DNA of 63,919 nt, the filler included, from Sluysia triapertura (lineage: Eukaryota), in the NCBI GenBank assembly GCA_046118255.1. It is 5 parts of 5 records of this genome, joined end to end, with 100 filler letters (N's around TTAATTAATTAA, not from the genome) between each part and the next. Parts side by side here need not be neighbours in the genome. Positions count along the whole stretch, not along the records: positions 16,715 to 27,708 come from JBJNIA010190430.1; 4 more parts are not named here. One strand, 5' to 3'. This document shows positions 1 to 63,919 of the stretch, one piece after another (the first letter of the stretch is position 1; every line of letters begins with the position of its first letter). Made by a program: the position numbers and the translations under genes. The notes under the pieces were generated by a model. The model was not told where the DNA came from. It searched no databases and worked only from the letters and a program-made list of their open reading frames with translations.

Positions 1-13399: not shown

Positions 13400-14575
13400 T
13401 GAAAATTAAACGAAGAAATTTAACTGCTAAAAGTACTGCCACCTCGACAGCAAAGTCATATGGTCAAAAAAGAACACAAGAAATTCAACAAATAAAACTA
13501 TTTCAAAAATGAACATATTGGAAATTATAAATCATTAACCTCGAAAATACCGAAATCAAAATCATCTGTAGTCACGGCTACAACTTCATCTTGATCTTCT
13601 AATAGTGTTACAAATTCCAATAATTCCAGTTTCAAAATGATTTCAGAACGAATAGATCCTTATTCTATTAGCAAGATGGATGAAGATGCTAAGATTCCAG
13701 CAAAATGTTTAAAATTGTGTAAAAGGCCAATCAAGTTAAAAATATAATGTCTACTCTTGAACTAAGTGATAGTAAGATTATCAGTTTTTGTCAATCTTTA
13801 AATACAAAATCTGTCAAAGAATTGGAGGCAGAGCAGTTCCAGGTAATATTGCAGATAAAGATCAAAGAAGTCAAGAAAGTTTAAAAGTGAAATTGCTATC
13901 ACATTCATGCCCTACGTCATTAATTAAATATGATTATGAATCGTTCAAGCACTTTCAAGATCACCTTCCTTACCTTATAATCACATCATTCAGTGGAAAT
14001 GATGCCATAGGCACAGACTCTAATTTCGTTGGCAATATAGATATTGATTATGATTCAACTATTGTTACTTATCGTTTTTATTTTTCTAAAGGCTTTAAGC
14101 ATCATCAAAATCGATTGTTCAGATGTTATTCAACCATTACAGCTGCTCTTACTGATAATGGAATTCACAAATGTTCCATTAATGACAACGTTTTATTTAT
14201 TGACGCCATCAATGATGACAATGATAATATTAAAGTGTACGATTTAAAATTATACATGAAAATTCATTTCATTAGTTATAATTATAATCGTTATATATCT
14301 AATCATATAATTAAAGGTCAATCTGACAATGCATTACCTATCTCAATGATAAATTTTTTGATGTCAAACAAAATGTTAAATGTGTAATCTTGGCAGTAAC
14401 TTATGAACAATTTAAAAATCATTATCCTTGTTCAACAACATTTCTAAACATAAACTACATAAACAAAATCTACTCTATTAATATCTCAGTTCAATTCAGT
14501 ACCTTGATTGATACAATAACATTTCATCAACTATTCTGTTATCCAACAAACATAAAAGTATTCTATTTATTATAA
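13400..14575 (+). pseudogene. Decayed intronless ORF of unknown family (longest open stretch 13788-14387, 199 aa)
   Basis: A 600-nt stop-free frame in very AT-rich DNA, flanked by broken coding-like sequence. No motif recognised. Confidence 0.4.
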
Positions 14576-14708
14576 AGAATTTTATATTCTAACTTAGATT
14601 ATTTTTCTTTTTTATAAGATTTTTATTCTGATTTAGATTTATTTAGTATTATACCCTCAACATGTTCAACGATGTTTCAACATTTATAATTTGATAATTT
14701 ATTTTTAA

Positions 14709-14840
14709 CCCTTTGAGTGCCAACAAGCGCGATCGCGCTCCTCGGTACCCGAAAAAAAATTATTTTTTTAATTTTCGTTTTTGTGTAGCATCCTGGCACT
14801 TTTAGATAAATCTCTAAAAATCATGTTGGCACTCAAAGGG
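14709..14840. mobile_element. piggyBac-type MITE (132 bp)
   Basis: Perfect 17-bp TIR CCCTTTGAGTGCCAACA/TGTTGGCACTCAAAGGG, TTAA on both flanks, and an internal palindrome AGCGCGATCGCGCT. Confidence 0.93.
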
Positions 14841-15404
14841 TTAATACAAAAATGATAAGCACATTATGCAAACAATTTATTGGATTCCAAAATAAAGTAT
14901 TACACCCAATTAAATTTAAAAATTCTAAGTATAAAAACCTCTCTAAAAGTATTTATAATAAATTCGAAATTTCTAACTATAAGATTGATCATTAATTCGA
15001 TACATATATCAGCATTCCTTTCTTCGAAAAATTATTGATTAATTTAATTAATCAATAAGGTTTGAGTTTTAAAATGTGCTACGAAATCGATGTAAAATAT
15101 TTTATGCATTCTTTGCAAAAACGCCATTTTAAAGTCATACTTTTATTATCCAAAAAACTTAAATGATGATTTAATTTTTGCAGAAGCGAAATTAGATTCG
15201 TTAAGCTCAATCTAACACCACAATAGTAACATTTTTTTAGAATTCAAGTATTATTTACTTTAGGTGTCTGAAATTTAGCTTGAAGCATAAACCGCACAAA
15301 ATTTGAATTAGAACAGAAAATGATTTAGTGTGTTTAAGCTATGAATTTATTTAGTCGAAAATTGATTTTATTTATGTAAAGTGTCTCTTTTTGCTTTTGT
15401 TTAA

Positions 15405-15820
15405 ATGCGTTTGCTCAAAAATCAAGCTAATAATAAAATATATATAACTGTGGCAAATACCAAAGTGAAAAATGATGTTCAACAATGTTTTGGGAAAATG
15501 TACAATCGATTATGTTATAATGCTTATAGGTTCAATAATGAAATTAAATTTGTGATTGACGAATTTGAAAGTAACTATGAAAGAAGCATTATTAATCGTA
15601 CAAATGATATTGAAGTTTTAAATGAATTTAAGGTGTGAAATTGTTCTAACTTCGCTGCAAATCGTGAAAATGTTACAAGACTTGCAAATCTTTGTTCAGC
15701 AATATTGTCAGATTTATTAAATGATATACAACATGTGGATTTATTCAGAAATAACGAAACTAACAGCAGTACAACCACCAACGAAAATAATATATTTTAT
15801 AGTAATGCTAATACAAACTG
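15405..15820 (+). pseudogene. Possible BLOC-1 subunit 5 (Muted)-like retrocopy with an in-frame TGA at 15636-15638
   Basis: FGKMYNRLCYNAYRFNNEIKFVIDEFE resembles the Muted pattern LGEIHSRLLDHRPVIQGETRYFVKEFE. The frame continues as helical sequence after the stop. No introns. Confidence 0.4.
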
Positions 15821-15851
15821 AAAATTTAATGTATTCTAAGGCTTCATAAAA

Positions 15852-15876
15852 TGGACTGACCGGGGATCGAACCCGG
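15852..15876 (-). pseudogene. 3' third of a tRNA gene (T arm plus acceptor strand), tRNA-Ala-like
   Basis: The minus strand reads CCGGG-TTCGATC-CCCGG-TCAGTCC-A followed by TTTT, giving a perfect T arm and a Pol III-type terminator. The 5' part is absent. Confidence 0.7.
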
Positions 15877-16540
15877 TGTGGTGGCCAACCTTTTCATTCA
15901 AAATTTAAATCATTATCACACATACTTAATATCAATTCTCTTAACATTTCATTGTTACTTTTTCAGATTCATTAAAATTCTTTTACATTTTAAAACATTT
16001 TTGATTCAAAATTTCATAACATTAAAATTTATACTTACATCTAAAACCATTAAACCTACATTTCAAATTTAATTGAAAACATTATTCAGCATTCAATCAT
16101 TAACATCATTGAAAACATTAAATTCAGATTTCAAAATCATTTTTAAACGTTACAATCAAAATGGAATTTCTTTAACATCTTCCTTTTATTAACTTCTTTA
16201 ACATCTTCAACTACGTTGTCACTTTTTTAGTTTAGATTACAGAAATTCTTTTAAAAAATTCAATAATAATTAGCAGAAATATTTTAAAAAGAAAAAGAAA
16301 GCTATTAAAGAAAGAAAATAATTTAAATAACTTTAATAGAAAAAGAATTATTTTCATAAAGAAATTTATGTTTTCATTATTTTATTCTGTTTTATATGTT
16401 TCAAGAAAAGAAAATAAAGATAATAAGAAATTATGAATTTTATTTATGTATTTATGCATTTTTCTTCATTTTTTATTTTATTTTATATTATTATTATTAA
16501 TTTCATTTTATTATTATTAAATTTATTATTGTTACAGACA

Positions 16541-16559
16541 TTATTATTATTATTATTAC

Positions 16560-16614
<55 letters not shown>
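16541..16614. repeat. (ATT)n microsatellite at a contig end
   Basis: Directly visible; it creates the spurious poly-Leu ORF. Confidence 0.97.
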
Positions 16615-16714
16615 NNNNNNNNNNNNNNNNNNNNNNNNNNNNNNNNNNNNNNNNNNNNTTAATTAATTAANNNNNNNNNNNNNNNNNNNNNNNNNNNNNN
16701 NNNNNNNNNNNNNN
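16615..16714. other. Artificial contig spacer N44-TTAATTAATTAA-N44
   Basis: Exactly 100 bp, places stops in all six frames, and is identical at four positions. Confidence 0.97.
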
Positions 16715-18271
16715 TAAAATTTTCATATTTAGAATGATGAAGAGATGATGAGTTGGGTATGGATTGATTGCTATGAAATAGGATAATCCAAAAATGAGGT
16801 TGAAATGTTTGTGAAATGGTTCGTTTGGGAATGAGAACCTAAACATTTTCCATTACAAAATTGAGTGTAAGGAATTAAAAATTAATTAAAATGTAAAAAC
16901 TAAAGTTAAATTCATTATTTGTAAATATGTTAATAATACTAATGATTGTTATTTTAATGTAAGAAGTGATTCATGAAAACGTAGATCGAGTAGAGTAGAA
17001 AAAAAATGAGAGTTGATTGTTAATCGAATTGTTTTGTTTTTCTTGACAGGTCGTACCATGTAAGTTTCAAAGTCATTTTACTCGGTTTAATCTTTAAAAG
17101 AGGTTTTGATGATTTGTGTAAGAGTAATTCCTGATTGCGAATGTCGAAATGATTGGATGACAAAAAGGTATAAATTTGAACACTTAGGCATTTTTATTCA
17201 TATGTAAAAATGTAACTAACACGAAGATCCATGCTTTGGTAACATTTTACTTTAATTTTTCTTTAAATAAATAAATATTGATTTCAATTAGAATATTTTA
17301 TTGATCTATTTAAAATAAATTTTTAAATATTGAATAGTTTGCTATGATAGTTAAATTTTGTAGATACTGGAATATTTTATCATAGAGACTTAAGGTTTAT
17401 TATTGATCTACTCAATATAAAATTTTATTTTAAATAAATATTAAGGTATATTTTGTCCCAACATTTTCTAATTTTTGGTAAAACTAAAGTATATTTTTGG
17501 GGATTCACTATCTCATATTTCGTAGTCAATTTTGCTATTTTAGGGTGATCTCCTGTTGATTTTAATTTAAATGAGTGATACCTTTTTTTAAAGTGAGTTT
17601 ATATTATGTTAAATTGATATTTTTAGAGTTTATTCCTGTAATATAATTAGACTAAAATTGATATTTATTATTGTGATAGATTTTCATTTGTTTTAGCAGT
17701 CGTTAACAATTTCGTTATTCAGACAATTGTTATTTGTAGATTACTTAAAATATATTAAAGTGTTTTTGTTTTTTGACTTTATTATCGACCTAATAAGAAT
17801 AATATTATTGATTATCGACTTTATTGGACCATTAGAAAAGATTTATCGTTGTAATAAAATATTGTTGAAAATTTATATTATTAATTTTATACTTGCTAAT
17901 AATAATTCTTTCAGTATTTTTAATATAATATCCCAACAAATATTAATAATATAATTAAATTAAAATTGCATAAACTTTATAATCTTTCTCTGTACCTTTC
18001 TCTAAAAGTACATAAGTTAACAATTATTTTAAGTTAACAATAAATAAGTAGTGTTCGGTTGTAATTTATTAGTAACAACTAAAAAATAATTTAAAAAAAT
18101 TTCGTTTTAATAATTGTTATTATGACTACACCTTAAACAAAAAAAACTAATATATTTAAAAAATTATGCTTGTTATTTTAGATACAGGTTAATAATATAA
18201 GCTATGATTATTTGTAATATATTTTCAGTTTTTAATTTTTTTGAAAATTAAATTTAATACTTTTTGTGAAA

Positions 18272-18841
18272 ATGTCTATTGAAAAACAAAAAAATGAATT
18301 AAACAAAAAGTATATTGAAGCATTCAAAATTGATGATATAATACAAGTTAGGAACTTTTCATTATGTGATTATTTTTAGGACATGATGACAAATTTATTA
18401 CGAGATAAACCTGAAAAGCCACTTCTTTATATACACAAATTAATACAAAATCGAATTTCGAAATCTGGTTCCAATATTCCTCAAAATGTAAACATACAGG
18501 TTATCAACAATAATAATGTATTGATCCTTGTAGGAAATTTCTAACAAAAACTTTGGAAATCAAACTAATGAGGTGAATAAAGTAATAATATACGAATAAA
18601 TGCTTTTAGATTGCTAATGAATTAATTTCACTAAATGATATTAGTCAAGAATTTCAATTGGTAAGTGAACCAGAGCCCGATGAAATTGAAATACTACCGG
18701 AAAAATCTGGAAAGGACGAACTTTTGATGTTGCTTCAAAATCAAAAAACAAGCAAAGAAAATAATTTGAAATATTTAAACGAAATTGTGAATAATAAAGA
18801 AAATATTGGCGTAATTGAAGATCAAGCATTAATTATGGAAG
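18272..18841 (+). CDS. RIIa/Dpy-30-like dimerisation/docking-domain protein, C8orf34-like, 3'-partial; exons 18272-18346, 18380-18487 (or -18499), 18534-18572, 18610-18841
   Basis: GT-AG introns of 33, 46 (or 34) and 37 nt give a continuous frame. The N-terminus KYIEAFKIDDIIQDMMTNLLRDKPEKPLLYI fits the D/D consensus YLxxxxIxxLxxxLxxxLLxxxPxxPxxFL. VIEDQALIMEG resembles LLEDLNDLRMEG of C8orf34. Confidence 0.72.
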
Positions 18842-20676
18842 GTAAATGACAAATTATATTTTTTTATAACTAATATGTATTACAATTTGTTTTGACATAC
18901 ACATGTAAGCAAGCTGTAATAAATTTAACAACTATCTATTACTAAAAATTTAGTTTCATGAAAATTCTACGAACAATCCATTTATATCTTTTGTTAAATT
19001 TTGAACAGTGTATTGTTGAGTTAACTAAAATGATATTCATTACTAATATTGCGGAGTAAGGGAACTTATCCATAGTTTTAGATGTTACTTGTTTGCAGTT
19101 GGGAAGCATTTTTCTTTTCACTTACATAAAACTAATAAAGGGGAAAAATGCTTTTCTAACCTTTTTTCGCTGATTTTTGAAACTCCATTCTATCTCTTAA
19201 ACTGTTAAAATAGACTGGTAATTTTTGATACTAGTCTGCATATTATTAATAAAATTTTCACATTTTACGAGAGATGTTGGAAATTCTTTTATTTAAACGC
19301 GGTGAACATTTTTATGTATATCTCAAAGTATATATTTAATGTGATTATAGGGAACCACATATTTTCACGTCAAAATTGCACACTTCATCATATATGAACA
19401 TTTCTTACATAAACAACACTAAATAAACTAATTGACTCATTCAAAAAACAAGCCTAGTCATTGTACATAATTAACATTAGTTGTATTTATTGTTATCATA
19501 ACATCTATCATAATTGTAATATATGATTATTTATTTAGATTTTAACCTGCGTGAATTCCTTACGATATTAGACGTACTCACTTAAGGGCTAATACGTAAA
19601 TGACATTAAATAATTATTTGGAGGTTTTTTATATTTTAAAGTGTCAACAGACTAGTTTCTGTCATATTGCAATGACAGGTTAGAATTATGTATTTTACGT
19701 CGGATCCCAATTAAAAAGGATCTTCGAAAATGAAATTTAATATTAAACTATCAAAGGATTTTTGGGACAGTTTATAACTATGTAAGTTTAATGCTACGAA
19801 AATAATTTAATTATGAAAACGCAATATGAATAATTTATATTAGGATAAAAATTATAGCAAGTTTACAAATCTTTGTTGTATATTAAATATATAAAGATTA
19901 CAAAAAGTTAAATACCAGTGGTAATTAATTTTTCTTATAAATGTTTTGAAATTAACTTTGTTTCAACAAATTAACTAAAAAGATTTTGATAAAATTCAAC
20001 ATTTTTTAAAGTTACTATGAACTATTAATCAGGAGTATGATTAAAAAGTATGACTAAAATTTAACATTTTTCAAAGTTATTATGGAACTATTAATCAAAA
20101 GTGTATAAATACAAACACACAAAAAATTGTTGTAAAATGTTGGAAAATAACTACTTTCTCAAAAAATTCTGGTGAAAGTAAAATAATAGATGAAAGTACT
20201 GAAATCCAAAACATTTCATTCATGTAGAATGACAACACAATTTACTATTACTATTATAACAATTAATATTACTAATATTGCAATTAGTGCTACCGCTGAA
20301 ACTCGTTTATGGTTTGTTTTATTATCTGACATGTACTAATTGGTGGTTGGTTTAATAGTACTGTATGTTCCAAAGATATACATAATGTTTCCTAATACTT
20401 CTCAGAGACAGTTGGGTTTTCGAAATTATAACATTCAATTGATACTTCATAAATGGCATGATTTATTTTGGAATGTTAACTTCGACTTGGATTCAAGTTC
20501 GAATTTCCGTATTAAGAGTCATTTCTATCAAATCTAAACAACCATTACATAAAACTAAAACGTAATATTATTTCATTCCATTGATTAAATAATATAAGTC
20601 ATACAATACAATTCAATTTTATTTCTCTGAAGTGCAAATAAAATCGCTATGGATTATTTGACTACACCAAATTACA

Positions 20677-20901
20677 ATGAAACATTACCAAAGAATTTTA
20701 TCGGGTTTTTGTAATTCTACAATTATGTCTTCAGATACGTGGGAAACCATAAAATTATTGAATCGTTTTTGGCGTTATTTTGCATCCTGGTTTATACCTT
20801 TATTGTTAATATTTGGTGAAATTGGTACATTATTATGTTTAATTGTATTACTTCGTCGAAGAACCACTATCACCGATACTGTCATTGTTTCTAGCATCTG
20901 A
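20677..20901 (+). pseudogene. Rhodopsin-class GPCR N-terminus and TM1 fragment
   Basis: FWRYFASWFIPLLLIFGEIGTLLCLIVLLRRR matches the TM1 pattern PxxxxxGxxGNxLxxxVLxR of invertebrate peptide receptors, with N replaced by T. It stops before TM2. Confidence 0.5.
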
Positions 20902-23409
20902 AAATATTTATTGTCAGCCAAAAGTTTTAAAAACATCGACACTTCTGTAACAAGTATCATAATGTTTATGAAAAAAGTTTTGGATAAAATTATCTTTCAT
21001 CAACCACGATCATCAATTGAACAATCTCGTTCTGATTATGCTAAAGGTAATTATGAGCTTTATGACAAAACGTCTCTTTCTGATGATGCTAGAGCTGAAC
21101 ACGAAGGCAAATCTAAGAAGTCAAGTTATGATGTTACTGAAATTTTCACTTGTGAAAAAAAACGATTTAGAAAATAAACCATAACCAAATCATGAAAGTA
21201 ACTTTACAAGTATGAACATAATTGTATATATTTTAAATTCTATTTTTCTTTTGGTTTTATTGTTTATCATTTAAATAAAAGAACCATTTACTATTTTATT
21301 AGTTATTTGTTTAATTTGTTTGAACGATTTTTTTTATGTATTATAAAATTAAATTGCTGTTTAAATTAAAAATTTTAAAATCTTTAATAAATTTAGAAAA
21401 TAAAATTTTATTAATGATTAAGCACAAATTTTCAGCTAAGTTGAAAACACAATTAATGACCTCACTAAAATTGCTAAAGTGATAAAGCATACTAACAATC
21501 ACAAGACAAAAGTAAGATTGTTTCATTTTTAGAAAAATCAATATTTTGAGTAATTGTATAAATTATTTATTTTATATAAACTGAGTCATAAAAGTTCGGT
21601 CAAAATTAAAGATATTTGGCATTTTAAGTATTTTTCATTTTATTTGTATCTATTATGTTAAATATTTTAATTTCAATGCAATATTGTTAAAATTTTATAT
21701 TAATTTTTAATTAGACAAAAAATTTAAAATAAAATAATTAATAAAAATGTATAAATTTATTTACCATTAGTAAAGTTATTATAATTACTATTATGATTAT
21801 TATTTATTATTATTATTATTTTGTTGATGTTTGTTTGTTTGAAAAGTAGTTTGTTTTATTTGGAAAGAATATTGACTTATTAAGTAATGACATTAATTTG
21901 GTTATTAGATTATTATTTGAAATTGATTTATTAATTAAGTTTATCAAACGATATTTAAGTTCTAATTCTATTATCAGTATTAATTTCAAATTTATATCTT
22001 TACTTTTAATATTAATATTGATAGATGATAAACGTTGGATGACAAAAAGGAAAGATAAAATAAAAGGTTAGAAGGGAATGGTAGTGTTCTAGAAATTTTA
22101 TTATTATAAAATTTTATTTATAAAATACAATTTTTTAAAGTTTATTTTGTGTTATGTTGATTGTTAAATATGTTTGGTAATATTGACAAATGTTTTAAAT
22201 AGAAGTAAGATGGTTTATTGGCTTATTTAACTTTGTTTATATTTTTAATGAAATTTGTTTAGTTATGTTTACTTCATTTGTGAACAAGATTCCAAGTCGG
22301 TATATTAAACTTCACGATTATAGTTAGGAATTATTGTGAATTCTTTTGACTCATCTCTCGCTTTGTCCAGAGATAGAATTGCTATATTTCTAGTATGGGT
22401 AAAAATCCTTTATTTCTTTATTACAAATATAATAAACTCTAAATTATATTATTCAAATAAAGAGTAGAAGAATGTTAAATGTATAACAGAGAATAAATGT
22501 CACATGTAAAAACTGTTGCATTATTTTAACTATTTTAATTAAAATTTTAGTATTATATAATGTATTTACCTGTGATCACAGGAGAATCCACACAAATAAA
22601 AGTATTATCAACAAGAATTGTCTTTCAAATAATCAATCAATTTCCTTGGTAATTAAATCAATGTATTATCAACCGAATTTCCATTTCAGTAAATCAATCA
22701 ATGTGTTCAAAAATTTTGTTATTGTGGTCTAAATCATTACATCTGATTTTATTACGAAATCAGTACATAATAAACGCGGAACTCATAACATAATTAACAA
22801 AATTCTCAGTTTAAATAACAATCTTTAAATATTTCAAGGCTTTTTTTAATTTATTTATCTCACAACCTTTACAATCAAGAAATCAACAATGTTATTGAAT
22901 AAAAGATTTTAAGTTTTAAATCATTTAACAATAACATTACACTAGACAAACTCACTCTCCAAAACATCCATAAACTCAAACAATATTAAAGTAATATTAC
23001 AACGTAAATCATAAATTCATTTCAGGTCCACACGTTTCTAGAACACCGAACAACATTTCACAGAAGGAAATTTATACTTTACATTACCCAATTAATTCAA
23101 CATATTAAACTTCTTGATCACATTCAACTCAAACAATTCATATCCCATATGCAAAAAACCAAATAATAAGTTAAATTCTGCAGAAGATTGTTTAATAAGA
23201 ATCAAAGAATAGATACAAAAAGCATACTTAAATTTCCAATGTAATACAAAAGATTCAATAAAATTATAAACAATCTTAATTCATAAAACACTTAGCAAAA
23301 TAAATTTCTTCATAGTTTCCGACGAGCACGACTTACCAAATCCATAACACTACATGAACTTCTGTCTAATTCCTGTAATATTTATGTAATGTCTTGTGGT
23401 TTAAACACA

Positions 23410-23752
23410 AATAACATAAAAAGCTAATGACGATCGAATGGTTTTAGTATATAATGTAAAAGGTCGAGTTGCGATATCAGTTGATGATATTATTGATACT
23501 TGTGGAACCATTTCTATGACAGCAAACAAACTAATTGAAGCTGATTCAAAAGAAGTGTTTGCTATTTTGAACGCATGGTATATTTTTAGGACCTGCAATA
23601 AACAGAGTAGAATCATCAAAGTTTAAAGCAGTAATTGTAACAAATACAATTGACCAAGATCAGAATATGTTCAATGTATTTATGTGAGTATGGTTTTCGA
23701 TGGATACATAATGGAGAATATGTTTCGTATTTATTTGCAAATCTTACTCTTA
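23410..23752 (+). pseudogene. PRPS1: Ribose-phosphate pyrophosphokinase 3'-end processed pseudogene
   Basis: [27 protein letters not shown], then a frameshift to [27 protein letters not shown], then RWIHNGEYVSYLF. This is collinear with the PRPS C-terminus ([24 protein letters not shown]...THGIFSGPAI...HNGESVSYLF). No introns; several indels. Confidence 0.9.
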
Positions 23753-24319
23753 AAATAGAATTCACAAGTATCGTACTATCAGTTTCATGTTTAATATAAG
23801 ATCATTTTTATTCTAAGGAAAAAACGTTTAGTGTGATTACGTTTCATGCAATATACTTTACAAATTGTTTAATTATAAAATTATAAAAATATTTTATCTT
23901 ACGAAAATATTTAATAATTTGAAATTTTATACAATAAACTCGGCTATTTTTATCAGTAATAGATTTGATGTAATCCATATATATATTAACAATATATATT
24001 TATGTAAGATATTTAGGATGATATTGCAATAATTAGTAATAGAAATAATAGTAATATATTATTCAGATGATCCAGATCTTTACTCAAATGAACTTAATGT
24101 AAGTAACAATCCCATTCAAAGTTTTAATTCGAATCCAACTGTGATTATTAAAACAAATCGAGATGTTGATAAAAATATGACTTTTAATATTTGTTTAAAC
24201 TGTTCAAAGTAATTTTATTTGTTTTTAACTAAAGGTATTTATAAATTATTAAATAAACAGTAAATTATTATTTAGTAAACAAAATGAATTTACGCCAAAT
24301 GACTTAAAATTTTTTGTAT

Positions 24320-25016
24320 CGAAAATGGAAAATATACGAAATAGCATTAATAGATCAAATATTAAATTAAAAATGCAAAAGAACAAACGAATTTGTATTA
24401 AAGAAAATTAATGAGAATGATTTAATGCACATTATGTCGGAAATGTCAAAAACAAGTTCTATTAACCCAATAGCAACCAAACTTATCAAAAATAATTCAA
24501 TTTGGATTAAATTTATTCCGATTTTATTGAAAATTATTAATAATTCATTATATAGTCTAAAATTTCCTTCAAGTGAAAAAGTATCCGTTATAGAACCTTA
24601 TATGAAACAAAGTGATCCATTGCTTTTAAATAATTATTATATACCCGTATCAAATATAACACTCTTATCAAAGTTGATAGAAAAAGTAGTTTTACAACAA
24701 TTATCAAAGTTCTTAGGCGAAAATCAACTTCTTACAATGTATCAATCAGCCTACATGTCTGGTGCTTTTGATACAGTTGATCATGAAATATTACTTTGTG
24801 ATCTCCAAAAAATGTCTCATATGAATCATATTTAAATGAAAGAAGGCAATATGTTTTATTAAATAATGTGAAGTCAAATGAGGTATATGTAAAGCATGGA
24901 GTTCCTCAGGAATCAATACTTGGTACGTTATTGTTTATATTATATATCAATGATGTTTCAAGTGTAATCGAATCATACGGTTTTATATATGATGACATGC
25001 AAATATATTGTGAATA
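24320..25016 (+). mobile_element. Non-LTR retrotransposon (L2/CR1-type) reverse transcriptase relic
   Basis: PVSNITLLSKLIEKVV, YQSAY, AFDTVDHEILL, RRQYV, HGVPQESILGTLLFILYIND and YDDMQIY occur in RT order with deletions and frameshifts. Confidence 0.92.
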
Positions 25017-25340
25017 ATGTGTGTATAAATAATGTTTCAAAATTATTTGTGTATAAATAATAATGTATGTATCAAAAATTATTTATAACTGATTTATAAA
25101 CTTATAATGTTTGTATCAAAATTATATATAACTGTTATTGATTTATAAACTTTTTATGAATAATTATTACTGATTTTTTAATACTTGATATTTATTTGAA
25201 ATTTATTTTGGATATTTTAATTGAATTTTTTAATATTGGAACGTAAGTAATTATAAATTTTTAAAAGTTAATTTTAGTATATTAAGTTAATTTTTGAAAA
25301 TAAAAGTTAATTTTAATTGTTTTAATATATTAAGTTAAAA

Positions 25341-26216
25341 TAATTTGTTTTAGTCTGGCTAAGGTCAGACTAAAACAATTATAAATAGTCATAGAATTTG
25401 CTAGACAGTACCACAATTTGGTAATTCAATTTTATAACCACAATTGTTTTAACAGTGTTTTGAGACAAAATTTGTTTTGAATTTGAACGTAACTTTAGCA
25501 AAACTTTTGAAACCATTTGCTGGATACTGTTTATCGAAGTTTAAAAAATAATTACGTTAGTTTGTTTATGTTAAGGTAGGATATAAGTAAATATATCCAC
25601 GCAAAATATACTAAAAATCATTTTTGATTAATTTTTCTTTAACAGATCTTATAATAGATCTGACGTAAAATCTCCATTAAAATATTATTGACTCAGGAAT
25701 TAATTTCATTTAATTCCTCGTAAACTACCATATATTTTATTATATTTAAATTCCTTTATTATTTTTTGTATTTAATAAAATTTTAAAAATCGTTCATTAT
25801 TCTTTAAAATTTCATAGTTTTAAATATAAAATCTATAGTAGAATAACGTTTTCAACAATTAGAATTTAAATCTAATCTCTAAAAATTATTTTTATAGATC
25901 ATTTTCATAGGATCATCGTAAAATATTTCATAAATTATTTCTCTTTATAGTTGAATAATAATAATTTCTTTAATTATTCAGAAAAACTTAATATTAAAGA
26001 TAACCTATACTGAAATCTGAAATTAACAATAAGCCAAGAATACCTGTACACTCTTTTATATATCTCCAGATTTAGATTAGATTTGAAAGACTAACACACA
26101 GACCTTGATCTTAGGGCATTTAGATACGTTCTTAGTGAAAATCCTTTCCATTATAGAAAATACCAACGGTCAGCCCTAACTAGTAAGCCTAATACGTTGG
26201 TGAATTTACGTTAAAA
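25341..26216 (+). repeat. Structured TATA-bearing non-coding repeat, copy A (LTR-like)
   Basis: Collinear conserved blocks with copy B (44971-45811, +) and copy C (35109-36080, -); see findings. Confidence 0.85.
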
Positions 26217-27627
26217 CCTTTTTTTTCTATTTTATCTTTTAAAATTCTCACAATATATTTAGAGTATGTGTTTTTTATTTAAGTTGGCGCTTGACTGTAT
26301 CGTCCTGGAAGTGCGATATTATGAAATATATCCGTACCGAACTGTTAATGTAAGTTTTAATAAAAAACTTATGATTCTATTCTACAACTCTTCATGCAAA
26401 CATTTTAAAACACACAATTTAATATGTTCACACTATAAACGTACTAGACTTCTCACTTTTCTTATATATCTACAGTACCGTTTAATACAGCTGATATCAA
26501 GATGCACTTAGACTAATAGCATCTTTTAAATTGCTTAATTATTTACACAATCTTAAATTTTGAAAAATCTCAAAAACTTAAATGTACCTTCAGTAAGTGC
26601 ATTAAGATATAATCTCAAAAAGTCCTACAATTAAATCAGCTAATTTGAATATGAAAAAATTGTTAGTCAAATGCTAGTCAAACCTCATCAATAATTTCAT
26701 TAACATTGTCACCTGTGATTTCTCTTTATTTTAATGTTTTAGATATATATTGGGACCATGATTTAGAGAAATGTAATATTTGTGTCTGTTTCATGTCTTT
26801 ATTAATTAATTCCAATAGCGATAACAGGTACACTTTAAATTCATTTGATCGTTATTTATTAACCACTACTGATGATATGACTATGATGAATTTGGTGAGT
26901 TTACTGAATTGAGACTGCTGTAAATGTTGTTTTTTGCTCTCCGTAATTACCATTATGCGGTCAATTCGAATTTGTTTTATTAAGATGAATTAGAAATTAC
27001 AGGTAGTATTGCTCGAATCAATAATTTTAGCAAAAAACAGCCTTGTTTGCATTCATAAAGTACAATTACGAAATATTTGTCTGTTTAAACAAATTAACCT
27101 CTGTTTATGACGAATTCGGCTATGGTTTCCTTATTGATTGCTGTAAGTATTCGATTGAAAAGAAAAATGAGAGTGAATTTGTTGATTTTAACAAGAAATT
27201 AATCATGGACTTTTTAATTTAATGCCAGTAATAAATTATTTAAAGTTTTGTATCACCACTATATCGAAGACACGTTTACAGTTATAACATCATTTCTAAC
27301 CATTCCTAATAATGATGTTTTACTCCTCAGTTTTGCAAACCACATAAACTACATGATTTCATGTTCACTAAAATTTACTCGCTTTAATTTTTATTTAAGT
27401 TCATTCAAAATTCTAAAATCAACTTCTCTATATTATACAACCACATCGACCATATTGTCTTATCAATTAATTTTCTCTATGTCTGGGAAACCTTTTCTGG
27501 CAATGTATTCTTTAATAAATTTACTTTCACAAGAAAATCATATAACTGGAATAAACTGAAAATAATAATTAAAATTATACAAAGAAAAATGCCGACAAAT
27601 CAAAATGTTATAATCACAATCAATATT

Positions 27628-27628
27628 A

Positions 27629-27694
<66 letters not shown>

Positions 27695-27808
27695 CTTTAT
27701 TATTATGTNNNNNNNNNNNNNNNNNNNNNNNNNNNNNNNNNNNNNNNNNNNNTTAATTAATTAANNNNNNNNNNNNNNNNNNNNNNNNNNNNNNNNNNNN
27801 NNNNNNNN

Positions 27809-27880
<72 letters not shown>
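27628..27880. repeat. (ATT)n microsatellite on both sides of the spacer at 27709-27808
   Basis: Directly visible. The spacer is the same N44-TTAATTAATTAA-N44 string. Confidence 0.95.
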
Positions 27881-29658
27881 CGTTGCAATCATTATAATCA
27901 TTATCTTTCCTCTGCAATAAATAGAAACGAAGAAAATACTTCATTGTTAGAATTTTTTTGCACTATTCAATATTGAAGCCAGAAAAACCTGGAATTTATC
28001 TAGATACAATTAATCGGGATACGTGGAATATATAATTAAAGGATGGATAAAACCACAAATTACTTACGTGACTATTATAATTGTATTATAATTAGTTTTG
28101 TCGATGTCGCTTCCCTTATCCGCTTCAGCATCACTATTAAGAACACTTTCATAATTTTCCTTTACATTACATTTTTATGTTTTGTGAATTATGTATATTT
28201 CCTTTTTTCTTTTCTTTCAAATTATTACTAATTGTGTCACTTTATACCAGCAACATGAACAATCTGCACAATGTGAAGCTAGTATCTCTCAAAAAACCAA
28301 ACCAACTGATGATAATGTTATTATTTAAGAAAGATCTTCCTCTCGAAATCTGAAATACCTTGCTGATATCGTCAATTATAAATTTACATTCGTCAATATC
28401 ATACAGCATCAGCATCGCCATTATAATAATTATTATTACAATGATGATTATGATTATTATCTTCAAATGTTACCAAATCACCAAACAGTAAAAAAATAAT
28501 CATACTCGTTGAAAGTTCACATTTACTTTGATTTTAAAGAAGAAAAATATAATGATGAAGGTTGGATAAGTCGAGGATGAAATATTTCAGTTTTAGTTTT
28601 ATTTTTGTATTATTATTATAATGTTTTTGGTTTAATAATATAAAAGAAAAATTTTAAAAATCATGACAAATATATGAATTGAAAATCGATTGCAATAATT
28701 TTAAGATGCTTGACCACATAAGATTTAGCAATGCAGGAGGAAAAGATTTTTTCATTAATTTAATCATATCCATGCAATTACAGAAAACCTAATAAATGTT
28801 ACCTTCTACGCTGTCATATTTACAGTATAATAACCAAAACACGAAAATTCTGTATTCAAATGATATTCGCACATTATATTTTGAATCATCATGTCTCATA
28901 AAACTTGAATTGTTACTAAACAAACTACGAGTTACATTTTCTTCTTAATTTGTGTAACATTATCTTATTAATAAAATAAATAATTAAAATTTTTAATGTT
29001 ATAATAAAGTAAAGTGCATTAATTGTACATTAATTTATCTCATCTGAATTCATTCATTTCATGAGTGCTTCTGGTTAACGTACTTCAATTAAATTGGATA
29101 CGTAGAAATATTTATAATAACGAATAAATTTTTATATGTAAAAACAAAAAAATATCGGAAATGCCACGAACTAAAATATATGGCCGAATATGTATAATTT
29201 GTATGACAATAAATATTATAAATTATCGATGAATCTAAATACAAATTCAGTATTTTGAGGTACAATTTCATTATTATTAATACTTGGTATATTTTAGTTA
29301 AGATGCAATTCGATTCGTTTTAAAGCTTTTCTTTTATTAAAAATTTTAATAAAATAAAAATTCGTATTCATTCTAATAACGCTAATTATCAAGAAATATT
29401 TCGAACCAAATACTTATATTTTAATGATATGAAAGACTAAGTAATCGAGTGGAAGAAGTTCGTGGAATTAAATGTTTTTATGTAGAAAAATGATGTTTGT
29501 AAATGTTTTCCTATTTGTGTTGGCAAATCTTGTTTTGATATAAATTCGATTTTAAAATTTTTCTTAAGCTGAATGTTAAAGATGACATACATAAATTATT
29601 TAACGATAATAAAGTTCACAGAAACACATAGAAAGCACTAATCTTTTCAGTTGTACTA

Positions 29659-32600
29659 TCAAGACAATTTGGTGTTATTTTTAATATGAAAAACAAAAAT
29701 AATAATTACTGTGGTAACCAAATCTCTGAGTATATTTAATTCTTCTTCGTTAAACGGTTTCTTTGCAAGGCAGAAAAATGTTAATTTTATCTTAGGTTGG
29801 AAAATTTTACCAGAAGTTTCTTGAAGTACACATTTTGTTCGTATAAATTTAGCTTGACAGAACTTTGAATTATACAACATTAGCCATCCCCTTGAATCTG
29901 TCCAAAATGGATATGTACAAAAAAAGCGACATTTGGACTTTTCTATTTGTAAACAATCCAAAATTCTTTCGGATGTTTTATTTAAAATTGATTCAACAAA
30001 AGGTGGATTTATTGTCCAACCACAATTTAATGTATTACGCCGATTTGGCAGCACTTCGAAAAAATTGCCTAGACTTCCAAATAAGCGATCTATTTCCGGA
30101 AATATACTACAGAAACCATGAATTTGTCTAACATTTTTTTCTGAACAAACTTAATAAATTAAATAAAATACAATTCGAAATAAATTAATATAATAATCCA
30201 TAAAAAGAAAATTATTGAGGAAGTCAGATTAACTATCAATATCTGACAAACAACAATATTCATAGATATAAATTATGTTTGTGACTATATTTTGTACTCT
30301 GTGATGCTGAATTCGTTTGAAAGTACGAGAATGTCGGAATATTACGTAATTTAGTATGAAACCATGCTTTAAAATAAGTCAAGCAGTCAAGGACACGTTT
30401 TCTAGTTGCTTCAATGAAAGTCATTAAATTAGGAAAATTATTTAAATTTAAAACTAACCAATCTAATGAATAAATTAAAGATAAATAATACAATAATTTA
30501 AACTAAATCTAAATAATTTGAAATAAAATAAATTCTTCAAGAACTCTAATAATCTCAAGAAAACCTTTAAAATCTGAAAATGGGAAATAAACATCTTAAA
30601 AATGCATTTAAAAACAGTTAAAGTAAAATAATGATTTTATTCTTAATTCCTTCTCTAACACCAAAGACGAGTTAAAATCACGACTTTACATCAGGTGGAA
30701 ACTTTCTTAAGATAAAAATTTGTAAAATAAACAATTAAATGAAATTCGTTCGCTTGTGCTTTCCCATACCGATAAACACAATATTATTAATACGTTTCAT
30801 TTACAAACTCAGTCATAAATATTTGTTATTATAGTTGATTAACTTGGTTAATTATTGAAAACTCTGGAATTACCTATTTTATTTATCTGAACAATTATTG
30901 TGTGACCAGAACAGAAATTATACTCAGTAAAGTAGAATGAATTTGAAAACTACATTAAGTCCCCTTGACTATATATGTATTTCTTTACTTTGTTTGCAGA
31001 ATATAGAAAGAAGTTAAGAACTAAACCCACGTTATACATTGATTTGATTGATAGGAATTATAAATAAAAATTATACGTAGTGATTTAAAGTTAAACCATT
31101 GGTAAAGTAATCTTAATAAATTAATACGAATAATCTTAATTCAATCTATTTCATTTTTTAGCTAATTTCACGACATACCAAATTTTCTCCAAAATTATAT
31201 ATGTATTATTACTGTAATTATATGATCAATTTCATCTATATAATTCCACTTTGTATTTTAGCTTTGGTCATATAATTCATGTTCATCCGTTTTGTTAATG
31301 TATTCATTATGCATGCTGCTTTTCATTTATATTTTAAGAGAATTACATATCCATAGCTTTTTCTTTCGCCTAATTAAGTATGATAGATTCTATTTTTCAT
31401 TATTATTTTATTTTCATTTTCTTACACTTTCTTCTAAGTTTAAGTGATTTTTGAAGTATTTTCTTCCCATTTAAGATCTTTATTAATTTTCCATTTGAAA
31501 TTACAGAGACTTAGAGTTCTTGACACCATTTATTTGAATTTTACAGTAATTATTATTATAGGATAATAATAAGTGCATAATTAACAAGTAATATTACAAT
31601 AAGACTAATAAAAAACATTGAAAAATGAGTAATAATAATAATAACAACAGTTGCATTAAGGTATTTACTTATTCATAACTATTGTTTTTATGAAACAAAA
31701 TGTTAATATAAATTAATAAATATAAGCCTACCGAATAATTATAATTTATTAAGCTCTGTAACATATAATTCATCTAATTAAATATTAATTATACTTATTT
31801 TATTTCATAATAAAAATAAAATACACTATATTCTGTGAACTTAATAGGAATTATTAATTTAAATTCTTAAATACATTTAAACTAATTAAAATATATGCTT
31901 GCAATTCTTCGACCAAAATTACCATTCAACATTCATCAAAATAATTCGTTATAACTCTTACAAGTCACTAAATGGTTTGCTAATAAAGCGTTGCTAAAAT
32001 GGTTTGATCAAATTCAGTTAGAAATTGAAATGTCAGAATAGATGTGCTCAAATAGGTTCCGGCAGCATTTTAAAAGCACGAAAATAGTATTTAAAGTTAC
32101 TAGATATATTACTGAAGATATTTTTAATGTGGATGAAACAAGAATATTTTATAATCTTTTAACAAATCAAATATCCTTTAAGAGAAAAATTTTCATGAAG
32201 AAAGAAGATGAAAGATCGAAAGCAGTAGTTACCTTACGAAACTTGCCATAATTTAAAGCTTATATATTCTTAATGTTTGCTGACATTTTTCCTATAAATT
32301 ATGAATTTAGACATTACTACTATCACACTTGTCATTTTCAGTCCAATAATCCAAGACAACATGAACTTCTTCAAACAGCATTATTGTTATGCGCTATATT
32401 ATGCAAGTGATGGAACTAAAATCATAAGCTTTTGACTAAACTAATTATTGAATTTATATATTCAGTTCGAATGCTGTTAATGCAAGGCACAATCATTAAT
32501 TTTTCCGAAAATCTCGTTTTACGCCGCTGCTGAAATAAAATAAATCAATACGGTTAATAATTAAGAGCAATTAAGACCTTTATAAGCAATTCAGAGAACG

Positions 32601-34097
32601 GCTTTTCGGAAAATAATAAATGACATACAAATGTGCTTGAAGACTGTATTCTGAAGTTAGAAATTCTTTTGAAGTTAAAAATCATTTTATAAAATTAATT
32701 AAAGTAAAAAGAACTTTTTATTTCTATTTCCTATCATTTTCCACAAATTCTTAATCGTTTCAAACTTATTTCATTAAAGCAATCAGATATTTTTAAAATA
32801 AAAATTAACAAAGATAAACGTTATTCTTCTGCAAATTTACTTAATTTTCCAATTTTAAAAATCTTAATTACTGTGATGTAATTTTAGAAACAAGCTGTGA
32901 TTTGTTATTTAATTTATACTAATAATTAATATACAGTAATATTACTGTCATTGTACTGTTTTATCAGTAATAGTTAATCGCGAAAAGGGAAATATTTTTT
33001 ATTTTAAAATTAAATATCTTATTCTTTTACATAATATAAATTCTGTAATAAAAATTTAAATGTACTCTTAAATATATAAATATAATTTTGAATTAATGTT
33101 TCCTTATTCAATTTATATACTACAAATTAATAGAGTAATGTTTCTACTTTTAATTGCTTAAACCACTTAATTGCTTTAACTGATATATATATTTTGTATT
33201 TTAAAATTAAATCTTATTTAAATAAACTAAATTAAATATTCGATATTAGAAATTTTAAATATAGTGAATAATTTTGAATTCTAATTCATAAACCATTTAT
33301 TTAAAATTTATATTATAAATAATAAATTATAAACTCACTTTTCTTTTTACCATCAATAAGTTGACCATTATTTTTCATATTAATATCTAAATACAAAGAT
33401 TATTTTGTAACTTAAATTTTTTATGTTTAATATTAACAAAACCTAATGAATTCAGTTATTTAAAAATATTAGAATTAGTTGGATGATCATAAAACTAACT
33501 TAATAAACGTGAATTAATAGGCGATGCAAATCCTTCATGGACAACATTGAATCGTTGATATAATATTTCATGGAATTCAATTGGATCACCCCACTGGTAA
33601 CTTCCATTTCCAAAAGCTTCATATGTAAGTAACACTTTAACAATGTTGTTCAACATGTCTTTTTTTGGACACAAACGAAGTAAAAGTTCTTGATTTAAAA
33701 AGTCTGTTCCATGAAAATCACCTATCGTTATTTTACCATTTATCACTTCTGGCGAAGGAGGAATAATGTTTTCAAATGTTTTGTTATTAGACAAAATTAG
33801 TTCCAGCATATTCTTTTTTGCTTCAATAGCTGCATCTTCTGTCCAAAAGATATTCTTCTTTAAAAGACCATTTATCAAAACTTGAAATAATCCATCGTGA
33901 AATTTAGCATCAGGCAGCAAAGGAAAATTAGAACATTTAAATATACCTTTCATTTGATGTACTTCAAGTAACCAATGCTGAAAAGCATTCGTACATTCCC
34001 GTTTTTCAAGTTCTGATGTTACATTTTCAAATAAAAATGGATATAATTGTTGATCGAAAAACTTCCATTGTCGATATGCTACATTTAAATCATTCAT
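29659..34097 (-). CDS. PCIF1: PCIF1/CAPAM-like cap-specific adenosine N6-methyltransferase, compact form, ~375 aa; exons 34097-33500, 33386-33339, 30140-29659
   Basis: Motifs AFQHWLLE...PLLP, LLTY..GNGSYQW, EGFASPINS, FCSIFPEIDRLFGSLGNFF and INPPFVE parallel PCIF1 (FNRWMLE..DPLLP, ECFASPLN, YCSAFPDTDGYFGS, NPPF). Two phase-1 GT-AG introns join 598+48+482 = 1128 nt in frame. The 5' and 3' ends are less certain, and a possible extra donor lies at 29709. Confidence 0.85.
31960..32640 (+). mobile_element. Tigger/pogo DDE transposase relic
   Basis: YITEDIFNVDETRIFYNLL...ERSKAVVTL matches YxPxDIFNxDETGLFY...SKxRxT. The rest is broken. Confidence 0.8.
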
Positions 34098-35108
34098 AAT
34101 AAATTTAAATATCAGAGTTAAAAAAATGTTAAGAGCATAATATAGATATAATATTAAAACAATTTGAAAAACTTTAATCTAAGCAAATTAAATCTGAATA
34201 ATAAAAATAATTTTTAACTGTACCTACATATAAAAATAATTTCAATTAAAGATGTGTTGTGATGATCCAACACTAAATCCTAATGATATTTTTCGAAGTA
34301 AATATCATCAAATCATTTATATCTTGACTTAAATATTAAACATAACTTCCATATTTTCTAGAATTTTACACTGGTTATATTAATTTTCAATCTTTATACT
34401 AATGTTCGATTAAGTCTAAGCTTTTAAAAATAAAACCAATTTTAAAAAATTGGTAAAACGTTGAATGTAACACAAAAATGACAACTCCAGAGAAATAAGA
34501 GTTTTATTAATTATCGTCATTAATATGTAATTAGTTTTTAGTATTATTTTACATTTTTGTATATTTTTTTATTCACTTAGATGTGCTCGGTTTTCTTTTT
34601 ATGTTTTCCATAAGCAAAATAATTTAAATTCTTATTTTATAATCTACGACTTACACTCAATGAGAGCGTAGTTGTAAATAAGACAATTATCAAAGTACAG
34701 AATTTATTTAAATTCTTATTTTAAACTTATTAACAGGACAATAAAGATCAAAATACTTTCATTAAATATGTATATGTAACAACTTTTAACTTCAAAAGTA
34801 AATGGTACAGATGTATAATCAATCTGGCAACGAATATAATATGATATCAAAATATCAAAATATTAGAGATGATTACTCTAATATTAAATAAACGAATTTT
34901 AAAACACATTTGGTAATTTAATATAATTTTTCCTATATTTTAAGTTTCACTTATGTGAAAAAACTTACGTTCATGGAAGTCTGTGTAACGAAATTAAAGT
35001 TATAAAATGTAATTGACAATTGAAATGATCAGAGAACCAGCAACGCAGCTTTTATCTTCCAAAAATAGCATCATTAAAGTAATATTCCTACAAAATAAAA
35101 ATAGATAA

Positions 35109-36080
35109 GTGAATTCACCAACGTATTTAGACTTACAAATTATGACTAACCGTTGGATTTTAAAGAAATAACGCTAAAAACTTCTGCAGGTTAATATATG
35201 ATCAACAATGTCTAGTGGTACTTAATTGAGCTGTGTTTTGTCTATTCTGCTATTAAAATATTTGTCATATTATGTCTATTACAGTAGAGGGTTTAAGTAA
35301 AATTCTTGTATATTTTATCAGTTAATTTTACAGGAGATCCTTCTTAAATAGAATCTATCAAAATTTAATACTTTACAGTATCTGATGTGAAATTTGGGAT
35401 TAGTAATTAATTTAGTAATTAGTAATTAATTTGAATAATTTTGAAATTATAGAATTTACAAAAGATCCTTCTTAAATTAGACCGTTATGCAAATTTTAAT
35501 TTGTCTAATGGTAACTTTATATATGGAAATTTACGAATGATCCTATTAAACACGATCAATAAATTCAATAAGTTACGCGCTCCGATATTGAAAAATCGGC
35601 TCTTTTGAAAACAATTAGAATAAAAATTATTTTAATTTAAGGCAACGAATCTAGTAAAAACAAAAAAATCATTTTATATATGTATTAAATAGAATATAAT
35701 TTTATATTACAATCAGATCAAATTAACTTTCACAAATTATAGTTAAGGTTAAGCTTTCTTGTTATTTTTAAGTGGTTACTGGCCTAACAGTATTGGTCTT
35801 AAAAAGATATATATTAATCAAAGATTTTATATCGAACATTTTTTAAAATGGTTCTAAAATAGTTCAGGGTTGGTTTAAGTTAATTTTACACTGTACATAA
35901 AATATACTTAACTTAAGCAAAAACAAACTAACAATTGAATTTTCACAAAATGTCAAAGAAAAAATTGTCTTCTAAAGAACTGTCTTAAAATATTCGAAAT
36001 CTCGTTCCAATAAAAAAACTAATGCTGGTGAATCTTAATAAGATTTAAAAATAATTTCTGTATGAGTTTTTTTAATGAAT
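35109..36080 (-). repeat. Structured non-coding repeat, copy C (more diverged)
   Basis: The reverse complement contains GTTAGTTTGTTT, GATCGTGTTTAATAGGATCATTCGTAAA and CCAACGGTTAG...GTAAGTCTAAATACGTTGGTGAATTCAC in the same order as copies A and B. Confidence 0.75.
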
Positions 36081-36619
36081 GAATGAATAATTAAAACAAA
36101 ATTAATTAAAGCACTAATAACAAAAATAAAATAGATTAAAATAATAATTAAAACCATTTACATTTAAAATAATTATTCCAAAGCAATAAATTATTTTCCC
36201 AATAATAAAACAATTTCATCAAAATAAAATAAATTAATTAAAGCAATAATAAAATGTTTACAGTAAATTAATCAATAAATCTATTTACAATATTTATCAA
36301 ATTCTGGTCATAAATTAATCCAGAAAATTTATTAAACAATCCAAACTGTTGAAATAATAAAATTTTTACGATAAAACCGTCCAAATAAAATTATTATGAT
36401 AGAGTTAGTAAAAATAATTTTTTCGCTAAGCGACAGTAAAAAATGTTTAACGTTTGAAATTTATTTAATTATTTTTTTTATTTTGACTAATTGGAAGCAT
36501 TTAATATTTGAAATTATTTACATTAATTTTTTATTGTAACAGTTTTTATTTACAAAATTTTTTAACAAAATTACAAATGCATTGCTTTGAACTTTTTTAC
36601 AAATGCTCTTAGAAATACT

Positions 36620-37560
36620 GCCCGTTAGGAAAGATTCGTCCTCCAATAAGAAAAGCGAGTTAAACTCCAATCTAAGTCAACCGGATTGTAGACTGAGCTT
36701 CATGGTTTGATTACTGGTGTATTAGTTGCAGATTCATTGTTATAAGAGGATGCTGAAGCACCACGGATATTGTTTGTTTCAATCCTAGAATGCGACGAAG
36801 TATCATATGATGTTAGGTTCCACTGTTTGTCGTATTATCACGATCACCATTACTGAAATATTGCCGAATATTGCAAGCCAATCAAGTGTTAGCATATGTA
36901 ATATCAGAAAAGGAAGTAGTAAGAAGCAATTAGGCAAAAGGTTGTGTCCTTATCTCTGATTAAATCAAGGAGAGCGACCATTTCTGTATCAAATAGAGCG
37001 AAAGTCATTTTAGGTGCTACGGGATAGATTTGGAGAGTCCTGATAGATAATCTACCGAAATGAAATAAATGATTTTGTAGTTAGACATATTAATAATACC
37101 GTGCAACCACCAAAAGACAAACCGGAGTGATTTATCATGTAAATGAACAAGGAAATTCTGACGATGTCATCAATGTCGCTAGGTTTTACCAAATTGCTAG
37201 ATATGCGAAGATCTCTAAGGAAATTATAGATGCGCATGCGTAGATGAATCTTAACCTCCGTGTGATATTGCTTGATATACGGAGTACTTACTATAGGTAT
37301 AATTTGAGGATTCTCCTTAAAGACTAAACTGTCCTCATAATAAAAATACCTGTGGATCACATTTGTCGAGAAGCATGACAAGAAGGAAGAAGCCGTCGGT
37401 GTAATAAAATCGTATAATAAGGCCACTTGGTGAAAATGAAAAGATATGGGTCGCCATATTAATATCCAATTCACTCGTCAATTTATTATCAGTCGAAAAG
37501 AAGGCTGAAAAAGAAAGCTGGAGTAGGCTCCTCAGTACAAAAGCGGTCTATAGAAATATA
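36620..37560. pseudogene. GC-richer decayed coding-like segment of unknown origin (includes the minus-strand 140-aa ORF 37052-37474)
   Basis: Base composition is visibly more balanced than the flanks and open frames are longer. No motif recognised. Confidence 0.3.
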
Positions 37561-37799
37561 AAAGGTTCTTAATTGATCAACTGATCAATGACGTGATATC
37601 AGACTAAATAGAAATAGAAAGATAAAATATGTACAGGAAAATTTAATTCAGTCATAAATTTTTATTGTTATTATAATTTGTATAATTATTAATTAACTAG
37701 GCATAATTTTAAGAAATTTTTTAAGAAATTGATTAATGTTTCGTTTAGAAGTATTCTACTCATTCTTATAAAAGAGCTTTAATTGTCTCCTTCTACGAT

Positions 37800-39450
37800 T
37801 TCTTTTTTGTGACTGTGAGATTTGGTAGAAAGTTACGCACAGGTCTTTACAGCCCTTGTCGATTCAAGTTTATATTTACTAGCCTCTTTTACCAATGGGT
37901 TTCATTCACTTACTGGAATAGGAGAATATTGATCTTCGTATTTTACAGAAAACTCGAAAACCGACGAAATGTCTTTTTGTTGTATATATCGCACGAGCCT
38001 ATATAGCTCATCACTTTAGGTGATTTCTTAAGTTACATATTTGATTTTGTTTTAAGGTATTATTAAAAAAGGTTTAATTTAGTATAACATTATTGACAGT
38101 AAAATTCATAGCCATTAAAGGAATAGTAATATTCACAAGGTTTTTAATTTTATATCACTGCTCTAGAATTGTTTTTACTGGAGTAATTTATAAATGTTTG
38201 TTTGTATTGATAGATTTTTTAACATGTGTTCTACTAAGACACATTTTAGGATTTTCTAGAAATATCTGCACTGCTCGAATGTTTTATATATATTATCCAA
38301 AGGAAATCCTATGCAGCTCTTTGAAGAATTATTTGTGGCTCTCGAGTTCACTTTTCATTTTTGTGTTATTATATTTTAAAAAATTATTATCGTTCCGCAT
38401 GTGTTTCAAAATGTCTTAAATTACTGATAACAAATATGAAAGACTAAGTGCAACGTTTTAACAAATTTAATTTCCCTCCAAGTTAAGAATGATATAACTC
38501 ATACTTTTTATACGTATTTAATTGCGGCTCGCGAAAAATTTCAAATACTGAAAAATGGCTCTGACTATCAAGGAACTTGGCCAACCCTGATTTAGAGCTA
38601 TATTCATATTCCTTTATTCTTCTTCGGACTTACTGCTTTTATTAGTACAAAAATATACAATAACAACAAAAACACAATCAGTTTTATAGGAAACAAATAC
38701 TTTCTTTTCAAATTTATGGCATTACTGATGAGTCTGATACTTTTTCAGCATTATATGATATTATATCCAGATATTACATCCGGAGATTCAAAAGAATGTG
38801 GTCTTGATGTAGGGATTGGAGAGGGATTGATTCAGTATTTTTGTTTGCATTATTTGGAATTGGTGTTTGTAATATTGTACTTCCTCTCCAATGTGTGGAA
38901 CAATAATTTCTGGTACTATCTTATGTGATCTGTGTGAAAATTTTACAAAGCCGTATTTACTATGAATTACAATATCATCAAGTTTATCTATAACATCCAA
39001 TCCCATTATTAATTCAAATGGACTGTTGTCCCATACACTTATGAGTATATTAGCACAATTAATTATGAGTATATTAATGTCAATTCTCCATTAATGTTTA
39101 TTGGAACATGTTTTATACTATAAATTGTTGTTTTAGGTGGATTCATTATGATGGTTTCCCAAGTTGTTAGACAATTAAACTGAACAACTGATGTGGTAGC
39201 TCCAGTATCAATAACAGTTTTGATCCATGTACAAAAATATATTTTGAAACATGTGGTGTTATATCCCTACTGACATCATTACTATTTGCTTACTTATAAA
39301 AGAATGAATTGAAGGTGGTCTTCTTGTTTTGGTTTAATTTTCAGTATTGTCTTAGAAACTTTTCTATTTTTTAAATTATATTCTTCCTACGGCCTATTTT
39401 GCATCGGTTAACATGTACTACTACAGTATCTGAGTTACTTTTATTCGGAT
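37800..39450 (-). mobile_element. Gypsy/Ty3 LTR-retrotransposon pol debris
   Basis: Retropepsin WIKTVIDTGATTSVV (about 39228-39184) with downstream LIMGLDVIDKL. An integrase C-terminal-like VVHVNRCK lies near 39420 and a zinc-finger-like VMSYIGSCDIYNKK near 38010. Confidence 0.72.
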
Positions 39451-39464
39451 CTGTTGTGTCTTAC

Positions 39465-39677
39465 ATACTTTTTTATTTTACAAATTATTAATTAAAACTA
39501 AATAATTAAACAAATTAAACATATTCTTTAGATTATCACAAAATTACAACCAAAAGATAGATATAAATTATTCTTTATAACGACAATACAAAGTACTCTT
39601 TATAACAAAATACATATTATTCTCTATAACAATATTATAAATTACTCTCTAAAAACAAATCACCATCAGGGGTGACA
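39465..39677 (-). repeat. LTR-like terminus beginning TGTCACCCCTG followed by T-rich sequence
   Basis: Related TGTCACC(C) termini followed by T-rich tracts also occur at about 26708 (+), 46290 (-), 54368 (-) and 56679 (+). Confidence 0.5.
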
Positions 39678-39849
39678 CAACTTAAATCTTCACACCCGTA
39701 TTAATGCAAAATATAAACTGTAAGAAATGTACCGTATCACTAATCCTTGCTCTAAAAAGAAAACGAATTATGTTAGTCAATTGCTAAAGAAATGACTTTA
39801 GTTTCACCGTTATCCACTGATGAATTAAAGCAGCTTCCATACAGTTAAA

Positions 39850-39949
39850 NNNNNNNNNNNNNNNNNNNNNNNNNNNNNNNNNNNNNNNNNNNNTTAATTA
39901 ATTAANNNNNNNNNNNNNNNNNNNNNNNNNNNNNNNNNNNNNNNNNNNN
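39850..39949. other. Artificial contig spacer, followed by an (AAT)n microsatellite at 39950-40012
   Basis: N44-TTAATTAATTAA-N44. Confidence 0.97.
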
Positions 39950-40014
<65 letters not shown>

Positions 40015-40559
40015 GTAATAGTAATAGTAACTATAATAGTAAAATTAATGATGATAATGATACTAATAATAATAAAATAACAATGATAAAATGAAATATA
40101 TTTTTAAATATATTTTGAACCACATAAAAGCAAAAACATGTAAAAAGAGGGTCATGTGTAATATTAACAAAATGTTAATATAATATTGTTAACAATAATA
40201 ATAACAATAACAATAATGTTTATAATAGTAGTTATAAAATAAAAAATAGTATTTAGTAGTAGTAGTAGCAGTAAATGTGGTGACCAAACTCATTACTCAA
40301 AATTTTTAAAACTTCACAACCAAACAACTTAAAATATTAAATGTTAACAACTTAAAATCTTTTTAGTTAAAAATCCAAAAATCAGATAAAAAATGAAATT
40401 TCTATCAAAAAACAAGTTCAACTCTTTATTTTCTACCACAATTTTTTTCGCTCACTTTTACTTCTTCCCTAAACTTCTATCTAATTATTTTTATAGTTTA
40501 TATTTTCTAACACTCCTCACTATAATTTCCTCCTAACTCTTTACTAAACAGTCTATGTT

Positions 40560-41710
40560 TCATGTTAAACCTATTACCTTTTGTTTGCCGGAAACGCCAC
40601 AAGATTATGAGAAAATTCTAAAAATGCTACAGTAGCTGGCGATAATAAAAGTGTCCCGGTTTCCGAAGAAACTGATATCACTGAAAACATACCATCTATA
40701 CCTGTGACTACTACTACATCTGTAACAGAATCTGTAGTAGTATCTTCTAATCAACCACCAGTAGTTTAAATGACAACTGAATTTATATAGACAGATTTTC
40801 TTTGTCTACTTGAAATAGAATTTCCTTTCAAACCAGTTACGAATTAAAACGTAATATATTAGTCGCAATCTAGAGTTCCTTTACAAACACAACCTATTGG
40901 TTCTTTACAATCTCAACCTCAAGTTGCCATGGAGTCTGTGAAAACCATTCCAATTCAACATATATCATAAATTCCAGCACAGTGTCTTAATAATGCACCC
41001 ATAGTAACTCCTAATAAACCATCGACTATTGAATGCAAATATTGAAATTGATGTTAACAAATAAGAAGATGCTCTCTTATTGATGCAACAAACCGAGTCT
41101 ATAGATCAGCTATTGGAACCTGTGCATCAACTGGCTTAGGCTATTCAAGTACATAAAATAAAAGATCAAACCATCTGTTTCGTTACCTTTGGATATTGGA
41201 AAATACAGTGCTGAATTTAAATTGCTTTTCCAATGAATCCCATCACTGATCTGCGTTCGATTGATGTACCTCAATTTAACCAAATTGGAAATGTTAACAA
41301 GGATATGTTGGATGCTCTACGTAAAACGTTTGTTGCAATACTTGGCCACATTTCACAGAATAAAAATTCATTGCTTAGTAAGACTGCACCATCAAATATT
41401 GTAAAGGATAATCAGTCTTTCAAAAATCAATCAAATACATTAGAAAAATCTGAATCTAACATTAAAGAATAAGAGTATTCTAATTTCCATAAAGATTTAG
41501 ATGAACTTTTTGAGAATGATTAGAAAGTGCTTTTTAAAAAAACGAATTGAATCAGGATGAGAAATAATCCAAGTTTATCAAATTCCACTTGGTAGTGGTG
41601 TACTGGTACGTACAAATGGAATGATACAAAATCCAAAGAAAACTAGTCTAGTAACTCAAAAATTAGCGGTTAAAAGCAATCGAAGAAAAGTTGTCAAAAA
41701 CGCATCTGAT
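40560..41710 (+). pseudogene. Decayed Ser/Thr/Pro-rich coding-like segment, unidentified
   Basis: Several broken plus-strand frames, for example SVPVSEETDITENIPSIPVTTTTSVTES and the ORF at 41233-41472. Confidence 0.3.
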
Positions 41711-42039
41711 TAAATTTTATTATATAATATCAAAATTCGAATTTTTATGTGTTTTATCAAAATTAATTGACCATCATTATGAATTGTAAGATACAGCAAA
41801 GAATATGTAAAAGTTTACGCAAATGTTAAGTTTCTTTTAATTTTAAGTAATAAAAATAATAAGTAAAAATGTAATAACACAATAACTCTTAATAATAATA
41901 ACTCTAATAATCATAATAATCGCAATACTAACAATAATAATATACTAATATATACTAATATATAAAATGTCTACCAAAATTGGTAGTAGACACAATTTTA
42001 GATTATTTCCAACTTAGTTGAAATTATGGCTTACCGTAT

Positions 42040-42630
42040 CTATAAATGAAAGTAACGACAAAATTGTTCAGGATCGAATGTTCAATTCTTTATTAGTGAA
42101 AAGTACATAATGAAGTTGATAAAATGAACGAGCAAATTAGTGAAGAGATACTTGAAGTAGAAATGAAATACAATTTGAAAAGACGACCATTATTTCAACA
42201 GCTTGTGAAATATATCCCGAGTTGCTGGATTAATGCTCTTAGTAATTGTTTACAATTAATCATCATATTTGATAAACAAGGTGATAAGCACTCTTTAGTT
42301 AGTTTCGATGTTCAAGAATTTGACGATTTTAATTTAAATTATATTAGCGTTTGCACCAAACGATTATTTTACTAATGTTGCCATTAATAAATCCACACAT
42401 GCTGGTGGGCTAGAAATTAAGTCAACTCGTGATTCAATGGTACTGAAGGTTTCAAGAGATTATGTTAATGTCATGTACGAGTCAGTTCATAAAGTTTGTT
42501 CCAGCAACAATCCATTTAGTTTCATACAATGGTGAACATCATACATTTCAAATTCCATGATAAAACTGGAGGAAGTTATAGAAGACGATTTATTGTTTAG
42601 TCCTTTACAATGTTTCTTAGCTATAATGAA
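42040..42630 (+). pseudogene. SET: SET/TAF-I (NAP1 family) processed pseudogene
   Basis: EVDKMNEQISEEILEVEMKYNLKRRPLFQQ...IPSCW...DVQEFDD and later SFIQW...LEEVIEDDLLFSPLQ follow SET ([24 protein letters not shown]...IPNFW...LGEVIKDDIWPNPLQ). There are deletions and stops and no introns. Confidence 0.88.
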
Positions 42631-43257
42631 TTATGGAATTCAATTCGATTTGTTGAAAAATGAAAATTCTAATTAGAAGTAAGGCTTTGTAACTGTTTAT
42701 TATCTATATCGTGTTCTAGTGTGCCTTTTAAAGAATTCTTTCTCCGATGTTGTAACAGTTTTAATATGTGCGTTGTCGAATTTTATCTTAATATTGTGAA
42801 TATCATAATTAATTATTTTATAAATGATTGTAATAAAAAGTTCCTAAATAAATATAATTTTATCAATACAACACTAAAGTAAAAGTAATAGTTATAGTAA
42901 TATTAATAGTAATGGTAATTGTAAAAATTATATCAAAATAATAATTTAATTTTAATTTTTTAATTTATTATTTCATATAATCTTTATAATGATTATAAGC
43001 ATTTTGATTTAGATTTTATACATGAAGGAGTTAGAGGCTTTGAGTTGGTCATAAATTCTTGTGTAAAATTAAGCAACGGTCTAGATGATAATTATAGATA
43101 ATACTTATTGGAAAAGCCTGACAAATTGAGATTTGGATATCTATACATTCTTACTTTATATTAATTTATATTAAATTTAAAATAAATTTTTCTAAACAAT
43201 TGCAAAGAAATTGTTAATTTTTATAATTTGATAAGTTTTATTTTCATAATTAACTAG

Positions 43258-43527
43258 GTGATAGAAATATTTCGCGACAGACCTGGGCATGAATGGGTTG
43301 TTCAAGGTTATTATGGTACATTGATCGAACTCTTGAATTGTCCAGAAACGTTTTATACTAGTGTTGAAGTTACTGCTGGTACGAGACTATTTTATCATGT
43401 GGTTGAGAATGAAGAATTGGTTATAAAAATTTTACAAGAAGTAAACAAACATAATTTACCTGGAGAAATAAATTTCTTTCCAATCAATCGTTTACATGCA
43501 CGTGAATCTGTTTATCCCGAAACTAAC
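43258..43527 (+). CDS. SMC3: Cohesin subunit SMC3, single internal exon (hinge domain)
   Basis: A 270-nt phase-0 exon bounded by CTAG| and |GTAAGT. FYTSVEVTAGTRLFYHVV...NLPGEINFFPINRL...YPETN matches the SMC3 hinge. Confidence 0.93.
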
Positions 43528-44353
43528 GTAAGTTAAAATTATACTCAAAATAAATAGTGATATTGAATATTTTGCAGGTTGGAAAAGTATCTTAATGTGG
43601 ACCTTAGAAATGAAATGAAGTTAAACCAAGTGGAATTTATTGAATTTGAATAAGTTTTAATTTTGTTTAAAAATTTTGAACTAAGACAATAATTGGTAAT
43701 GTTTTTCATTCCTATACTATATTTATGAAAACGTTCTTGATATAAATAAAATAACTTCATAATTTTAAGACGTAGAATTTCGTTAATACGTAAGTGTGCG
43801 TCACAATGAATCTTTTTCTTATTTAATTGTATTTAATTTAAATTTTATAACTTTAATCACACTTGATCTTTAAGTTAACAAAAACTCTTTAATATTATAA
43901 ATTAATTATAATTTGAATGAATTTCAAGTTTCGGTTAAGATACATTACAATCTCAAAGACGAATAGTGATAATTGGGAGAGTATTTCAAGTCCCATCTCA
44001 GACTTAAATTCATTGGATCTTAGAACTATTCCTGTTTGATGAAATCGGACATTAATGGGTTCGTGATCTACCCTAAAAGAAATAAAACAATAGATAATTT
44101 GATTAATTAAACTAAAACAATAAAAATTGTAATAAAAATAAAATGACACTCACTAAAAAGATTGTAGAAATTTTAGCTGGATTACAATAATTGTCATTGA
44201 CTCTTGATAGTGCTAAAGAATCTTTTAAAGAATACTGATGAACCATATACATTAAGTAGAAAACAAATACTTGTAAATTGATTTTTTTATCTTGAGTATA
44301 AAAACATACATATTCTTTATTCTAAATATTAAATATTAAAATATTAATATTAA

Positions 44354-44531
44354 CCCATTCGCTGCCAAGGACGAGTATACTCGTCCTTGGCAGGGTGTCA
44401 CGCATTGCCAAGACGAGTATACTCGTCCTACTTTAAATGTATTATAACATGCAGGCATTTGAATAAGCAAATAATAAATATAAATGGCAATGGGGATGAT
44501 TTCATATAATTCGGGCTTGGCAGCGAATGGG
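44354..44531. mobile_element. piggyBac-type MITE (178 bp)
   Basis: Perfect 16-bp TIR CCCATTCGCTGCCAAG, TTAA flanks, and two copies of the palindrome GACGAGTATACTCGTC. Confidence 0.93.
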
Positions 44532-44970
44532 TTAATAACATAAAAATGAATAAAATTGACAGACAAGCCACTATCAATGGTGACAAGAATTTATACATAG
44601 AAACTAATAGTGTCACCATTTATAATGGTAATTAGTGGTTATATAATTCGATAAAATTAAGAATAATAAAAATAAAAATGATAATAATGTAAATAACAAA
44701 TATTGATAAAAACACACTTTCGTTTTGATTGATACATAATTTTAACACACATTTTCGTTTAGTCTGATATATATGGATTATTTTATTGATTTTTAACTAT
44801 CTATAATATTTGTAATTTTATTGATTTATATTTTGTAATTTATAATTTTTGTTATAATTTTTGATTTTCAATTAATTGGATTATTTTCGAATTGGACTAT
44901 TAAATTTTAAGTTATAAACTTTAAAATTAATAAAATTTAGAATTACTTCTGTTTTAATAAATAAAATAAA

Positions 44971-45811
44971 TAATTTGTTTTAATCTGGCCAAGAGCAGTT
45001 AGATCAACTATAAATAGTCATAAAATTTAAAAATAAAACACAATTTTCTGTTAATACAAATTCTTATAAATATTTTTCGTCGAACCAAAAAGCAGGAGCC
45101 AAACTTTTGAAGACTAAGAAAAAATTCCTACGAAGAAAATTAAATTTTTACTGAATTTCTCCTTAAACAAAAAATACGTTAGTTTATTATGGTAGGTTTG
45201 GATATAAAATATATCCTCGAAAACTACACGTAAATTAAATTTCTATAATCATTTCCGAAATCTTATAATAGATGTCACGTACAATCACTGGTAAATTATT
45301 ATTATTTTGAGAATTAAAATTAATTCTACCTAATATTTTATTTTATATATATTCTCAATTGTACCTTATAAATTTGTTAGATAATTAGTGTATAATATTT
45401 GTTAAAGGTTTCATTTTTTGGATTTTTATAGTTTCGAATATAAAATCCATACCAAAGCAAAGATTTCTCCTATTAGAATTTAATTCTAATATCGCAAAAT
45501 CAATTATTACAGATACTTTTCACAGGATCTACTTCTAATAATATTTTTTCAGTTAACAAAATATTAAATTCCACTTGTTTATATACTATTTACAGCTTGC
45601 ATTGACTCCCATTTGTTATAAGAATTTGTTATAAGATTTGGCTATAAGAATTTAAATTCTGAATTAATAGCAAAATTATTAAAGTAAGAGCATCCTATTA
45701 AATTTACACTTGAGGAAGTTATTCCACCTTTATTTAACAAATATTTTCTCTATAAATCCAACGGCTAGCGCTACCTGGTAAGCCTAGTATGTTGGTGGAC
45801 TCACGTTAAAA
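44971..45811 (+). repeat. Structured TATA-bearing non-coding repeat, copy B
   Basis: Same ordered blocks as copy A: TAATTTGTTTTA.TCTGGC.AAG, TATAAATAGTCATA, TACGTTAGTTT, GGATATA..TATATCC, CTTATAATAGAT, ATTAGAATTTAA.TCTAAT, TTTTCA.AGGATC, CCAACGG...GTTGGTG, ACGTTAAAA. Confidence 0.85.
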
Positions 45812-46439
45812 ATCTTGTTTTATTCTATAAGGATCTTATTTACTTTTAAATCCACACATATCTATTACGTCTTTATTTCATTATTTATGTCAGTTATTTT
45901 ATAGTAAAATAAACTTAACTTGAAATCTTACTGAATTTTAATGCTTGTTAAAATTTATTACAAACTATCACAAAGAATTTTCTTTACCTACAATACAAAT
46001 CAATTTATTACTTTAAGAACTCCTCATTACTATTAAATCTAAGTTAATTCCTTCTAATTTTAAAATAAATAAAATCAAAATATACAACTTTAATTATATT
46101 CAATATAAGGTAATTTCAATAATAGGGAAGTAAAAGCAAATAATTCCAATTAATTTTTCCAAATTATCTATTCTTAATATTATCAATCTAATATTCAAAA
46201 CTACTGTTACTTAACAGTAATTCGAAATAAAATATGAAAAATAACCAAAATAATAATTAATAAAAATAAAATGAAAAACAGGGGTGATGCAACGTAAAAT
46301 CTAAATAAAATATTTTAACTATTACTCATGTTTATTCCTTAATCAAATGTAAATTTTCCCATAAATTATGTAATTTAATTCAAATAATGAAACATAAATT
46401 TAATCTTAATATAAGTAAATTAATTAAAAATAAATCTAA

Positions 46440-47010
46440 CCACAATACCCAAAAGCAGGCTTATACTGGAAGTGTTTGCCTACAAAGACACTTTTTTCGT
46501 CTAATGAATCATCCACTCCAGGCCATAAATCATCTAAAGAACGTATCAAAATCACGTGCTATAGAAACGCATCCGGAGCTCATACAATGAAACTTCTCGT
46601 GATTGGAAAAGCAAAAAAGCCAAGCAAAAATGAAGAATCATCTTGTTGACTACTAGAATCAAAAAGGATCATGGATAGACAGAAAGATCTTTGAACTATG
46701 TAACATTTCAGAATTATGTGAACTAATGAAAAATTTAAATGGCTTTGAAAATGTTAATGACCAAAATGTTGAGAAATGAATGGAATTTGATTCATCTGAT
46801 CCAGGATTCCAGATACAAAAATGAAAATCTAAATGAAAATGAAAGTGAGGTAGAAGATATTACCAATCGCATTAGTCAAGACAAGGCGATACTTTACTAG
46901 AATACGTCGACTATAACGAAATAATATCTTGAAGAAAAATTTGAGAGGATATTAAAAAAGTCATTGAGAAATTCACTGAAACAAATCAAAATGACCGAGT
47001 TTTTAATATT
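46440..47010 (+). mobile_element. Jerky/Tigger-like (pogo) transposase C-terminal relic
   Basis: GFENVNDQNVEK*MEFDSSDPGFQI matches the Jerky-like tail GxExxDxxDVxEWLxxDxxDPGFQ. Confidence 0.7.
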
Positions 47011-47574
47011 ATGTATTATGTTTTTTATTATTATTTTGCGGATTTTCCACATTTTTAGATTATCGTGCTGATCCTCACCATCATTAGCAGTTTACTGTAT
47101 AATAAAATGGAAATGTATTATTAGCTCAATTTTTAAATAGAATGCTTAGATTCGAGTTAATATCTTCTTTCTGGCAATATTTTTCAACTTGAGTCATTCA
47201 TTCATCAATGTAATGATATATATGGAATGATATACTTATTATTAAAATGAGTATAATAATTATTGTGAAAGTAATTATTATAACAATAACTATAAATTTA
47301 TGGTAATTATAAAATATGACTATGTTTATGTTTTAAATGTATCGAGTAACTTGTTCAGCATTTTATTTATGTATGAAGTGTTGATTTATGATGAAATTGG
47401 TTTATGTTGTGATGTCTAGATTTAGAGTTCACTACAATATTTATACACTTTCAAACAATTTTATTCAATAAGAAAAAAACTATAAGATAAATTGGGCAGG
47501 GAGTCTTCCAAAAATTAAATAAGATCTATTTAATAAAAGCTAAATTGACATAATAATTAATACTACACACGCAG

Positions 47575-47740
47575 TACCGGGTCAATTGACCCATGTAAGA
47601 ATTATTATATGATTTTTTTACTAAATCAGCAATTACATTTACTTTTTTGGCAATGACTTTTCTTAAAATATTAATTCCTTCTTTTTCATATAAAGTTTTG
47701 CAACTTTGCATAAACTACCGTGACTGGTCAATTGACCCTA
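47575..47740. mobile_element. piggyBac-like subterminal fragment
   Basis: Two copies of the palindrome GGTCAATTGACC about 145 bp apart. No intact TIRs. Confidence 0.45.
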
Positions 47741-47859
47741 ATTTAAATTCTATGCAAAATGAGGTTTTCATTGTGTTTTATATAACATAAGTACTTATAA
47801 TTTTTACAAATGTAAAAAATATGTTAAAAGAATTTCATCTATTCTTTTTGGTTTGTCAT

Positions 47860-48015
47860 AAGCCGACCAATTTTATTGATTAAATTTAAACAGTAATTTT
47901 CGCCTATGTCCAATATCATTATATTTTATAATTACTCAAAGATAATGGGATTTTTGATGAACAGTCTTTTATCTTTTCAACATAATTAAAACAAAATTTA
48001 ATATCGTTATTGCAT
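47860..48015 (+). repeat. Interspersed repeat homologous to 54660-54810 (+) and 53790-53940 (-)
   Basis: Shared CAAAGATAATGGGAT, ATGAACA and TTTCAACATAATTAAA.CAAAATTTAA.ATCGTTATT. Confidence 0.8.
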
Positions 48016-48089
48016 AAGTATTCTATTTTTAACGTAATTTATTAACTTAAATTAAGGATAGAATTAATGAAATACCAAATTCATTTTTC

Positions 48090-48182
48090 ATAGAAATCTT
48101 TTATACAATACCGTATGCGTTGCACGCCGAGTTCAATAACATATTTGAATTGGTATCTTCATGAACATCAATTTAATATATA
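48090..48182 (+). repeat. Interspersed repeat (second copy at about 56139-56203)
   Basis: Shared AATCTTTTATACAAT and GTATCTTCATGAACATCAATTTAATATATA. Confidence 0.8.
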
Positions 48183-50399
48183 TGTAGGGATTGCCCAACT
48201 GTGGATCTGGAACTGAATGAAAACCTATAAAATCATAAAATGAGGGAAAAACTCATATAAGTGATGGATTGAACATTATAAACATTGTTGAAATAAGAAT
48301 AATGAAAGAGAAAACATTTATAATACTCTTAACAGCTAAAGAATTGTTGCGTCTTTAAAAAAATCACTGGCTTTTGCGACTCAATATGACTTAAAGGAAT
48401 CTCGATAGTTTTAATAGTCAATTTATTAAATATATTTTTTAATAATGTTCTCTTATGGTATCACTAACTATTATTCCAAAAACTTAAACACCCGATAATA
48501 ACAGAAGAAAGAGATTTAATTAGGTATAAGGAATAATATCAAAATTAATCTAACATCGTATAAAAATATGAGAATCATTATTATTACGTTTAATCAAACA
48601 CTACCCCCAAAAGACATAATAGTTATAATATATCTTCAATTCGAATCTTCGTTACCAATTCAAAAAGTATTTTTTTTGTTTGACTTCACTTCCTCACCAG
48701 CTGTTTTCTTCTGTTGACGCCAACCAGCACTTAAACGTCACTATCCATAAGTAGTCAAAAACGTTAAATTTCGGATTGTTTGCCGTATTTGGCCATTATT
48801 AACAAATAAAAATCAATTAAAATATATAAATTTAAACTAATAAATATATAATAAAAGGACATTTAACAGAAACATTTTTTAAAATAATTTTAAAAGATAA
48901 ATTAATGGGCCATTTAATCAAATATAGCTACTTTATCATTAAAATAAGATAATTGTTGTAACTGTGATAGTAATAATAACAATAATTATCTGTTAATATT
49001 TATAATGACGTAATCAATCCCATAATAGTAATATAATATTTACCAATAATTGTCCATGACTAAACAATAATAATTAAATAAATCACAATAGTATACCACT
49101 ATATAAGCAATTTGTCATACAACTTGAAAAAATGATGGAATTATAAATGGAGAATATCAATTACAAAGATGCTAAATATTTCAATTTTTACCAGTGAACA
49201 AAAACAAAACAAACAAAAACGAAGTTACAAAAAAGAACAACAAACAAATACTAGAATTGATTCGCATGCTGTTACCATCAAAAGCAATCAACAAAGAACA
49301 TTATCCAACAAGGATACAAAACCAAATCCCGTCCTTATCAAAAACATTAGAGGCATTTCAAACATCTTTGAGTTTTTTATTTTATAGGAGATATTAAAGT
49401 TATATGCATCAATAAATAGTATAAGGATTATTTTTTTTATTCACCATTCAAGGTTAGTCACTATCTATTTTTTCTTTTCACAATTTTTATTAATAAGGTT
49501 TACGATCGTTTTTAAACTTCTTTTTTGAATCATAATATTCATTATAACCGCTTCTTCTTTTAAACATATTAAGTCTGATAAGTTTTCAAAAGTAAGTTAA
49601 GATGAAATAAAACATTTTTGTGGAAAAAATCTTTTGTTATAACTCTATTCATTATTGAAATTGTATAAGGCATGACTATACTTCGACAACCATGTCATAA
49701 TTTATTCGTTTTTAACCAGTCAATTTTTTCAAAAAGTATCTTTATCTTTTAGAAAAAACCTATTCAGAATTGTACTTGCTACTGGACCTCATTGCGCCGG
49801 TCAAGACGTAAGGTCGTCGCTATAGCAAACATTTTTGTTTGCGGCGCTCTTGACGAAAAAACGGGTAGGGTATTCAGCATAGTTTCATGAATCCCTAAGA
49901 TCCAGTTTGAGTAGGCTAAAGAGTAAGCCAATAGATGACATGATATTTTATCGTCATTTATGTAGCATGTTGTCATCTGATCGGCACACATTGAAGGTCA
50001 AAGTATGCAGTACACTTAGTTTAGGTTTCATTTTCTAATTTCTTTAGATATCTTGATAAACATTCTGATTCATTTTTGACTATGATTAGCGACAAAGAGA
50101 AAAATCATTTGCTACTTTTAGAGCAAATCTTCTCTGTCCATAATTCATAAAGCATTTAACATAAAGTTAAAATTAATTTTTGAAATTACTATTATAAAAT
50201 ATAAGTTTATTTTTTATTTTTAACTTAGACCAAACACAAAAATGTTATAAATTATCCAACTCAAGGAAATATATTTTAAAATCATTTATTTCATACCATT
50301 AATTTTTCATACATTAATCAAACAATAATCTAAACACAAATTACTTAGATTATAATTATTTTAAAGACACATTTATTATTAAATCTTACTTCTTTGACA

Positions 50400-51103
50400 T
50401 TTCCTTTCTTTATTAAGAAGAGTACAAATAATACCATATTTTTTCTTTAATTCAAGAAAAATTTTGTGAATATATTTCATATCGTGCTCTTTTCATGCAT
50501 ATTTTGCTGAAACAATCCTTTTACCACTCATCTCAGTGCAATTTTTCGGCCTGGATGTTTAAATCTACTTAATAATTGTTTATTAGCTGCCAAATCAGTT
50601 AACCCATGTAAGTTATTTTTTATTTCTAAAACTATTAGATCATTATCTAGTCCATATCCCACCAATATCTTTCCTTTCAGTAATAATCCTATATAAGTAA
50701 TAATTGCTTGTTCATCTATTTGATTAATTAAATCCTTTTCAGTAAAATGTGTAATTCTTGTTATATAATATGTTACATAATTCCAAAGTGTAATTTTAGC
50801 AGCAAATATTTCTTTTCCTTCATAATTCAACAATGCTATACCTGCCAATCCTAACTTTTTATACTTTACTTGGACAAATTCAGCATCTAAAAATATCAAT
50901 CGCTCTTTAATATTTTCAAATCCTAATAAAAATTCATCGTTACTACCCATTTGTAATTTTATATCTTCAGGTATTGTAGCCTTAATATAAGGAATATAAA
51001 AATTCTTATAAAATTCTATGCATATAATAGATTGTTTACTAGAAAAAGTGAAGGATAATGATTTATAACAAAATTTAAGATTCAAAGTCTGATATTGACC
51101 CAA
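50400..51103 (-). pseudogene. DEDDh 3'-5' exonuclease (REX4/ISG20-like), intronless, disrupted at the C-terminus
   Basis: ExoI FLDAEFV, then IALLNYEG, YITRITHFTEKDL, ExoII LLKGKILVGYGLDNDL and KIALR. The ExoIII region lies beyond an in-frame stop at 50528-50530. Confidence 0.8.
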
Positions 51104-51599
51104 AATATAGCTTCATTTTGCTGTTTTAACCTTAGTTTCATTTTTTATTACATAAATTTGAATCTCCATAACAATTCGGATAATCATTAATTAAAATTAA
51201 TGTCCGATTTCTACTATTAAATTTTAATACGTTAGGTATTTTTATTATATTATCAAATTCTAAAACCTTGGACTCAGAAGTTTTTAGAAATTTATTAACA
51301 ATATCTAAGTCCGATATTTTGATAATATTGAATAATTTCAGATAATCACACACAAAAAAATCATCAAATGATGATAAAAAAATGAAATAGCTATAAATGT
51401 AATAGTTAAAAAGCGTTAAATGATAAAAAAAGTCAAAATGACTAAAATAGAATCAAGACAATAAAAAGTCCATTGATAAAATTATAATAATAAATGATTA
51501 TCAGATGAAAATATAATATTTATGCACAATCTACTAACAGTTGAAAATAGTGTTGACAATGACGATAGCCGTGGCAATGAACCTATCAACAAAGTAAGT

Positions 51600-52940
51600 T
51601 CGGACTATCAGTTATACGATATTCTCCGAACTAGTTTGTGTATTTTTGTTATCAAATTGTTTGACTTTCGAACGAGTTATTTTATGATTGACAATCAAAT
51701 CTGTAATATTAACAATTATCAAAACAATTATAATACATGACTCCAAAATAACGAAAATAATATACGGATTGTGGGGCATTGTACACTGCATGGTCGACCT
51801 GTTTTCAGGGCCATTTGCAGTCGTTCTTCCCATTATCCTAAATTGAAACTTACTACGTATTATTGCAGATTTCGTGTAAAAAATTTTTTTGTAAATTTGG
51901 GTAAATAAGTAAACGTAAATGTAACTTTTCTTGGCTCATATCTAACCTTAATTTTTTGGTGTTTATGTCGAAGCAGTTGCTTATTAAAATACTGGGAACG
52001 GCTACATTGTCTAATTATAACAAAGTGATTCTGGTTATACGACTTAATCGGAAATATCAATTTTCTATCTTCAAAAAAGACATCAGTTTTGTTAGCTAAA
52101 ATAATACTATGATTTTATTATTTTATGTCTATGTATATAAATATTAAATCGTTAAAATAATGAACAGAAGTTTCACTTTCTTCTTTAAAATAGCTAAGAG
52201 TTGTGATATTTCGCCACTTTACTATTAATTCTCTATTAGATAATTGTTTGATCTCTACAAAAACAGGTACTCGTAATACTGGATAAGTTATAAGTCTCCT
52301 TCAACACAATCATATTAGCATATACAATTTCAACATCTTAAAATGTATCCGGATCAATCCTGTGCATACATAATTATGGTGCTGTATTTGATATTTAAAT
52401 GAATGTATTCCGTTCATATTTTTGTATATTATAGATACAATATCATATGGGTGATTCTTTATTGAGTCTACTGTGATATGAAATACGCCTGGACTAAAAA
52501 ACAAGTTTTTAATAATTCGTTGTTATTAATGGCTATAACAGAGCTTTGAGATGACATAATTGTTATCTTGCAGCAGTATATAACTATAAACAATACATTT
52601 GCCACAAATAAACCAGGTGAAGATTATTGTAGTTTTGGTCTTATAATTTAAATGTTTAAAGTTACCGTTGTTATTCATACTGTTACAACGGGTTTCATGT
52701 ACATAAAATTTAAAATTACAACACCGGTGCTTAAGGCATTCGAAAATCTCATTATTAAGAATAATATTTGAATAAAGATAATAAGACAAATTTATATTAT
52801 AGGCACATAAAAAAGATTGACAATGCTTGTTAACACATTAAAACATTGAATAAGTCTAATAGTATAAAACTTACATTGTCTATCAACGGTGAGGATATAA
52901 GATATCGTTCCTAAACTTCCATTCTTTCCAACGTTTTGAA
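51600..52940 (-). pseudogene. Decayed paralog of the 520-aa orphan ORF at 62001-63563
   Basis: Fragments 52789-52526, 52504-52310 and 52060-51860 share one frame. Collinear matches: FFSPGVFHITVDSIKNHPYDIV vs FYVPAIYDMMRIIPNQRPFDIL; VIIRQC...KQLLRH vs YIIKDC...LNLLRH; KVRYEPRKVTFTFTY vs KMYTRVRKVTVRIEY. Confidence 0.65.
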
Positions 52941-52942
52941 TA

Positions 52943-53042
52943 NNNNNNNNNNNNNNNNNNNNNNNNNNNNNNNNNNNNNNNNNNNNTTAATTAATTAANN
53001 NNNNNNNNNNNNNNNNNNNNNNNNNNNNNNNNNNNNNNNNNN
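52943..53042. other. Artificial contig spacer
   Basis: N44-TTAATTAATTAA-N44. Confidence 0.97.
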
Positions 53043-53700
53043 AAATTTCCAGATATTTTGGACATTTATGTGAATTAGCTGGATGATTAAAGTCATTATG
53101 ACATTTTACACAATTTATGCACTTGTATGAACAAGTGCATAAATTGTAAATCATATGAACAAGCTTGTATAAAATCTAAACATATATAGCAATGAGACTG
53201 TTTTTATGTGGAAAAACTTGCCTTGCAACAGAATCTATAAGACCATGAAGATTTTTAATTACTTTTAAGGTGATTACCGTATCCGATGAAAAATATTTCG
53301 TGCATTTCATCACATCCAGAAATATAGATATAAATTATACATTTAAAAAGAGTATGGATCATAATCGTAGTTGCGGAAAAACAAACAAATATAATTTTAT
53401 TAAAATGGTAATGAAAAAACGAATAACACAAGCATATAATTGCGATGTAAACGAATATAAAAGTATATGTGAAATAGAAAATTGTCAAGCAAATATTATA
53501 ATACAAAATTAAACAACATACGAATAGAATTAACTGTAGGCGGAAATAAATTAGATAATAGTTAATATAGAACGAAACAAAATATTAATTGGCCATATTG
53601 TAGTTGCTGCAAGGATTTTACTTATTCTTGAAAAAAGATTCTGGAGGTCAGTTCGCCTAATTAGACACGATTTAAATCTGGTCTAAGACGTTCTGATTAG
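53043..53700 (+). mobile_element. Possible RTE-type LINE 3' relic
   Basis: Broken frames end IERNKILIGHIV...KRFWRSVRLIRHDL, resembling the RxLRWxGHVxR...RWxDxIxxDL tail of RTE ORF2. Confidence 0.4.
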
Positions 53701-53857
53701 GATTTTAATAAACTTAACGTAGCAACAAGGTATGATTTTCAATTACGTGCAAAAACTTAAATAATAAAATAGCAATGTTATAATAAAAACAATGTTCAAT
53801 TATGTTAACATGTCACAATGATGTTTGGGGATTGTTTGTCACAAATCCCATTGTTTT

Positions 53858-54016
53858 TGGGTAATTGCGGGAGATAATAAATTGGAAGCCGACGGAAATT
53901 ATCGTCGAAGTTTAATTATTTAAATAGGTCGGCTTATCATCGACTTAAAAGAATGAATAATTATATGAATTAATTTTTTCTGTTTTCCAATTTTTTATCT
54001 CCTCAGCAATTACCCA
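53858..54016. mobile_element. MITE with TTGGGTAATTGC termini; an inverted second copy lies at about 54591-54737
   Basis: TTGGGTAATTGCGGGAGATAA ... TTATCTCCTCAGCAATTACCCAA. The internal sequence aligns in reverse complement with 54591-54737. Confidence 0.75.
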
Positions 54017-54884
54017 ACTACTGTATAAGCAGTCTCATTTTAGTTAAAATTAGAACAAAAAAGATATCTGAATAAGTCAGAAGAATAAGAGTAAACTTCA
54101 CTTCCAATAAGACAGCTGTCCCAAAACATTTGTGATGATCACTGTTTGTGATAATTGATCTTTAGCAATTAACACAGCTTATAAGTTTTAGTACTGTTGT
54201 CTTTATTTAAAAATAACTCAATGGTTAAATTAATACTAAGTCTAAATATATTCTCAATTACCACAATATATTATCAATTATTCTTTTATAACAAATACTT
54301 CAATATGTAAATTCAAAAATTATAAATCACTATCGTACGTACTAAATCTATAAAAATCCAGGGTGACATAACGAGATAAATGTTGACAATAACAATAACG
54401 TAAATTACTAACCCTAACAATAAAACTACGGCTTATAAAGTTTAGTCAGCTGCTGAAGATAAGTCCTCAATAACAGTGCATATCACAAATGTGTTGAGGC
54501 AGCGCTCTTTATGGAGATAAAGTTCTGTAAATAAAGTTTTCTGTTTAATTCATTTATATTGTTCTGTTTTTGTGACAAAAAATGTATCACTTGGGTAATT
54601 GCTTAGCATATTAAAAATTGGAAAAATGGAAATAATTATTCATTTTTTAGTCGATCATAAACCAACCAATTTTAATAATTAAATTCTAATATTAATTTCC
54701 GTCGGTTTTTACTTTATTGTCTCCTGCAATTAATCAAAGATAATGGGATCCGCAATGAACAATCCCCTTATAATTTCAACATAATTAAATCAAAATTTAA
54801 CATCGTTATTACACGAATATATAAAACTAATCAGACTAAATTTATTTTCCATGTAAATAATTTTTAATGGTTATTATATCGTAA

Positions 54885-55125
54885 ATGTAAAATTTTGCTT
54901 CTGCTAAGTCTTTTAAAATTTTATGCGTTATTTCTGAATACTGTTTTATACTTTATGAATTTTGTACATACTTGAAAAACTCTTGTTCCTTACTACGAAC
55001 TTAAACCTCTATGGATTCTTATAATATTCTGAACTTCTCTACTAATGTTATCACTTTATATTAAACTTAACTGGAGGTATGAATTAATATACTCGTCCTT
55101 ATTGTTCAGGATAGAAGTGTTTAAT
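54885..55125 (+). repeat. Interspersed repeat, copy E (homologous to 7085-7345 on the - strand)
   Basis: See copy D. Confidence 0.88.
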
Positions 55126-55419
55126 AATCGACTAATTATTTAACATAACTGTAATTATTTAACAATACCTTTTTAACAATGTACTTTTATTACATTGTTT
55201 TATTTTATTTAAACTATTAATATACTCCTACTATATGCTTCTGATAATAATTTTATTCCACGACTCTATTTTCCACCCCTTACAAGAAAATAAACAAATT
55301 GAAATAAAGTTATTTAATCAATTAAAGAATTAATACAATTTAATTATTACACAATAATACAAATTAAACATATATATTTTATTTTATAATGTTATTATTA
55401 TTAAAGAAAAATAATAATC

Positions 55420-55880
55420 CTACCTTCGATAAATCCCGAACAATTAGTAAATTTCAATTGAAAGTTGGTAACAGCAAATCTCTTCAACTAAATTATTTCG
55501 ATGAATCTTGATCAATAAGCAGCAAATCTTATTCAAATTAAAGTACTTTGATAAATAACAAGCAGCAAATCTTTTAAATTATTTTGATAAATCTCGAACG
55601 ATAAGTCTATCAAAAACTATTTTTTTGTGTTTTTATTGTTCCTTCCTTCCTTATATAGATTTTGCAGATTAATAATAATCCAATAATGTTAATAAATTCA
55701 ATTATTCAATTACGTTAATAAATTCAGCTTGTATTCAAATCCATATATTATAAATTCATATCACATAAATTCAAATTAATTACTTTATATATTACATACA
55801 CAAATTCAAATCCATATATTATAAATTCATACATAAATTCAGCTAATATCATAAATTAATTACTTTATATATTACATACA
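55420..55880. repeat. Imperfect tandem repeats (three CAGCAAATCT-containing units of ~45-50 bp, then a ~70-bp duplication)
   Basis: CAGCAAATCT at about 55472, 55520 and 55563. ATTCAAATCCATATATTATAAATTCATA and TAATTACTTTATATATTACATACA each occur twice. Confidence 0.75.
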
Positions 55881-57653
55881 TTCACAATTACTGTTCATTT
55901 TGTGGACGAATAATAATAATTAATAATAATATTAATATTAATCATTAGAATTATTATTTCTGTTCGAACTTATTTTTGGTTTAATTTATATTAAATCTTA
56001 ATAATTCTTAACTAATATTTTATTAAAAACGAGTTTGTAGCTTATAAATTATTTATTTTTAAAATGAAGAACGTTATGTTTTACTACATATTATAATATT
56101 ACGTTACAGTATTATAATATTACATTATTACATTCATAAGAATCTTTTATACAATGCGTCGCACATCAATTTCAGTATCTTCATGAACATCAATTTAATA
56201 TATACTTTAATTACACTTAAACAACATTACAACATATATAAATTTAATTTTAGGTATGACAATTAAAAAACTAATTTTTACATTTTCTGCGTCGACGTGC
56301 TTGAAACATTTCAACATTAACATTCATCATTACACATTAATTCTAATGTTATTTTATCATATACGGACATTTTTCATTAAATCATTAAATTAAGCAATTT
56401 AATTATATTAATTAACGAATGTACTTTAATATTTTAACAAGTAATACCTTATAAAGTGTTCTTTCTTTGTATCTTTCATTCTTTTATTTTGATTAAAACA
56501 TTTATTCACTTATTCAAGTATTTTATCTTATTTATTTTTTTATTTTAATAATGCGTATTATATTTTATACTAAAATCTATAACCCTTGTGTTCCTCTTCA
56601 GCTTTAACCAAACCCAACAGTACTATTATTGCGTTTTGTTAATTTTGTTTAATATGAGTCTCAACATTTTAAATATTGTGTCACCCATGGATTTTCCTTT
56701 CATTGATTTATAACTCTGAATTTGTATATTGATATTAAAGTATAATCGATAATTTGTCATTTTTGTGATATTTGAAATATATTGAGATTTAGTTGTTGAC
56801 TTATCGTTGATAATGTTGAATAGAGATACAACGTAATGCAATCATTACAACTTTTCCGATCAGTAAAAAAATAAAAATTTTAACCTATTATTGCATGAAC
56901 ACTCATTTATTATCTGAGAATACAATCCCTTCTGTAGCTCACATCTATAAGCAATAATATTTTATTATATAACTTGGGAAAATATTTCCTGATCTGCTAC
57001 ACAAGCTCTGTCACGTTTATTGTTTATCAATATTACATCTGACGTTAATTTGAATTAAAACTTATATTGAATTTAAATCTCGATTTTATTAACATTTTAT
57101 TCATAATAAACTTGTTCTTTTGTTTAATGGGAAATAGAGGATATGATAAAATACTTACAACTTTTAAAAACAGGCTTGAGATAGAATGCTCTCGAATAGA
57201 AGATAGTTTGAGAGAAAAGATTTTAAAATAAACGAAATCTTAAATCGTCTCAGTACAAAAAATTTTGTAAGTACGATTTACTATAAAAATTACTCATAGT
57301 AAATAATGCCACTTCGGTATAAAGATTGTATAAATTTAACATAATGTCAGTTGATTATAGATTGTCATAATAAATGGTGTCATATATAGCATGTTATCAG
57401 TTTCTCTTCAAATAACAAATTTAAACATTTCTTTTCTATTCGGGAATATCATATATCCACATCCTAATTCGTTGTTTCTACAGTAGTTAGGTTTTAACAA
57501 AAATATCTGTTGAATTAAAAAAAATAATCTTATTAAAACTTAAGTGAAGTTATGTAAGAAAATATAAAATATTACTATTAAAAGTAATACGTTTTAAGCA
57601 ATTGAATTTTAAGTAATATTGTTACTACATATTTAAAATTTTGTTATATTCAG

Positions 57654-57955
57654 ATATGATGGATGTTAATGTCAAATCTGGAGATGTCGCACCAGACATT
57701 TCTGATAACAATCATGATTGTTCAAAAATGAATCTGGTTACAGTTGCTGTTGTCGGTATTGGTCATATTAATGGTATTCTAAAATATTGGCCAGAAGCAG
57801 AATTTATAGACAAATGTGAGTTGCGAAAAATCGAAGAACCGCCTTTGACATGGAAAATATTTTCCAAAATAATGAAATTTGCTTGTTTCGCTACTTTAAC
57901 ATGGGTTTGTTATAAAAGTACATTTTTCTTTTATGATTTGATATTTAGAATATAA
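57654..57955 (+). CDS. TRABD: TraB domain-containing protein, terminal exon
   Basis: Acceptor TTCAG| at 57653. VAVVGIGHINGILKYW...EEPP plus a C-terminal hydrophobic anchor matches TRABD (VVGMGHVPGIEKNW...PPP...TM). Stop at 57953-57955. Confidence 0.85.
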
Positions 57956-58599
57956 TTGAATACATGTTCATTGAAGTATCCCATTTAAATAGAGCTTCGA
58001 TTTTTATTGAATTTATTGATTATTTTTCATTCCTTAACTATATTTGTTTTAATATATTAATTTTGACATTGATTGGATTTATATTTTGATGTTCTGAATC
58101 AGACATCAAATTAAAGTAAAGGTTTAAGGCGGCAAATAAATTATTTCAAGTATTAATTTTGTATTTATGTGCTTACTATTAGTATTAAGACAATTTAATC
58201 TTGTAATGAGGCCTTGCGTAAAATCTTCGCCACTAAATTATTATTATTATTAGTATAAGTATAAGTATATCGAATGTTAAATATATAAAATTTTTTAAAT
58301 ATTTGTTATATTGATTTGTGAAACTAATGTGACTGAAAATTATTGTGCACAAATTAATGGGTTCATTAAATTTATCTAACAAATTATAACTAAACCATGA
58401 ATGGTTAAAGTTCTCCATTCTTAATAATTACGTATACGTAAAGCACAAATTATCAATAATTTCATAATAGTAAGAATATTTTGAAGCTCCATTTAATTTA
58501 TATTATATTATATTATACATTATTTTTCAATATTTTTTAATATAAACTTCATTTTATAGTCATAAATTTGAGCTATATGAAATAATTTTTCATTTTGTA

Positions 58600-59680
58600 C
58601 CATTTGATTCTAATGTTTTAAAATCTATTAAACATTTATATGTCTGCACATTTTTTAAATTTTAAATCGATTTAATCTGTGATATCGATAATAGGCTGTG
58701 CTTCGTTATAAACGGTATTACTAACAAATATTGAAAACATATTTCCATTTTTATTAAAAAAATAAAAACATAGAATCTTGACCAATATTTGTCTATGTTT
58801 TCTATCTTAGAATGAAATTCTGATATTATTTTAAGCAAATTATCCATACAAAATAATCTAAATAATTTTTATCTAGTACGTTGGGCAGTTAGAAATATTA
58901 ACACTGGGAAATTGTTATATGTTAGTGTAGCATTTTGATGAAAAGGAAATAATGTACATTTGAGAATTGTTTCAGTCATGATACAATTGAAACAAAAAGT
59001 ATTGTTGAAGAAAATCTCGAGATTTTTGCTTTATTTCTGTAAATAGTTTTTATGATCATTGGTACTAAATCAGAATTTTCACAAAGCCATTTATTGTTCC
59101 TTCAGTTTCCATTTTATCAAATGGCATTTATTTAATATAACTATTGTATTGCCAATTTATATTTTTGTGAACTTTTGTTTTCACATTTCAAGTTCAATCA
59201 AGATAAAATGATAAATTTTATGATCCATGCACATTCATCTTTCTCTAGTACCTAATGCATCTCGTAGTGGTAATGTCGAACACAAAGAAGTCTTATCTTT
59301 TAATATTTAACCCAATATTTTATTAACTTGTGCTAAATGTAAATATTTTCATAATTCTAGCTGAAGTTTATATTGAATATTGTTAAATGATATTGAGCAA
59401 AGGACAATTACGAAATAGAAATATGTTTTTAAAATTATTACAATGCATAATCAAAATAATAATAAACCCAGAAAATTTCTATTGAAAAGATGTGATGATT
59501 CCAGATTAAAGAACATTCCCAGATAATTGCAACTTTAGAAGATTATATTAAATCCTTAGGTTTTCTTGGTTTAAAAATTCTTGTGACATCCGGAATAATA
59601 GAAAATACTGTTTTTTAAACTTATTTTTTTTAAGTAGTAAATTCTGGAAATTTATCATTTTGTTCGCGCATCACACATAA
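58600..59680 (-). mobile_element. hAT-type transposase relic
   Basis: IENIDKYWSR...FQYLLVIP...SISQIKS resembles the hAT C-terminal dimerisation domain, preceded by broken coding-like frames. Confidence 0.5.
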
Positions 59681-60443
59681 TAAATGAATTAAGTATATTT
59701 ATTTTTAATGTATTTAGGTCTAGTAGTAAGCAAAACTAACAAAAACTATCAAATGTTCCAAATTAAGCATTTTGAATTGTCTTACGCTCAATTATTTTAT
59801 ATTTTCTTAATTATTGTCTTTTTATATTTATAGCCTGTTTTTGTATTCTTGCATGTTTATATTTTGTATAGTTTTGTACTTTATATTTCACATTTATAAG
59901 TCAAAAGTAATTATTTCAACCACCAAACTGCTCTCAAATAAATGCAGGTATGTATTTGTATCAGTTTTATTTCATTTGTCAGTCTTGATTTTTGTGAGTA
60001 ATATAATATATTTTACAGATACAAATAATTTAAACTCATTACTGGCCGTTGACGCAGTAATACATCATGTTTTGTCCGAAATCCAGTAGCTGCTGACCTA
60101 GTAGTACGTTTTTTGACAGAATAACTTTGTTTGTGTTGCCATCAAACAGTCGATTACGAATTTTTAGTGGCCAGTTATGAGTTAAGCAATCTCAAGCAAA
60201 AAATTATTTCGTTAAATAAAATTAAATGTCAAATGCAATTTACATGAATTTATAAAAATGTATATTTTTATAGACTGATAAAATCTTTCAATAGGTCTAA
60301 CACAGTATTTTTTATTTAATGTTGGACAAATCAATTAATCTCTGGTTATTTCTTAGTTTATATGCAAAGTAACTAACGATTTTTTCGTTTTCACTACTGC
60401 TGGCTTCATTTAAGTTAAAATTTGCATTTATCTTATGTGATAA

Positions 60444-60706
60444 CAGAGGCGGGCCCCAGGCAACATTGTGATTTCGGGCCTAGTTTTCAGTCATAGCTTT
60501 TAAACACGTGCGTAGTAAAGGCTCGATCGTATTTACACACATTGGCACTTGCAGGCGCGAGCACGGGAATGCTCGTCCACACTTGTCGATTTCATCAATC
60601 AACGATTCGGCATAATTTGGATACCTTTGAATATCACGTTTTTCTGTTAAATAAAAATAAAAATTAATTTTCTTGCCTAGGTTGTCTAAGCTTTAGTTCG
60701 ACCCTG
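60444..60706. mobile_element. hAT-type MITE
   Basis: CAGAGGCGGGCC ... GTTCGACCCTG ends, with 8-bp flanks TGTGATAA/CATGATAA (6 of 8 match) and a GC-richer interior. Confidence 0.6.
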
Positions 60707-60938
60707 CATGATAAATTATATTTGCAACTAAAATAAATACTTTGTCGGTAAAGAAAAAACAATGCCAATTTCTTGTAAAAAATCAGAGTAAATGTGATTT
60801 AAGTAAATTCAGAATTTAAAATGTTGAGCTGATAGACAAATACATTATCATTGCAGAATTTAAAATTTAATTTAGAACTTATATAAAGAAAAAGTAAAAA
60901 AGTAAAAAAAATAAAGGTAAATTTTTAAATATTATTTA

Positions 60939-61063
60939 CAGTAACTACTCTCTTATTCGTCAATTTATTTTTGCAAAAATGAATATAAATAATTGTAATT
61001 TGTAATTTTTTATCTTAAAAGCCACCTTTTTTCATAGTTCTGTTTTGGGCGGATAAGTTACTG
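60939..61063. mobile_element. Degenerate pogo/Tc1-type MITE
   Basis: TA-CAGTAACT ... AGTTACTG-TA. Confidence 0.5.
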
Positions 61064-62000
61064 TATTTATTTTCTTCTTTGATGGCTACATATATTACAT
61101 ACTTTTTTATATTTGTGTTTTATATGCGCCAAATAAGTGACATTATTATATTACACTCAATTAGACTGAATAAATTAGAAAGTAACTTACTTGAATACTA
61201 TTGGTTACAGTACATAATTTATTAAAAGAAATAAATTTACTGTTTCGTAAAACTTATTTCGGGCAGTTTTAATAGCACGTGGAAAGATTGAAAATGTGAT
61301 GAAAGTAGTTCAATTTTGTACACATGTGTACCGATATGTTAAAAGTTAATTATTATTCCCATTCAAAATGTTATTCCAAATATTAATGTATGGACTGTTT
61401 TGAATAATCAGGATTGTATGATATTATTTAGTTATTTTTAGTTCTATATTATAATCAACTGATTTATTTTGTTTACCTGTATAAATTATAAGAGTATTCG
61501 AATTTTTATTATTGAACATTCGGTTACAAATGATTAATAAATTCAATTAATGTTATATATTATAACGATATTTATCACGGTGTGCAATCATGAATAGTTT
61601 TATTAATATATTTATTAATTTATTTTGCCTGTAGATTATTTATGTAACTAATCAAACTATATAAAACAAGATGTAGCTAGACGAATGTGCAAATTACACA
61701 AAATGTAATTTTATTTATAATTTGTACAGGCCTATTATTATAAAATAATATTTATCATATACTTTTTGTGGTTTCGGTCAATGTTTTTGTTTTGTCTGGC
61801 AATAAATATTAATTGTTTATTTTTATTTAGTAGAATAATTAAACAGGTTAATTTTAAAATATGAAAGTAAATGTTTATTAATTAAAAATAATCTTAAGGG
61901 TTTACTCTGAAATTTTTAATAAATAGTTTATATTGACTTTTCAAATATTTCAATAAATTTTATCAATTTAAAGGAAGCGAATTCAATCATTAAAATTTTT

Positions 62001-63551
62001 CTACTTTTCGAGGTTATAGGCTTTGGGGTGTATACGATGTGACCCCATTAAATTTTCACACGATGTAGTGCGTGCAGTCATTAAGAATATGGCTTTAAGA
62101 TTCTTAATTGAGAAAATATTGAAGACATAGGCTGAGGGCGTAAACAAGAACTTAATATGAAATATGATTTTGCAATTATAATTGGTGAAGAGAAGAATAT
62201 CGACGCAGTCAAGTTCACTAGTATATGACTCAGGTCGAATTACTCTGTATTGTAGTGCATTATATTCTATTCTTACCGTCACTTTTCTAACTCTAGTATA
62301 CATCTTAACTTCTCTAATATTTATTTTATTCATTGAATTCTTTATATTTTTTAAATACAAAGAATATCTATAATGATCATAGACAATGTGTCTTAGAAGA
62401 TTTAGGTTATAAATTTTATTTAGTGATGACTGATTGTTTATACTATTACAGTCTTTAATGATATATTTTTTTGTGAATTTTAAAATCTTGAAGTACGCTG
62501 AATAAACACAACACATACGGATATATATTTTAACTAATATTAACATTATTGTAAATTTTAGGCTTCCATATACATATTCTCCTTGTTTCACTTTCCGGAT
62601 CTTAGGACATTCTAAATAATTAAAATTACAATAAATAATAAATTTACAACTAACAAAAACTAATAGGTTAAGATTAATTACACTATGACTAATTGCGAAC
62701 TTGAATAGGTCGTCTGATACGCTCATTTCGGTTGAATAATACATGTTGGCTAAAAGGTAAACAAGCAACTTCATTCCTTTAATATTCCATCTCTTGTAAA
62801 TAATTTTCTTAACGACTAATATTGTGTCTCTATTATTGGTCTTTTTCTTTAAGCGTATACATTTACGATTATTAGGAAGATGTACTAATTGATATAGCAT
62901 TTTACGTATTTCTTTTCCTTTGTTCATCTTAACAAAGCTAACTAACATTAAAACATCATGATAATTATGTAAACTAAAAAATAAAATAGTATAATTGAAT
63001 TCGCACAATATATCAAACGGTCTTTGATTAGGAATAATTCTCATCATGTCATAAATTGCAGGAACATAGAATGTATTGTAACCTTTGATATTGTCAACTA
63101 AATAGTGTACACTATCGTTGTTATTCAATATCGACAGAAAAGACCTACAGATTGTTCTTTTAGCATATATAACAACGTGATGATGTTGTTGTAAATACAT
63201 TTTAACAATTGAATTAACGTCCGTGTTTACTGGATTTATTCTTAATAATAAATGCTTTAAAGACAACTGGCAAATATTAAATTTAGAGAATTCAATTATT
63301 GAAATTGCATCATTAAATAGGACTACGAGATAAATAACACTTGTATTGTGATAATTACACTTTGGTATTGTCGAGACATTTAAATCTTTGACTAATTTTA
63401 AATGCTGGAATTTTGATAGATAAATCACTAATTTGACCATTTGTTGATACACGAGATACTTAGGAACGAATATATTGTTGTTACATGACTTTGTGAACAT
63501 TATTAAAGATAAGTTATTACATTTATTTTGTGTAAACTCTAATTTTGCCAT
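62001..63551 (-). CDS. Intronless orphan ORF (516 aa from the ATG at 63551; 520 aa from the TTG at 63563), family unknown
   Basis: About 1.55 kb without a stop in very AT-rich DNA, with a decayed paralog at 51600-52940. No recognisable domain. Confidence 0.7.
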   Translation of the reverse strand: MAKLEFTQNKCNNLSLIMFTKSCNNNIFVPKYLVYQQMVKLVIYLSKFQHLKLVKDLNVSTIPKCNYHNTSVIYLVVLFNDAISIIEFSKFNICQLSLKHLLLRINPVNTDVNSIVKMYLQQHHHVVIYAKRTICRSFLSILNNNDSVHYLVDNIKGYNTFYVPAIYDMMRIIPNQRPFDILCEFNYTILFFSLHNYHDVLMLVSFVKMNKGKEIRKMLYQLVHLPNNRKCIRLKKKTNNRDTILVVKKIIYKRWNIKGMKLLVYLLANMYYSTEMSVSDDLFKFAISHSVINLNLLVFVSCKFIIYCNFNYLECPKIRKVKQGEYVYGSLKFTIMLILVKIYIRMCCVYSAYFKILKFTKKYIIKDCNSINNQSSLNKIYNLNLLRHIVYDHYRYSLYLKNIKNSMNKINIREVKMYTRVRKVTVRIEYNALQYRVIRPESYTSELDCVDILLFTNYNCKIIFHIKFLFTPSAYVFNIFSIKNLKAIFLMTARTTSCENLMGSHRIHPKAYNLEK

Positions 63552-63698
63552 TTTTTTAGACAAAATTTTTGTAGTACCAATTTTTATCTTTTATTGTGAA
63601 ATCCAAAATTGTTTATTTAACACCCAAAATGATATTAAAAATTGTGTACTGTTAATTGTTGTTAATTTTCAATTCTATTTTTAACTCCAATTGAGTCT

Positions 63699-63750
63699 GC
63701 CCAATCAGAGTATCTCAACAACGATATAATAGATTAGATTCTGATTGGGC
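63699..63750. promoter_or_regulatory. Inverted pair of CCAAT-box motifs upstream of the orphan ORF
   Basis: GCCCAATCAGA (63699-63709) and TCTGATTGGGC (63740-63750) form a perfect 11-bp inverted repeat about 150 bp upstream of the ATG. Confidence 0.5.
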
Positions 63751-63919
63751 GTTGAATCTGTTATTGAGAATTTAAGTTACTAACCATCATCATCAGTAGT
63801 GATTTGCAGGTGGTAATGCATTAAGTGTCACTACTGATGATGGTGTGATAGGTGGTTGAGATATTAGTTAATGAAGTGTTGTGATTATCGAATGTTGTTT
63901 TATGATGTTTGTGTTGGTG

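What the first reader, a model, noticed from the sequence alone, without database searches (positions are those of the whole stretch)
26162..26216. Conserved 38-39-nt hairpin enclosing a 5' splice-site motif
Seen: A CCAACG-GTCAGCCCTAACTA-GTAAG-CCTAATA-CGTTGG (26163-26200); B CCAACG-GCTAGCGCTACCTG-GTAAG-CCTAGTA-TGTTGG (45758-45795); C CCAACG-GTTAGTCATAATTT-GTAAG-TCTAAATA-CGTTGG (35156-35118). GTAAG is at an identical offset in all three, the outer stem is kept (one G-U), and the inner G(T/C)(C/T)AG/CTA(A/G) pairing varies compatibly. Pyrimidine tracts ending in AG follow. This is the best-conserved part of the family. Inference: a structure-regulated splice donor or U1 site, reminiscent of donor-bearing stem-loops in retroviral leaders and spliced-leader RNAs, or a packaging/priming signal.
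Basis: partly seen in the sequence, partly recalled or inferred. Interest (0 to 1): 0.7.

Follow-up and report, generated by a model that had tools for sequence, protein, structure and literature searches.

The report
Donor hairpin in flatworm retrotransposon end
The hairpin is a conserved piece of the end repeat of a jumping element found in thousands of copies in what is likely a flatworm genome, just ahead of the site where a transfer RNA primes its copying, and its splice-signal-like loop likely keeps the element's RNA from being cut short.

Summary
The hairpin is real and is not a three-copy curiosity: 7,393 matches in this genome against 2 for the control. It lies about 50 nt inside the right end of the LTR of a Ty3/gypsy family arranged gag-env-pol, like planarian Burro elements. 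Copy A is a 1,244-bp solo LTR with a 4-bp target duplication. In 5' LTRs the hairpin is followed by a 9-mer complementary to the T arm of tRNA-Met, a U5-leader stem and an 18-nt tRNA-Met primer binding site. The inner stem covaries. GTAAG is kept in 5,542 of 6,489 copies found without asking for it, and matches host donors. A positionally conserved AATAAA lies 219-420 nt upstream. Best reading: an RNA leader element of the retrotransposon whose GTAAG likely binds U1 and guards that poly(A) signal, as in HIV-1 and foamy virus. No RNA data were available and no spliced copy was found, so use of the donor is untested. A spliced-leader gene or Helentron end is rejected. The scan earlier noted a similar GTAAG stem-loop elsewhere in this genome and called it a Helentron-like end.

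The parts
25009..26252 (+). Solo LTR, copy A (starts TGTGA, ends TCACA), inserted in a decayed LINE RT fragment
   Evidence: RVT_1 weak hit E 0.042 for 24371-24832
25005..25008 (+). Left copy of the 4-bp target site duplication ATAT
26253..26256 (+). Right copy of the 4-bp target site duplication ATAT
25554..25563 (+). Conserved initiator-like motif, inferred transcription start (U3/R border)
   Evidence: core found in 17 of 34 upstream clusters; positions; role inferred
25774..25779 (+). AATAAA, inferred poly(A) signal near the end of R
   Evidence: at +195..224 from the initiator-like motif in 27 of 45 copies, 1-6 in other 30-nt windows
26062..26072 (+). Motif complementary to tRNA-Met nt 38-48 (anticodon stem 3' strand and variable loop)
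   Evidence: family motif in 51 of 98 copies, 0.64 expected
26163..26200 (+). U5 hairpin, copy A
26183..26187 (+). GTAAG donor-like motif in copy A
26201..26209 (+). PAS-like 9-mer (decayed in A), complementary to the T arm of tRNA-Met
   Evidence: 93 of 98 copies pair with tRNA nt 50-58
26218..26236 (+). T-rich U5 tract; 5' arm of the predicted U5-leader stem in 5' LTRs
   Evidence: TTTATTC within 1 mismatch in 36 of 37 5' LTRs and 73 of 74 others; mean stem probability 0.72
44681..45858 (+). LTR copy B, same subfamily as A (62% identity); ends approximate, no target duplication found
45176..45185 (+). Initiator-like motif in copy B
45758..45795 (+). U5 hairpin, copy B; GTAAG at 45778-45782
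45796..45804 (+). PAS-like 9-mer, copy B
35118..35156 (-). U5 hairpin, copy C, another LTR subfamily; GTAAG at 35136-35132
35109..35117 (-). PAS-like 9-mer, copy C
35157..35938 (-). Upstream LTR remnant of copy C; limits uncertain
   Evidence: short match to L018 at 35938-35883; own cluster

Best explanation
The hairpin is a conserved element near the right end of the LTR of a high-copy gag-env-pol Ty3/gypsy family, directly followed by a 9-mer complementary to the T arm of the tRNA-Met that matches its primer binding site, and its GTAAG likely binds U1 snRNP to stop premature cleavage at the poly(A) signal of the 5' LTR. Shown: LTR context, target duplication, PBS, primer identity, domain order, covarying inner stem, conservation of GTAAG, a positionally fixed AATAAA 219-420 nt upstream. 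Inferred: transcription starts at the initiator-like motif, so R is about 240 nt and the hairpin is in U5; the RNA leader folds so that the hairpin abuts the PAS-like helix, the U5-leader stem brings this next to the PBS, and an upstream motif pairs with tRNA nt 40-48, giving a three-part primer contact. Inferred and untested: U1 bound at GTAAG near the cap suppresses the upstream AATAAA, and perhaps the second AATAAA that lies between the 5' LTR and the PBS; at the 3' LTR cleavage would occur before or despite the donor. The three window copies are dead solo or remnant LTRs.
For: 7,393 genome matches, control 2. 242 places where the 3' arm and 9-mer are followed by CA and TGGTG; most of the 100 listed read (TA)GAATAAAC-TGGTG, then gag. 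PBS is the reverse complement of the last 18 nt of a genomic tRNA-Met with CCA. Four copies continue from the PBS into copied tRNA up to the anticodon loop, direct traces of this primer. Domain order gag, fusion glycoprotein, PR, RT, RH, IN in L138 and L139; L140 has the same order without a PR hit. 4-bp duplications in 3 of 4 complete solo LTRs. Inner stem: CG/UA 23/17, GC/AU 22/16, GU/CG 37/3; 97.5% of cells paired; covariation 0.204 against 0.123 +/- 0.009. GTAAG in 5,542 of 6,489 and 57 of 70 loci picked without it; +1..+5 kept at 93-100% while -2, -4, -5 and +6 vary. Host exons in the window end in GTAAGT or GTAAGA. 9-mer pairs tRNA nt 50-58 in 93 of 98, and its two variable positions (T/C, A/G) are the two that G-U pairing allows. 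AATAAA fixed at +195..224 in 27 of 45. Precedent: HIV-1 donor 195 nt after the poly(A) signal and foamy donor before it both suppress 5' LTR polyadenylation through U1 (PMC3694450, abstract and Background read).
Against: No RNA evidence for start, cleavage site, U1 binding or splicing. A donor inside U5 is present in both LTRs, so it needs a further asymmetry; folding shows none (donor unpaired 0.53 in LTR alone, 0.51 with leader, 0.61 with primer sites blocked; 34 copies). Position -1 is G in only 58 of 70 and -2 is A in only 6 of 70, unlike an optimal donor. G+5 and A+3 can pair with the 5' side of the loop (42 and 41 of 43), so structure alone could keep part of the motif. The outer stem is invariant, partly by the way copies were picked, and carries no covariation; two of five measures do not beat shuffles (159 and 473 of 500), and related copies inflate the others. 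17 of 45 copies lack AATAAA at +195..234, including B.
Confidence: 0.45

Rival explanations
1. GTAAG is a working donor of a 63-89-nt intron that ends at the YAG formed only at the 5' LTR-leader junction. Splicing would remove the PAS-like 9-mer and the U5 integration end but keep the PBS, giving a translation-only mRNA apart from the unspliced genome.
For: YAG at the junction in 31 of 37 5' LTRs, in both CAG and TAG forms; lengths 63-89, median 72; pyrimidine share median 0.71. CTCAC inside the 9-mer resembles a branch point (recalled consensus). Host uses GTAAG donors.
Against: Another AG lies between in 22 of 37, and 10 of 37 have under 60% pyrimidine. The AG is also explained by pairing of AGAATAAA with TTTATTCT, and CTCAC by tRNA pairing. 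Joined form: 0 of 3 hits; none of 7 joints listed in the DNA contig run starts at the donor. Such RNA could not integrate normally, so absence is weak.
Confidence: 0.18
2. The loop is a dimerization or packaging signal: the hexamer ending at the T of GTAAG is self-complementary and would form a kissing pair between two genomes, and the donor look is incidental.
For: Hexamer self-complementary with G-U allowed in 58 of 71 short-loop copies; variation at -4 (A/G) and -2 (T/C) is what such pairing allows and is not what a donor prefers. Retroviral DIS loops with a GC dyad lie in the 5' leader (PMC12789967, passages read).
Against: Only 6 of 17 long-loop copies are self-complementary, yet they keep GTAAG. 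A+3, A+4 and G+5 lie outside the palindrome and are the best kept.
Confidence: 0.18
3. The hairpin is only a scaffold or protein-binding stem-loop of the reverse-transcription start complex; GTAAG is kept by pairing across the loop or by nucleocapsid or RT contacts, not by U1.
For: The hairpin abuts the PAS-like 9-mer with no spacer in all aligned copies. C-G and U-A pairs into GTAAG in 42 and 41 of 43. Outer stem probability rises from 0.48 to 0.83 when the primer sites are blocked.
Against: Those loop pairs never covary, and G+1, T+2 and A+4 are unpaired yet kept at 93-97% across loops of three lengths.
Confidence: 0.15
4. The copies are spliced-leader RNA genes or donate a short leader in trans.
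For: Donor in a stem-loop; flatworms trans-splice (recalled).
Against: The hairpin is about 500 nt after the inferred start and inside an LTR followed by PBS and gag. No Rfam match. The bases before the donor are not ATG, the end recalled for flatworm leaders.
Confidence: 0.02
5. The hairpin is the 3' terminal structure of a Helentron-like or other DNA transposon.
Against: TG...CA ends, 4-bp duplication, PBS, gag and pol downstream.
Confidence: 0.01

Closest known systems
Burro giant gypsy elements of planarians (PMC6431247, passages read)
   Same: Env with hits to mononegavirus fusion glycoproteins between gag and pol; BCL2-like motif before it (here only a weak hit, E 0.044); thousands of copies in a flatworm.
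   Different: Here the internal region looks about 8-9 kb and the LTR of A is 1.2 kb, against an internal region up to 25 kb. The passages read say nothing on LTR RNA structure, primer or donor. Grohme 2018 itself was not read.
GAG-ENV-POL errantiviruses of Platyhelminthes (PMC13524379; section 5 part 1 of 2, passages and supplement rows read)
   Same: Same ORF order and gB-type envelope. The Smed_errantivirus_1 env row shows the same cysteine and motif pattern as the L139 protein (compared by eye only).
   Different: No PBS was assigned for 8 of their 9 flatworm elements; here it is tRNA-Met, 8-10 nt after the LTR. The main text has no hit for 'splic'.
HIV-1 primer activation signal (PMC5066621, passages read)
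   Same: 8-9-nt U5 motif about 45-60 nt before the PBS, complementary to the T arm of the primer.
   Different: Here shown by sequence only. The further contact with tRNA nt 40-48 recalls HIV-1 'motif 9' (recalled; one search gave no hit for the term), but that lies in U3 and this one is inferred to lie in U5.
U1-dependent suppression of 5' LTR polyadenylation in HIV-1 and foamy virus (PMC3694450)
   Same: Donor within a few hundred nt of an LTR poly(A) signal; donor inside the LTR and structured, as in foamy virus.
   Different: Here the donor is after the R signal yet inside U5, a position neither virus has; no structure switch was found.
Ty1 and Ty3 bipartite primer binding (PMC5371799, passages read)
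   Same: tRNA-Met primer with contacts beyond the PBS.
   Different: Those use initiator tRNA; this gene lacks initiator features (recalled criteria), and all contacts are local to the leader.

Membership tests
Ty3/gypsy LTR retrotransposon | LTR with TG...CA ends and short target duplication | tested here: met
   A 25009-26252; 4-bp duplication in 3 of 4 complete solo LTRs
Ty3/gypsy LTR retrotransposon | PBS complementary to a host tRNA 3' end after the 5' LTR | tested here: met
   18-nt match to tRNA-Met; primer read-through copies
Ty3/gypsy LTR retrotransposon | gag, then PR-RT-RH-IN order | tested here: met
   Pfam and tblastn maps
Ty3/gypsy LTR retrotransposon | Two LTRs around one internal region, polypurine tract before the 3' LTR | tested here: inconclusive
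   Contigs too short; no element with both LTRs and pol among those fetched; no PPT seen
GAG-ENV-POL errantivirus / Burro-like | Class III (gB-type) fusion gene between gag and pol | tested here: met
   PF24664 E 1e-27 and 3e-26; position in L138, L139, L140
GAG-ENV-POL errantivirus / Burro-like | One in-frame polyprotein from gag to integrase | tested here: inconclusive
   All copies read are broken by stops and shifts
GAG-ENV-POL errantivirus / Burro-like | RT groups with Burro or Smed errantivirus in a tree | not tested
5' splice site (U1-bound donor) | Matches host donor consensus | tested here: met
   Three host exon ends in the window read GTAAGT or GTAAGA; profile
5' splice site (U1-bound donor) | Used in a junction or bound by U1 | not testable with these tools
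   No RNA holder listed; DNA proxies blank
Primer activation signal | U5 motif complementary to the primer T arm | tested here: met
   93 of 98
Primer activation signal | Stimulates initiation of reverse transcription | not testable with these tools
   needs a biochemical assay
Dimerization initiation loop | Self-complementary loop in all subfamilies | tested here: inconclusive
   58 of 71 short-loop, 6 of 17 long-loop copies
Spliced-leader RNA gene | Short capped exon directly at the start, donor, then Sm site, in a stand-alone gene | tested here: not met
   Lies inside an LTR about 500 nt after the inferred start; no Rfam hit
Helentron / DINE-1 end | No PBS or gag; no 4-bp duplication | tested here: not met

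The most novel reading that the evidence does not exclude
An envelope-carrying flatworm gypsy element sorts its RNA into genome and message with a 70-nt intron that exists only across the 5' LTR-leader junction: the donor sits in the U5 hairpin, the branch point overlaps the tRNA-pairing signal and the acceptor is made by the LTR end itself, so one splice deletes the priming enhancer and the integration end while the same donor guards two poly(A) signals.
Probability: 0.15. Interest if true: 0.75.

Novelty: new variant of a known kind. Interest (0 to 1): 0.4.

Why it matters
The element kind is known, but its control signals were not found described in nine searches. If the reading holds, an invertebrate gypsy lineage has a retrovirus-grade leader (PAS-like motif, third tRNA contact, U5-leader stem, U1 site), and solves the two-LTR poly(A) problem with a donor in a place no studied retrovirus uses. 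Thousands of solo LTRs each scatter a host-type donor through the genome, a possible source of chimeric transcripts. The primer offset of 8-10 nt and the motif set give a handle for annotating LTRs and PBS in other flatworm GAG-ENV-POL elements, most of which have none assigned.

Tried and rejected
Rfam scan: one chance hit elsewhere in the window. Sequencing runs: no RNA holder listed; the one run, X1, behaves as DNA contigs, so it says nothing on expression. Joined donor-acceptor form: 3 hits, none at the donor. 5' arm followed by non-donor letters: 32 hits, 30 read; all small indels, point changes, short deletions or one unrelated insertion; this covered only the short-loop families. Pairing of the 5' arm with the tRNA D arm: mean z -0.34 against shuffled tRNA, rejected. 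Structure switch between LTR and leader context: not seen. A spliced first exon that supplies the gag start codon: no ATG in an open frame before the donor in 63 of 71. Metagenome scan: one hit in a 67% GC bacterial-type contig, chance. Viral contig scan gave no answer. LTR-start search for more duplications and a PPT gave only 6 known copies. Literature searches found no description of this hairpin; subscription papers are not covered. PMC10309623 (Cer1) and PMC13238120 were read in passages and did not bear on it; supplements were read only for PMC13524379.

Full report
Observation. The window is five AT-rich stretches (24-26% GC). A host MFS gene in the window has flatworm and ribbon-worm proteins among its best named hits, so the host is likely a flatworm; this is an inference.

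Copy number. The pattern with GTAAG has 7,393 matches in the 619-Mb genome, control 2. Without GTAAG but with the downstream 9-mer it has 6,489; adding GTAAG leaves 5,542, or 85%. Among 70 loci picked by LTR similarity, PBS, gag or tRNA, 57 have GTAAG and 12 differ by one letter. The commonest change, G+1 to A (5 of 70), is no more frequent than G to A at another GG of the stem (7 of 70), as expected of decay in dead copies.

The element. A and B align over 1.2 kb at 62%. A runs from TGTGA at 25009 to TCACA at 26252 with ATAT on both sides, inside a decayed LINE fragment. Of four complete solo copies, three have a 4-bp duplication. In 242 places the same end is followed by TGGTG; most of the 100 listed have an 8-10-nt spacer, (TA)GAATAAAC. 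The next 18 nt are the reverse complement of the 3' end of a genomic tRNA-Met with CCA. Four copies run on from the PBS into copied tRNA as far as the anticodon loop, which shows that this tRNA primed them. Downstream lie gag with a zinc knuckle, an unknown region, a class III fusion glycoprotein (PF24664, E 1e-27), protease, RT, RNase H and integrase. This order is seen in L138 and L139, and in L140 without a protease hit; L153 lacks the env region. No fetched contig holds a whole element.

The hairpin. On 43 copies chosen by hand from 120 loci plus the window, 97.5% of cells pair, three inner pairs change on both sides, and slid controls fall to 17-44%; RNAalifold finds 11 of the 13 pairs unaided. 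The outer stem is invariant and was partly selected for. The number of covarying pairs does not beat shuffles (159 of 500), and copies are related, so the support is good but not decisive. The upstream 700 nt of 70 copies fall into 34 clusters, so the hairpin outlasts the rest of the LTR.

Its neighbours. The 9-mer directly after the stem pairs with tRNA nt 50-58 in 93 of 98 copies; it varies where G-U pairs allow. A motif complementary to tRNA nt 40-48 occurs 35-148 nt upstream in 51 of 98 (0.64 expected), at a distance that differs by subfamily. TTTATTC in U5 (36 of 37) can pair with the spacer before the PBS (mean probability 0.72). An initiator-like motif lies 413-644 nt upstream, and AATAAA follows it at +195..224 in 27 of 45 copies against 1-6 in other windows. 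Reading these as start and poly(A) signal is inference; it puts the hairpin in U5, 219-420 nt after the signal.

What GTAAG does. Positions +1 to +5 are kept at 93-100% in loops of three lengths while flanking positions vary, and host exons in the window end the same way. In HIV-1 a donor 195 nt after the poly(A) signal, and in foamy virus one before it, suppress 5' LTR polyadenylation through U1, without need of splicing in foamy virus (PMC3694450). I take this as the likeliest role (0.45). Against it: the donor is in both LTRs and folding shows no switch. A mini-intron to the YAG at the 5' LTR end is possible (31 of 37; but 22 of 37 have an AG between). A kissing loop fits short-loop families only. 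No spliced copy was found in DNA, which is weak evidence. These roles do not exclude each other.

Known relatives. Env between gag and pol is described for planarian Burro (PMC6431247) and for flatworm, nematode and bryozoan errantiviruses (PMC13524379), where 8 of 9 flatworm rows have no PBS. PAS is described for retroviruses (PMC5066621) and extended primer pairing for Ty1 and Ty3 (PMC5371799). Nine searches found no account of this hairpin.

Verdict. A real, structurally conserved U5 element of a known kind of retrotransposon, with an undescribed set of leader signals and an untested donor. New variant of a known kind; interest 0.4.

Noticed in passing
gag start in 48 loci, e.g. L091, L106-L134: Synonymous variation extends about 16-18 codons before the first ATG of gag, with in-frame stops just beyond; an ATA codon in an A-rich context is kept in 41 of 48. 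Gag likely starts at a non-AUG codon. One search found no gypsy precedent.
   Followed up: partly
L096, L097, L098, L099 (G000:C62467, C63639, C87077, C196190): LTR plus PBS continuing into about 38 nt of copied tRNA-Met, all four ending at the same place next to the anticodon loop: integrated primer read-through products. L095, L101-L104 hold similar tRNA 3' halves without this LTR.
   Followed up: partly
5' LTR-PBS spacer, e.g. L149:1853-1872: The spacer is 8-10 nt and contains AATAAA, a potential poly(A) signal present only at the 5' end; the PBS itself sits in a small hairpin, and the motif after it is repeated through the leader.
   Followed up: partly
L139:3793-5079 (-), L145:3271-4251 (-): Class III viral fusion glycoprotein with a signal-peptide-like stretch between gag and pol; weak Bcl-2 hit just before it.
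   Followed up: partly
window 34178-33498 and 30150-29662 (-): PCIF1-like cap methyltransferase domain in two pieces 3.3 kb apart, about 1 kb downstream of LTR copy C on the same strand; C's donor could join it, not tested.
   Followed up: no
window 51112-50531 (-): 194-aa frame that looks by eye like a DEDD exonuclease; no Pfam hit.
   Followed up: no
window 53827-53950 and 54644-54767; also 47810-48021: Inverted-repeat element with 124-nt arms and a related copy in another stretch; gave the only, chance, Rfam hit.
   Followed up: no
window 9075-9273, 47238-47437, 19313-19532: A second dispersed repeat of about 200 nt in three stretches.
   Followed up: no
LTR upstream regions: AAGGTCA, a nuclear-receptor-like half site (recalled), is enriched around -600 to -690, and CGTAAAAT recurs between the initiator-like motif and the hairpin.
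   Followed up: no

Follow-up and report, generated by a model that had tools for sequence, protein, structure and literature searches.

What is the ~0.9-kb non-coding unit at 25341-26216 of the Sluysia triapertura window (63,919 nucleotides, filler included): a gene for a structured RNA or a piece of mobile element? From the sequence alone, this unit (copy A) had been described as one of three dispersed copies, A, B and C, of a family that keeps a TATA box, ordered hairpins and splice motifs, and it had been proposed to encode a Pol II-transcribed, structured and probably spliced RNA, with an intron-containing LTR or retroelement leader as an alternative. We took the three-copy family, including copies B and C, from this sequence-only reading and analysed copy A alone, within the piece of the window that holds it (positions 16715-27708, ~11 kb); all counts per piece refer to this stretch, whose G+C content is ~23% throughout and whose sequence appears eukaryotic and non-human. 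Our preferred reading, tentative and given somewhat less than an even chance, assigns copy A to a ~1.24-kb mobile-element insertion (25009-26252), a solo LTR or similar with a structured leader. That the family consists of transcribed units (ncRNA genes or an unrecognised retroelement leader), with hairpins under RNA-structure selection and a real intron inside the repeat, is highly doubtful.

Every motif listed for copy A was found, and its coordinates were checked (Table 1). The stem-loop ahead of the TATA box is perfect as claimed, although its stem measures 13 bp rather than 12; this hairpin folds at -21.3 kcal/mol (z -8.3) and contains the longest perfect stem in the piece (P=0.004 for a 13-bp stem). 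Three more perfect hairpins follow, one of which (25643-25662) carries a self-complementary AGATCT in each arm. The z-scores of the four perfect hairpins, -3.7 to -8.3, come from windows picked after the hairpins were seen. Past the donor-like site, two of the perfect hairpins are separated by a U-rich stretch, CAUUUUUGA at 25620-25628.

Table 1. Features in and around copy A; positions count along the whole window.
Feature	Position	Strand	Remark
Small four-exon gene	exons 18272-18346, 18380-18499, 18534-18572, 18610-18849	+	all phase 0
PRPP-synthetase (Pribosyl_synth) pseudogene fragment	~23400-23760	+	frameshift near 23570
Degraded non-LTR (LINE) reverse-transcriptase fragment	24307-25014	+	frameshift near 24810-24830; Pfam RVT_1, weak
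ATATAT, candidate 6-bp target-site duplication, left copy	25003-25008		direct reading and TG..CA/TIR/TSD scan
Candidate non-coding LTR-like insertion, 1,244 bp	25009-26252	+	starts TGTGA, ends TCACA; holds all of copy A
AT-rich tandem repeats, periods 15, 43, 19 and ~48 nt	25013-25340	+	upstream of hairpin and TATA box
Perfect 13-bp palindromic hairpin, TTGTTTTAGTCTG / CAGACTAAAACAA, 8-nt loop	25345-25378		1 nt short of TATA box
TATA box, TATAAATAGTCATA	25380-25393	+	then CAGT at 25406-25409; core-promoter-like layout 25380-25409
Donor-like ACGTTAGT	25554-25561	+	exact 8-mer unique in piece
Perfect 7-bp hairpin, GGATATA / TATATCC, 6-nt loop	25579-25598		z -3.7
Perfect 7-bp hairpin, CAGATCT / AGATCTG, loop TATAAT	25643-25662		z -3.9
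Perfect 9-bp hairpin, AGGAATTAA / TTAATTCCT, 6-nt loop	25695-25718		z -4.2
ATTAGA / TCTAAT stem, 6 bp	25858-25876		z -2.1; 11/200 shuffles as good; within chance
AGGATC	25909		motif of the sequence-only reading, present
'Terminal hairpin' ACCAACG...CGTTGGT, 7 bp, 26-nt loop	26162-26201		z -0.7; 41/200 shuffles as good; within chance
ATATAT, candidate 6-bp target-site duplication, right copy	26253-26258		direct reading and TG..CA/TIR/TSD scan
Formerly coding-looking region	26253-27620	+	open segments of 113, 82, 81 and 77 codons in different frames

Across 25341-25740 there are four perfect stems of at least 7 bp with loops of at most 8 nt, compared with 0.56 in dinucleotide shuffles (P=0.003), and perfect stems there account for 36 paired bases against 4.2 in the shuffles. 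Four perfect stems were also reached in 3% of the other 400-nt windows of the piece, with at most 33 paired bases. Copy A as a whole contains 21 stems of at least 6 bp (12.1 +/- 3.4 in dinucleotide shuffles), and 6 stems with at least two G/C pairs where 1.3 were expected. RNA folding of 49 windows of 220 nt gave a background z of -0.3 +/- 1.4, and on the + strand the z-score dropped furthest at 25301-25520 (-6.3) and next at 25521-25740 (-3.6). A 181-nt domain (25545-25725) had z -4.3, with none of 200 shuffles folding as well. Relative to shuffles, 25301-25520 folds better as the + strand than as the - strand (-2.8), a mild hint that the + strand RNA of this segment matters, which speaks against an origin of the structure purely at the DNA level. 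The second half of copy A (25741-26216) had ordinary fold z values (-0.5 and 0.0). Of the unit described as structured, only the first ~400 nt bear out that description, and the confinement of excess structure to 25301-25740 speaks for the LTR reading.

The four stems pair by Watson-Crick rules in all 36 positions, with no G-U pairs and no mismatches, and are thus DNA palindromes. Template switching perfects quasi-palindromes and changes both arms together without selection on RNA, and so would mimic the reported pattern in which stems persist while loops vary; the stems may have been kept perfect by this kind of quasi-palindrome correction rather than by RNA selection. Copy A could also have no function and be an old AT-rich repeat or junk sequence whose short palindromes came about, and became perfect, through template switching in replication, the ordered 'blocks' being what catches the eye. 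The other windows with four perfect stems fit such an account, and so does the lack of any excess over chance in half of the listed features, but no other part of the piece reaches the hairpin cluster in paired bases or in G/C-containing stems, the cluster includes the 13-bp perfect stem, and we regard this explanation as improbable.

Promoter-like and splice-like motifs were weighed against their frequency in the piece. A CAGT initiator-like motif lies 26 nt downstream of the TATA box (25380). The two strands of the piece together hold 51 TATAAA sites, and two of these (25380 included) have CAGT 24-32 nt downstream, so that the layout at 25380 is at chance level; Pol II transcription from this TATA box is no more than possible. 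TATAAATA at 25380, CAGT at 25406 and AATAAA at 25774 all lie on the + strand inside the candidate insertion, and each is common by chance here; the promoter-like spacing of TATA box and CAGT nevertheless counts among the points for the LTR reading. The pattern GT[AT]AGT, to which the donor-like site belongs, occurs 15 times in the piece (10 on the + strand, 5 on the -). The claim that the RNA is spliced found no support: donor- and acceptor-like motifs are at background frequency, and the proposed intron would be ~340 nt long, whereas the only visible introns in the piece measure 33-37 nt. These are the GT..AG introns (33, 34 and 37 nt) of the small four-exon gene, and they say something about the host lineage. 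The ~157-residue product of this gene, whose exons were examined singly, matched no family in a Pfam search, and a Dpy-30/RIIa identity was dropped for lack of Pfam support. Perfect palindromes together with TATA-like and splice-like motifs in DNA of 23% GC easily mimic an RNA gene, and this calls for caution.

Comparison with described RNAs and with other genomes gave no relatives. Rfam, which the sequence-only reading had named as a check, returned no match to the piece at E<=1; for the block 25009-26252, the best E values were 8-10, with 15-18 bits against thresholds of 45-75, which is noise. Copy A therefore does not group with the described structured RNA families (snRNA, SL RNA, hammerhead, miRNA, snoRNA), which also counts for the LTR reading. 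A second copy of A inside the piece was not found, compositional matches aside. Pattern scans for copy A gave three chance matches without extended similarity in metagenome contigs, and none in viral contigs or prokaryote genome contigs; a literature search found no mention. Spliced-leader RNA genes offer a superficial resemblance, in that a donor-like site, a hairpin, a U-rich stretch (CAUUUUUGA) and another hairpin follow each other within ~110 nt (25554-25662). Unlike SL RNAs, in which the donor lies 20-50 nt from the start, copy A has its donor-like site ~150 nt from the putative start; it also has no Rfam SL match and is not in a tandem array.

These results bear on the idea that copy A is an independent multicopy gene, either for a Pol II-transcribed, structured and spliced ncRNA or as a small-RNA host gene, which would start ~27 nt after the TATA box and whose hairpins would be under RNA selection. 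The fold of 25301-25520, stronger on the + strand than on the -, the multi-hairpin 181-nt domain, the promoter-like TATA box/CAGT spacing and the lack of an ORF are all as such a gene would have them. However, Rfam yielded nothing but noise even at E<=10, the splice-like motifs do not exceed background in a piece whose known introns are 33-37 nt long, TATA boxes are everywhere (51 in 11 kb), and perfect DNA palindromes without G-U pairs fit a DNA-level or mutational origin. We place an independent RNA gene between improbable and highly doubtful.

The reading that we prefer rests on the block ends, the candidate flanking duplication and the left break point. A 13-bp inverted repeat, AAATATATTGTGA at 25001-25013 and TCACAATATATTT at 26248-26260, encloses copy A and resolves into a TGTGA/TCACA terminal inverted repeat and a candidate 6-bp ATATAT duplication. 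An LTR begins with TG and ends with CA, is bordered by a target duplication of 4-6 bp, and carries U3 repeats, a TATA box and a structured leader; TG...CA ends in the form of a short terminal inverted repeat were found here (TGTGA 25009-25013, TCACA 26248-26252). In a systematic TG..CA scan, 25009-26252 was the sole candidate around copy A with a terminal inverted repeat (TIR) of at least 5 bp and a target-site duplication (TSD) of at least 6 bp, a combination that never arose when the same geometry was shifted to 242 control placements elsewhere in the piece. Weaker TG..CA candidates (TIR>=4, TSD>=5) occurred in 14% of control placements, and the ATATAT flanks are low-complexity and self-complementary in DNA of 23% GC; both points weigh against the LTR reading. 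The left 330 nt of the block, outside copy A as it had been delimited, are filled by U3-like tandem repeats (25013-25340), which favours an LTR. No coding signal was found in 25009-26252 on either strand, unlike in the right flank, and this too supports the LTR reading; the reported lack of an ORF was borne out, as open segments in the block are, if anything, shorter than in shuffles.

Other classes of mobile element were compared with the same ends. A MITE or other TIR DNA transposon, which calls for a TIR of at least 10 bp and a superfamily-specific target duplication, was rejected: the 13-bp inverted repeat of the block consists mostly of palindromic flank, AATATATT, and the true terminal repeat is 4-5 bp. 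A Helitron, which needs a 5' TC, a 3' CTRR ~10 nt past a terminal hairpin and insertion at A/T, was likewise set aside, with no CTRR after either terminal hairpin on reading both strands. The limits given for copy A coincide exactly with a direct repeat of 7 bp, GTTAAAA (25333-25339 and 26210-26216), which contains the LINE endonuclease target TTAAAA. This repeat counts against the LTR reading, as does the extent of the reported similarity among copies, which leaves out the first 330 nt and the last 36 nt of the block. Copy A could instead be a mobile element of ~870 bp (25340-26209) with GTTAAAA as its duplication, either a retroposon of non-autonomous type or a small DNA element whose hairpins are subterminal; the coincidence with the reported limits of homology and the hairpin at the very start of the unit suit this proposal. 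Such a 7-bp repeat is expected ~0.3 times by chance in such windows, though, and the unit has no poly(A) or simple-repeat tail, no terminal inverted repeats of useful length and no Helitron ends on either strand, and the break in the LINE at 25008 would be left unexplained. We therefore consider a GTTAAAA-bounded element unlikely.

The LINE fragment provides the left break point. It stops at its YxDD box, at the left edge of the block, and its reverse transcriptase has 8,865 relatives among 1.84 billion representative proteins, the best at 47% identity. These relatives are endonuclease-plus-RT proteins of 940-980 residues on contigs that also carry ORF1; the nearest belong to complete LINEs (ORF1+ORF2), whose contigs, from metagenomes or MAGs, measure 3-4 kb and have 26-27% G+C. 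One relative sits in a MAG labelled Flavobacteriaceae (GCA_003506685.1), evidently by eukaryotic contamination of the bin. In tblastn with 33 full-length relatives, homology always ended within 24954-25014, and mostly at 25005-25014 (about residue 665 of 940), which supports an insertion beginning at 25009. Upstream on the same strand, the PRPP-synthetase pseudogene reads on to a C-terminal ..HNGEYVSYLF.. motif and is probably a processed pseudogene.

The right edge is less favourable, as a clean insertion predicts that LINE coding resumes at 26259 and none was detected. To the right of the block, a profile built from the C-terminal 280 residues of 22 relatives had no match, permissive tblastn gave no colinear matches, and Smith-Waterman scored real and shuffled segments alike. 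Profile alignment with frameshifts allowed reached 16.8 there, where control windows gave 17.4 +/- 3.0. LINE C-terminal motifs seemingly visible by eye in 26243-26609 and 27218-27556 were dropped, with tests at shuffle level. The right flank (26253-27620) did look formerly coding: its top four open segments sum to 353 codons, compared with 205 +/- 28 after shuffling (P<0.003), and Pfam, word search and PDB yielded no relatives.

This flank raises the prospect that copy A supplies the promoter and 5' untranslated flank to a (formerly) coding + strand unit at 26253-27620, and that the family represents an upstream region common to duplicated genes or belonging to another retroelement, such as a LINE 5' UTR with an internal promoter. 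The significantly long open segments lie directly downstream of copy A in the orientation of the TATA box, and LINE 5' UTRs of ~0.9 kb with promoters and repeats are generally known. But the segments are in different frames and have no relatives, they show no similarity to ORF1 of the related LINEs, and the reported similarity among copies is confined to ~0.9 kb, making a 5' flank decidedly unlikely. Assignment of the block to the LINE family next to it, as a 3' part or a 5' UTR, was rejected, with no colinear ORF2 C-terminus or ORF1 homology adjoining it.

The rest of the piece contributed smaller observations. Ten ORFs of the piece, looked up for exact identity in a protein collection, had no entry there. 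A + strand open frame at 20677-21177 (74 and 88 codons, split by one in-frame TGA) includes a hydrophobic stretch, has no Pfam match and is possibly a pseudogene. Microsatellites were seen at 21776-21820, (TTA)15, and at the contig edge at 27624-27706, (TAT)28. A tRNA search of the piece found none, a GPCR identity for an 'FDRYL' segment was dropped for want of Pfam support, and a bacterial promoter/terminator scan was set aside as irrelevant in eukaryote-like DNA.

On the preferred reading, the block would be the solo LTR of an uncharacterised LTR retrotransposon lying among decayed retro-sequences (the PRPP-synthetase pseudogene and the LINE RT fragment). From left to right it carries variable-looking tandem repeats, the 13-bp hairpin, the TATA box with CAGT, and a leader with the three further perfect hairpins. 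The tandem repeats, hairpin and TATA box would make up U3, transcription would start near 25407, and the hairpin-rich stretch that follows would be an R/U5 leader, whose structures would serve the element RNA of full-length copies, for instance in its packaging, dimerisation or stability. The three copies reported from both strands would then be nothing other than normal copies of the element, and a dispersed, diverged, strand-indifferent family of ~1-kb non-coding units, as the sequence-only reading described, is what such elements produce. Splicing has no part in this explanation. The LTR or retroelement-leader alternative offered earlier is thus favoured by the TG..CA ends, the candidate 6-bp flanking duplication and the LINE break point at the left end, without its intron.

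The block resembles an LTR of Gypsy, BEL-Pao or Copia type in its ~1.2-kb non-coding extent, TGT..ACA-type ends with a short inverted repeat, candidate 6-bp flanking duplication and tandem repeats upstream of a TATA box, and, going by the reported copies, in its dispersal in both orientations. Unlike a typical LTR retrotransposon, and counting against the reading, it is accompanied in the piece by neither a partner LTR nor a primer-binding site, a polypurine tract or gag-pol (no TGG-type primer-binding site follows 26252), the LINE target was not detected to its right, and the ~840 nt after the TATA box are unusually long for an LTR leader. Deltaretrovirus-type LTRs (HTLV/BLV) carry their major splice donor in an R region that is long and highly structured, and we liken to them the block's TATA box, long structured leader and donor-like site inside the repeat; in contrast to them, the host here is AT-rich with 33-37-nt introns, and no sequence or structural homology is expected. 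Penelope-like elements, with their pseudo-LTRs, are retroelements that retain introns and carry hammerhead ribozymes, and likewise recall the block as non-coding terminal repeats able to hold an intron and structured RNA motifs. Here, however, there was no hammerhead or other Rfam match, and a Penelope RT and GIY-YIG domain were not seen in the piece.

If copy A is part of an LTR or another mobile-element fragment, the finding amounts to routine repeat annotation for an unannotated AT-rich genome, and its main value would be as a warning that AT-rich palindromes and motifs imitate RNA genes. Should diverged copies really show covariation in the hairpins, and the unit prove to be both transcribed and spliced, it would merit description as an unusual case of a structured retroelement leader or an ncRNA family. 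Were the intron-in-repeat reading true, the unit would be an LTR or leader that is dense in structure and bears an intron, a kind so far undescribed in this AT-rich lineage, whose introns are very short.

What the first reader, a model, noticed from the sequence alone, without database searches (positions are those of the whole stretch)
29659..34097. Compact PCIF1/CAPAM-like methyltransferase lacking the WW domain and most of the helical domain
Seen: a ~375-aa product with intact FASP, FCSxFP-D-FGSxG and catalytic NPPF motifs. There is no WW domain after the ATG, only ~95 aa separate PLLP from LLTY, and a 48-nt Lys/Asn-rich exon is inserted inside the methyltransferase core. Knowledge: vertebrate PCIF1 is about 700 aa, binds phosphorylated Pol II CTD through its WW domain, has a much longer helical insertion, and makes m6Am at the cap. 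From memory, short PCIF1-domain proteins also occur in protists and large DNA viruses. Inference: a CTD-independent cap or other RNA adenine methyltransferase, either extremely reduced or horizontally acquired and later intronised.
Basis: partly seen in the sequence, partly recalled or inferred. Interest (0 to 1): 0.72.

Follow-up and report, generated by a model that had tools for sequence, protein, structure and literature searches.

The report
Compact giant-virus-like PCIF1 methyltransferase gene
This is an intact two-exon gene for a short (about 359 aa) PCIF1/CAPAM-type RNA adenine methyltransferase whose closest kin are short flatworm (Macrostomum) and giant-virus proteins, not the long WW-domain PCIF1 of animals. 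It is a further member of a catalogued but unstudied subfamily, possibly taken from a giant virus long ago.

Summary
The gene is real and lies on the minus strand. Exon 1 is 34097-33500. A 3,359-nt GT-AG intron follows. Exon 2 is 30140-29659, stop included.

- **Family:** Both exons match Pfam PF12237. The NPPF, FASP and FCSxFPxxDxxFGSxG motifs are intact, and 24 of 25 near-invariant family residues are kept.
- **WW domain:** No WW motif occurs in any frame of the piece. An in-frame stop lies 8 codons upstream of the ATG.
- **48-nt exon:** The family profile leaves no room for it, so the product is about 359 aa, not 375.
- **Helical domain:** It is reduced, not mostly lost. The exon-1 model aligns 187 of 198 residues on zebrafish CAPAM 200-525.
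- **Relatives:** The closest are compact (300-450 aa) proteins: Macrostomum lignano paralogues, three unnamed database entries, and hundreds of giant-virus proteins. The viral ones are often fused to cap or mRNA enzymes.
- **Phylogeny:** Trees separate this compact group from the long cellular type (support 96-99). Nesting of the flatworm clade inside viral diversity is not significant (AU p 0.39).
- **Introns:** A Macrostomum paralogue is intronless, and another has introns at other positions.

A viral origin followed by intron gain is plausible but unproven. No RNA data exist for this locus.

The parts
33500..34097 (-). Exon 1: the ATG at 34097, 199 codons and the first base of a split codon. 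It encodes the reduced helical domain and the first part of the methyltransferase domain, ending in HEGFASPINSRLL.
   Evidence: ORF. PF12237 at residues 146-197. Matches family HMM positions 8-191. Aligns colinearly with P0004 residues 13-207, 33% identity, E 2e-27. Model pLDDT 90.8, best PDB match zebrafish CAPAM at Z 9.8.
30141..33499 (-). Intron of 3,359 nt, phase 1, from GTTAGT to ..tttgttcAG. It is very A+T-rich, has no terminal repeats, and some bins have raised read depth (repeats).
   Evidence: Sequence. No flanking direct or inverted repeats. Independent DNA contigs of run X1 bridge both exon-intron junctions, and no intron-less form was seen.
29659..30140 (-). It carries FCSIFPEIDRLFGSLG, the catalytic INPPF, the rest of the Rossmann fold and a 19-aa hydrophobic tail.
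   Evidence: Translation. PF12237 at 63.8 bits. Family HMM positions 198-330. 41% identity to P0004 residues 215-328, E 3e-31. 842 relatives found in the large search.
33339..33386 (-). It is phase-compatible but not supported as a constitutive exon.
   Evidence: One of 53 such candidates in the intron. No room for it in the family profile or in any aligned relative.
34119..34121 (-). In-frame stop 8 codons upstream of the ATG. It closes the reading frame at the 5' side.
   Evidence: Sequence. No WW-like motif in any frame of 27809-39849.

Best explanation
**What it is.** An intact host gene of two exons encodes a protein of about 359 aa made only of the CAPAM core: a shortened helical domain followed by a Rossmann N6-adenine methyltransferase domain with NPPF. 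It belongs to the compact subfamily of PF12237. That subfamily is abundant in giant viruses (Nucleocytoviricota). Among named cellular organisms in my searches it turned up only in the flatworm Macrostomum lignano, as several paralogues.

**Inferred mechanism.** As in CAPAM, the cap would be held between the helical and methyltransferase domains, and the N6 of the cap-adjacent adenosine would be methylated from SAM. With no WW domain, the enzyme would not be tethered to the phosphorylated Pol II CTD.

**Inferred history.** The gene was probably acquired without introns, most likely from a giant virus, in an early flatworm lineage. It then duplicated and gained introns independently in different lineages. 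Its base composition now matches its surroundings.
For: **Gene and motifs:**. The window keeps 24 of 25 near-invariant residues of a 63-sequence family alignment.

**Fold**
- The P0004 model (pLDDT 92.5) matches human CAPAM 6irw_B at Z 27.9, with 312 residues aligned over chain 196-664.
- The exon-1 model matches zebrafish CAPAM at Z 9.8. The next hit is at Z 6.2.

**Subfamily**
- The compact-family HMM covers exon 1 at positions 8-191 and exon 2 at 198-330.
- 25 loci lie on giant-virus contigs of 6-957 kb in IMG/VR, several named GVMAG.
- BFVD structure hits are CroV, Hokovirus, Pithovirus, Bodo saltans virus, Tetraselmis virus and salmon gill poxvirus.
- The nearest ESM Atlas clusters are mostly Nucleocytoviricota.
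- The contig of P0133 is dense and intronless, with Rpb5 and RNase III genes.

**Function hint**
- Relatives are fused to FtsJ cap 2'-O-methyltransferase, capping enzyme plus N7-methyltransferase, a cap N2-methyltransferase, VP39-like protein, poly(A) polymerase or XRN.

**Trees**
- Both window exons fall in a clade with the Macrostomum proteins plus P0002, P0003, P0004 and P0167 (support 98-100).
- Compact and long cellular types are separated at support 96-99.

**History**
- Macrostomum P0008 is intronless.
- P0179 sits between host genes (Mito_carr, Ras) and has two introns, neither at the window's position.
- The window exons have the same low G+C as their surroundings.
Against: - No RNA run holds the locus, so transcription, splicing and the 5' end are not shown.
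- The joined protein was never searched or folded. Each exon was treated apart, and the full-length fold rests on a relative that is 33-41% identical.
- Nesting of the flatworm clade inside viral diversity has SH-aLRT support of 97 in a quick tree of 105 rows.
- That nesting collapses to a basal polytomy with 42 rows, where the flatworm-plus-cellular split is already in the best tree at support 15.
- The AU test does not reject flatworm plus cellular types as one side of a branch (p 0.387).
- No canonical animal PCIF1 sequence was available by reference for the trees. The cellular outgroup was Trypanosoma brucei, two Diplonema sequences and unnamed proteins of about 680 aa.
- The substrate is inferred only from fold, motifs and fusion partners of relatives.
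- The source organism is unknown to me. 'Flatworm' rests on the nearest named relatives.
Confidence: 0.8

Rival explanations
1. Vertical descent. The gene is the fast-evolving flatworm descendant of the ancestral cellular PCIF1, which lost the WW domain and part of the helical domain. Giant viruses took their compact form from a similar eukaryotic source.
For: The AU test does not reject flatworm plus cellular types as one side of a branch (p 0.387). In the 42-row tree that split is even in the best tree, at support 15. [quoted passage not shown]
Against: - Exon 1 finds no vertebrate CAPAM by sequence, yet it matches viral-type compact proteins end to end at E of about 1e-10.
- The long cellular proteins match the compact HMM only at positions 142-337.
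- The compact versus long split has support 96-99.
- A Macrostomum paralogue is intronless, and intron positions are not shared.
- No other named animal appeared among the relatives.
Confidence: 0.2
2. Dead or dying gene. An originally intronless gene was split by 3.4 kb of inserted repeat-rich DNA. The in-phase GT..AG is a coincidence, and no functional mRNA is made.
For: There is no expression evidence. The interruption is long, A+T-rich, and has bins of raised depth suggesting repeats. Relatives exist that lack any intron.
Against: - Both halves keep long open frames in DNA where stops are very frequent.
- 24 of 25 near-invariant residues are kept.
- The boundaries are a GTTAGT donor and a pyrimidine-rich AG acceptor in the same phase. 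The join gives an 11-residue linker where relatives have 8-10.
- No terminal repeats or target-site duplication flank the interruption.
Confidence: 0.1
3. Incomplete model. Further 5' exons, possibly coding for a WW domain, lie upstream or beyond the piece.
For: An AG inside codons 6-7 could serve as an acceptor. P0003 and P0167 carry low-complexity N-terminal extensions of about 60-95 aa.
Against: - No WW-like motif occurs in any frame of the 5.7 kb upstream.
- An in-frame stop lies 8 codons before the ATG.
- The ATG lies within about 10 residues of the N-terminus of P0004 and of many compact relatives.
- None of the 34 long relatives scanned carries a WW domain.
Confidence: 0.07
4. It is the methyltransferase module of a DIRS1-type retrotransposon, which Iyer et al. 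place in the PCIF1 clade.
For: PMC4738411. A weak shape match (TM 0.43) to an RVT_1-bearing Atlas cluster. A retroelement-like relic lies 4.7 kb upstream.
Against: - No reverse transcriptase, RNase H or tyrosine recombinase ORF adjoins the gene.
- DIRS1 methyltransferase domains are described as catalytically degenerate, whereas NPPF and the SAM motif are intact here.
- No relative among the best 150 that was scanned carries RVT_1.
Confidence: 0.02

Closest known systems
Vertebrate PCIF1/CAPAM (human, zebrafish; PDB 6IRV-6IS0), the cap-specific m6Am methyltransferase
   Same: The same two-domain core, a helical domain followed by a Rossmann methyltransferase domain (Z 27.9 for the proxy, Z 9.8 for the window's exon 1). 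NPPF catalytic loop, FASP and FCSxFPxxDxxFGSxG motifs. A PF12237 match.
   Different: No WW domain and no linker. The helical domain is cut to about 55-60%: 198 residues span what takes 326 residues in zebrafish. Sequence similarity is very low (17-24 bits for exon 2, none detectable for exon 1). About 359 aa against about 700.
Compact PCIF1-domain proteins of giant viruses (for example CroV E3T4I2, Hokovirus A0A1V0SFI2, Tetraselmis virus A0A2P0VNQ5, and GVMAG contigs in IMG/VR)
   Same: Length of 300-450 aa. The same helical-domain plus methyltransferase-domain module from end to end (HMM positions 8-330). The same invariant residues. Grouped together against the long cellular type at support 96-99.
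   Different: The window gene sits in host-like A+T-rich DNA and has a 3.4-kb spliceosomal-type intron. The viral genes are intronless, lie in dense gene arrays, and are often fused to cap or mRNA enzymes. Identity is only 25-40%.
Macrostomum lignano 'PCIF1 WW domain-containing' proteins (PAA51302.1, PAA48317.1, PAA56815.1 and others), plus the unnamed UniParc entries P0004, P0167 and P0005
   Same: Same clade (support 98-100). Same compact architecture. 33-42% identity over both exons.
   Different: These are separate paralogue lineages. One is intronless (P0008), one has two introns at other positions (P0179), and one is a tandem triplet fused in a single gene model (P0001).

Membership tests
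PCIF1/CAPAM family (Pfam PF12237) | Profile match above the curated cut-off | tested here: met
   Exon 2 scores 63.8 bits against a cut-off of 31.1. Exon 1 adds 22.6 bits at profile positions 18-75.
PCIF1/CAPAM family (Pfam PF12237) | Catalytic NPPF loop and the SAM-binding FCSxFPxxDxxFGSxG / FASP motifs | tested here: met
   All are present. 24 of 25 near-invariant columns are kept, the exception being R to H at one helical-domain position.
PCIF1/CAPAM family (Pfam PF12237) | Helical domain packed against a Rossmann methyltransferase domain | tested here: met
   The exon-1 model matches zebrafish CAPAM at Z 9.8 with 187 of 198 residues aligned. The proxy P0004 matches at Z 27.9 with 312 of 343 aligned. 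The full window protein was not folded, because the joined step was left out.
PCIF1/CAPAM family (Pfam PF12237) | N6-methylation of cap-adjacent Am | not testable with these tools
   Inferred only from fold, motifs and the cap-enzyme fusions of relatives.
Canonical animal PCIF1 orthologues | N-terminal WW domain that binds the phosphorylated Pol II CTD | tested here: not met
   No WW-like motif in six frames of the piece. An in-frame stop lies upstream of the ATG. The compact relatives begin at the same point.
Canonical animal PCIF1 orthologues | Full-size helical domain (core of about 470-500 aa) | tested here: not met
   198 residues span zebrafish 200-525. The profile of the compact family aligns to only part of the 6irx chain.
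Canonical animal PCIF1 orthologues | Phylogenetic placement with cellular long-type PCIF1 | tested here: inconclusive
   The best trees place it with the compact and viral group at support 96-99. A sister position to the cellular type is not rejected (AU p 0.387). No animal PCIF1 sequence was available by reference.
Giant-virus-type compact PCIF1-like proteins | Helical-domain plus methyltransferase-domain module of 300-450 aa, matched from end to end | tested here: met
   HMM positions 8-191 and 198-330 of 352. Exon 1 aligns end to end with many compact proteins.
Giant-virus-type compact PCIF1-like proteins | Encoded on a viral genome | tested here: not met
   The locus has an intron, transposon relics and no neighbouring viral ORFs. 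The Macrostomum relative P0179 lies between host genes.
DIRS1 retrotransposon methyltransferase domain | Embedded in an RT/RNase H/tyrosine-recombinase polyprotein, with degenerate catalytic residues | tested here: not met
   No such ORFs adjoin the gene. The catalytic residues are intact.

The most novel reading that the evidence does not exclude
An early flatworm captured a giant-virus cap-adenosine methyltransferase. The gene was domesticated, duplicated into several paralogue lineages and gained introns independently. It now gives these animals a cap (or spliced-leader RNA) N6-methylation that does not depend on the Pol II CTD. This would be a rare case of an animal RNA-modification enzyme of giant-virus origin.
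Probability: 0.4. Interest if true: 0.65.

Novelty: new member of a known kind. Interest (0 to 1): 0.45.

Why it matters
- **A minimal enzyme.** The CAPAM core can apparently work as a module of about 340 aa with half the helical domain. That is useful for structural and enzymological work on cap m6Am.
- **An unreported animal gene family.** At least one animal lineage carries several virus-like compact copies. My literature searches found no description of this.
- **If the viral origin holds,** it adds an RNA-modification enzyme to the short list of giant-virus genes fixed in animals.
- **Testable question.** It raises whether flatworm mRNAs or spliced-leader RNAs carry m6Am.
- **For annotation.** The practical points are a two-exon model of 359 aa and the removal of the 48-nt cassette.

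Tried and rejected
- **Word-based protein search** with each exon found nothing. Its length filter excludes full-length kin.
- **ESM Atlas feature search** with exon 1 gave only unrelated hypothetical clusters.
- **RNA evidence:** no RNA run holds the locus. The one holder is DNA contigs, which only confirm both exon-intron junctions.
- **Rfam and tRNA scans** of the piece found nothing.
- **Pfam on other ORFs** of the piece, including the retropepsin-like and DDE-like relics, gave no significant family.
- **AU test with the mixture model** on 105 rows did not finish in five calls. It was replaced by LG+G4 and by a 42-row set.
- **The look-up of encoding contigs** has no record for P0004 or P0167, so their organisms stay unknown.

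- The spliced protein was never joined, searched or folded.
- Canonical animal PCIF1 sequences had no reference. They were left out of the trees and compared only through the PDB and Atlas tools.
Full report
**1. What is in the sequence**

The piece (27809-39849) is very A+T-rich, at 17-36% G+C in 500-nt windows. On the minus strand a 200-codon ORF runs from an ATG at 34097 to 33495. A second open frame of 159 codons runs from 30138 to 29662 and ends in a stop at 29661-29659.

The first ORF ends in HEGFASPINSRLL. Its last sense codon overlaps a GTTAGT donor at 33499-33494. The second frame is preceded by tttgttcAG at 30142-30141. Both sites are phase 1, so joining 33500 to 30140 keeps the frame. 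The result is 598 + 479 nt, or 359 codons.

An in-frame TAA lies 8 codons upstream of the ATG. Independent DNA contigs of a public run bridge both exon-intron junctions, and none lacks the intron.

**2. Family**

- Both exons match Pfam PF12237 (PCIF1_WW). Exon 2 scores 63.8 bits against a cut-off of 31.1. Exon 1 scores 22.6 bits on the preceding part of the profile.
- Against solved structures, exon 2 finds only zebrafish CAPAM (24 bits) and human CAPAM (17 bits). Exon 1 finds neither.
- Added as fragments to a 63-sequence family alignment, the window keeps 24 of 25 invariant or near-invariant residues. These include the FASP, FCSxFPxxDxxFGSxG and NPPF motifs.
- The gene therefore looks constrained and catalytically competent.

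**3.

The segment is at 33386-33339 and has good splice signals. It is nevertheless one of 53 phase-compatible, stop-free AG..GT segments in the 3,359-nt intron.

An HMM built from 91 compact relatives matches exon 1 at positions 8-191 and exon 2 at positions 198-330. Relatives have 8-10 residues between NS[RK] and FCS. The direct join gives 11 residues, and the cassette would give 27. I treat the cassette as unsupported, although only RNA data can exclude occasional use.

**4. WW and helical domains**

- No WW-like motif occurs in any frame of the piece.
- The ATG lies about 10 residues from the N-terminus of the closest full-length relative, P0004. Many compact relatives begin at the same point.
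- The helical domain is present but shortened. A model of the window's own exon 1 (pLDDT 90.8) was compared with 48,161 PDB representatives. Zebrafish CAPAM was the clear best match: Z 9.8, 187 of 198 residues aligned, chain 200-525. The next hit was at Z 6.2.
- A model of P0004 (pLDDT 92.5) aligns 312 of 343 residues to human CAPAM 196-664 at Z 27.9.
[quoted passage not shown] It also states that the cap is held between the helical and methyltransferase domains. The compact form keeps four long helices, a beta-hairpin and two or three further helices.

**5. Relatives**

- The exhaustive search with exon 2 found 842 proteins. None was closer than about 46% identity.
- The best hits are Macrostomum lignano proteins, among them a gene model of three tandem copies. 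They are followed by three UniParc entries without names and two metagenome or Logan sequences.
- Most other hits are 300-450 aa long and intronless on short contigs.
- The long hits are fusions to mRNA enzymes: FtsJ cap 2'-O-methyltransferase, capping enzyme plus N7-methyltransferase, cap N2-methyltransferase with a DEAD helicase, VP39-like protein, poly(A) polymerase catalytic subunit, XRN and RNA polymerase subunits. None carries a WW domain.
- A scan of IMG/VR found 25 loci on giant-virus contigs of 6-957 kb.
- BFVD structure hits are CroV, Hokovirus, Pithovirus, Bodo saltans virus, Tetraselmis virus and salmon gill poxvirus.
- The nearest ESM Atlas clusters are mostly Nucleocytoviricota. 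The chordate WW-PCIF1 cluster is a more distant structural match.
- The contig of the unnamed relative P0133 is a dense, intronless array with Rpb5 and RNase III genes.

**6. Phylogeny**

The two exons were entered as separate rows and never joined.

- Both exons fall in one clade with the Macrostomum paralogues and P0002, P0003, P0004 and P0167. Support is 98 with FastTree, 100 with IQ-TREE on 105 rows, and 99 on 42 rows.
- The compact group (viral plus flatworm) is separated at support 96-99 from a long cellular type: Trypanosoma brucei, two Diplonema sequences and unnamed proteins of about 680 aa. That long type matches the compact HMM only in the methyltransferase domain.
- In the 105-row tree the flatworm clade is nested among viral sequences at support 97.
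- With 42 rows this nesting becomes a basal polytomy. There the flatworm-plus-cellular split is already in the best tree, at support 15.
- The AU test does not reject flatworm plus cellular types on one side of a branch (lnL difference 10.4, p 0.387).

The direction and reality of a transfer are therefore not established.

**7. Gene structure in relatives**

Macrostomum P0008 is intronless. P0179 lies between ordinary host genes and has two introns, after about residues 104 and 267. Neither is at the window's intron position. This fits an intronless ancestor with independent intron gain. The window's exons share the low G+C of their surroundings, which argues for long residence.

**8. Function**

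- **Shown:** family membership, intact catalytic motifs, and a CAPAM-like fold in both domains.
- **Inferred:** SAM-dependent N6-methylation of the cap-adjacent adenosine without CTD tethering. This rests on the retained cap-clamping architecture and on the repeated fusion of relatives to cap-modifying enzymes. I put it at about 0.5. Another RNA adenine target is possible.

**9. Known or new**

PF12237 proteins of giant viruses and of Macrostomum are already annotated in public databases, but I found no study of them. Iyer et al. (PMC4738411) describe the PCIF1 clade, its usual WW fusion, and DIRS1-embedded inactive copies. The window gene is neither of the latter two.

It is a new member of a catalogued but uncharacterised compact subfamily. 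The source organism was not disclosed. The nearest named relatives suggest a flatworm, but that is a lead only.

**10. Limits**

- There is no RNA evidence for this locus.
- No canonical animal PCIF1 sequence was in the trees.
- The quick tree searches include many long branches.

Noticed in passing
window 38791-39290 (-): Stop-free segments carry a retropepsin-like DTGA motif (..VIDTGATTSVV..) and a downstream ..LIMGLDVI.. motif. This looks like a decayed LTR-retroelement protease. No Pfam family reached significance.
   Followed up: partly
window 32042-32251 (+), inside the intron: A 69-codon ORF with ..DIFNVDETRIFYN.., reminiscent of a pogo/Tigger DDE transposase. Pfam gave no support (best E about 0.1, to unrelated families).
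   Followed up: partly
window 29662-29718 (-): The predicted protein ends in a 19-residue hydrophobic tail (VTTVIIIFVFHIKNNTKLS) that the relatives lack. It may be a tail anchor, or simply read-through to the first stop in A+T-rich DNA.
   Followed up: no
window 27809-27880 and 39561-39659: A perfect (TAT)24 microsatellite lies at the edge of the piece. A 25-nt tandem repeat of about 4 copies lies near the other end.
   Followed up: no
window 36809-37308: A local rise in G+C to 36%, against about 25% around it. No ORF family, tRNA or Rfam match explains it.
   Followed up: partly
window 33296-33449 and 31602-31755: Summed contig depth in the DNA run rises to 87-133, against about 20-30 elsewhere. 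Many loose ends occur there as well. These parts of the intron are probably repeated in the genome.
   Followed up: no
P0001 / P0151 / P0152 (Macrostomum lignano, PAA56815.1 and others): One gene model of 1,204-1,283 aa consists of three near-identical compact PCIF1 units in tandem. It is either a tandem gene triplet fused by annotation or a true three-unit protein.
   Followed up: no
P0043, P0144, P0014, P0122 (FtsJ fusions); P0119, P0121 (capping enzyme and methyltransferase fusions); P0009, P0060 (poly(A) polymerase); P0086, P0031 (XRN); P0089 (helicase with cap N2-methyltransferase): Giant-virus-like proteins repeatedly fuse the compact PCIF1 module to cap-forming, cap-methylating, polyadenylating or 5'-3' exonuclease domains. 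This is guilt-by-association evidence for a role at the mRNA 5' end.
   Followed up: partly
P0110, P0132, P0143, P0162, P0170: Unnamed proteins of 650-850 aa carry two compact PCIF1 modules in tandem.
   Followed up: no
ESM Atlas cluster with RVT_1 (row 4): A reverse-transcriptase-bearing cluster of 784 aa gives a weak shape match (TM 0.43) to the compact model. These may be the DIRS1-type elements with a PCIF1-like domain that Iyer et al. mention.
   Followed up: no

What the first reader, a model, noticed from the sequence alone, without database searches (positions are those of the whole stretch)
62001..63563. Intact 520-codon orphan ORF defining an unrecognised protein family
Seen: the longest ORF in the window, intronless, rich in Lys, Ile, Asn, Tyr and Cys, with no motif I recognise. 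It aligns in at least three collinear blocks with the decayed copy on another contig (F-x-x-P-x9-P-[FY]-D-I; II-x-x-C...LLRH; RKVT-x3-Y). Such a long open frame is very unlikely by chance at this AT content. Protein-level similarity without obvious DNA identity implies an old coding family. Inference: a gene of the same unknown mobile element or virus as the 49.7-52.9 kb cassette, or a lineage-specific expanded family.
Basis: partly seen in the sequence, partly recalled or inferred. Interest (0 to 1): 0.72.

Follow-up and report, generated by a model that had tools for sequence, protein, structure and literature searches.

The report
Frame-keeping chimera of captured host exons
This long open reading frame is not a new protein family but a patchwork of two captured host exons and an older third piece inside a repeated hairpin-led DNA unit; its copies have kept the reading frame open while the amino acids drifted almost freely, likely because the unit's RNA must be translatable to be copied again.

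Summary
The ORF is real (62001-63551, minus strand, 516 aa), but the claimed match to 51600-52940 is chance. The ORF is one of many dispersed, mostly broken copies (88 matches). It is a three-part chimera. Residues ~12-110 come from the BED-finger exon of a flatworm ZBED-type host gene and end exactly at that exon's splice donor. Residues 111-~285 come from an exon of a second host gene. The rest is an older piece shared by at least 150 loci. It lies behind a twin-hairpin leader; one hairpin pattern has 1,390 sites genome-wide. The scan already noted this cassette system on other DNA of this genome. New here are the host sources, exact intron loss in a sister clade, leader swapping, and frame-only selection: omega is 0.86, there are 25 stops against 1,146-2,299 in the other frames, and 15 of 17 shared indels keep the frame against 21 of 94 private ones. 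Likely mechanism: a non-autonomous RNA-copied element whose RNA has to stay translatable. The mobilising enzyme was not found, and expression is untested.

The parts
62001..63551 (-). Intact 516-codon chimeric ORF (G000:C192185:8962-10509 plus stop)
63222..63517 (-). Segment 1 (aa ~12-110): eroded copy of the BED-finger exon of the host ZBED-type gene (G000:C254767:3690-4508, L106). A private 78-nt in-frame deletion removes the CxxC.
   Evidence: Host exon Pfam zf-BED E 1.7e-7. The window copy is 60.5% identical over 294 aligned nt; root-near copies are 90-95% identical. Junction at aa 110/111. Deletion.
62697..63221 (-). Segment 2 (aa 111-~285): eroded, internally deleted piece of a large D/E/N/S-rich exon of a second host gene (G000:C182339:1819-2723, L286). 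The gene is unidentified.
   Evidence: Protein alignment chain; DNA matches of 66-85% to cassette copies; acceptor at 1818/1819. The end boundary is approximate.
62047..62696 (-). Segment 3 (aa ~286-~503): older C-terminal module, also found behind other N-terminal cargos. Its host source was not found.
   Evidence: 150 matches listed of 1,475 candidates; other N-termini; 139 bits to the segment profile
62022..62046 (-). 3' end unit (GGGGT...ACCCCAAA, small hairpin); homology to the sister copies stops here
63552..63700 (-). Leader-to-ORF linker; homology to the nearest cargo sisters ends at 63638-63659
63701..63748 (.). Inverted repeat 2 of the leader (CCAATCAGA-spacer-TCTGATTGG), a paired CCAAT-like box
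   Evidence: 1 match in the window against 0.03 expected; 1,390 sites genome-wide, control 0
63785..63845 (.). Inverted repeat 1 of the leader (18-nt arms, 94% complementary)
63846..63919 (-). Leader continues to the contig end. The ~1 kb further leader and its TGTAGTGG start are not in the window.
   Evidence: Contig ends 368 nt upstream of the ATG; full leaders seen in other loci

Best explanation
The ORF is the cargo of a ~3 kb repeated cassette (leader with two inverted repeats, one ORF, short 3' unit) and is a chimera of two captured host exons and an older third segment, likely copied through RNA by another element's reverse transcriptase and likely kept stop-free because only translatable RNA gets copied again. 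SHOWN: (1) three-part make-up with two host sources in the same genome; (2) exact loss of two introns from the cargo of a sister clade that carries the same third segment; (3) a ladder-shaped tree with this copy at the far tip; (4) stops and frameshifts purged on shared branches while amino-acid change is near neutral; (5) leaders do not follow the cargo tree. INFERRED: (a) order of assembly. An older cassette (host gene 3 mRNA plus segment 3) took up the gene-2 exon piece by a template switch at a short shared repeat, and later the ZBED exon was spliced onto an AG inside that cassette. (b) Copying is by error-prone reverse transcription with template switching between co-packaged RNAs. (c) The open frame protects the RNA from nonsense-mediated decay or keeps it on ribosomes. 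(d) The protein itself does nothing. Odds: cargo chimera 0.9; RNA-based propagation 0.75; selection on translatability rather than protein function 0.7.
For: Copies: 88 matches, most with stops or frameshifts; 4 of 25 near-complete copies are open over 90% or more of their length. Segment 1: zf-BED found in a relative and in the leaderless host exon. That exon's closest high-identity hits are flatworm BED proteins, mostly BED+hATC; 35 of 36 hits are flatworm. Profile-profile match of the family N-terminus 99.2%. Homology to the host exon ends at GTG|GTTAGT, a donor also used by a host intron in C187977. Segment 2. Junction 2 lies in an 8-of-9 shared TGATGATGA/TGATTATGA stretch. Intron loss: exons 811-862, 994-1301 and 2578-2866 of C187977 are joined base-exactly in L348. 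Tree: 40 rows; host exon terminal branch 0.02, window 0.73 substitutions/site away. Selection: divergence is about equal at codon positions 1, 2 and 3 in 52 pairs; omega 0.857, kappa 4.8. Stops in the first 500 codons: 25 against 1,146-2,299 in the five other frames. All 25 are private to one copy; 34 stops are seen in all where 84 are expected on terminal branches alone. Shared indels 15 of 17 in frame (13 of 14 of 4 nt or more, P 6e-6), private 21 of 94. System-wide: in 28 of 28 orientable loci (of 34 examined) the longest downstream frame is on the sense strand, with varied host domains. Leader similarity against cargo distance: r +0.13, 21 copies. The window's leader is 79% like that of L060, whose cargo is 0.52 substitutions/site away, and has little or no match to its cargo sisters.
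Against: No reverse transcriptase, integrase or transposase was found behind the leader in 32 ORFs scanned, and no genome-wide search for a mover was run. No LTR pair and no long poly(A). Target-site duplications are inconsistent: 8, 5 and 4 bp in three elements with a clear 3' end, none in two. Omega is slightly but significantly below 1 (2dlnL 12.4), so weak protein constraint is not excluded. Four copies keep ~55 nt of the gene-2 intron end, which needs unspliced RNA or DNA capture. The AG at junction 1 is present in only 3 of 8 body-only copies viewed. Intron loss is shown for the sister clade's cargo, not inside this ORF. That C254767 and C35419 are one gene is inferred from their domains, not shown. 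The window copy has 0 stops where 4.1 are expected on its terminal branch (P 0.017), which also fits a copy under its own selection.
Confidence: 0.7

Rival explanations
1. A fast-evolving, lineage-specific chimeric gene family that is useful to the host (for example parasite antigens or decoys). The proteins are needed but almost any sequence will do; the leader is simply a promoter that travels with the genes.
For: Frame strongly kept; omega slightly below 1; several long intact copies; paired CCAAT-like boxes upstream.
Against: 21 of 25 near-complete copies are broken by private lesions. Composition has drifted to the random-codon expectation. The BED zinc ligands are lost. The same leader stands before many unrelated cargos. 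Branch lengths are very unequal from one host exon.
Confidence: 0.15
2. A DNA-level gene-capturing transposon (Helentron/HINE-like or Pack-TIR-like) that picked up already processed retrocopies and spreads them by rolling-circle or cut-and-paste movement.
For: Sharp 5' end TGTAGTGG in 8 of 8 long leaders. Small 3' hairpin unit at 40 of 90 ends scored. An inverted piece of the leader lies downstream in 2 of 92 loci scored, plus L414. Intron ends are kept in four copies.
Against: No TT-site preference at 5' flanks. Inverted ends are absent from about 97% of loci. DNA-level copying gives no reason for stops and frameshifts to be purged, nor for 5-40% divergence from one host exon among copies of the same capture.
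Confidence: 0.1
3. Old unknown protein family of a virus or mobile element, shared with 49.7-52.9 kb.
For: Long intact frame with no direct database hit.
Against: The alignment is chance; two of three segments trace to intron-bounded host exons; no PHROGs or PDB profile hit.
Confidence: 0.03

Closest known systems
LTR-mediated chimeric retrocopies in animals (Tan et al. 2016, PMC5131818; abstract and passages seen; maize Bs1 is cited there)
   Same: Partial, intronless host mRNA pieces; chimeras of two or more genes; short shared sequence at a fusion point; sense and in-frame cargo; further rounds of copying as non-autonomous elements.
   Different: There the cargo is flanked by LTR retrotransposon sequence on both sides, and 14 of 21 older copies carried loss-of-function changes. 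Here no second leader copy follows the cargo, and the frame is kept over 0.7 substitutions/site with omega near 1.
DINE-1/HINE non-autonomous Helentrons (PMC4067079; passages seen)
   Same: Non-autonomous; inverted repeats; microsatellite; short 3' stem-loop.
   Different: They are described as lacking coding capacity, with subTIRs near both ends and TT insertion. Here the inverted repeats lie ~1 kb inside, 5' flanks are varied, and the cargo is spliced and frame-selected.
Penelope-like elements mobilising host genes in Adineta vaga (PMC3846280; passages seen)
   Same: Host gene expansion in trans; occasional inverted terminal piece; target duplications of varying length or absent.
   Different: The genes carried there keep their introns and are framed by pLTRs. 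Here introns are removed and no pLTR pair is seen.
Flatworm BED + hAT-dimerisation (ZBED-type) gene, e.g. Schistosoma mansoni Smp_157860 and Echinococcus ECG_06139
   Same: Source of residues ~12-110.
   Different: The ORF lacks the CxxC and all of the hAT-like and hATC region. The host's own 3' exons on C35419 do not match the ORF family.
Poliovirus defective-interfering genomes (PMC11265389; one passage seen)
   Same: A replicating RNA that keeps only in-frame deletions. Analogy only.
   Different: There downstream viral proteins are needed in cis. Here no functional downstream protein is evident.

Membership tests
ZBED/hAT transposase-derived protein | Intact BED finger (CxxC...H...H) | tested here: not met
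   CxxC is deleted in the window ORF; Pfam 0 hits; intact only in the host exon.
ZBED/hAT transposase-derived protein | hAT RNase-H-like core and hATC dimerisation domain | tested here: not met
   Body profile against flatworm ZBED alignment: probability 0.03; no match to host 3' exons; PDB profile searches 0.
LTR-mediated chimeric retrocopy | Intronless partial host mRNA as cargo | tested here: met
   Two introns removed base-exactly in the sister clade; exon-bounded pieces in this ORF.
LTR-mediated chimeric retrocopy | Microsimilarity at fusion points | tested here: inconclusive
   8 of 9 nt shared at junction 2; junction 1 falls on a splice donor; no chance model was run.
LTR-mediated chimeric retrocopy | LTR or internal LTR-element sequence on both sides of the cargo | tested here: not met
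   A same-strand leader match downstream in 1 of 92 loci with 700 nt or more of 3' flank, and that one lacks the leader's start. Homology drops at the 3' unit.
LTR-mediated chimeric retrocopy | Fixed 4-6 bp target-site duplication | tested here: inconclusive
   8, 5 and 4 bp in three elements, none in two.
LINE-mobilised processed pseudogene / non-LTR partner | 3' poly(A) or simple-repeat tail | tested here: not met
   Ends carry 3-6 A after a ~30-nt unit; no long A tract.
LINE-mobilised processed pseudogene / non-LTR partner | Variable 5' truncation and variable-length target duplication | tested here: inconclusive
   Several leaders lose homology after 250-930 nt while 8 start at the same base; few complete elements could be tested.
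Helentron/HINE | Insertion into TT, with subTIRs near both ends | tested here: not met
   5' flanks end in varied bases. SubTIR pairs were not seen by eye; no dedicated subTIR scan was run.
Helentron/HINE | Autonomous Rep/helicase partner sharing the ends | not tested
   No genome-wide search for a partner was run.
Penelope-like element derivative | pLTR pair and intron retention in carried genes | tested here: not met
   Introns removed; inverted leader piece in only 3 loci; no Rfam match in one full leader.
Pack-TIR / Ginger-type DNA transposon | Terminal inverted repeats at both ends | tested here: not met
   Inverted leader downstream in 2 of 92 loci scored, plus L414.
Endogenous virus gene | Viral homologue or viral hallmark genes nearby | tested here: not met
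   PHROGs best E 0.015; 32 cargo ORFs gave only host-type domains or nothing at E<0.01. Viral contigs was not scanned.

The most novel reading that the evidence does not exclude
A genome-scale class of RNA-copied cassettes in a flatworm (over a thousand leaders) that serially captures and shuffles host exons, swaps leaders, and is selected only for an open reading frame. It thus acts as a factory of long, promoter-bearing, random-sequence orphan ORFs, moved by a mechanism that fits neither LTR, LINE, Penelope, Helentron nor TIR rules.
Probability: 0.35. Interest if true: 0.88.

Novelty: new variant of a known kind. Interest (0 to 1): 0.7.

Why it matters
It shows how a 516-codon 'orphan gene' with no database hit can arise without any protein function, with the steps traceable to host exons in the same genome. 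That is a caution for orphan-gene catalogues and a natural test bed for de novo gene birth. Selection on frame alone over about 0.7 substitutions per site is unusual for a genomic element. It makes a direct prediction: stops should lower the RNA's level or its copying. It also gives the cassette system already noted elsewhere in this genome a measured mode of evolution and direct evidence of an RNA step.

Tried and rejected
Eroded full-length hAT transposase (my first idea): rejected, only the BED exon matches. A ZBED exon 2 as source of the body: two DNA searches found only cassette copies; the body was then traced to another gene. Structure prediction: pLDDT 34.6, pTM 0.24, so no fold search was run. 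Homology searches with the ORF, a body copy and the gene-2 exon found nothing (the last two cover limited length ranges). The second Atlas query returned no result, so the gene-2 exon was not compared there. Source of segment 3: 20 candidate contigs were all cassette copies or fragments. Expression: no RNA holder listed, which is no evidence either way. The one run laid (X1, contigs, possibly the assembly's own source) shows near-identical pieces of the ORF at depth 74-94 beside flank pieces at 15-27, a hint of collapsed siblings only. Exact 3'-unit pattern: 4 sites, all in this family, so the pattern was too tight. Rfam on one full leader and tRNA scan of the window: nothing. The 3' unit resembles a tRNA-Leu primer-binding site (recalled, not tested). 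Seven literature searches (listings and abstract starts only, except the four papers cited) showed no report of this cassette or of frame-only selection in a gene-capturing element. They do not cover most subscription journals, and no supplements were read.

Full report
1. The observation. The window is a pack of five stretches. The finding lies in the last, which is the whole of G000:C192185. The frame is real: 62001-63551 on the minus strand, 516 aa from the first ATG, 529 aa stop to stop. Chance cannot give it (about 4e-19). Pfam, PHROGs, 1.84 billion representatives and the Atlas give nothing useful, and the predicted model is unusable (pLDDT 34.6). The claimed three-block alignment to 51600-52940 fails every test. 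It scores 46 against 53+/-7 for shuffles. Allowing frameshifts, it scores 54 against 57+/-8, with a positive control at 113. A family profile gives it -2 to -5 bits.

2. It is a multi-copy family. A search of the own genome gave 88 matches (83 of 184 candidates scored), 28-100% identical and mostly with stops or frame breaks. DNA homology to the closest copies runs from about 62022 to 63659. Of 25 near-complete copies, 4 are open over 90% or more of their length.

3. Segment 1 is a host BED exon. A less eroded copy hits Pfam zf-BED above the cut-off. The intact version lies on C254767, without the hairpin leader. Of its 36 database hits, 35 are flatworm BED proteins, most with a hAT dimerisation domain; the top hit by score is a brittle-star protein at only 38% identity. 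From this I infer a flatworm host. The family's N-terminus matches the flatworm alignment at 99.2% probability, and nothing further does. Intron-split hAT-like and hATC exons lie on C35419 and do not match the family; that they belong to the same gene is inferred. Homology to the host exon stops exactly at GTG|GTTAGT. A host intron on C187977 uses the same donor. In the window this joint is at codon 110/111. Copies that have the body but not the BED part switch homology at the same base, with AG just upstream in 3 of 8 viewed. I read this as the BED exon spliced onto an older cassette (inferred).

4. Segments 2 and 3. Walking down the body-only copies gave a larger family (135 matches, 120 of 453 candidates scored) and a leaderless source. 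This is a 545-codon D/E/N/S-rich frame on C182339 that begins after TTTTAACAG. Cassette copies match its bases 1815-2723 at 66-85%; four also keep about 55 nt of the intron end. The alignment chains this exon to window residues 111 to about 285. The remainder is shared by at least 150 loci (1,475 candidates), including a clade with a different N-terminus. That N-terminus comes from a third host gene on C187977. Its exons 811-862, 994-1301 and 2578-2866 are joined base-exactly in cassette L348, with both GT-AG introns gone. The gene-2/segment-3 joint falls in an 8-of-9 shared repeat. The host source of segment 3 was not found among 20 candidates.

5. The cassette. Upstream of the ORF are two inverted repeats, 63701-63748 and 63785-63845. 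In 11 leaders, 5 of 24 predicted pairs show a change on both sides (relatedness not controlled). The inner pattern has 1,390 sites genome-wide, against 0 for the reversed control. I examined 34 of the first-listed sites; 6 could not be oriented. In 28 of 28 of the rest the longest downstream frame was on the sense strand (60-687 aa, against 47-205 antisense). Cargo domains include ankyrin, tRNA synthetase, Misato, CRAL-TRIO/LRR and Ras; none is an RT, integrase or transposase. Full leaders start at TGTAGTGG or TGCAGTGG about 1.0-1.09 kb upstream of the inner repeat (8 of 8 long ones), and others appear 5'-truncated. Complete units of this family are about 2.7-3.1 kb and end just past the ORF; 40 of 90 ends scored carry a ~30-nt unit ending CCYAAA. 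There is no second leader and no long poly(A). An inverted leader piece follows in three loci. Target duplications are 8, 5 and 4 bp or absent. Earlier notes of this scan describe this leader system on other DNA of the genome. I had seen it independently and do not count those notes as support.

6. How the family evolves. I aligned 54 copies and built a tree of the 40 with 900 nt or more or the host exon; 14 shorter ones were dropped. Rooted on the host exon, which overlaps only the BED part, the tree is a ladder with short tips and the window copy at the far end. The window is 0.73 substitutions/site from the host exon, whose own branch is 0.02. Root-near copies are 90-95% identical to that exon and the window 60.5%. 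Such unequal change since one capture points to error-prone serial copying (inferred). Divergence is about equal at all codon positions in 52 pairs, and omega is 0.857 (2dlnL 12.4 against omega 1). Yet the frame is guarded. There are 25 stops in the first 500 codons against 1,146-2,299 in the other five frames. All 25 are private, and shared stops occur only at codons 503-514. In all, 34 stops are seen where neutral change predicts 84 on the tips alone, or 667 along whole, non-independent paths. Shared indels keep the frame in 15 of 17 cases, private ones in 21 of 94. The Lys/Ile/Asn/Tyr/Cys richness is drift: the ORF's composition correlates at 0.93 with random codons of its base content, the source exons at 0.52-0.60. 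Leaders do not follow cargos (r +0.13, 21 copies). The window's own leader resembles L060's, not those of its cargo sisters.

7. Mechanism. Most likely a non-autonomous, RNA-copied cassette. It is transcribed from its leader; the paired CCAAT-like boxes would be the promoter (untested). It captures host exons by splicing or template switching and is reverse-transcribed in trans. Copies with a premature stop or frameshift leave no descendants, likely through nonsense-mediated decay or a need for ribosome passage, and copies decay after insertion. The window ORF is then a recent, not yet broken insertion of a long-running lineage. Against this: the mover is unidentified, the ends fit no single class, omega is a little under 1, and expression is untested. 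Rivals are a useful but sequence-tolerant host gene family (0.15) and a DNA-level capturing transposon (0.10).

8. Relation to known systems. It works most like the LTR-mediated chimeric retrocopies of Tan et al. (PMC5131818; abstract and passages) but lacks flanking LTR sequence, so I do not file it there. It fails tested features of Helentrons (PMC4067079, passages), Penelope derivatives (PMC3846280, passages) and TIR elements. The in-frame rule recalls poliovirus defective genomes (PMC11265389, one passage), as an analogy only.

9. Verdict. Not a new protein family; a well-resolved example of an undescribed gene-capturing cassette with frame-only selection. New variant of a known kind, interest 0.70; categorically new with probability 0.35.

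Noticed in passing
window 51539-52642: A repeated sequence, 76% identical over 1,155 nt to L381 (G000:C5422), where it lies just beyond the 3' end of a hairpin cassette. Unrelated to the ORF.
   Followed up: partly
window 50528-51112 (-): 194-aa frame that looks like a DEDDh-type exonuclease by eye (recalled motif); Pfam blank, PHROGs polymerase exonuclease only E 0.14.
   Followed up: no
window 29659-30150 and 33495-34178 (-): Exons of a PCIF1-like host gene (Pfam PF12237, E 2e-17 and 8e-5).
   Followed up: no
window 1464-2021 and 3615-4103 (+); 24371-24835 (+): By eye, exons of an MFS-type transporter and a LINE-like RT fragment (recalled resemblance, not searched).
   Followed up: no
window 53627-56791: Repeat pieces shared with many loci in both orientations, so an abundant separate repeat.
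   Followed up: no
L087 (G000:C191827:3927-4073) and other zf-BED hits: Canonical-looking hAT transposase frames on mostly short contigs, quite unlike the AT-rich family studied here. They could be foreign DNA in the assembly (a guess, not tested).
   Followed up: no
L414:1724-2134, L376, L034: An inverted, truncated piece of the leader directly after the cargo. In L414 and L376 it ends at the leader's terminal bases, giving a TIR-like unit.
   Followed up: partly
L189 (G000:C899:363-497): Two inner inverted repeats in tandem with different spacers, as expected from leader recombination.
   Followed up: no
L263, L265, L267, L268: Cassette copies that keep ~55 nt of the host intron end in frame before the captured gene-2 exon.
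   Followed up: partly
L380:1866-3926 and L387:2080-3906: Other cassettes with 687- and 609-codon open frames; the first has LRR plus CRAL-TRIO domains, so probably another chimera.
   Followed up: no
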